Below are positions 1-64,000 of a stretch of 64,000 nucleotides of DNA, one piece after another. Location of the stretch: assembly GCA_951406725.2 (NCBI GenBank), contig OX597838.1:33604001-33668000 (forward strand), in the 5' to 3' direction. The position numbers were made by a program, and so were the translations under genes. The notes below the pieces were generated by a model. The model had not been told where the DNA came from. It made no database searches and worked only from the letters and a program-made list of their open reading frames with translations. The stretch's first letter is position 1, and each line of letters opens with the position of its first letter. This DNA comes from Octopus vulgaris (Eukaryota).

Positions 1-25773: not shown

Positions 25774-28700
25774 GAGAAAGGCTCATTCCAGTCTCCATCT
25801 ACCAAATCTACTGACAAGATTACGATTACGGTACTCCAATATACTAACAGACATCACCACAAACACACACCAAAATGACCGACTTACTTTCATCACTGTC
25901 TTCACTCTTATCTGCTTTCTCATCTTTTTTCTTATTCTTCTGATCTTTGCTACTCTCCAATTTCAGCCTAGATTTCCGAAGCTCCTCAGAGTCACCAAAC
26001 GGCTCTCGCATGTAACGCGACTCAACACCATGAGCTATTTGCAGCAAAGCTTTCGCGAGGCTTTTAACGACATTATCAATGTTTCCATCACCACTTTCTC
26101 CACCACTTTCCTGATCGGGCACCGGCTTCTCGCTCTTCAAGTTACCTTCCACTTTAGCACGCCACTGGAGACGATCTTTTACCTGGAAAAACACAAGAAA
26201 ATCACCATTTATGAATTTCTCTTGCAAGATCCCTGATGTGAAGCCATGTTAATACAGATGTTATATTTTGGGATGGTACCCCCCCCCCGCAAATAAACAT
26301 ATGCACTACATCTTCATGCTTCAGTCGTTTCTTACTGTTCTTATTCTAACTGATGTCCACTGACCGGAAATCTATCATCACATATCTGTTCTTAGATCAG
26401 TGGTTTTCAACCAGGGAGGACACACACATACATACGCGACGGACTTCTTTCAGTTTCCGTCTACCAAATCCATTCATAAGGCTTTCGCCGGCCCGAGGCT
26501 ATAGTAGAAGACATTTGCCCAAGGTGCCACGCAGTGAGACTGAACCCAGAACCATGTGGTTGGGAAGCAAGGTTCTTACCACACAGCCACACCTGCGCCT
26601 AAAGAAAAGGTAATGATGGACTACCGTAACCAGGATTCGAAGCTGGGTTACCAGGGCCATAACATTGGGTCCTAACTACTAGACCAGTGGTTTTCAACCA
26701 GGGTTCCGCCAGTACAGTCCAGGGGTTCCTCAAGAAGTTACAAAACTGCTAAAATCGGCAGTAATTTTTAAGTCTCCTGTGCAGATATGTGTGCATAAGA
26801 CTATTAAATTATTGCACGGGGGTTCCCGAGCCAGTGGAATGTTTCCTTGGGGTTCCACTCCAGCAAAAATGTTGAAAAGCACTGTCTTAGATGAACAGAA
26901 TGGACTAAGCAGAGCAGGAGGATACACCACGAGGACAGAAAGTGTCGCTGGAGAGGTCACAGGTGTGTGACAAAAGATTTCCAGGCAATGGACATCAGTT
27001 AAGATAAGAACTGTAATAAACGAGCAAAGAACAGATATAAGGGTGTGTGTGTGTTTATTTGGCAAGAAAAAAAATACAATATCCCAAATTATAACAATAC
27101 AAGAAAATTAGATAATGAAATAAATGAAAAAAGCTTTACAAACAATACAGCATTTTTTTTTTATCTACATATAAGGAATACCTATTTCTTTATTGCCCAC
27201 AAGGGGCTAAACATAGAGGGGACAAACAAGTACAAACAAACGGATTAAGTCGATTATATCGACCCCAGTGCTTAACTGGTACTTATTTAATCGACCCCGA
27301 AAGGATGAAAGGCAAAGTCGGAATTTGAAATCAGAACGTAACGGCAGACAAAATAACGCTTGGCATTTCGCCTGGCATGCTAACGATTCTGCCAGCTTAC
27401 CGCCTTGTCTACATATAAGGAATTACCTTATTTCATTTTGACTTACATCTTTTTTTTTATTTTTGTTAACCTTTTAGTATACAAATGATTCTGTTAAATG
27501 TAATTCTTTTTTTCATTCAAATTGTTTTGAATTAATCATGCATTATCTTATAGCTTTGAGGTTTCAATGATGCGATTGTTTATTTTTAGAATGTCCAATG
27601 TAGGTTAGATGAGAGGCAAGATATGGCCAGTTTGAACGCCAAATAAGTAAAATATTTGGGCCAGATAAGGCCAGCTTAGACACTAAGAAATCGATGGAAA
27701 AAAAAATAAAATAAACACCAATTTCAGTCAATTGATCCGACTTCTTAATCACACAGCCATATAATGCCACACCAGTGACTAAATCTAGTTTAACTCTTTG
27801 AAACCAGCCACATCCATCCGAAATATTCTACTTCGCTAGATCTGGTTTCTCAATTCTGCCCCACAATGTCATTCCAAAAAATTAACAGTTGCCTCATCAA
27901 AATCTCAAAGCTAAAAGATAATGCGTAATTAATTCAAAACAATGTGAACAAATAAGAATTACATTTGAGGGAGTAATGCGAATGCTAAAGGGTTTTAAAA
28001 AGGATGGGGAGGGGCGTAGGACAAGGGAAACAACTTCAGAACTAAATTCGTTTAATAATGGTTTCAAATTTTGGTGCAAGGCCAGCAATTTTAAAGGTGG
28101 CGTAAATCAATTACATTGACCCCAGTGCTTAACTGGTATTTATTTTATCAGCACCAAAAGGATGAAAGGCAAATTCAACCCCAGTGTCATTTGACCTCAG
28201 AAAGTAAAGGACAAAATGTTGTTAAGCATTTTGTACAGCATACTAACAATTCTTATTTCTTTACTGCCCACAAGGGGCTACACAAGCCAGGAGGCTGCAC
28301 CAGGCTCCAGTCTGATCTGGCAGTGTTTCTACAGCTGGATGCCCTTCCTAACGCCAACCACTCCGTGAGTGTAGTGGGTGCTTTTTACGTGCCACCGGCA
28401 CAGGTACCAGACGAGGCTGGCAACAGCCACGATCAGTTGGTGCTTTTTACATGCCAAGGAAACAAAAAAGGCGATGCTTAAATTTGTATAATGCATAGCA
28501 ACCAACACAGAGAGTAAAGTGTTTTAGAGGTATGTGCATTTGAAACAAGGACTTCAATCAGGTCTGTCTTTCCCACAGTCTCATACAGGCTAAATTACTG
28601 ACAATCCCAAAGGGTGCACAGAATTGATTACCTGTACAGTGGTTGCCAAATCAGACTGAAGCCTGGTGCAGCTACCCAGCTACCCAATTCTGGTCTAACC

Positions 28701-29855
28701 ACCCAACTTATGCTAGCCTGGACAATGGACGTTAAATGATGATGACAATATGCTAGCATTTTTACAGTTGAAAATCCAAATGCACCATCTTCATGAGTGC
28801 TGTCACCAAATTCCCTAATGTCTGTTGAAATTATTCCTGCAATGCTGCTGCTCCACCACCTCAAACTTCCCCGAGTTTTGATGCTTATCTGCATGCAGCA
28901 GATTCTTTCTACTGCGTAGGCTTTCACTCCTCTTCCACACCTGCCTTAATAACTGTGTGATCCCAAAACAGGAAAATTGCCTGGCACCTGTGCAGGTGGC
29001 ACGTAAAAAGCACCCACTACACTCACGGGGTGGTTGGTGTTAGGAAGGGCATCCAGCTGTAGAAACACTGCCAGATCAGACTGGGCCTGGTGCAGCCTCC
29101 TGGCTTCCCAGACCCCGGTCGAACCGTCTTAACCCATGCTAGCATGGAAAACGGATGTTAAACGATGATGATGATGATGATGATATGTTTCAATCCTCTG
29201 TTCTGTCTTCTTTTATCCTCTGTTTAAAAAAAAGGTGACCACATATTGCCAGTGAATTATTGTCCAGTCAGTTTCACTAGCTGCATCACTAAACTGATGG
29301 AGTTCTTTGTCGGAGAGACACTATGAAACTTCTGGAACTCTCACAAGCTTCTCTGACTCTCAAAAGACATCACCTGAATCACAGATGTTGGTTCGTGGCT
29401 GGAGGTTATCTCTCTTGCATCCCCCACAAAGCTTTCAATTCTGTGCCACACGAGCAATATGGCGAACAAACCTTGCTGCTATGAGCATGAGAGCTAATTT
29501 ATTCTAATTGGTTGAAATCCTCAATTATTGGGTGAAGAGGTTTTGTCACAGTACTGGGACAGCATTCTGCATTTTATGCAATGATTTCTGGGGTCCTGCA
29601 GGGATCTGTTCTTAGTCCCGCTTCTCGTTTGTTGCATACATTATTGACAGAGATGCCAACTTTAATCATGGGACTGTGTTAAAATATGTAGACAACATCA
29701 AGCTATCTTTTTGAGATAAGAGGAGCAAATGTTAAGTGCTAGAGAGTTTCTTCTGCAATCTGGCCCAGACAAAATGCAGCAACGAACTGCAGACTAGCAA
29801 CACAAGTTTACTGTAGGTAAAGTGCACTACTAGTCACATACACACACACACACAT

Positions 29856-29888
<33 letters not shown>

Positions 29889-32800
29889 ACGGGCTTCTTT
29901 CAGTTTCCGTCTACCAAATCCACTCAAAAGGCTTTGGTTGGCCCAAGGCTATAGCAGAAGACACTTGCCCAAGGTGCCATGCTGTGGGACTGAACCCGAA
30001 ACCATGTGGTTGGTAAGTAAGCTACTTAACACACAGCCACTCCTGTGCCTATGGAACATGCTTACAAAACTTTAAAAGAAAACACGCAATCAATTGTCCT
30101 AAGTAGACTTATCTCTGAATAAAAAATGGGAAGGATGAATTTTCTTCCAATCATAGGTTTGTACCTCTAGACGGTTGCTCAACGTGTTAGAAATAGCACA
30201 ATGATGCTGAGGATGAAGATGACTGGCATTATGAAGGGCGTCCAGCTATAGAAACCATGTCAAAACAGCTCCCAGTCTTGCCAGCTCTGGTCAAGCTGCC
30301 CAACCCATGCCAACATAAAAACGGACATTCACCCTTTAGCATTTAAACTGGCCATATCCAGCCTCTCACCCCTACCCTGCAATTTCATTCTAAAAACAAA
30401 ACAATCACATCATCGAAATCTCGAAGCTACAAGATAACGCATGCTTAATTAAAAATTAAAAAATTTTTTAATTTGACTCAATAAGCCTTATATTTCACAG
30501 AGTAATCTGATTGTTAAAGAGTTAAATCAGAGGTCCCTAAACATTTTCATCTCCCCACACGGCCGGGTACCCAGAATGCATTCCTCGTGCCACTCCACCA
30601 TTCACTACCACCACAAACATAGAACACTTTCAGCAACAAATTCAAAATAACTGTATTTCACAAATAAAACTTAACCTAACTAACCCATTGTGGAGGCACA
30701 TGGCCTAGTGGTTAGAGCAGCGGATTCGCAGTTGAGGAATTGCAGGTTCGAATCTCAGCCTGGGCGATGTGTGTGTTTATAAGCGAAACACCTAAGCTCC
30801 ACGCAGCTCCAGCAGAAGGTAATAGCAAACTTCTGCTGATTCTTTCGCCACAACTTTCTCTCACTCTTTCCTCTTGCAGCTCACCTGCGACGGACTGGCG
30901 TCCCGTCCAGGTGGGGAACCTTTACGCCAAGGAAACCGGCCCTTATGAGCCAGGTATGGCTTGAGAAGGAACAAACAACCAACCAACCCATTATTTTGTT
31001 TGCCTTTACATCACCTCGTTTTGACCACACCATTATCGCCTAACTTTTCCTTCAACACAAACCCCCCTGGGCAGGAAGGGTCAGTACTGCCCACTTTGGG
31101 AACCACTTGGGATGATGAAATCAAAAAGGCCACACTTACCTTCACAGATCCAAGGCCGCCAACATATATTCTCTCCTCTAAATCCAAAAGTAAATCCCGC
31201 AAATTCAGCTCAAGGATTTCTTTGGCGCTGCTCGTCTCCTCAGAGTCCTTACTGCCATTTTTGTTTTTATTTTTTTTCATCCTCTGTTCTACATCCTCCG
31301 GATCTTCAAACGGACAATTGCCAATTGATTCCTGAATCCGATCGCTGTTTTCCAGCAGGATCTGTTTCAGGAGTCCCTCTCGGAAGCCACGGGAATTTAA
31401 AGAATCCATAAGTTGGTTGAACTGTTCGGGCGACTTTATGTACGTCCAATGAACACGTTCTCTGTTTATAATTTTTTGTACAAACTCACTGTCCAAATAT
31501 GCGGGTCTCTCATCTTCATCTTCGTCGTCATCGTCATCATACTCTTCGTCATCGTCCTCCTCAGATTTGTCCATGCTGTCATCAGTCATGTCAGTCAAAT
31601 CTATCACACCGTTGCTACCCTTTTTCTCTGAAGTGGCTTCCTGTTTGTCTGTTTCCATGGGTTCAGTTTTATTAGTCTCAGGACTGGGAGTCTCAGACTC
31701 CTGCTTAACTGTCCCATCTTCTGTTGCCTTGCTTCCTTTTTCTTTGCTATCGCTCTCCTTCTCTCCATTTCCCTTTTTCTCACCTTCACCCTCTTTCTCT
31801 CCACTTTCCTTCTTAACATCACCTTCTTTCTTAACATCACTTTCCTTCTTAACATCACCTTCCTTTTTAACATCACCTTCCTTCTTCACATCACTTTCCT
31901 TTTTAACATCACCTTCCTTCTCTTCATCATGTTCCTTCTCCCCATCAACTTCCTTCTCCTCGCCACCTTCCTTCTCCCCATCACCATCTTCTTCCTTATC
32001 TTTCTCATCATCATCTACATTATCATCATCCTCCTCATCCTCCTCCTTAGAACTGGGCAACAATTCTGATGGGACAGTTTCATCGTTATCCTCAACGAAC
32101 AGCCCTGGTAATGAGCTGAAGGTCCAGTAACGCCGGTACATGCGGTCACGGCCGAGAGGGTATACAGCATTGCCCTGCTGGAGTTTAGCAATTGAATTTA
32201 GAAATTCTTTCTCCTTCTCCAAGTTTTCGCTCTTCTTCTTGGCATCAAGCTGTTCCCGTTTCTGCCAGTAAGCGTCCTTTTCTTCAGGGGTTAGTTCCTG
32301 TTCATTGATTTTCTCAAGGTCTTCGAGTTTATTGAATTTGTCGATTTGTACAAGGCGACTGCGTGACGTCTTTTTATCAGGTTTTTCTTTCTCCCTAAAA
32401 CAGAAGAAAACAAAAATGATTTTCAAAAACCTAAAAAACCCAGGAATATTACTTAACAAGGCATACATGAAAATAACTCAACTTTAGATCTTTCATTACA
32501 TACTCTTTTTACTCTTTTACTTGTTTCAGTCATTTGACTGCGGTCATGCTGGAGCACCGCCTTTAGTCGAGCAACTCGACCCCGGGACTTATTCTTTTGT
32601 AAGCCCAGTACTTATTTTATCGGTCTCTTTTGCCGAACCGCTAAGTGACGGGGACGTAAACACACCAGCATCGATTGTCAAGCAATGCTAGGGGGACAAA
32701 CACAGACACACAAACATACACATACATACATATATATATATACATATATACGACAGGCTTCTTTCAGTTTCCGTCTACCAAATCCACTCACAAGGCATTG

Positions 32801-34398
32801 GTCGGCTCGAGGCTATAGCAGAAGACACTTGCCCAAGATGCCACACAGTGGGACTGAACCCAGAACCATGTGGTTGGTAGGCAAGCTACTTACCACACAG
32901 CCACTCCTGCGCCTATAATGTTAGTCTTTTTTGTTTTAAGTTTTTTACCATCAGTTCTACACTGAAATCACAGCATACCTACAAGTGTGTCAGCCCTTCA
33001 TCTGATTGCTTTCTCATCACTTTTAGAAAATTGGGCATTTTTTTTTTTAACTCTTTAGCATTCAAACCAGTCACATCCCGTCCAGATGTTCCAACTGTTT
33101 TATCTTCAAACTGGTCAGATCCAACCTCTCACACATACCCTATAAGGTCATTCTAAAAGTAAATAATCACATCACTGAAATCTCAAAGCTATGAAATAAT
33201 GTATGATTCATAGAAGGCAATATGAGTAAATCTATATATATATAAAGCTGAAGTTGTCTGTGTGTGTGTGTGTGTGTGGTGGCAGGTTTGGTAGCCTTCA
33301 ACTAACACTATCTCCTCCGAGACCCAGCAGCGCAAGTTGACCAAAATTGAGAGTATGATAGAAGAAGGCTTGCTCTTCATTCCGTAAAAGAAAAAATTCT
33401 AATCGAACCATGTTAAGACTAAAAATTATTTACATCATTCAAAAGTACCCATTTTTCTGAAAGTTATGAGGAAACAAAGTCAACTTGAGCGACTTACCAA
33501 TAACTCACCTCCCCAACTATCCCCTAGAAAATTCTTCAGAAATTCCAATACAATTGGAATCTGTACCAGCTGAAAGGTATTTGAAGAAAATTTCTTAGAA
33601 AAAAAAAATTATCCATTTTTCTAAAAGCTATGAGGAAACAAAGTCTGGGAGGTGGGTGCACATGTGTATAGGTATGCTGAAATCACTTTATCACTTCTAT
33701 TCATACAATTCGAATTCAAAACTACACAACCAGTTCCACACACATTGCATAAAATGCGCTAGCTGCATGCTTTGCATAAATCGCTCATTTTGCACCGAAT
33801 TTTGCCAGCTGCACACATTACACAAAAATCCTTGAAATTACATGTTGCATAGAATGTTGCTTTATGCGAGGGCATTGATGAGTTAGAAGCATGAGATGAG
33901 GAAGGGTGATCAGAATAGGTTTTCCCACAGGATTTCCACGGCTACTTACATTTTGTAGGAGAGGAAGAAAGAAAAAAAAAAAAGAGAAATGAGAAGTTAA
34001 ATACATAAAGACAGCAGCCTCGTGAAATGAAGGACGCAGTGATGCGGTTCTTATTGGATCGACCATGAAAGCCTTAAATTGACCCTTGATGTGATTTGAA
34101 CCAAGGATGCAGTCACGACCGTTCTAACAGTATGCTCACCTCGCGACCAAATGGTTGCAGGTTCGATCCTACTGCATGACACCTTAGAATTTTTTTTCTT
34201 TGATTCTTTTACTTGTTTCAGTCATTTGACTGCGGCCATGCTGGAGCACCGCCTTTAGTCGAGCTAATCGACCCCGGGACTTATTCTTTGTAAGCCCAGT
34301 ACTTATTCTATCGGTCTCTTTTGCCGAACCGCTAAGTGACGTGGATGTAAACACACCAGCATCGGTTGTCAAGCAATGCTAGGGAGACAAACACACAA

Positions 34399-34443
<45 letters not shown>

Positions 34444-37400
34444 CATATATACGACGGGCTTCTTTCAGTTTCCGTCTACCAAATCCACTCACAAGGCATT
34501 GGTCGGCCCGAGGTGCCATGCAGTGGGAATGAACCCGGAATCATGTGGTTGGTTAGCAAGCTACTTACCACACAGCCACTCCTGCGCCTAAGAATACTTT
34601 GCAAATGTGACATGAAATGCTGTGCCCCTACAAGAAATACCAAAAGCAGAGAAATACTTACTCAGTAATGCCGTTGTTCACCTCAACACCGGCTTGTCTT
34701 AGTGCTTCGTTAGCTATCTTCATTTCTAGCTGCTTCCGTTCACGAAGTCTTTCTTCTACACTACGCTTGTATCTGGAAAAGAAGAGCCACAAAATACAAT
34801 TGGGTCCACTTACACAGTCTACAGATGAGTCTTACAAGAAAGGAAAGGTTAAGATGATGCACAAAGCCTTTTTGTACCAACCCACCAAGGCCACCACCAC
34901 TGTTTAGCATATTTCTGTTTGAGATGCTCTGCGTTTCTCTTTTACTTGTTTCATGCTCGGATGGTGCTCTTAGCGCTCCACAAGCACAGATGCCAGTCTT
35001 CGAATTTGATTTCCATTTCACTTGCCTCGACAGCTCTTCGCAAGCAGAGTTTATCATCATCATCATCATCATTTAGCGTCCGCTTTCCATGCTAGCATAG
35101 GTTGGACGGTTCAACTGGGGTCTGTGAAGCCAGAAGGCTGCATCAGGCCCAGTCTGATCTGGCAGTGTTTCTACGGCTGGATGCCCTTCCTAACGCCAAC
35201 CACTCCGTGAGTGTAGTGGGTGCTTTTTACGTGCCAACGCATAAGTGGGCTGGTTACACTCCTGGTATAGACCACGACGTTATGGTCTCACTTGGCTTGC
35301 CGGGTCTTCTAAATTACAAAGATCCATGATCCAACAGACATGGACACAGGCGACAATAACAACAGCATCAAAAAAGAAAATTATAAACAACAAAGTAGTT
35401 ATCTGATAATCACTGTCGCAACCAGATGAGCAGATGTCATTATACACCACTGGTTACAATGCACGCCTCACATTGTAGTTTCCAATGCCACTCCACTGGC
35501 ACGGCATATAGGCCTATAACGTATAAGTGACTGAGACCATAACATTTCCCTTGAATGGGAAGCCAGTTCGTCACAAGGTCACTCATTTACAGCTGAGAAA
35601 AATGGGGAAAAAAACATGAAATGGAAGTGTTTTGCTCAAGAACACAACACACTTCCTGGTCTGGGAATCAGAACCACACTCTTGCAATCATGAGTGCAAA
35701 CGTCCGCTTTACATGCTGGCTGGGTTGGACGGTTCAACTGGGAAGCCAGAAGGCTGCACCAGGCCCAGTCTGGTAGTGTTTCTACAGCTTGATACCCTTC
35801 CTAACGCCAACCACTCCGTGAGTGTAGTGGGTGCTTTTTACGTGCAAGATGAGGCTGGCAAACGGCCACGGTCGGATGGTGCTTTTTATGTGCCATCAGC
35901 ACAGGGACCAGACGAAGCTGGCAACAGCCACGGTCGGATGGTGCATTTTACGTGCCACCGGCATGGAGGCCAGTCAGGGCAGTACTGGCTACGGCCACGT
36001 TCGGAAGGTTCTCTTACGTGCCACCGGCACTGGTATCACAGCTACAAATTCCATTGATGTTGACAGATTACGATTTTGATTTTCACTTGCCTCAACAGGT
36101 TTTCAAAACAATTCAAATAAATAAGCATCACATTTTAGAGAGTAACCTGCATGCTGAAGGGTTAGCTTACAAAAAACAGAGTAATATGTGATTATACTGA
36201 TGGTGACTGCTTACCTTGCAGTTGCTTCTTCTCGTTCTCTCCTCAACTCTGACCATTGTAACTGTTTCAAATCCATCTTCAACTGTCGTAATCTCTCAAA
36301 GTTGTCCTCAACCAAATCCCGGGAAGCTGCATAGGTGAGGAACTGGTGCACAAGCGTTGACAAAGTCTTCAACTTGCACTCTGATAAATATAAATAGAAA
36401 TTTTCTTTTTAAATGCCATGTCAACAAAGTTGTGCAGGAGTGGCTGTGTGGTAAGAAGCTTGCATCCCAACCACATGGCTCCAGGTTCAGCTTCATCGCG
36501 TGGCACCTTGAGCAAGTGTCTTATACTATAGCCTCGGGCTGGCCAAAGCCTTGTAAGTGGATTTGGTAGACAGAAACTGAAAGAAACCCATTGTGTGTGT
36601 GTGTGTCTGTGTTTGTCCCCCTAGCATTGCTTGACAACCAATGCTGGTGTGTTTATGTCCCCATCACTTAGCGGTTCGGCAAAAGAGACCGATAGAATAA
36701 GTACTGGGCTTACAAAGAATAAGTCCCGGGGTCGATTTGCTCAACTAAAGGCAGTGCTCCAGCATGGCCACAGTCAAATGACTGAAACAAGTAAAAGAGT
36801 ACACACCAACATGGTCACACATGGCTGTGAAGTAAACTCCCTAAACTCCTATACAATAGAAATTAGTTTAATATAAACAAGACAATCGCACTCAATACAG
36901 TCAGTAATTAGACTGGCCACATCAGGCCCTAATATTCTGAGTTTTACACTTTAGACTCGCCAGATCCAGCTTCCCATACCTAGGCTACAATATCATTCTA
37001 CAAAGAAATCTCAAAGCTACGAGATAATTCATGATTAATTCAATACAATGTGAATAAACAAGCATTACATTTGACAGAGTAATCTGAGTGCAAAAGGGTT
37101 AAACCAGCCATGTCTGGCTCAAATATTGTAACTGTTTTATGTTTAATTTGGCCACATCTAGCCTCTCATACCTATCCTACAATATCATTCTACAAAGAAA
37201 TCTCAAAACTACGAGATAATTCATGATTAATTCAATACAACATGAATAAATAAGCAATGCATTTGATGGAGTGATCTGAATGCAAAAAGGTCAAGATCTC
37301 ATGGCTAGTGTATTTCATGGAGCTATGGTTGCATGAAGGGCAAAAACCCTTTTTAAATAACTTCCAGCTTCTCAAACAGCAAGGGAAGGCTGTGTAAAAC

Positions 37401-40400
37401 AGGTGACCTGAATGACTATAGAGTGCAGCCATAGAAGAATTACATGAAACAGAATGTAGCCACAAACAGAGAGACCTTAACCAGTGTATGTGTGTGTGTG
37501 TGTGTAAAAATACCTGTTTCTTTATTACCCACAAGGGACTAAACACAGAGGGGACAAACAAGGACAGACATAGGTATTAAGTCCATTACATCGACCCCAG
37601 TGCGTAACTGGTACTTAATTTATCGACCCCGAAAGGATGAAAGGCAAAGTCGACCTCGACGGAATTTGAACTCACAACGTAACGGCAGACGAAATACCGC
37701 CAAGCATTTCGCCCAGCGTACTAACGTTTCTGCCAGCTCGCCATGTGTGTGGAAATACCTTAACACCTTAGCATACAAACTGGTCATGAAACAGAATGTA
37801 GCCACAAACAGAGAGACCTTAACCAGTGTGTGTGTGTGTGAACACCTTAGCATTCAAACTGGTCATATCACACTCAAATACTCCACCTGTTTTATGTTCA
37901 AACTGACCAGTTTCCAATTTCTCACACCTACACTACAATGTCATTCTAAAAATAAACAACCACATTATTGATACTTCAATGCTATGAGATAATGCAGGAT
38001 TAATTCAAAACACTGTGAACAAATAAGCGTTGCATTTGACAGAGTTACCTGAATGCTTCAAGGGTCATAAGTAATAGGTAACAACAAATAGTTTCATTAT
38101 CTGATAAAGGCTGATGAGTAGCAAACTATGGTTGATAATGGTGGTGCCCCAACATGGCCATAGCCAATGAAATAACTCTGAAAATCAGACACAGAGTTAC
38201 TTTATAATGAAATATGGAATGGTCGTGGCCGGATCCTAGATTTAACAGCAATTTGTAATAAACTATGTCAGGGACAGGGCTTAAGAGAGGAGATAATAGT
38301 AAGAAGAATTGAATTCTATAACTTATAGAGAGGTCACAGATTTTAGGGAAAGGGTTATGTGAACCTCCATCCCTTGCCGCAAAGTACTTCAGTGGAATTT
38401 AGGCACAGGGTCACAATTTGTAGGGGCTGGGGATGAAAGTGACACTCAAATTAACTCCAGTAATTGATGGCCACTTCATTTAACTGAAGCTAGAATTATG
38501 AGAGGCAAATTTTAACCAAGATTATATAAAAGGGCATGATATATAAGGTATTTGTCCAGAAAAGTACAGATTCTGCTAAACCAAAAGCTATGTAGGTCTA
38601 AAGAAAAGGGTTATGCAGGCCTAATTAAAGGGGTCATGTAGGCTGAGAGAAAGGGACTATGTAGGCCAAGAGGAAGGGGGTTATGTACATCAAGAAGAAG
38701 GTGCTATGTCAGCTGAAAGGAAAGGGCTCTATAGGCTGAGAGAAAAGGACTACATGTGCCAAGAGAAAGGGACTGTGCAGGTAGGCGGAAAGAAAGGGGG
38801 CTGACTGATATGAGCTTACCTGGGGGCATATCAAATATGTTGTCTTCACTGAGACTTTTCATAAGTTCAGGAAGTTCTTTACAAAGATGAATACCAGCAT
38901 CATCCATTGCTGTGTAACCACCTCTTTGTTGATACCGGAATTTGACATTATTTGCATTCGCTTTGGCAGCTGATGATATTAAATGCAAGCGCAAAATCTC
39001 AGTCAAAGTAAAACTGTCCAACTGCAAGTTCCTCAAAGGGGTTCCTAGAAGAAAAAACAAAACAACAAAACATTTGCATTAGAATACTACTAATAATAAT
39101 AATAATAATAATGCCCTGATGCAGTACCAGACAGTGGCTCTCATGGCTTCTGATCTTAAATGATTGGAAGTATTATCATGTACATTGTTTTGTCTTGGTA
39201 TAAAAGATGGGCTACAGCAAATATTCTGTTCAATACCACAGATTTGATTGTCAGTTGTTTGACCTTAACCAGTTGACCATGTCCCTTAGTGGCTGATGAT
39301 ATGTGCATCTCTGATCACAAACAGAAGTAGTGGGGGAGCATCATAGCCATGTGTTGAGAGGGATTCTTTGGGGTTAGAATAAGTCACCTTTGGAAACATG
39401 GGTGTTTCGTTCAACATCCTTAAACAACCTTTATTCAGGGACCTTTTTGCTCAACTACTAAGATTGTGAAGTCTTGCATATCTTATGCCAGCAAGGACAG
39501 TAGATGTAAGCTGGTTACGTCAACATGTGCAAGAAGCCTAATAAACCACTGTTTAAAAAACTCTTTGTGCTGTTTGTTCTGCCCAAGTTGAAGAGCTTGC
39601 CCTATCTTGCCCAGGATATCAATCGTCTGGAAGCTGTTCAGCGACATGCAACCAAAAAAATACCCTCCATCAGGCATTTGCCATATCCTGAACGCTTTAC
39701 TTCCCTGGGCATGGACACATTGAAACTCCAACGTCTGGCAGCTGACTTGGCAGACACCCATAAAATCATCAACCATCGTACAAACAATAACTCTGAGCAC
39801 CTTTTCAAACTCCACCCATCTAACACCCGTGGACATATTTACAAAGTCAGAAAACAGCACAGCTCCCATAACTTTAGGAAACACTTTTTCACGCTGAGAG
39901 TTGCTGCTGAAGCATGGAACAAACTACCGGCATCAGTTGTTAGTTGTCGGAGCACTGCATCCTTCAAAACTTCCATGCTTTCTGAGATTCGCCAACACTA
40001 CACCTGATTTTCTCCCCTCCATACACACACAAGCATGTATCTGACTCATACACTGTTCGCTTTCCAGACATTTCTACATTACTGCATGTACTTTATATGC
40101 ACTTTCTGACAAGTTGTGGTGCACCTGAGCACTGTATACAGTAATTTCATTATATTATTATTATAGCTACTCTCTTTTCAATCTCACCACTGAAAATATT
40201 GTGAACTAGTGACTGACCCTTTGACCAATAATGGTAATGTGTGAAATCAAGATTTCTACAAAGACAACCGAAGACAAGTTGGTTCCAGAAGAGCCAAAGA
40301 TAAAAAAAAAATTTTTTTAAAAAAGCATCTGAATGAAATGTTAGTAAAATGCTTACCATGGGTTAACATAGGGTACTGTGCCATAATTGCAGAATTCTTT

Positions 40401-43400
40401 AATAAATTAGCCATTGTTGAACGATCTGAATAACACATTTCTTCACTGAAATCTACAAAAGAAAAAAATTAACATTAACACTTTAACCCTTTAGTGTTCA
40501 GATTATTCTACCAAAATTAATGCTTTTTCATCCCCATTGTTTTGAACTAATCCTGCATTATCTTGTAGCTAGGAGATTTTGATGAGGTAGCTGTTAATTT
40601 TTAAAATGATATTGTAGGGTTGGTGTGAGAGACCAGATCTGGCCAGTTTGAACATAAAACAGGCAGAATACTTTTGGCCGGATATGGCCAGTTTAAATGC
40701 TAAAGGGTTAAACCAGTCGAATCTGGTCCAGTTATTTTATCGGTTTTATGAGCAAACTGGCCCTACAGGGTCATGCTAAAAATAAACAACCACATCATCA
40801 AGATCTTAAAGCTACGAGATAATGCAGGATTAATTGAAAAAATATGAATAAATATTACATTTGACAGGGTAATCTAAACGCTAAAGGGTTAGACAACCCA
40901 TATCTGTCATATCCAGTCCAAATATTCTACCCTACAATGTCCGGCAATGTCTAATATATTTTACGCCAACTGACCACGTGGATTTATTTATATATGATCG
41001 TCGATTTCCGTAAAAAACTTTTATTTTTTTACATATGGGGTTGGGGGGAAATGGGATCGTTAGGGTTAGGGTCGTAACCCTAATCCCAAACCCTAACCCA
41101 AAGATCCCATTTTGCCCCCCAACCCCATATGTAAAAAAATAAATGTAAAATAAGTTTTTTACGGAAATCGATGATCATATATAAACAAATACACATGGTC
41201 AGTTGATGTAAAATATACTAGAACCGTAAGATTGCCCAATGTCCTTCTAAAAGTAAATGAGATAATACACATCGTTCGTTCGTTTAACGTCCGTTCTCCA
41301 TGCTAGCATGGGTTGGACGGTTCGACCGGGGATCTGGGAAGCCAGAAGGCTGCACCAGGCTCCAGTCTGATCTGGCAATGTTTCTACGGCTGGATGCCCT
41401 TCCTAACGCCAACCACTCCATGAGTGTAGTGGGTGCTTTTTACGTGCCACCTGCACAGGTGGCAGGCGAGGCTGGCAACGACCATGATCGGATTGGTGCA
41501 TTTTACGTGCCACCGGTACGGAAGCCAGTTGAGGCGGCACTGGCATCGGCCACAATTCGATGGCGCTTTTTACGTGCCACCGGTACGGAAGCCAGTCGAG
41601 GCGGCGCTGGCATCGACACAATTAATTCAATACAATGAGAAACAAGCATCACATTTGACAGGGTAATGTGAAAGCTAGAGTTAAGGGACCAAATTCCACA
41701 CTAACAAAGGAATGGTAACAGCTCTGAATAATGGCTCTTTTATAGTTAATGGTTCTGGGGTTCATCCTCAAAACTTTGAAGCTTCTGTCTTATACCATTC
41801 TATTGAAATTTTAGCTGTTAATTTATAATTTATTCATATTTTCAGGATTAATTCTTGTCACAGCATTGCATCAAAGCATGACACACCTCCAATTAGACAG
41901 TAATAGAATAACCTGACACTCCCTCCATATTAGTAATAGCATCACCTGACACTCTCTCTGTATTTAATAACAGAATAATCTGACACTCCCCTATATTATG
42001 CAAACAAGAAATTTACAGCAAAGTCAGGTGAGTAGATAACTGAGTATCCCACAATATTTACCAGGTATGTTAGTCTTTCCTTTACTTAAATCAGGATCTT
42101 CTTCCTCTTCCTCAGACTCTTGCAGATAAAAAATGGCAACCAGCAACATAAGTAGGAGATCGGTGAGTGGCCCATTCACATCATTATCCAGTAAAGCTTC
42201 CTCCAAAACCTCTGAAAAATTCACAGGAAAACATAAAAAAAATGAATAAACATAAAAAAAAAATTAATAGGCGCAGGAGTGGCTGTGTGGTAAGTAGCTT
42301 GCTTACCAACCACATGGTTCCCGGTTCAGTCCCACTGCGTGGCATCTTGGGCAAGTGTCTTCTGCTATAGCCCCGGGCCGACCAATGCCTTGTGAGTGGA
42401 TTTGGTAGACGGAAACTGAAAGAAGCCTATCGTATATATGTATGTGTGTTTGTATGTCTGTGTTTGTCCCCCTAGCATTGCTTGACAACCGATGCTGGTG
42501 TGTTTACGTCCCCGTTACTTAGCGGTTCGGCAAAAGAGACCGATAGAATAAGTACTGGGCTTACAAAGAATAAGTCCCGGGGTCGATTTGCTCGACTAAA
42601 GGCGGTGCTCCAGCATGGCCACAGTCAAATGACTGAAGCAAGTAAAAGAGTAAAGAGTAAATAGAATAAAACAGGTACATAAACTGAACCCTTTTGTGAC
42701 CCTAATTCCTAAAGTAAGAATACACTTTGGGTTTCAGGTAATTTCCAAAATAATCAAGAACTCAGAACTGGGAGAAGGGTAATAAATTCATCATCGTTAT
42801 TTAGCATCCATTTTCCATGCTAGCATAGGTAAGATGGTTTCTGTGGGGATGGTAACCCAGAGAGCTGCACCAGGCTCCTGTCTGTTTTGGCTTGGTTTCT
42901 ACAGCTAGATGCCCTTCCTAATGCCCATCATTCCATAGAATATACTGGGTCTCTTTAAAAATCACCAGCACAAATACCTATGTGCGACCGTCATGGGTGA
43001 CCTTTCACGTGTCATCAGCATGTGTGGCCTTTCATGCATCACTGGTGCAAGTAGTTTTTCACGCATCACCAGCGCATGTGAGGAATTATGTACATTATTT
43101 ACATTCGACGGATATTTGTCCTCATCTTGTTTGTTGGTAACACAACGTTTCGGCTGATATACCCTCCAGCCTTCTTCAGGTGTCTTGGGGAAACCCAGGT
43201 TCGAAATTTCCCCAAGACACCTGATGAAAGCTGGAGGGTATATCGTGAAACCTGATGAAGGCTGGAGGGTATATCAGCCGGAAACCTGATGAAGGCTGGA
43301 CGGTATATCAGCCAAAACCTGAAGAAGGCTGGAGGGTATATCAGCCGAAACCTGATGAAGGCTGGACGGTATATCAGCCGAAACCTGATGAAGGCTGGAG

Positions 43401-46400
43401 GGTATATCAGCCGAAACCTGATGAAGGCTGGAGGGTATATCAGCCGAAACCTGATGAAGGCTGGAGGGTATATCAGCCGAAACCTGATGAAGGCTGGAGG
43501 GTATATCAGCCGAAACCTGATGAAGGCTGGAGGGTATATCAGCCGAAACCTGATGAAGGCTGGAGGGTATATCAGCCGAAACCTGATGAAGGCTGGAGGG
43601 TATATCAGCCGAAACCTGATGAAGGCTGGAGGGTATATCAGCCGAAACCTGATGAAGGCTGGAGGGTATATCAGCCGAAACCTGATGAAGGCTGGAGGGT
43701 ATATCAGCCGAAACCTGATGAAGGCTGGAGGGTATATCAGCCGAAACCTGAAGAAGGCTGGAGGGTATATCAGCCGAAACCTGATGAAGGCTGGAGGGTA
43801 TATCAGCTGAAACCTGATGAAGGCTGGAGGGTATATCAGCTGAAACCTGATGAAGGCTGGAGGGTATATCAGCTGAAACCTGATGAAGGCTGGAGGGTAT
43901 ATCAGCTGAAACGTGTGAACAACAAACACGATGAGGACAAATATGTCATATGTAAATAATGTGCTTTTTATATTTATTATAAAATAAAACTCGTAAACAT
44001 GGTGCCTCGTAAAGTGAGGTACTACAGTACACAACAGGCTTCTTTCAGTTTCTGTTCACCAAATCCACTCACAAGTTTTTCATTGGCCCAGGGCTAGAGT
44101 AGAAGACACTTGCCCATGGTGAGACTAAACCTTGCGGTCGGGAAGCAAACTTCTTATTTCTTTACTGCCCACAAGGGGCTAAACATAGAGGGAACAAACA
44201 AGGGCAGACAAAGGGACTAAGTTGATTACATCGATCCCTAGTGCGTAACTGGTACTTAATTTATCGACCCCAAAAGGATGAAAGGTAAAGTCGACCTCGG
44301 CGGAATTTGAAGCGAACTTCTTACCACACATTCCACGCCTGCAGCTACGTGTATAAAAGTGATAGAATGCGTTTCTGTTGCGGATCCGTGGAATAAGCTG
44401 CCAGACGAGATGGTGGAGATGCCGACGAACGCTCAGTTCAAAGTCTCCCTTGACCTCAAGTGGCCTGAACTATTTACATGAACACCACCCTGTACATAAC
44501 TCCATGTCCCCCTACATGGCCTTGCTTTTTGCTTTTTGAGCCAAAAAATTAACTAACTAACAACACTATATTCCCTGTCTCAGCAGGCATTGAACATCAG
44601 GTTTATGACCAGGCATTCTGGCCAACACGATGCCTGTTATAGACCAATTTCTTACCCCTAAAAGGAATATTCCTCTTGCTTGCTTAATACTACAGAAACC
44701 TGGGGGGAAAAGACTGAATAAACACCTGGTGAACCATGAGAATTGGGAGGATCATCATAGTCAAACTCGTTCCTGACACTCACCCATGCAAACGTGGGAG
44801 GGCAAACATAAAATAATGGTAATTTCACTTAGGCAAATATCTTTACCAAAAAACCAAAGACAGAATGCAAGCAGGTGAGTAGGTAGGGGAAACAAGGTTT
44901 TAATGATTGTGTGACTTACCTAAGGTCATCCCGGAAGGGAAATATTCATTTAAATCAAACAAACTTTGGAATGTATGGATAAATTCTAGCACCATCAATG
45001 CATCACCAAACAGTTCTTGTGGTAGTCTTGTTTGTACAGGTAAGAGATCTGGTAACGACTAAAAAGAAAAAAAAAAGAAAAAGGTAATAATTGATCAGAT
45101 TTAATGAGAGCAAAGAAAAACAGAGTCAGGTAGTACAACGAAAGCCAGGGAACTTGCTAACTGTTGTCCTTTTGTTGATGTTTGGCTCCAGGTGGTCAGA
45201 TTTAATCCACCAAACATGTGATCAGAAGATTATTGGCCCAAGGACCATCATGATTTATTTTTTATTTTTTCAATTATACAGACACATATTATAATACATC
45301 ATATACCTTGCAGTATAATAAATACTTACTATATTCATCATAATCATCGTTTAACGTCCGATTTCCATGCTAGCACGGGTTGGATGGTTCAACTGGGGGT
45401 CTGAGAAGCCAGGGGCTGCACCAGGCTCCAGTCTGATCTGGCAGTGTTTCTACAGCTGGATGCCCTTCCTAACGCCAACCACTCCGCGAGTGTAGTGGGT
45501 GATTTTTACGTGCCACCTGCACAGGTGCCAGGGGAGTTTGGCATCGGCCACGATCGGTTGGTGCTTTTAACATGCTACCGGCACGGAAGCCAGCCAAGGC
45601 GGCGCTGGCATTGGCTACGTTCGGATGGTGCTTTTTATGTGCCACCGGCACAGAAGCCAGTCGAGGCGGCGCTGGCAACAGCCACGTTCGGAATATATTA
45701 TATAATAGTGAGGAGGGGGGTAATGTTTAACACGAGAATGAAGGCTAGCGGGTTTCAATAGTAGATCACAGAATTTGTCTCTGCGCTGCACACCAGCTTT
45801 AAGTTGCTGAGTTTATATTCAAAGACCATTATAGAAGAACATTCTTTATAATTATTATGCAACTGAATGCAGCACAACAGCCATATGTGGGTACGGACAC
45901 TACATCTATCTTGACGAATCACATGTGGTATCAAAAGAGGTAGACATCAATATTGTCAAGAAGAAGACTACATTTATTGAATGATACAGATTATAGAGAC
46001 TCACATACAAGACTTTAAGTTTCTGTGTCAACAATATGATGATCGTTACACTTCTTCAGTTGTCATGAGGCTGGTGGGTGCTCATATACATAGAATTTTA
46101 TAAACTTATAATTTAATTACAAAACATCAAACAGAGCTGACACACATTAATAATTCAGAAATAACTGGAGTCCACTTAGCTGACAAAAATGAGGAGTACT
46201 AGTATTTCAAAGGGCCAGGTTGTTACATTCTGTGTCACGCTGAATCCCACTGAAAACTATCTTAAGGGTACACTTGTCAGTGGTGTGCTCGGCCACTTGC
46301 ACATTAATTTCACATGTAGGCTGTTGAATGGATCAACTAGAACACTCATTGTCATAACCAAGTGCCAGTTCTAACTGGAGTGTATATAATTATATACACC

Positions 46401-48499
46401 CTATAATATTTACTAATAACATTTATACACCCTATAACATTTACTAATAACATTTATACACCCTATAACATTTACTAATAACATAATTAACATAGGACTG
46501 ACATTTACTAATAATATACTAATAATTTAGCTACACAAACCTTGAGATCTTCACATTCCAAATCGTCACGAGGTCGGCTCCATTCTTTTAAATATTCAGC
46601 CTGGATACGTTTCTCTTCTCTTTTCTTATCCCTTTCCTACCGCAAGAGAAAAGGGGCTTGTTAAAACAGAGACCAACACAGAATCTTAAACGCAAATACT
46701 TACAAACACAACACCAAATACACACTTAATGTTGTTACATGAAGTAGACTATATTTATTGAATGATACAGATTAGAGAGACTCACATACAAGACTAAGTT
46801 TCTGTGTCAACATGATGATCGTTACACTTCTTCAGTTGTCATGAGGCTGGTTAGTGCTCATATATATAGAATTTTATAAACTTATAATTTAATTACAAAA
46901 CAGCAAACAGAAGTCTTTATGATAAACTTAGTTCTTTCGTTGTTTTTTTCTTAACATCCGCTCTTCCATGCTTGCCTTGGTCAGACAGAATTTGTTGAGG
47001 AGGATTTTTTCTACAGACAGACGCCCTTGCACATGTTGCCAAATCTTCCATGAAAACATGCTTGGTCATGTTTTCACAGAAGATCAGAAACTAAGGACAA
47101 CTGTTTGCATAACAGTGACACTCATTTACAACTATCACGAGATACAAATACATACATACATTGAATTAGTATAGTTTGCAGGAAGCACTGCCTGATATAG
47201 AAAAAAAATTTTTCATTTTTTAAACCAAAACAAAGCAAGTTATGATAAATAACCCTTTCTACTAAAGGCACAGAGCTTGAAACTTTGGGGGAGGTGTTAG
47301 TCGTCATCGTCATCATCATTTAACGTTCGCTTTCCATGCAAGCATGGGTTGCACGATTTTGACTGAGGTCTGGCAAATCAGATGGCTGCGCCAGGCACCA
47401 ATCTGATCTGGCAGAGTTTCTACAGCTGGATGCCCTTCCTAACGCAAACCACACTGAGAGTGTAGTGGGTGCTTTTACGTGCCACCAGCACAAGGGCCAG
47501 CCAGGCAGTACTGGCAACGGCAAAAATGGTGCTCTTTATGTGCCACCTGCACAGAAGTCAGTCCAGTGGCACCAGCAATGACCTCGCTCGAATGTTTTTA
47601 CAGCAACCCAAGTGTACAACTAGGGCTTATTTTTTGCCTTTCATCCATTTAAGCAGAGTCGAAATAATAAATTTGGTTCGTACTTTTATCTTGTATTTCA
47701 GTATTCCAGGGTTTCAGGATTAGTACCCCTTCTTCAGGAAATCTTCAATAAAACGGTGCTGAAGAAGGCGCCTTAATAAGACCCTGTCTTTGTGTTCTGA
47801 GTTCAAATTCCGCCGAGGTCAACTTTGCCTTTCATCCTTTCAGGGTCGCTTAAATAAGTACCAGTTACACACTGGAGTCGATGTAATCCACTTAATCCCT
47901 TTGTCTGTCCGTGTTTGTCCCCTCTATGTTTAGCCCCTTGTGGGCAATTAAGAAATAAATATTGAAATACAAGGTAAAAATACAAACCATTGGCTTGCAT
48001 TATTTCTTATAACTTGCATTGTCTTGATTTAAAATAAACAAACATGTATATATATAGGCACAGGAGTGGCTGTGTGGTAAGTAGCTTGCTTACCAACCAC
48101 ACGGTTCCAGGTTCAGTCCCACTGCATGGCACCTTGGGCAAGTGTCTTCTACTGTAGCCTCGGGATAACCAAAGCCTTGTGACTGGATTTAGTAGACGGA
48201 AACTGAAAGAAGCCCGTCGTGTATATATATATGTGTGTGTGTGCGTTTGCGTGTTTGTGTTTATCTCCACCCCAAAAAGAACATCGCTTGACAACCGATG
48301 CTGGTGTGTTTGCGTCCCCATTACTTAGCGGCTCAGCAAAAGAGACTGATAGAATAAGTACTAGGCTTACAAAGAATAAGCCCTGGGAACGATTTGCTCG
48401 ACTAAAAAAGGCGGTGCTCCAGCATGGCCGCAGTCAAATGACTGAAACAAGTAAAAGAGTATATTTACACACACAAAATTTCCTGAACTACACGTATAA

Positions 48500-48532
<33 letters not shown>

Positions 48533-49162
48533 CACACCAAACATAACATACAACCACATCTATAAACACCAAATACAACACTAACAAAAGCAGTCCATCT
48601 GAATGGGGGGAGGGCAAAAAACACAAAACCACAAAGAGCTTACCCTTTCTCTTTCTAATCTTCTCTTTTCTTTCTCCTCATCAAGTCGCCTCTTTATCTC
48701 CTCTCGACGTGCGTTACGTTCGGCAATCTTTTCCTGTTTCACTCTCTCCTTAAACGCTTCCCGTTCCTCGGGACTCATGCGCATGAATGCCATCTTTTCA
48801 TCTTCAATCGCCTTCAATTCTGCAAAACGTAATAAAACACCATTACCTGATACGCTGCTTTCAGCTATTGGACAGTGGCCGTAGGTGCCGGAGCGGCTGT
48901 GTGGTAAGTAGCTTGCTTACCAACCACATGGTTCTGGGTTCAGTCCTACTATGTGGCACCTTGGGCAAGTGTTTTCTACTGTAGCCTCAGGCCAACCAAA
49001 ACCCTGTGAGTGGATTTGGTAGATGGAAACTGTGTGTGTATATATATATATATATGTGTGTATATATGTGTGTGTGTGTGTATATGTATATATGTGTATA
49101 TATATATATGTGTATATGTATATATATGTATGTATATATGTATGTATGTATGTGTATATATA

Positions 49163-49221
<59 letters not shown>

Positions 49222-49781
49222 GTATGTCCCCACCACCATTGCTTGACAACCGATGCTGGTGTGTTTACGTCTCCGTAACTTAGCAATTCGGCAAAACAGA
49301 CCGATAGAATAAGTCCTGGGGTCGATTTGTTTGACTAAAGGAGGTGCTCCAGCATGGCTACAGTTAAATGACAAACAGATAAAAAGAATACAGGGGGCAA
49401 ATCCTCCAAGGGGTTTCAACTTTTGTCTTGTACTGTGGCCGTGTGGCAAGAAGTTTCCCTTCAAAGCTCCACGGTTCCCAGTTCACAGACGAGGTTTCGG
49501 TTAAGGTGAGGTTATGGTCGGCCTGGGGTTATAGTACAAGACAGAAGGATTATCAGAGATGCTACACAGAGGGATTAACCCCAGGATCCTGTGACGGCAA
49601 GCTGAATTTCTTAGCCATATGATAAGGAATGTTGATCAATTAGAAATGACAGCCAAAATAAATACAAAGGATACAATAGACAACATAACCCATGATATAC
49701 AACAAAATGATCAAGAACATCATTTACAATGGACAGAGGGCTGTCCTGACCCTGTTTGTTGTGTGTGTGTGTGTGATGTAC

Positions 49782-49824
<43 letters not shown>

Positions 49825-52015
49825 TGTGTGTGTGTGTGTGTGTGATATTATTTCCCAAGACCCTGCCTAGGATTGAACTCAGCATCTGAGGGTTAATAGC
49901 CTGCACTCATATCCACTATGCGATATGCCCATAGGTAATTATCGAGTGAATTTTGAGGATTATAAACCTAATATTTTATCTTTTCTTAATACTTATTTCT
50001 TTAGTACCCACAAGGGGCTAAACACAGAGGGGACAAACAAGGACAGACATAAGTATTAAATCGATTACATCGACCCCAGTGCGTAACTGGTACTTAATTT
50101 ATCGACCCCGAAAGGATGAAAGGCAAAGTCGACCTCGGCGGAATTTGAACACACAACGTAACGCAGACGAAATACCGCTAAGCATTTCGCCCGGCGTGAT
50201 AACGATTCTGCCAGCTCGTCGCCTTAATACTGCCTGGGACTGAACTCAGCATCTGAGGGTCAGTAGCCTGCACTCATATCCACTATGCGATATGCCCATA
50301 GGTAATTATCGAGTGAATTTGGGGGCTTATAAACCTAATATTTTACCTTTTCTTAATACTGGTTCCGATAATTACATTCCTATCTGCACCAAGTCTGCTT
50401 AGGAGGTGATTGTGTCCTAGCATATGTGCAGCCTCTTAATTTTCGTATTTTCCATACATGTATAGGCTATACCCGATTTTTCAGTATCCCCTCATATCAG
50501 CTTTACGATGTTCCTCTACCCTTATTTTAAGGGAGTGGCATGTTTCGCCTTTGTATATAACCTACTGCAACTGCATGGGGTGGAGTACACCCAGCCAACC
50601 TTCAAGGACAATACCATAACTTCAATTCCCACCATCCATACAGTATAAAGAGAGGGACTGCTAAGTGCCCCAAACATCGAGCAAAGACTATAAGAACGAT
50701 CCTGATACCACAAAGAAACAACCTCCTAACGAACAACTACCACTCCAATTAGGAAGAAGGGAGAGGATGACACCCATAAACTGACCACAGTCTGTCTACC
50801 CAGGGTCAAAAGCCTCTTGGAAAAGATATGCGGTCCATATGACATCAGGACAATATTCAGAAGTAATAGAACACTTTGAAAATATCTTCTCCAAGTAAAA
50901 ACCACCCATAGAAGAGAATATAACAAAAAACTGTGTGTACTCCATCCCATACAGTTGTGGTAGGTTATACAAAGGCAAAACATGCTACCCCCTTAAAATA
51001 AGGGTAGAGGAACATCATAAAGGTGTGATATTAATTTATCGACCCCGAAAGTATAAGTTGACCTCAGCAGAATTTGAACTCAGAACGTAAAGACAGGCGA
51101 AATACCACTAAGCATTTCGCCCAGCATGCTAACATTTCTGCCAGCTCAATGTCTTAACCCTTTCATTACTGTATTTATTTTGAGATGATCTGTGTTTCTT
51201 TCAATTATTTTAAATATAACAAAGAATTTAGTAAAATAACTTAGTTATCATTAAGCTAGTGTTAGGAACATAAATTGTGACTAAGGTTTGGTGGTATATT
51301 TTGATGCAAAACTTATGAAAACAAGACATTTGTACTACAGAGCCAGAGCCGGTTTTGGCCGGGTTAGTAACGAAAGGGTTAAACAGTACACAAACTGTTA
51401 ATAGCCTGGACCTGCCAGTCCAGTTAGCAAGTAACTGCTATCATCTTTAGTCATGGCATGCACAGATGCGATATTTCAGCAAGTGAAGAACCGGTGTGAC
51501 TAAAACCCACGCCAGACGTCCACACCACATCACTTGATCAGGACTCTTCTGGCGTGGAAAAGTTGCACTGGTCCAGGCTAGTCACTCAACTAGATGAGGA
51601 CTTAATTTGAAATTTAAAAAGTAACAAAAGAAAAAAGCAAAAAAAAAATTCTATTCTTACGTTTGTTTTTATCTGATAAGTTATTGTTCTTCTTTGCGTC
51701 ATTGCCTCGCATAGTGTAGTCGTTCATACTGTTGTCGGAAGGACTCTGGGACATGATATTGAGATTTGGATTCAAATAGGAGTTCTTCTTCCTCTTGGCT
51801 TGTGACACAGCAAACAAAGGTTTCGGGCCAGCAAAAAAGCTCTCAAAACGTAACTCCATCAACTTTAATGATTTTATTATGCTATCCTGAAATATAAAAG
51901 TGAAAAGCAAGGAGAAACATTAATATATATTTTTGCAAGGGGATGCCCCAGCATGACCTTGGTCAAGACTGAAACAAGTAAAAGATCAAAGAGTGTATGT
52001 GTATGTGTGTGTGTG

Positions 52016-52049
<34 letters not shown>

Positions 52050-52568
52050 AAATTGAATAAGGGTAGAAATTGATATTAATTAATTAAAACCAGTGGCCTA
52101 GCATATATTTAAAAATATTTTTACATACAAAATATGTAAAAATCCTTTAAATTTTATATATATATACTAGCAGTATAGCCCAGCGTTGCTCAGGTTTGTT
52201 TTTTAGTTGCGCTTAAAACGGCAGACTTTGATGTCGCGCTAACAAAGTTTTGTTCGCTCAAAACCAATGACATCACAAAAAATTTCTTTTTGACCCTTTA
52301 GAATTGGAATTTTTGAAAAGTAAAAATTTTGCATTATGTAGTGAACATTTTTCTGGTTGAAATACACTGAAAAATGGCGACACAGCAGTAAAAAAAATCA
52401 TAAATAGGGATTTTCATAGAAAAAAAAAGCATCTTTTTGATGTAAATAATTTTTGGTCTTAACATGGTCCAATTTGAATTTTTTCTTCTACGGAATGAAG
52501 CGCAAGCCTTCTTCTATCATAATCTCAATTTTGGTCAACCTGTCACACACACACATACACAACATTAG

Positions 52569-52619
<51 letters not shown>

Positions 52620-55600
52620 CATGTTCATCATGACCGACCAGGCTATCAGATGTTGCTACACATCGCTGATCACAATGCGCTTCACATTGTTTTAGCCTTC
52701 AAATGACGCCACCCCGCTGGCTAAGCGAGCAGGCCAACAGAAGAAAGAGTGAGAGAAAGTTGTGGCGAAAGAGTTACAGCAGGGATCGTCGCCACCACCC
52801 TGCCGGAGCTTCGTGCAGCTTTAGGTGTTTTCGCTCAAGAAACACTCACGATGCCCGGTCTGGGAATCGAAACCGCGATCTTACGACCACGAGTCCGCTG
52901 CCCTAACCACTGGGCCAGTGTGCCTCCACACACACATATATATATATATATACACACACACTCACTCACACAAGCAGCTAGCAGTCTTCTGCTAGCCACT
53001 TGATAATCTTTTCACATTTGATTCCTAATTCTAATAATTTCTGGTATTGTCTACTGTTATGTCTTTGCTGCTAAATGTTCTTTTTCAGTCGCATATTTTG
53101 ACATTCCTTTGGTTGAACCTGCAGAAATGCCAAAATTAACAGCTGGTTTTTGTTGATTAATTTCTGTAAAAGGCTCTTATCTATTTACTTTGTTTTAAAG
53201 TGAAAGATGTATGTGCGTGTATATAAAATGGACATGAAAGAAATAGAGAGAGATGTGTGCATATGTATTTATGTATGTACACATACATGACAAAACATCT
53301 CTTCACTCTCTCTCTCACACACACACACACAAAAACACATACATAAATGTATACAAGCATACATACAAAAACACGCATGACTGACTGACTACAAATACAT
53401 AGAGCTGAACATGGTACACAAAAAGTAAATAAATAAAGTAATTTTAAGGAAATTGTGCAGGTTCAAGAAAAAGAATGCCCATATTTTTTTGGACACCCCA
53501 TGTTAAATTGCAAAATTATAATGTAGGTTAAGTTGACAGTATACAACCATTCTATCGCCCCACCACCGTACATATCTCTATGAGAGATTTAGAAATTTAA
53601 TATTTCTGATTTTGGTGATCAGTGAATAAACTTCACTGAAAATTAGATATATATATTTGAGAAGTCGAGACAGATATCTTCAGCTAGCAGGCCTCTGCTA
53701 CTCTAGACCGATGATGGGCAAAGACCCTGAAACATGCGTGTCTCTAGATGCAGGCCTAGCTGTTGGGGGTGTTTGTCTCCCCTTTGTAAATATATAAGGA
53801 CACAGGAAATGTGTCGAAGCCGACAGGAAGCGTCGATGCTTCCTAGGGCTAAACAGCGGTGGTGTAATCCCCTACTGTCACGTTAAGTTGACAGTATACA
53901 ACCACTCTATCGCCCCACCACCGTACATATCTCTATGAGATATTTAGAAATTTAATATTTCTAATTTTTATGTAATATTTGTGTAATAATGAAAACAAAC
54001 CTGGAGTGTGTGTATGTGTTTATATTACAGAGACTGTGTGTGTGTGTGTATGATGGAGTAAGTACCAGGGAATAACTATACACACAACAGTTACTTGCTT
54101 TGCTAGAAATAGCAACAAAAACCTTTAACTGTTTAGCATTCAGATTGCTCAGTCAAATGTATTGATCATTTAATCACATTGTTTTAAATTAATCATGCAT
54201 TATCTCATATCTTCCGAGGTTTTGATAATGTGGTTGTTCATTTCTAGAATGACACTGTAGGGTATGTCTGAGAGACCTGATCTGGCCAGTTTGAACATAA
54301 AACAAGTAGAATACTTAGGCTGGATAATCGCCGGTTTAAATGCTAAATGGCTAAATCACACCCTACTGGCCTGGTAGGGAAGTCGAATAAGGAAGACCCT
54401 TAACCAATCAGTCAAGCGATAAAAACCAAATCAATTTCTTACCTTTACTGTCCATACGCCGTCAACGACGTAACAATTCTGTTTTAAGAATAATTTACTT
54501 TTGTCCCTGGTATAGAGTCCCTTTTTACGACTGCAAGTAAAGACAATAAAATAAATATCAACGAAAGGGAACAGCACACAGGGGGTTAAAGATGAAGAAA
54601 TGGGGAGGGAGTTTATGAGAGGGAGGGCATCATGGAAGAAAGGGTTATGAGGGAGAGGGGTTATGGGAGAGGAGTTAGATTTCTGAAAGAAAATTTCATC
54701 TTGTCTTAGACTCGTGAAAATAATATGAAATCGAACTTTTATTTTAGACAAGCAGAAAGGACCTGGTTTCACCCAGGGGTAAATATTTCATAAAGGACCT
54801 GTTTCTGCCTTGGTGTGAAATAACACAATAGAGAGAGAATGACAGAGATGTTGCCATTATGGTATAAAATGTCCTTTACTATCTTGTACATAGCAAATGC
54901 ACAAACACGCACACACTCGCAGACACATACACACTCATATACAAAAGGTGACGCCATCACCGTCATATAAAATGTCCTTTACTACAGTTGACTATTAGAA
55001 AGATTATTTGAGAAAATGTTATATTGTTTCAATCCGAATGAAGATAAAAATTACATGTTGACATTCGCAGGATCTAGTACTATTACTCTTTTACTTGTTT
55101 CAGTCATTTGACTGCAGCCATGCTGGAGCACCGCCTTTAATCGAGCAAACCGACCCCGGGACTTATTCTTTGTAAGCCCAGTACTTATTCCATCGGTCTC
55201 TTTTGCCGAACCGCTAAGTGACAGGGACATAAACACTCCAGCATCGGTTGTCAAGCAATGCTAGGGGGACGAACAGACACACAAACATACACGCACACAT
55301 ATATATATATATATATACGACGGGCTTCTTTTCAGTTTCCATCTACCAAATCCACTCAAAAGGCTTTGGTCAGCCCGAGGCTATAGTAAAAGACACTTGC
55401 CCAAGGTGCCACGCAGTGGGACTGAACCCGGAACCATGTGGTTGGTAAACAAGCTACTTACCACACGGTAAAATTTGATTTGATGGGGCCATTTGAGAAT
55501 GCATAGGGAATAGGCAGAGAGACAAAATTTTCTATAGAGAGAGATTGATACACATACACTCAAGCATATGTACATATTTAGATGTGCACTAATATTTATG

Positions 55601-56416
55601 CACACATGCATACACCCACTCCTAAATATATTTATACACATGCACATACATGCATGCATACACACTCTATGTAAAATATATATATATATATATATGGAGG
55701 TGCAATGGCCCAGTGGTTAGGGCAGTGGACTCGCAGTCGTAGGATCGCGGTTTCAATTCCCAGACCAGGCGTTGTGAGTGTTTATTGAGCGGAAAAACAC
55801 CTAAAAGCTCCACGAGGCTCCGGCAGGGGGTGGTGATCCCTGCTGTACTTTTTCACCACTCTTTCTAAATGGCAGTGCCCCAGCATGGCCACAGCTCGTG
55901 AGCTGAAACTAGATAAAATAAAAATATACACACACACATATAAGACAGACAGTACCAACATTTGGAATACTTGACTGAATTTTAGAGGAAAGCTATTCTA
56001 TAAATGCTAAAAAAACCACAGGACACATTTAGCTGGAAGTTATCTTGGAAATTGCAAATAACTTCTGCAACTTGGTTGTAGTTCAAAAGACCCACAGGTG
56101 AAACAGTCTGCTGACCAACAAAAATGTTTCTGTATTAGAGTATAGAGAAAAAACTAGCAGGAAATGTAGTCTCTCTTGAATTAGTGCTTTTTATTTTTTT
56201 TTTTTTTGCACACCAACACAGGTATACCCCACCCGATTTTGTTTCTTCATAACTTTCAGGAACATGAGTATTTCTCAATGAAATTTTTTACAAACACTTT
56301 TCAGACAGTTTAGATTACGATTACAACAGAGCTTAACGTTAAAAAAAAAAATTTGAAAATTGATGGGTGTCCACAGACTGGAACGCATTTCTTTCAAAAT
56401 TCCAAGTTTCATTTTG

Positions 56417-56459
<43 letters not shown>

Positions 56460-59400
56460 ATGTGTGCAGGCCACCTACAACATCTAAAAAGTATTTGCAC
56501 AAAATTTCATTAAAAAATACCTATTCTCTGCAAGTTATGAGGAAACAAAATCAACTCACGCAAATGAAATATCCCAAACTCCTCTCCCACCCATCAAGAA
56601 TTTTTTGCAGCAAATTCCAATATAATTGGAATCTATACCACCTGAAAGGTATCTATAGACTACTATTAATTAAGATCAGACATTAACGGTCTTTTCTTCA
56701 TCACCTAATTATTTCTGATTAGCTTCTTAACCCTTTAGCATTCAGATTACTCTGTCTAATGTAATATTTATTAATATTCATCATCATTATCGTTTAACGT
56801 CCGCTTTCCATGCTAGTATGGGTTGGACGATTTTGACTGGCGCTTTCTAAATGGCGGTGCCCCAGCATGGCCACAGCTCGTGAGCTGAAACTAGATAAAA
56901 TAAAAAAATAAATAAAAATATATACACATACATACATACATACACATTCACACACACATATAAGACAGACAGTACTAACCTTTGGAATACTTGACTGAAT
57001 TTTAGAACCACTCCGAGAGTGTATTGAGTGCTTTCTATGTGCCACCGGCACAGGGGCCAGTCACGCGGTACTGGCAACGACTTCGCTCGAATCATTCTAC
57101 ACATACCACTAGCACAGGTGCCAGTAAGGCGACGTTGGTAACGATCATGCTCGAATGGTGCCCTTTTATGTGCCACTGGCACAGAAGCCAGTTGGCTGCT
57201 CTGGCAACGATCACGCTCGGATGGTGCTCTTGGCACCCTACTAGCACAGGCACAAGTGCCAGTAAGGCGATGCTGGTAACGATCACGTTCAAGAAATTAA
57301 CCATACAGTATCTCATACCATTGAAATTTTTATGATGTGGTTGTATATTTTTAGAATGACACTGTAGGGTAGGTGTAAGAGGCCAGATCTGGCTGGTTTG
57401 AGCACAAGTCCCCGTCACTTAGCGGTTCGGCAAAAGAGACCGATAGAATAAGTACTGGGCTTACAAAGAATAAGTACCGGGGTCAAGTTGCTCGATTAAA
57501 GGCGGTGCTCCAGCATGGCCGCAGTCAAATGACTGAAACAAGTAAAAGGGATAGAGTAAAGAGTAGAATATTTGGGCTGGATATGGCCAGCTTAAATCCT
57601 AAAGGATTAAAGCTCACTTAACAGAAATGAGTGTTTGGCAGGATCACACCCTCACGCCTCTCTCTCTCAACAATTCACAAACTTTGCAGACCTATCAAAC
57701 CAGATGCTCAAAACAGAAAGATCAATAACTTACCTGATCTGTACAGTTTTCACAGTGAGTGTTTCGTCTGACATTGTGTCTTTGACAACATATGTGTATA
57801 AGGTCGGATCAAGTCCCTGGTTCTGACTCTTTTCGTTCCTGTTAACGAAGATCAGCATTAGTCTAATTACATCAATAACGACATGCATGAAAACTAATTA
57901 ACAATGCAGCCACTACGTGTGCCACTTAGAAAGAGCAGCCAAATCAAACTCATATCACACCATACCAATCTTAAAAAGAGAAAAGGAAGGACACATGCTC
58001 ACAAGGGTCCCTCTATATGGATACTTGATAAGCTAGAAATAACACCCAAACCTCTTTCAAATCAAAGCATTGTCTTAAAAAAGAAGAAAAATCGAACAAG
58101 AGACCAAGCCTCAATACAGTGACTTGACATGCTAGAAATAGATACACTATCACCATCATTTAACTTTCACTTTTCCATACTTGAATGGGTCAGACAGTTT
58201 ATTAGCGGCAGATTTTCTATGACTGTATACCATTCCTGTCGCCAAAACTTCGCCTGTTTCCAACCTAGGTAATATTTCCCCATGGCCAGAAATGTTCTTA
58301 GAATATTGGAAATGAATGACACTGCTTGTATAACAGTGACACTCATTTACAACTATCACGCAATGTCAAGACAAGACGGTAAAAATGCACCCGCACACAT
58401 TTAGTATGATGGGTTTTTTTTCAATTTCCATCTACCAAACCCAACTCAAAAGGCTTAGGTTGACCTCAGGTCAGAGCAGAAGACACTTGCCCAAATTGCC
58501 ACACATCACACTCCAAAAATCCAAATACCAAATTATATTTTCACACAAATTTCTCGTTTTGGAAAGACAACTAGAAAGAGGGTAGTAGGAGCACTCCGTC
58601 GGTTACGACGATGAGGGTCCCAGCTGATACGATCAACGGAACAGCTTGCTCGTGGAATTAACATGCAAGTGGCTGAGCACTCCACAGATACGTGTACCCT
58701 TAACATAGTTCTCGAGGAGATTCAGCGTGACACAGAGAGTGACAAGGCTGGCCCTTTGAAATAATACAGGTACAACAGAAACAGGAAGAAAGAGTGAGAG
58801 AAAGTTGTGGTGAAAGAGTACAGCGGGGTTCACCACCACCCCCTGCAGGAGCCTTGTGAAGCTTTAGGTGTTTTCGCTCAATAAACACTTACAATGCCCG
58901 GTCTGGGAATCGAAACCGCGATCCTACGACCGCGAGTCCGCTGCCCTAACCACTGGGCCATTGCGCCTCCACAGAAAGAGGGTACATAATACATAAAATA
59001 TGCACCCTACATCCATTATACAGCTTTGACTTATAAAATTGCATCCTCTGGTTTTAGTACCAGGATCCACCCCTAATACACACACACAAACATATTTAAA
59101 GGTATAAGAGATGAACACAAACCCTATCCCATCTTCTGTTCCATCTTCTACATCGCCATTAATGGCATGTTTCTGGATTTGTTCTTCTGTTGGTGGTATG
59201 ATACACACTATTTTGTATGGTTTGCTGAAAGAGAAATTAAAAATACATAATATATATATATATATATACATATTTAAGTAGTTGAATGAATTATCCTAGT
59301 ATGGATAATTCGGTTAACCGATACCCGGGTAGCAAATTCACGTCAGAAAACACGGTTGAAGCTACATGCCAAGGGCAGAGATCATGTGCTTTCGTGTGGA

Positions 59401-61350
59401 AATTTGTGTGTTTATTTTACTATAAATAAATGAAAGAATGGAGTTGAACGACGATTTAACAAAATTCCTTTATTCTCAACATATGTTTCGAAGACTGCAT
59501 ATTCCTAATTCCGAAGGAATAAGGGGTGCATTATGCCGCCTTCTCATCAGGAAAGACAAGGAACTTATGTCAGCATCATGACGAACAAAAACTTTTAGAT
59601 GACTGCCCACATGGAGTCCATAGTGATAATCTTTCTTTCATTTATTTATATATATATATACATATATATCTTTTACTTGTTTCAGTAATTTGACAGTGGC
59701 CATGCAGGAGCACCGCCTTAAAAGGGTTTTACTTGTATGAAATCGACCCTACAACTTATTCTTTGTAAGTCCAGTACTTATTTTACTGGTCTCTTTTGCC
59801 AAACCACTTCTTGAGCAGTGATGGGGGAGACAGACACAGACACACACAAACAAGCTTTCAGTTTCCGTCTACCAAATCCACTCACAATGGCTTTGGTCTG
59901 CCCGAGGCTATAGTAGAAGACACTTGCCCAAGGTGCCACACAGTGGGACTGAACCTGGAACCATGTACTTGGGAAGCATATTTCTTATTTCTTTATTGCC
60001 CACAAGGGGCTAGACATAGAGGGGACAAACAAGGACAGACAAACGGATTAAGTCAATTACATCGACCCCAGTGCATAACTGGTACTTAATTTATCGACTC
60101 CCGAAAGGATGAAAGGCAAAGTCAACCTCGGCGGAATTTGAACTCAGAACATAGCGGCAGACGAAATACCACTAAGCATTTCGCCCAGCATGCTAACATT
60201 TCTGCCAGCTTGTCACCACACAGCCATGTCTGCGCCTATATATATACTCTCTCTTTTACTCGTTTCAGTCATTTGACTGCGACCATGCTGGAGCACTGCC
60301 TTTAGTCGAGCAACTCGACCCCGGGACTTATTCTTTGTAAGCCCAGTACTTATTCTATCGATCACCTTTGCCGAACTGCTAAGTGACGGAGACATAAACA
60401 CACCAGCATCGGTTGTCAAGCAATGCTAGGGGGACAAACAGAGACACACAAACACACGCGCACACACACATATATATATACATATATACGACAGGCTTCT
60501 TTTCAGTTTCCGTCTACCAAATCCACTCACAAGGCTTTGGTCGGCCCGAGGTTATAGTAGAAGACACTTGCCCAGGGTGCCGCGCAGTGGGACTGAACCC
60601 GGACTCATGTGGTTGGTAAACAAGATACTTACCACACAGCCACTCCTGTATGTATATGTATATATATATATATGTATATGTGACAGCCACAACAGTGATA
60701 AGCTTATTCACATACGAAACTACTACCAGAACATATTAAGAATAAATACTGTAAATCCTCGAGTATAATACGCAGGGGATTTTTAGGGGGCTGTACCTCT
60801 GAAAAACCTAAACCTTGTGTATAATAAGCACCCCTTCTCTAACTTGAGTCAAGGAGGTCTATATAACGTCCTTGGTTTGTAAAACTGTATATGGTAACGT
60901 CCTTTATTATTATTGTACATATAACATAATGCAAACGTGTAGCTCTTTTTGTGCATTTTGTTTGCAGAAAATAAAGAAATAACAGTAATAACGTTTAATA
61001 AATGTTGCTTACTGCACATTATTCAGAAGTTCCAATTCTTTAAATCACAAAAAGAAAAAAAATTATCATTTTACCGTATTCCTTCGTGGACCACATCAAC
61101 TATTTCTCCAATGAAGTAACGATCTTTTGCAAAAACGAACACATCGTCGTTCATGCCAGCTAACCGACTGCGATGGGTCAGGTTTGCCAAGTAGAGAATT
61201 GGTCGCTGAAGGTAATCGGGGAATGTAGCTAAGTGTCTTCTCGCTCGCTCTTCTGTTTCCACTGCTTCTTGGTAGGTTAATCCCCATTTTCCAGTTATTT
61301 CACACGACCAAAGAAGGCTGTTGCACAATATTATTCGCTCAAAAAACTCC
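12942..61350 (-). CDS. BAZ1A: Bromodomain adjacent to zinc finger domain 1A / ACF1 (21 coding exons, ~1596 aa in window; first coding exon beyond 64000)
   Basis: Exons join with consistent phases (4792 nt). Domains: WAC ([20 protein letters not shown]), DDT ([16 protein letters not shown]), WHIM1, WHIM2 ([12 protein letters not shown]), WHIM3 ([13 protein letters not shown]), two PHD fingers and a C-terminal bromodomain ([10 protein letters not shown]...[17 protein letters not shown]...NCKEYN). Confidence 0.95.
15751..15890 (-). CDS. BAZ1A: BAZ1A exon, bromodomain N-half ([26 protein letters not shown])
   Basis: tgtag|AG TCT ... ATG|gtaagt; 140 bp. Confidence 0.93.
16055..16665 (-). mobile_element. 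CR1-clade LINE 3' end, tandemly repeated
   Basis: [36 protein letters not shown] occurs twice and the 3' UTR tail twice; related pieces at 14362-14592(-) and 44370-44560(+). Confidence 0.8.
17751..17933 (-). CDS. BAZ1A: BAZ1A exon, basic/Ser-rich linker
   Basis: tgcag|GT AAA ... GAA G|gtgagt; 183 bp. Confidence 0.87.
18982..19440. mobile_element. Tc1/mariner (pogo/Tigger-like) MITE
   Basis: TA|CAGGTCGTCATCGACTT ... AAGTCGATAACGACCTG|TA: 17-bp TIR with 1 mismatch and TA target duplication. Confidence 0.85.
19614..20404. repeat. 67-bp GC-rich minisatellite (~12 units) expanded inside SINE family C
   Basis: Unit starts at 19676, 19743, 19810, 19877, 19955, 20022, 20089, 20156, 20223, 20290, 20357. 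Confidence 0.93.
20549..20751 (-). CDS. BAZ1A: BAZ1A exon, PHD finger 2 ([24 protein letters not shown]...WLCGSC)
   Basis: tgcag|C TCT ... AAG A|gtaagt; 203 bp; C4HC3 pattern. Confidence 0.92.
21141..21334 (-). CDS. BAZ1A: BAZ1A exon, end of PHD1 ([12 protein letters not shown]) plus acidic tract
   Basis: ctcag|ACT ... AGC AG|gtgagc; 194 bp. Confidence 0.92.
22497..22579 (-). ncRNA. Hammerhead-like motif with long, degenerate stem II
   Basis: TCAT-CTGAAGA-A-AAC...GTT-A-GAAAC-GGCT-GTA-ATGA. Confidence 0.45.
23428..23690 (-). CDS. BAZ1A: BAZ1A exon, PHD finger 1 ([32 protein letters not shown])
   Basis: tttag|AT GAG ... AAG|gtctcc; 263 bp. Confidence 0.93.
23766..24337 (-). mobile_element. 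SINE family B (Meta-domain-like GCCTTTCATCCTTTCGGGGTCGATAAA) in a tandem array, ~175-bp period
   Basis: Three units (23766, 23940, 24115) with one tRNA-like head. Similar array at 17270-17700. Monomers at 21960(-), 27180(-), 37515(-), 50000(-), 59985(-), 63060(+). Confidence 0.85.
25475..25616. repeat. Near-perfect palindrome, ~69-bp arms with 4-nt loop
   Basis: ...GACGGTCAATATGCTAGATATAGACGTCAAAAT-agcg-ATTTTGACATCTATATCTAGCATATTGACCGTC...; its left flank 25390-25480 recurs at ~52050-52135. Confidence 0.9.
25888..26182 (-). CDS. BAZ1A: BAZ1A exon (VKDRLQWR...[21 protein letters not shown]...)
   Basis: tccag|GTA ... GAA A|gtaagt; 295 bp. Confidence 0.9.
26398..26884. mobile_element. Composite hAT (Buster-like) MITE with duplicated left end
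   Basis: 8-bp TSD TCTTAGAT at 26390-26397 and 26885-26892; TIR CAGTGGTTTTCAAC / GTTGAAAAGCACTG; second left end at 26685. Confidence 0.82.
26622..26686 (-). pseudogene. 5'-truncated tRNA-His-like pseudogene
   Basis: TGGTCTAGTAGTTAGGAC-CCAATG-TTATGGC-CCTGG-TAAC-CCAGCTTCGAATCCTGG-TTACGGTA is colinear with eukaryotic tRNA-His(GTG). The anticodon is ATG, the anticodon stem is broken and the 5' acceptor strand is missing. Confidence 0.6.
29300..29830 (+). mobile_element. Degenerate CR1/L2-type reverse-transcriptase fragment
   Basis: Remnants of GV.QGSVL.P and YVDN.KL (YADD-equivalent) with frameshifts. Confidence 0.55.
31140..32394 (-). CDS. BAZ1A: BAZ1A large exon, WHIM2/WHIM3 with acidic low-complexity insert
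   Basis: tttag|G GAG ... GTG AAG|gtaagt; 1255 bp; inside ORF 31011..32468. Confidence 0.94.
34662..34772 (-). CDS. BAZ1A: BAZ1A exon ([16 protein letters not shown]...NNGIT)
   Basis: tccag|A TAC ... ACT GA|gtaagt; 111 bp. Confidence 0.87.
36215..36380 (-). CDS. BAZ1A: BAZ1A exon, WHIM1 ([25 protein letters not shown]...)
   Basis: atcag|AG TGC ... GCA AG|gtaagc; 166 bp. Confidence 0.9.
38820..39044 (-). CDS. BAZ1A: BAZ1A exon ([21 protein letters not shown]...[13 protein letters not shown])
   Basis: tctag|GA ACC ... CCA G|gtaagc; 225 bp. Confidence 0.93.
39090..39445 (-). mobile_element. LINE-like 3' end with (ATT)n tail
   Basis: Distinct composition ending in an (ATT)n run on the minus strand; clade not assignable by eye. 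Confidence 0.4.
39490..40165 (+). mobile_element. CR1-clade LINE 3' fragment
   Basis: [22 protein letters not shown]...YPER...L..QRL..DL...KII...TRGH.YK...[15 protein letters not shown], then a UTR and (ATT)n tail. Confidence 0.88.
40357..40452 (-). CDS. BAZ1A: BAZ1A exon (FSEEMCYS...AQYPMLTH)
   Basis: tgtag|AT TTC ... CAT G|gtaagc; 96 bp. Confidence 0.87.
40487..40707. mobile_element. piggyBac-type MITE family D (221 bp), representative copy
   Basis: TTAA|CCCTTTAG ... CTAAAGGG|TTAA. Many whole, partial or tandem copies (~3575, 13330, 14050-14360, 15205-15480, 24570, 27470, 27790, 30330, 33050, 36900-37290, 37845, 40712, 54125, 57300). Confidence 0.85.
40943..41236. mobile_element. Fold-back MITE with 8-bp TSD (Merlin-like GG...CC ends) nested in a family D MITE
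   Basis: TSD CAATGTCC at 40935-40942 and 41237-41244; ends GGCAAT/ATTGCC; ~130-bp inverted arms; TTAGGG/CCCTAA motifs at the centre. Confidence 0.82.
42062..42211 (-). CDS. BAZ1A: BAZ1A exon, end of DDT ([19 protein letters not shown]...)
   Basis: ttcag|AG GTT ... CCT G|gtaaat; 150 bp. Confidence 0.9.
43139..43184 (-). ncRNA. Minimal type-I hammerhead ribozyme (Penelope-type)
   Basis: GACAC-CTGAAGA-A-GGCTG(GAGGGTATAT)CAGCC-GAAAC-GTT-GTGTT; loopless palindromic stem III (ACGU). Confidence 0.7.
43220..43911 (+). repeat. 33-bp tandem repeat, 21 units (CCTGATGAAGGCTGGAGGGTATATCAGCCGAAA)
   Basis: Units at 43220, 43251, 43285, then every 33 bp to 43879; lies in the right arm of palindrome 43092-43962. 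Confidence 0.97.
44920..45058 (-). CDS. BAZ1A: BAZ1A exon, DDT domain
   Basis: tttag|TCG ... TTA G|gtaagt; 139 bp. Confidence 0.92.
46000..46069 (-). ncRNA. Type-I hammerhead-like motif, downstream copy
   Basis: CAT(G)ACAA-CTGAAGA-A-GTGTAAC...GTT(G)ACAC-A-GAAAC-TTAAA-GTC-TTGTATG, followed by AATAAA. Confidence 0.62.
46541..46636 (-). CDS. BAZ1A: BAZ1A exon ([32 protein letters not shown])
   Basis: ggtag|GAA ... AAG|gtttgt; 96 bp, phase 0-0; conserved W.+PR+D+EC.DLK motif. Confidence 0.92.
46781..46845 (-). ncRNA. Type-I hammerhead-like motif, upstream copy
   Basis: CAT(G)ACAA-CTGAAGA-A-GTGTAAC...GTT(G)ACAC-A-GAAAC-TTA-GTC-TTGTATG, followed by AATAAA. Confidence 0.62.
48644..48819 (-). CDS. 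BAZ1A: BAZ1A exon, coiled coil (LKAIEDEK...RLERER)
   Basis: tgcag|AA TTG ... AGG|gtaag; 176 bp. Confidence 0.88.
50230..51025. mobile_element. Penelope-like element fragment (RT thumb + GIY-YIG endonuclease) with inverted partial duplication
   Basis: + strand: [17 protein letters not shown]...HRAKTI (~50605-50695) and [31 protein letters not shown] (~50929-51021). An inverted copy of the GIY-YIG segment and 3' UTR is at ~50230-50590. Confidence 0.82.
51158..51378. mobile_element. Second piggyBac-type MITE family (221 bp)
   Basis: TTAA|CCCTTTCATTACT ... AGTAACGAAAGGG|TTAA. Confidence 0.85.
51661..51886 (-). CDS. BAZ1A: BAZ1A exon (DSIIKSLK...FFAGPKPLF...DKNK)
   Basis: ttcag|GAT ... AAA C|gtaag; 226 bp. 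Confidence 0.87.
52167..52585 (-). mobile_element. Non-autonomous Helitron, second family
   Basis: 3' end CAAACCTGAGCAACGCTGGGCTATACTGCTAG|T resembles that of 6848-7363; 5' half matches 33231-33437(+). Confidence 0.75.
53527..53962 (+). mobile_element. Retrozyme/pLTR-like unit: 355-bp period, 81-bp terminal direct repeat, central hammerhead-like motif (53702-53748)
   Basis: Direct repeats 53527-53607 and 53882-53962; TCTAGA-CCGATGA-T-GGG(CAAAGAC)CCT-GAAAC-ATGCGT-GTC-TCTAGA. Confidence 0.7.
54443..54530 (-). CDS. BAZ1A: BAZ1A exon ([19 protein letters not shown]...GVWTVK)
   Basis: tgcag|T CGT ... AAG|gtaag; 88 bp. Confidence 0.9.
57734..57838 (-). CDS. BAZ1A: BAZ1A exon ([20 protein letters not shown]...VQI)
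   Basis: aacag|G AAC ... ATC AG|gtaagt; 105 bp, phase 2-2. Confidence 0.82.
58591..58970 (-). mobile_element. tRNA-derived SINE family E, representative copy
   Basis: Head GGAGGCGCAATGGCCCAGTGGTTAGGGCAGCGGACTCGCGG...GGTTTCGATTCCC; related copies at 30691, 52620-52927(-), 55696, with body pieces at 15010-15590 and 46190. Confidence 0.8.
59123..59224 (-). CDS. BAZ1A: BAZ1A exon ([15 protein letters not shown]...EDGI)
   Basis: ttcag|C AAA ... ATA GG|gtttgt; 102 bp, phase 2-2. Confidence 0.8.
59474..59554 (-). ncRNA. Type-I hammerhead ribozyme with canonical core
   Basis: TTTC-CTGATGA-GAAGGC...(TGCA/TGCA, ATTCC/GGAAT)...GTCTTC-GAAAC-ATAT-GTT-GAGA. Confidence 0.72.
61075..61350 (-). CDS. BAZ1A: BAZ1A exon, WAC domain
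   Basis: ttcag|G GAG TTT ... ATA CG|gtaa; 276 bp, phase 2-2. Confidence 0.93.
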
Positions 61351-63640
61351 CTGAAAATAAAGAATGAAGAAAGGACATTAAGAAAACCGTCCATCTTTGT
61401 AAATAAACAAACAATATTTTTAAATAATCCTCTTGTTCTTTCTCCGGTGGTGGCCATTTAACTGTGGCCAGTCTGGGGTACACTGCTTTCAAGTATCTTT
61501 TTTTAATTTTGCATCTGTTTCGGTCATTGGACTGCGGTCATACTGGGGCACTGCCTTCAATTTTATTGCTTTTTAAAGCCTGGTATTTATTCTATTGATC
61601 TCTTTTGCTGAACCACTAAGTTATAGGGACATAAACACACCAACACCAGTTGTGAAGTGATAGTGGCGGATAAACACAAACACTAAAACACACACAAGCT
61701 TTTTTCGGTTTCCATCTACCAAATTTACAAGGCTTTGGTTGGCCCAAGGCTATAGACACTTGCCCAAGGTACCATGCAGTGGGACTGAACCTGGAACCAT
61801 GTGGTTGGGAAGCAAGCTTCTTTCCACACAGCTAAAGTAGTACAAACAAAAACAGGTGGCAAGAGTTAAACAACAGGTCGACTCTGATCCAGTAGACCAA
61901 TGTTGAAAGATATTCCATCCATGACCACCTCACTCTAATTTCAGGTAAATCTACATCTATATTGGTAAGATGTAATGCAAGAAGAATTCAGCTACTGTTT
62001 CTAGTAGGTAGATAGAGGCTACCTCATTGGCCCATTTAGAAAATTCAATAATTAGCTACAATGGAAGGCAGATGTCAACTAATTATTTTAGAATTTATCA
62101 ACCATATAGGCGCAGGAGTGGCTGTGTGGTAAGTAGCTTGCTAACCAACCACATGGTTCCGTGTTCAGTCCCACTGCGTGGCATCTTGGGCAAGTGTCTT
62201 CTACTATAGCCTCGGGCCGACCAATGCCTTGTAGTGGATTTGGTAGACGGAAACTGAAAGAAGCCCGTCGTATATATGTATATATATATATATATGCATG
62301 TATGTGTTTGTGTGCCTGTGTTTGTCCCCCTAGCATTGCTTGACAACCGATGCTGGTGTGTTTACGTCCCCGTCACTTAGCGGTTCGGCAAAAAGAGACC
62401 GATAGAATAAGTACTGGGCTTACAAAGAATAAGTCCCGGGGTCGATTTGCTCGACTAAAGGCGGTGCTCCAGCATGGCCGCAGTCAAATGACTGAAACAA
62501 GTAAAAGAGAGTTTGGAAGTAATTATAGAATTATCAAATGGAAGTATTACACCCACATACAACTATGTGTAAGTGTGTATGTACATAGATACGAATCACA
62601 TACACACATTCATGTACAATCATCATCATTACCACATTCGTTTTTCCATGCAAGCATGGGTTGTATGAGACTTTTTGAGGCAGTGTATTACAGCCAAGTA
62701 CCCTTGCTCGTGCCACTTGTTTAGTCACCTGTTATAATGCACAGATACAGAGTACCTATTCTAAAACCTAGATACTCATGTACTCAAGAAGACCTCAAAT
62801 CGCCAGGCCTGGTCGGCGTTTGTGAGAGATGCAGCACTGAGGATGAATGAAGCCAGTTCGACCCACCCCGGGTGAATGCTGTCAAGTCAAGTCGACCCAT
62901 CCTCCACAGCTGAAGTGTTAAGGCCACTGCCCCTCATGAAGAGGATTGGCCAGCAAGAGTCTTGTGCTGGTGCCACATAAAAAGCACTCCTGTTGATGCC
63001 ACATTAAAAGCACACAGCATACATTGTAAAGTGGTTGGTATTATGAAGGGCAGGCCTGCTGCGAGCTGGCAGAAACGTTAGCACGCCGGGCGAAATGCGT
63101 AGCTGTATTTCGTCTGCCATTACGTTGGGAGTTCAAACTCCGCCGAGGTCGACTTTGCCTTTCATCCTTTCGGGGTCGATAAATTAAGCACCAGTTATGC
63201 ACTGGGGTCGATGTAATCGACTTAATACCTATGTCTGTCCTTGTTTGTCCCTTCTGTGTTTAGCCCATTGTGGGCAATAAAGAAATACGTATTATGAAGG
63301 GCATCGAGTCATAGAATACATAAACATACAACCAGCATTTACTCAAGCAATAGGGACTACATGCACTGACAAGAGACTAAGATCCAAAATCAGACATGGA
63401 CAACCTTTTTTTGAGAATTGGGCCACATGAGGCATGCTTCATCATCAGGTGAGCTACACTACTAAAAAAAAATTCAAAGTAATTTTTCGTCAGATGTGGC
63501 ATTCAGAAAGGCCCCCAGGCCACAGGTTGCCCGCGACTGCTCTACATATTAGGTCAACTTGCTAGAAATAGCAGCCAAATCTCTCTCAAATCGCCATGTA
63601 ATGTCCCTAAAACAGAAATTATACAATGTACACTATACAG

Positions 63641-63677
<37 letters not shown>

Positions 63678-64000
63678 AAAAGCAGTATGGACCCAGATGG
63701 AAAGCAGTTGATCATAGCTCTGCCCAATCACAGTTAACCTGGAGTTAAAAAACACCATCACCAACACAAATAAGCACAAGCTCAACCTGTTAAAAATAGC
63801 AGCTAAATCACACATGCTACAGTCTGATAAAAAACAGAAGGAACAACCTACATAGACATGGATACACCAAAAATGACAGCTGCAGCATCTTTGAAGGTAA
63901 ATCAGCTGCCCAACCAGGGTAGACCCAGGGCTAAATAAATGCAGCAACACTGGATGCAATAATGAAGTATTACAGAGACCATAAAATGTAATAGAGAGAG

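What the first reader, a model, noticed from the sequence alone, without database searches (positions are those of the whole stretch)
45964..46910. A BAZ1A exon bracketed by two sense-strand hammerhead ribozymes: possible ribozyme-driven exon excision or circularisation
Seen: a ~170-bp sequence is directly duplicated (45964-46134 and 46746-46910) on either side of the 96-nt, phase 0-0 exon 46541-46636. On the BAZ1A (minus) strand each copy folds as a type-I hammerhead (CUGAAGA, stem II, GAAA, stem III, GUC, stem I of ~7 bp) followed by AATAAA. The indels between copies fall in loops II and III. Known: hammerhead cleavage leaves 5'-OH and 2',3'-cyclic phosphate ends that RtcB can ligate, as proposed for retrozyme circRNAs. 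Inference: double cleavage (46792/46791 and 46011/46010) would release a 781-nt RNA carrying a host exon, which could circularise and leave in-frame exon skipping or a truncated pre-mRNA. Caveat: an A.A mismatch closes stem II, which may impair catalysis.
Basis: partly seen in the sequence, partly recalled or inferred. Interest (0 to 1): 0.82.

Follow-up and report, generated by a model that had tools for sequence, protein, structure and literature searches.

The report
Retrotransposon hammerhead relics flanking BAZ1A exon
Two near-identical hammerhead-ribozyme-like motifs flank a small exon of the chromatin gene BAZ1A, but they belong to a scattered repeat family, likely the decayed end of a Penelope-type retrotransposon that was copied locally, and the exon is spliced in normally in the transcript data examined, so ribozyme-driven exon excision is possible but unlikely.

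Summary
A ~185-bp direct duplicate (91.5% identical) brackets the in-frame 96-nt BAZ1A exon, and both copies carry a type I hammerhead-like motif on the sense strand; the predicted cuts lie 781 nt apart. The motif is not special to this gene. It is the 3' end of an old dispersed repeat (45 other loci examined) with Penelope-like hallmarks: 23 of 45 loci have an inverted 5'-truncated partner, and 19 of 31 complete 3' ends run into microsatellite. A young intact Hydra-type Penelope-like element in this genome (3,352 exact motif copies) has the same odd architecture, including the A.A flank, so that flank is family design rather than decay. No ORF was found directly joined to the old family. Copy B is the near-complete insertion; copy A is a partial local duplicate with two deletions that weaken stems II and III. 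Three other short local duplications occur in this window. Transcript contigs from one study include the exon; no skip or circular joint was listed, though contigs drop rare forms. One hint of retention remains: 0 of 71 substitutions inside the motif against 9 of 111 outside. Verdict: most likely a neutral transposon relic; functional excision about 7%.

The parts
45911..46135 (-). Copy B: near-complete 3' end of the dispersed repeat (hammerhead-like motif, AATAAA, family tail); inferred original insertion
   Evidence: Family profile aligns through the whole tail, model positions 211-404; tail end read
45997..46072 (-). Hammerhead-like motif B; predicted cut after GUC at 46011; stem III ACUU-A-AAGU palindrome
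46728..46911 (-). Copy A: partial local duplicate of B, lacking the last ~45 nt of the family tail
   Evidence: a shared upstream 30-mer occurs only in these two places of the genome at up to 2 mismatches
46778..46848 (-). Hammerhead-like motif A; predicted cut after GUC at 46792; 3-nt and 2-nt deletions relative to B and the family majority
46541..46636 (-). 96-nt phase 0-0 coding exon of the BAZ1A/ACF1-like gene, just upstream of the DDT exon
   Evidence: spliced joint to the upstream exon in runs X1 and X2
46011..46791 (-). 781-nt RNA that double cleavage would release (hypothetical)
   Evidence: arithmetic; no read support
48644..48819 (-). Upstream BAZ1A exon, spliced to 46636
44920..45058 (-). 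Downstream BAZ1A exon with the start of the DDT domain
   Evidence: Pfam PF02791 E 3.2e-6; on the same X1 contig
46393..46485 (.). Three 31-bp tandem units in the spacer between the copies; unrelated to the family

Best explanation
The two motifs are copies of a dispersed hammerhead-bearing repeat, likely the 3' pseudo-LTR end of an extinct Penelope-like retrotransposon that inserted in this BAZ1A intron and was then partly duplicated upstream of the exon, and they likely cut too slowly to affect splicing. Shown: the repeat is dispersed; B carries the full tail and A a partial one; the pair shares private sequence; the exon is included in transcript contigs. Inferred: in the source element the hammerhead processed element RNA, probably as a dimer through the palindromic stem III. 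One 5'-truncated copy landed in sense orientation 630 nt downstream of the exon and decayed (17 differences from the family majority are shared by A and B). A later local event (template switch, or tandem duplication followed by deletion) put ~185 bp of it in the upstream intron. The exon is bracketed by accident, and any self-cleavage is slower than splicing of the 2.0-kb and 1.5-kb introns.
For: Dispersed family: 43 and 50 matches, lower bounds; 45 distinct other loci examined. Penelope-like hallmarks: 23 of 45 loci with a head-to-head inverted partner; 19 of 31 complete 3' ends followed by microsatellite against 11% background; ragged 5' ends, with a few copies reaching ~700 nt upstream. 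A young element with an intact 727-aa ORF and 1.13-kb direct repeats carries CUGAUGA-A-stem-A-GAAA plus a 9-nt palindrome with a central base, then AAUAAA, a tail and (TA)n; 3,352 exact copies, 12 tight head-to-head pairs among the first 100 listed. Its ORF has the RWK and DKT motifs that PMC8557442 section 11 gives for the Hydra clade. RT fragments of that type lie within 1 kb, same strand, of three loci holding the family's far 5' arm (L127, L177, L180). Local duplication: private 30-mer; three other 87-218-bp local duplicates in the window; a second family pair on C20, 93.6% identical, with a broken motif. An intact core is common among copies: 21 of 54. Exon inclusion in runs X1 and X2. 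PLE minimal hammerheads showed no monomer cleavage and low dimer cleavage in PMC4209133.
Against: No ORF was found joined to the family: 0 of 20 nine-kb regions around the best RT matches held it, the one apparent link (L126) failed in 29 of 29 other loci of that element, and the tail likeness to the young element is not significant (529 of 2000 shuffles as good). The window pair has 0 substitutions in 71 motif bases against 9 in 111 outside (Fisher p=0.010; 0.08 when indels count), whereas the C20 pair has 5 of 72 inside. Only 5 of 54 other copies keep core plus proximal stems, and both window copies do. Both have an A-U pair where the family majority has G-C at the base of stem I (2 of 33 rows). 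The transcript evidence is contigs from one study and cannot show rare forms.
Confidence: 0.72

Rival explanations
1. The pair is a young domestication: both motifs are kept active, alone or as an intramolecular double hammerhead (A core on B site, B core on A site), and slow cleavage lowers or tunes BAZ1A mRNA output without making a circle, as proposed for intronic ribozymes in vertebrates.
For: 0 of 71 substitutions inside the motif; core and proximal stems intact in both; the double-hammerhead topology is nested and costs about the same as two monomers (+20.3 versus +20.1 kcal/mol); precedent in CPEB3 (PMC10919898 passages) and amniote intronic hammerheads (PMC6155905 passages).
Against: A substitution-free run this long has P=0.07 under random placement, similar to unrelated local duplicates (0.08-0.8). 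Copy A has lost the stem III palindrome by a deletion also seen in 2 of 31 other rows. The fold costs +7.6 (A) and +9.9 (B) kcal/mol against the ensemble at 37 C (secondary structure only).
Confidence: 0.1
2. One reading: double cleavage frees a 781-nt RNA with the host exon, a tRNA ligase circularises it, and the remaining pre-mRNA skips the exon in frame or is degraded.
For: The geometry is exact and the exon is phase 0-0. RtcB circularised double-cleaved retrozyme monomers in vitro (PMC7229834 passages).
Against: Contigs of runs X1 and X2 join 48644 to 46636, and X1's contig continues into the DDT exon with the spacing of an included exon; no skip joint and no back joint at 46011/46791 among the 15 joints shown (list cut, rare forms dropped). 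Both cuts must beat splicing. The spacer is unique host sequence, not a repeat unit.
Confidence: 0.06
3. The arrangement repeat-spacer-repeat-plus-tail is itself a retro-insertion product: a Penelope-like RT copied an RNA holding the exon and left a partial tandem, replacing the original locus.
For: [quoted passage not shown]
Against: The exon sits in its expected place between its neighbours; no second copy of the spacer in either flanking intron; the family looks long extinct (copies differ from the majority at about 20% of motif positions) while the pair differs by only 5%.
Confidence: 0.04
4. The repeat is a hammerhead-bearing non-autonomous element (SINE-like or retrozyme-like) rather than the end of an autonomous Penelope-like element; the local story is otherwise as in the best explanation.
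For: No ORF is joined to any copy found; most copies are 200-300 bp.
Against: Inverted 5' partners, microsatellite targets and long AT-rich 5' arms; no head-to-tail arrays seen among 45 loci.
Confidence: 0.08

Closest known systems
Hammerhead motifs in pseudo-LTRs of Penelope-like elements (Cervera and de la Pena 2014, PMC4209133)
   Same: Type I fold; CUGANGAH G...C opening as in their consensus (supplement); long stem II; short palindromic stem III; mostly solo copies or close opposite-strand pairs from truncated elements.
   Different: An extra A sits between the stem II closing C and GAAA, which their consensus line lacks; here two direct copies flank a host exon.
Hydra clade of Penelope-like elements (Craig et al. 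2021, PMC8557442)
   Same: A young element in this genome has RWK and DKT motifs, a (TA)n target and a pLTR hammerhead with the same A.A flank and 9-nt palindrome.
   Different: The window's family has no ORF joined to it in the loci examined, and nucleotide homology to the young element is not significant.
Metazoan non-LTR retrozymes (PMC7229834; bioRxiv 10.64898/2026.07.22.740005)
   Same: Two type I hammerheads in direct orientation on one transcript, which could release a unit-length RNA for RtcB ligation.
   Different: Retrozymes are head-to-tail repeats of a whole ~300-nt unit; here only 185 bp repeat and the 592-bp spacer is unique host sequence. The preprint's abstract reports exclusion of retrozymes from introns and exons.
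Intronic ribozymes in host genes: RECK and C10orf118 hammerheads, CPEB3 HDV-like ribozyme
   Same: Sense-strand, intronic, near a coding exon.
   Different: Those are single, deeply conserved motifs with shown activity (PMC6155905, PMC3088659, PMC10919898 passages); this one is a member of a decaying repeat family and neither conservation nor activity is shown.

Membership tests
Type I hammerhead ribozyme | Core CUGANGA, GAAA and NUH in order | tested here: met
   CUGAAGA, GAAA, GUC in both copies
Type I hammerhead ribozyme | Stems I, II and III can form | tested here: met
   Constrained folds exist; 85.7% of cells paired against 30-45% for slid controls. Stem III is 1-2 bp plus A-U as a monomer.
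Type I hammerhead ribozyme | Base pair 10.1-11.1 directly before G12 | tested here: not met
   An unpaired A lies on each side of the G-C pair; family majority, 39 of 56. Natural U.U at this place is reported (PMC3088659 passage); no data on A.A were found.
Type I hammerhead ribozyme | Match to an Rfam hammerhead model | tested here: not met
   No hit at gathering score or at E<=10
Type I hammerhead ribozyme | Covariation supporting the stems | tested here: inconclusive
   9 pairs with two-sided change versus 7.4 in shuffles (130/500); covariation score 14/500; expected if copies decay after insertion
Type I hammerhead ribozyme | Loop 1-loop 2 tertiary contact | not tested
   No model attempted
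Type I hammerhead ribozyme | Self-cleavage | not testable with these tools
   Needs an in vitro assay
Penelope-like element pLTR remnant | Hammerhead near the element's 3' end | tested here: met
   Predicted cut about 100 nt before the family 3' end; about 110 nt in the young element
Penelope-like element pLTR remnant | Inverted 5'-truncated copy adjacent at the 5' end | tested here: met
   23 of 45 loci; absent at the window locus itself
Penelope-like element pLTR remnant | 5' truncation with fixed 3' end and microsatellite target | tested here: met
   19 of 31 3' ends versus 11% background; 5' extents vary
Penelope-like element pLTR remnant | RT plus GIY-YIG ORF upstream of the repeat | tested here: inconclusive
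   None joined: 0 of 20 regions, L126 link failed. Hydra-type RT fragments lie near three long-arm loci.
Non-LTR retrozyme | Head-to-tail tandem of whole units, each with a hammerhead | tested here: not met
   592-bp spacer is unique; 1 direct pair in 45 other loci and no array
Non-LTR retrozyme | Abundant unit-length circular RNA | not testable with these tools
   Only contigs were available
Domesticated intronic ribozyme (RECK type) | Conservation across distant species above intron background | not testable with these tools
   No related genome is held; two DNA-like runs under other organism labels are 96-99% alike, too close to tell
BAZ1A/ACF1 host gene | WAC, DDT, WSD, PHD and bromodomain in order | tested here: met

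The most novel reading that the evidence does not exclude
A locally duplicated transposon hammerhead has created a natural double-ribozyme cassette around a conserved in-frame exon of a chromatin remodeller: the two copies fold as a double hammerhead, cut out a 781-nt exon-bearing RNA that is ligated into a circle, and divert part of BAZ1A pre-mRNA to exon skipping or decay. This would be a spliceosome-independent route to a host-exon circular RNA.
Probability: 0.07. Interest if true: 0.8.

Novelty: new member of a known kind. Interest (0 to 1): 0.3.

Why it matters
If neutral, it is one more intronic Penelope relic in a genome with thousands of such motifs, and it warns that hammerhead pairs around exons arise by chance. 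It still leaves a small useful result: two separate Penelope-like families here use a hammerhead variant with an unpaired A on both sides of stem II, which the Rfam models miss and whose activity is an easy assay. If the pair were active in cells, it would be a natural case of ribozymes excising and circularising a host exon; my searches listed engineered systems and retrozymes but no such natural case, though the library lacks most subscription papers.

Tried and rejected
Rfam scans: no hammerhead hit. Free folding: the hammerhead is not the minimum-energy fold; the energy penalties ignore tertiary contacts, and the young element's motif also pays +5.7 kcal/mol, so I give them little weight. 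Linking the family to an ORF: 15 GIY-YIG loci held no family copy; the endonuclease fragment beside L126 belongs to another family (0 of 29 other loci carry the repeat); 20 regions around RT matches held none; tail homology to the young element is not significant. One search was swamped by an unrelated SINE. In one search the L177 pieces were translated out of frame, so the IIWFNPP motif at L177 is read by eye. Core conservation across copies (8.5% mismatch versus 18.4% in the tail) was rejected as proof of selection: much of the gap is CpG decay outside the core and search-seed bias around GAAA. 14 of 70 collected copies were dropped before the intact-core count because they do not span the motif. 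Sequencing runs: no RNA holder on record was listed; low depth over the motifs and missing skip or back joints are not evidence of absence, as the tables are cut, contigs drop rare forms and bases 45055-45091 were skipped. Earlier findings of this scan: none. Total copy number could not be measured; counts are lower bounds. Lunse et al. 2016 on PLE hammerhead dimers was not available (title seen in a reference list only).
Full report
Observation. The minus strand of 45600-47300 holds two direct copies of a ~185-bp stretch, 45949-46135 (B) and 46728-46911 (A), 91.5% identical. Each reads stem I, CUGAAGA, A, stem II, A, GAAA, a short stem III, GUC, stem I, and then AATAAA. Predicted cuts after 46792 and 46011 bound 781 nt. 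Between them lies a 96-nt exon, 46541-46636, with AG/GT ends and phase 0-0. The host has WAC, DDT, WSD and PHD domains and a bromodomain closest to BAZ1A. Rfam does not detect the motif and it is not the minimum-energy fold.

The motif is a dispersed repeat. Searching the genome with copy A gave 43 matches, with 40 of 80 candidates scored; a second seed gave 50. These are lower bounds. Other copies are 76-91% identical to the window and cover the motif and a 3' tail. Among 45 distinct other loci, 23 carry a head-to-head inverted partner, 20 are single, one is a direct pair and one a distant inverted pair; 19 of 31 complete 3' ends are followed by microsatellite against 11% of random windows. 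A few copies extend up to ~700 nt upstream in AT-rich sequence. PMC8557442 (passages and section 11 read) lists 5' truncation, adjacent inverted copies and microsatellite targets as Penelope-like features, and PMC4209133 (parts 1-2 of 4 read) describes solo and close opposite-strand hammerheads as probable truncated PLEs.

The hammerhead is a family property. A 33-row alignment pairs at 85.7% of cells against 30-45% for slid controls, but covariation does not clearly beat shuffles, as expected for copies decaying after insertion. Stem III is a palindrome ACUU-N-AAGU whose central base varies freely (G29, A20, C14, T3), which fits dimer pairing (inference). The A.A flank is the majority state, 39 of 56. 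In the published PLE consensus (supplement passage) the first A is the expected extra base and G-C follows; the second A is the departure.

Link to Penelope-like elements. The genome holds intact PLEs: a 781-aa RT plus GIY-YIG ORF with 456-bp direct repeats and a 727-aa ORF with 1.13-kb direct repeats. The latter has RWK and DKT motifs given for the Hydra clade (Pfam has no hit). Its repeat ends with CUGAUGA-A-CG-GCAA-CG-A-GAAA, a palindrome ACUC-A-GAGU, AAUAAA, a tail and (TA)n: the same unusual design. That 39-mer occurs 3,352 times exactly, with 12 tight head-to-head pairs among the first 100 listed. RT fragments of this type lie within 1 kb of three loci with the old family's far 5' arm; the L127 and L180 fragments hit only one other locus among all those held. 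Against this: no ORF is joined to the old family in any locus and tail homology to the young element is not significant. So the PLE origin rests on architecture and association, not on a full-length copy.

Origin of the pair. The family profile aligns with B through the whole tail but with A only to about 25 nt past AATAAA. A 30-mer upstream of the motif is found only in A and B. Over 98 columns A and B share 17 differences from the family majority, and A has two private deletions, one of which recurs in 2 of 31 other rows. So one old insertion (B) decayed and was later partly copied to A. No remnant of a duplicated spacer was found in either intron, so the exact mechanism is open. Such events are common here: three other 87-218-bp local duplicates at 88-97% identity in this window and a 281-bp, 93.6% pair of this same family on C20 whose motif is broken.

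Is it under selection? For: 0 substitutions in 71 motif bases versus 9 in 111 outside (p=0.010; 0.029 with the fading end trimmed; 0.08-0.22 when indels count); both copies keep core and proximal stems, as only 5 of 54 others do, and both have a two-sided change at the base of stem I. Against: 21 of 54 other copies keep the core; the pair counts as one inherited state; the substitution-free run has P=0.07 under random placement, like unrelated duplicates; A's deletions damage the stems. The signal is a hint, not more.

Transcripts. No run on record as RNA holds the stretch. Four runs were laid on 44850-48950, all as contigs. X1 and X2 (guessed RNA, one study) both show the joint 48644 to 46636. 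X1's 2,663-nt contig covers the upstream exon at record 967-1143 and the DDT exon at 1243-1377; the 99 letters between equal the remaining 95 exon bases plus 4 skipped ones, so the exon is included. No skip or back joint at the predicted sites is among the 15 joints shown, but 3,527 more are hidden and contigs drop rare forms. Contigs of two DNA-like runs under other organism labels cover A (X20) and B (X19) at 96-99% identity.

Mechanism and odds. PLE minimal hammerheads showed no monomer and low dimer cleavage (PMC4209133), and slow intronic ribozymes did not affect splicing in work cited by PMC10919898 (passages). A double hammerhead between A and B is topologically possible but costs about +20 kcal/mol against the ensemble in a secondary-structure model (weak evidence). 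I put a neutral PLE relic with local duplication at 0.72, retained regulatory cleavage at 0.10, a non-PLE repeat at 0.08, exon excision with circularisation at 0.06, and retro-mediated rearrangement at 0.04.

Literature seen. Passages only: PMC13282606, PMC7229834, PMC6765202, PMC6155905, PMC3088659, PMC10919898. bioRxiv 10.64898/2026.07.22.740005: part 1 of 5; its supplements are closed. Supplements searched by term: PMC8557442 (octopus rows shown were Naiads, 2 of 4 places) and PMC4209133 (no octopus; one of its files could not be searched, and it may hold further variants). Searches listed no paper on this locus, on an A.A-flanked hammerhead, or on natural ribozymes bracketing a host exon; the library is incomplete.

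Verdict. Real motif, known kind, most likely accidental placement. Interest 0.3.

Noticed in passing
L230 2200-2360 (minus strand); G000 genome-wide: Young Hydra-type Penelope-like element (727-aa intact ORF, 1.13-kb pLTR) with a very small hammerhead: 2-bp stem II flanked by A.A and a palindromic stem III; 3,352 exact copies of the 39-mer, many as tight head-to-head pairs. A better substrate than the window pair for testing this variant.
   Followed up: partly
L088 430-885 and 5217-5672: Intact Penelope-like element with a 781-aa RT/GIY-YIG ORF, a 359-aa upstream open frame and 99% identical 456-bp pLTRs; near the pLTR end a hammerhead-like motif of the U3-A8 type (UUGAUAA...GAAA), read by eye.
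   Followed up: partly
window 6850-7574, 49863-50360, 53527-53968: Three other short local direct duplications (218, 131 and 87 bp; 88-97%) around 236-300-bp spacers; the one at 49863 flanks a SINE-like repeat and looks like an unusually long target-site duplication.
   Followed up: partly
L059 197-474 and 1501-1781 (G000 C20): Second local direct pair of the same family, 93.6% identical, 1.3 kb apart, with a broken stem II; used as control.
   Followed up: yes
window 47681-47737 (minus): A further CUGAAGA...GAAA stretch in the upstream intron with a short hairpin but no valid stem I or cleavage triplet; perhaps a decayed motif of another family; it fails the stem-aware scan.
   Followed up: no
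L034, L089, L125, L139, L140, L151, L172, L195, L211: Several other hammerhead-like motifs with palindromic stem III in PLE-rich loci, some with U.U at the stem II flank: this genome has many PLE hammerhead families.
   Followed up: no
window 43249-43959: Long tandem array of a 30-bp unit (CTGAAGAAGGC...GAAA-like) in the intron downstream of the DDT exon, giving long spurious open frames.
   Followed up: no
window 46639: Two DNA-like runs (X19, X20) read G on the plus strand here, turning the exon's acceptor from TAG to CAG.
   Followed up: no
window 31453-32130 (within the large minus-strand exon): The WSD-bearing BAZ1A exon contains a long acidic, repetitive insert ([12 protein letters not shown] repeats).
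   Followed up: no
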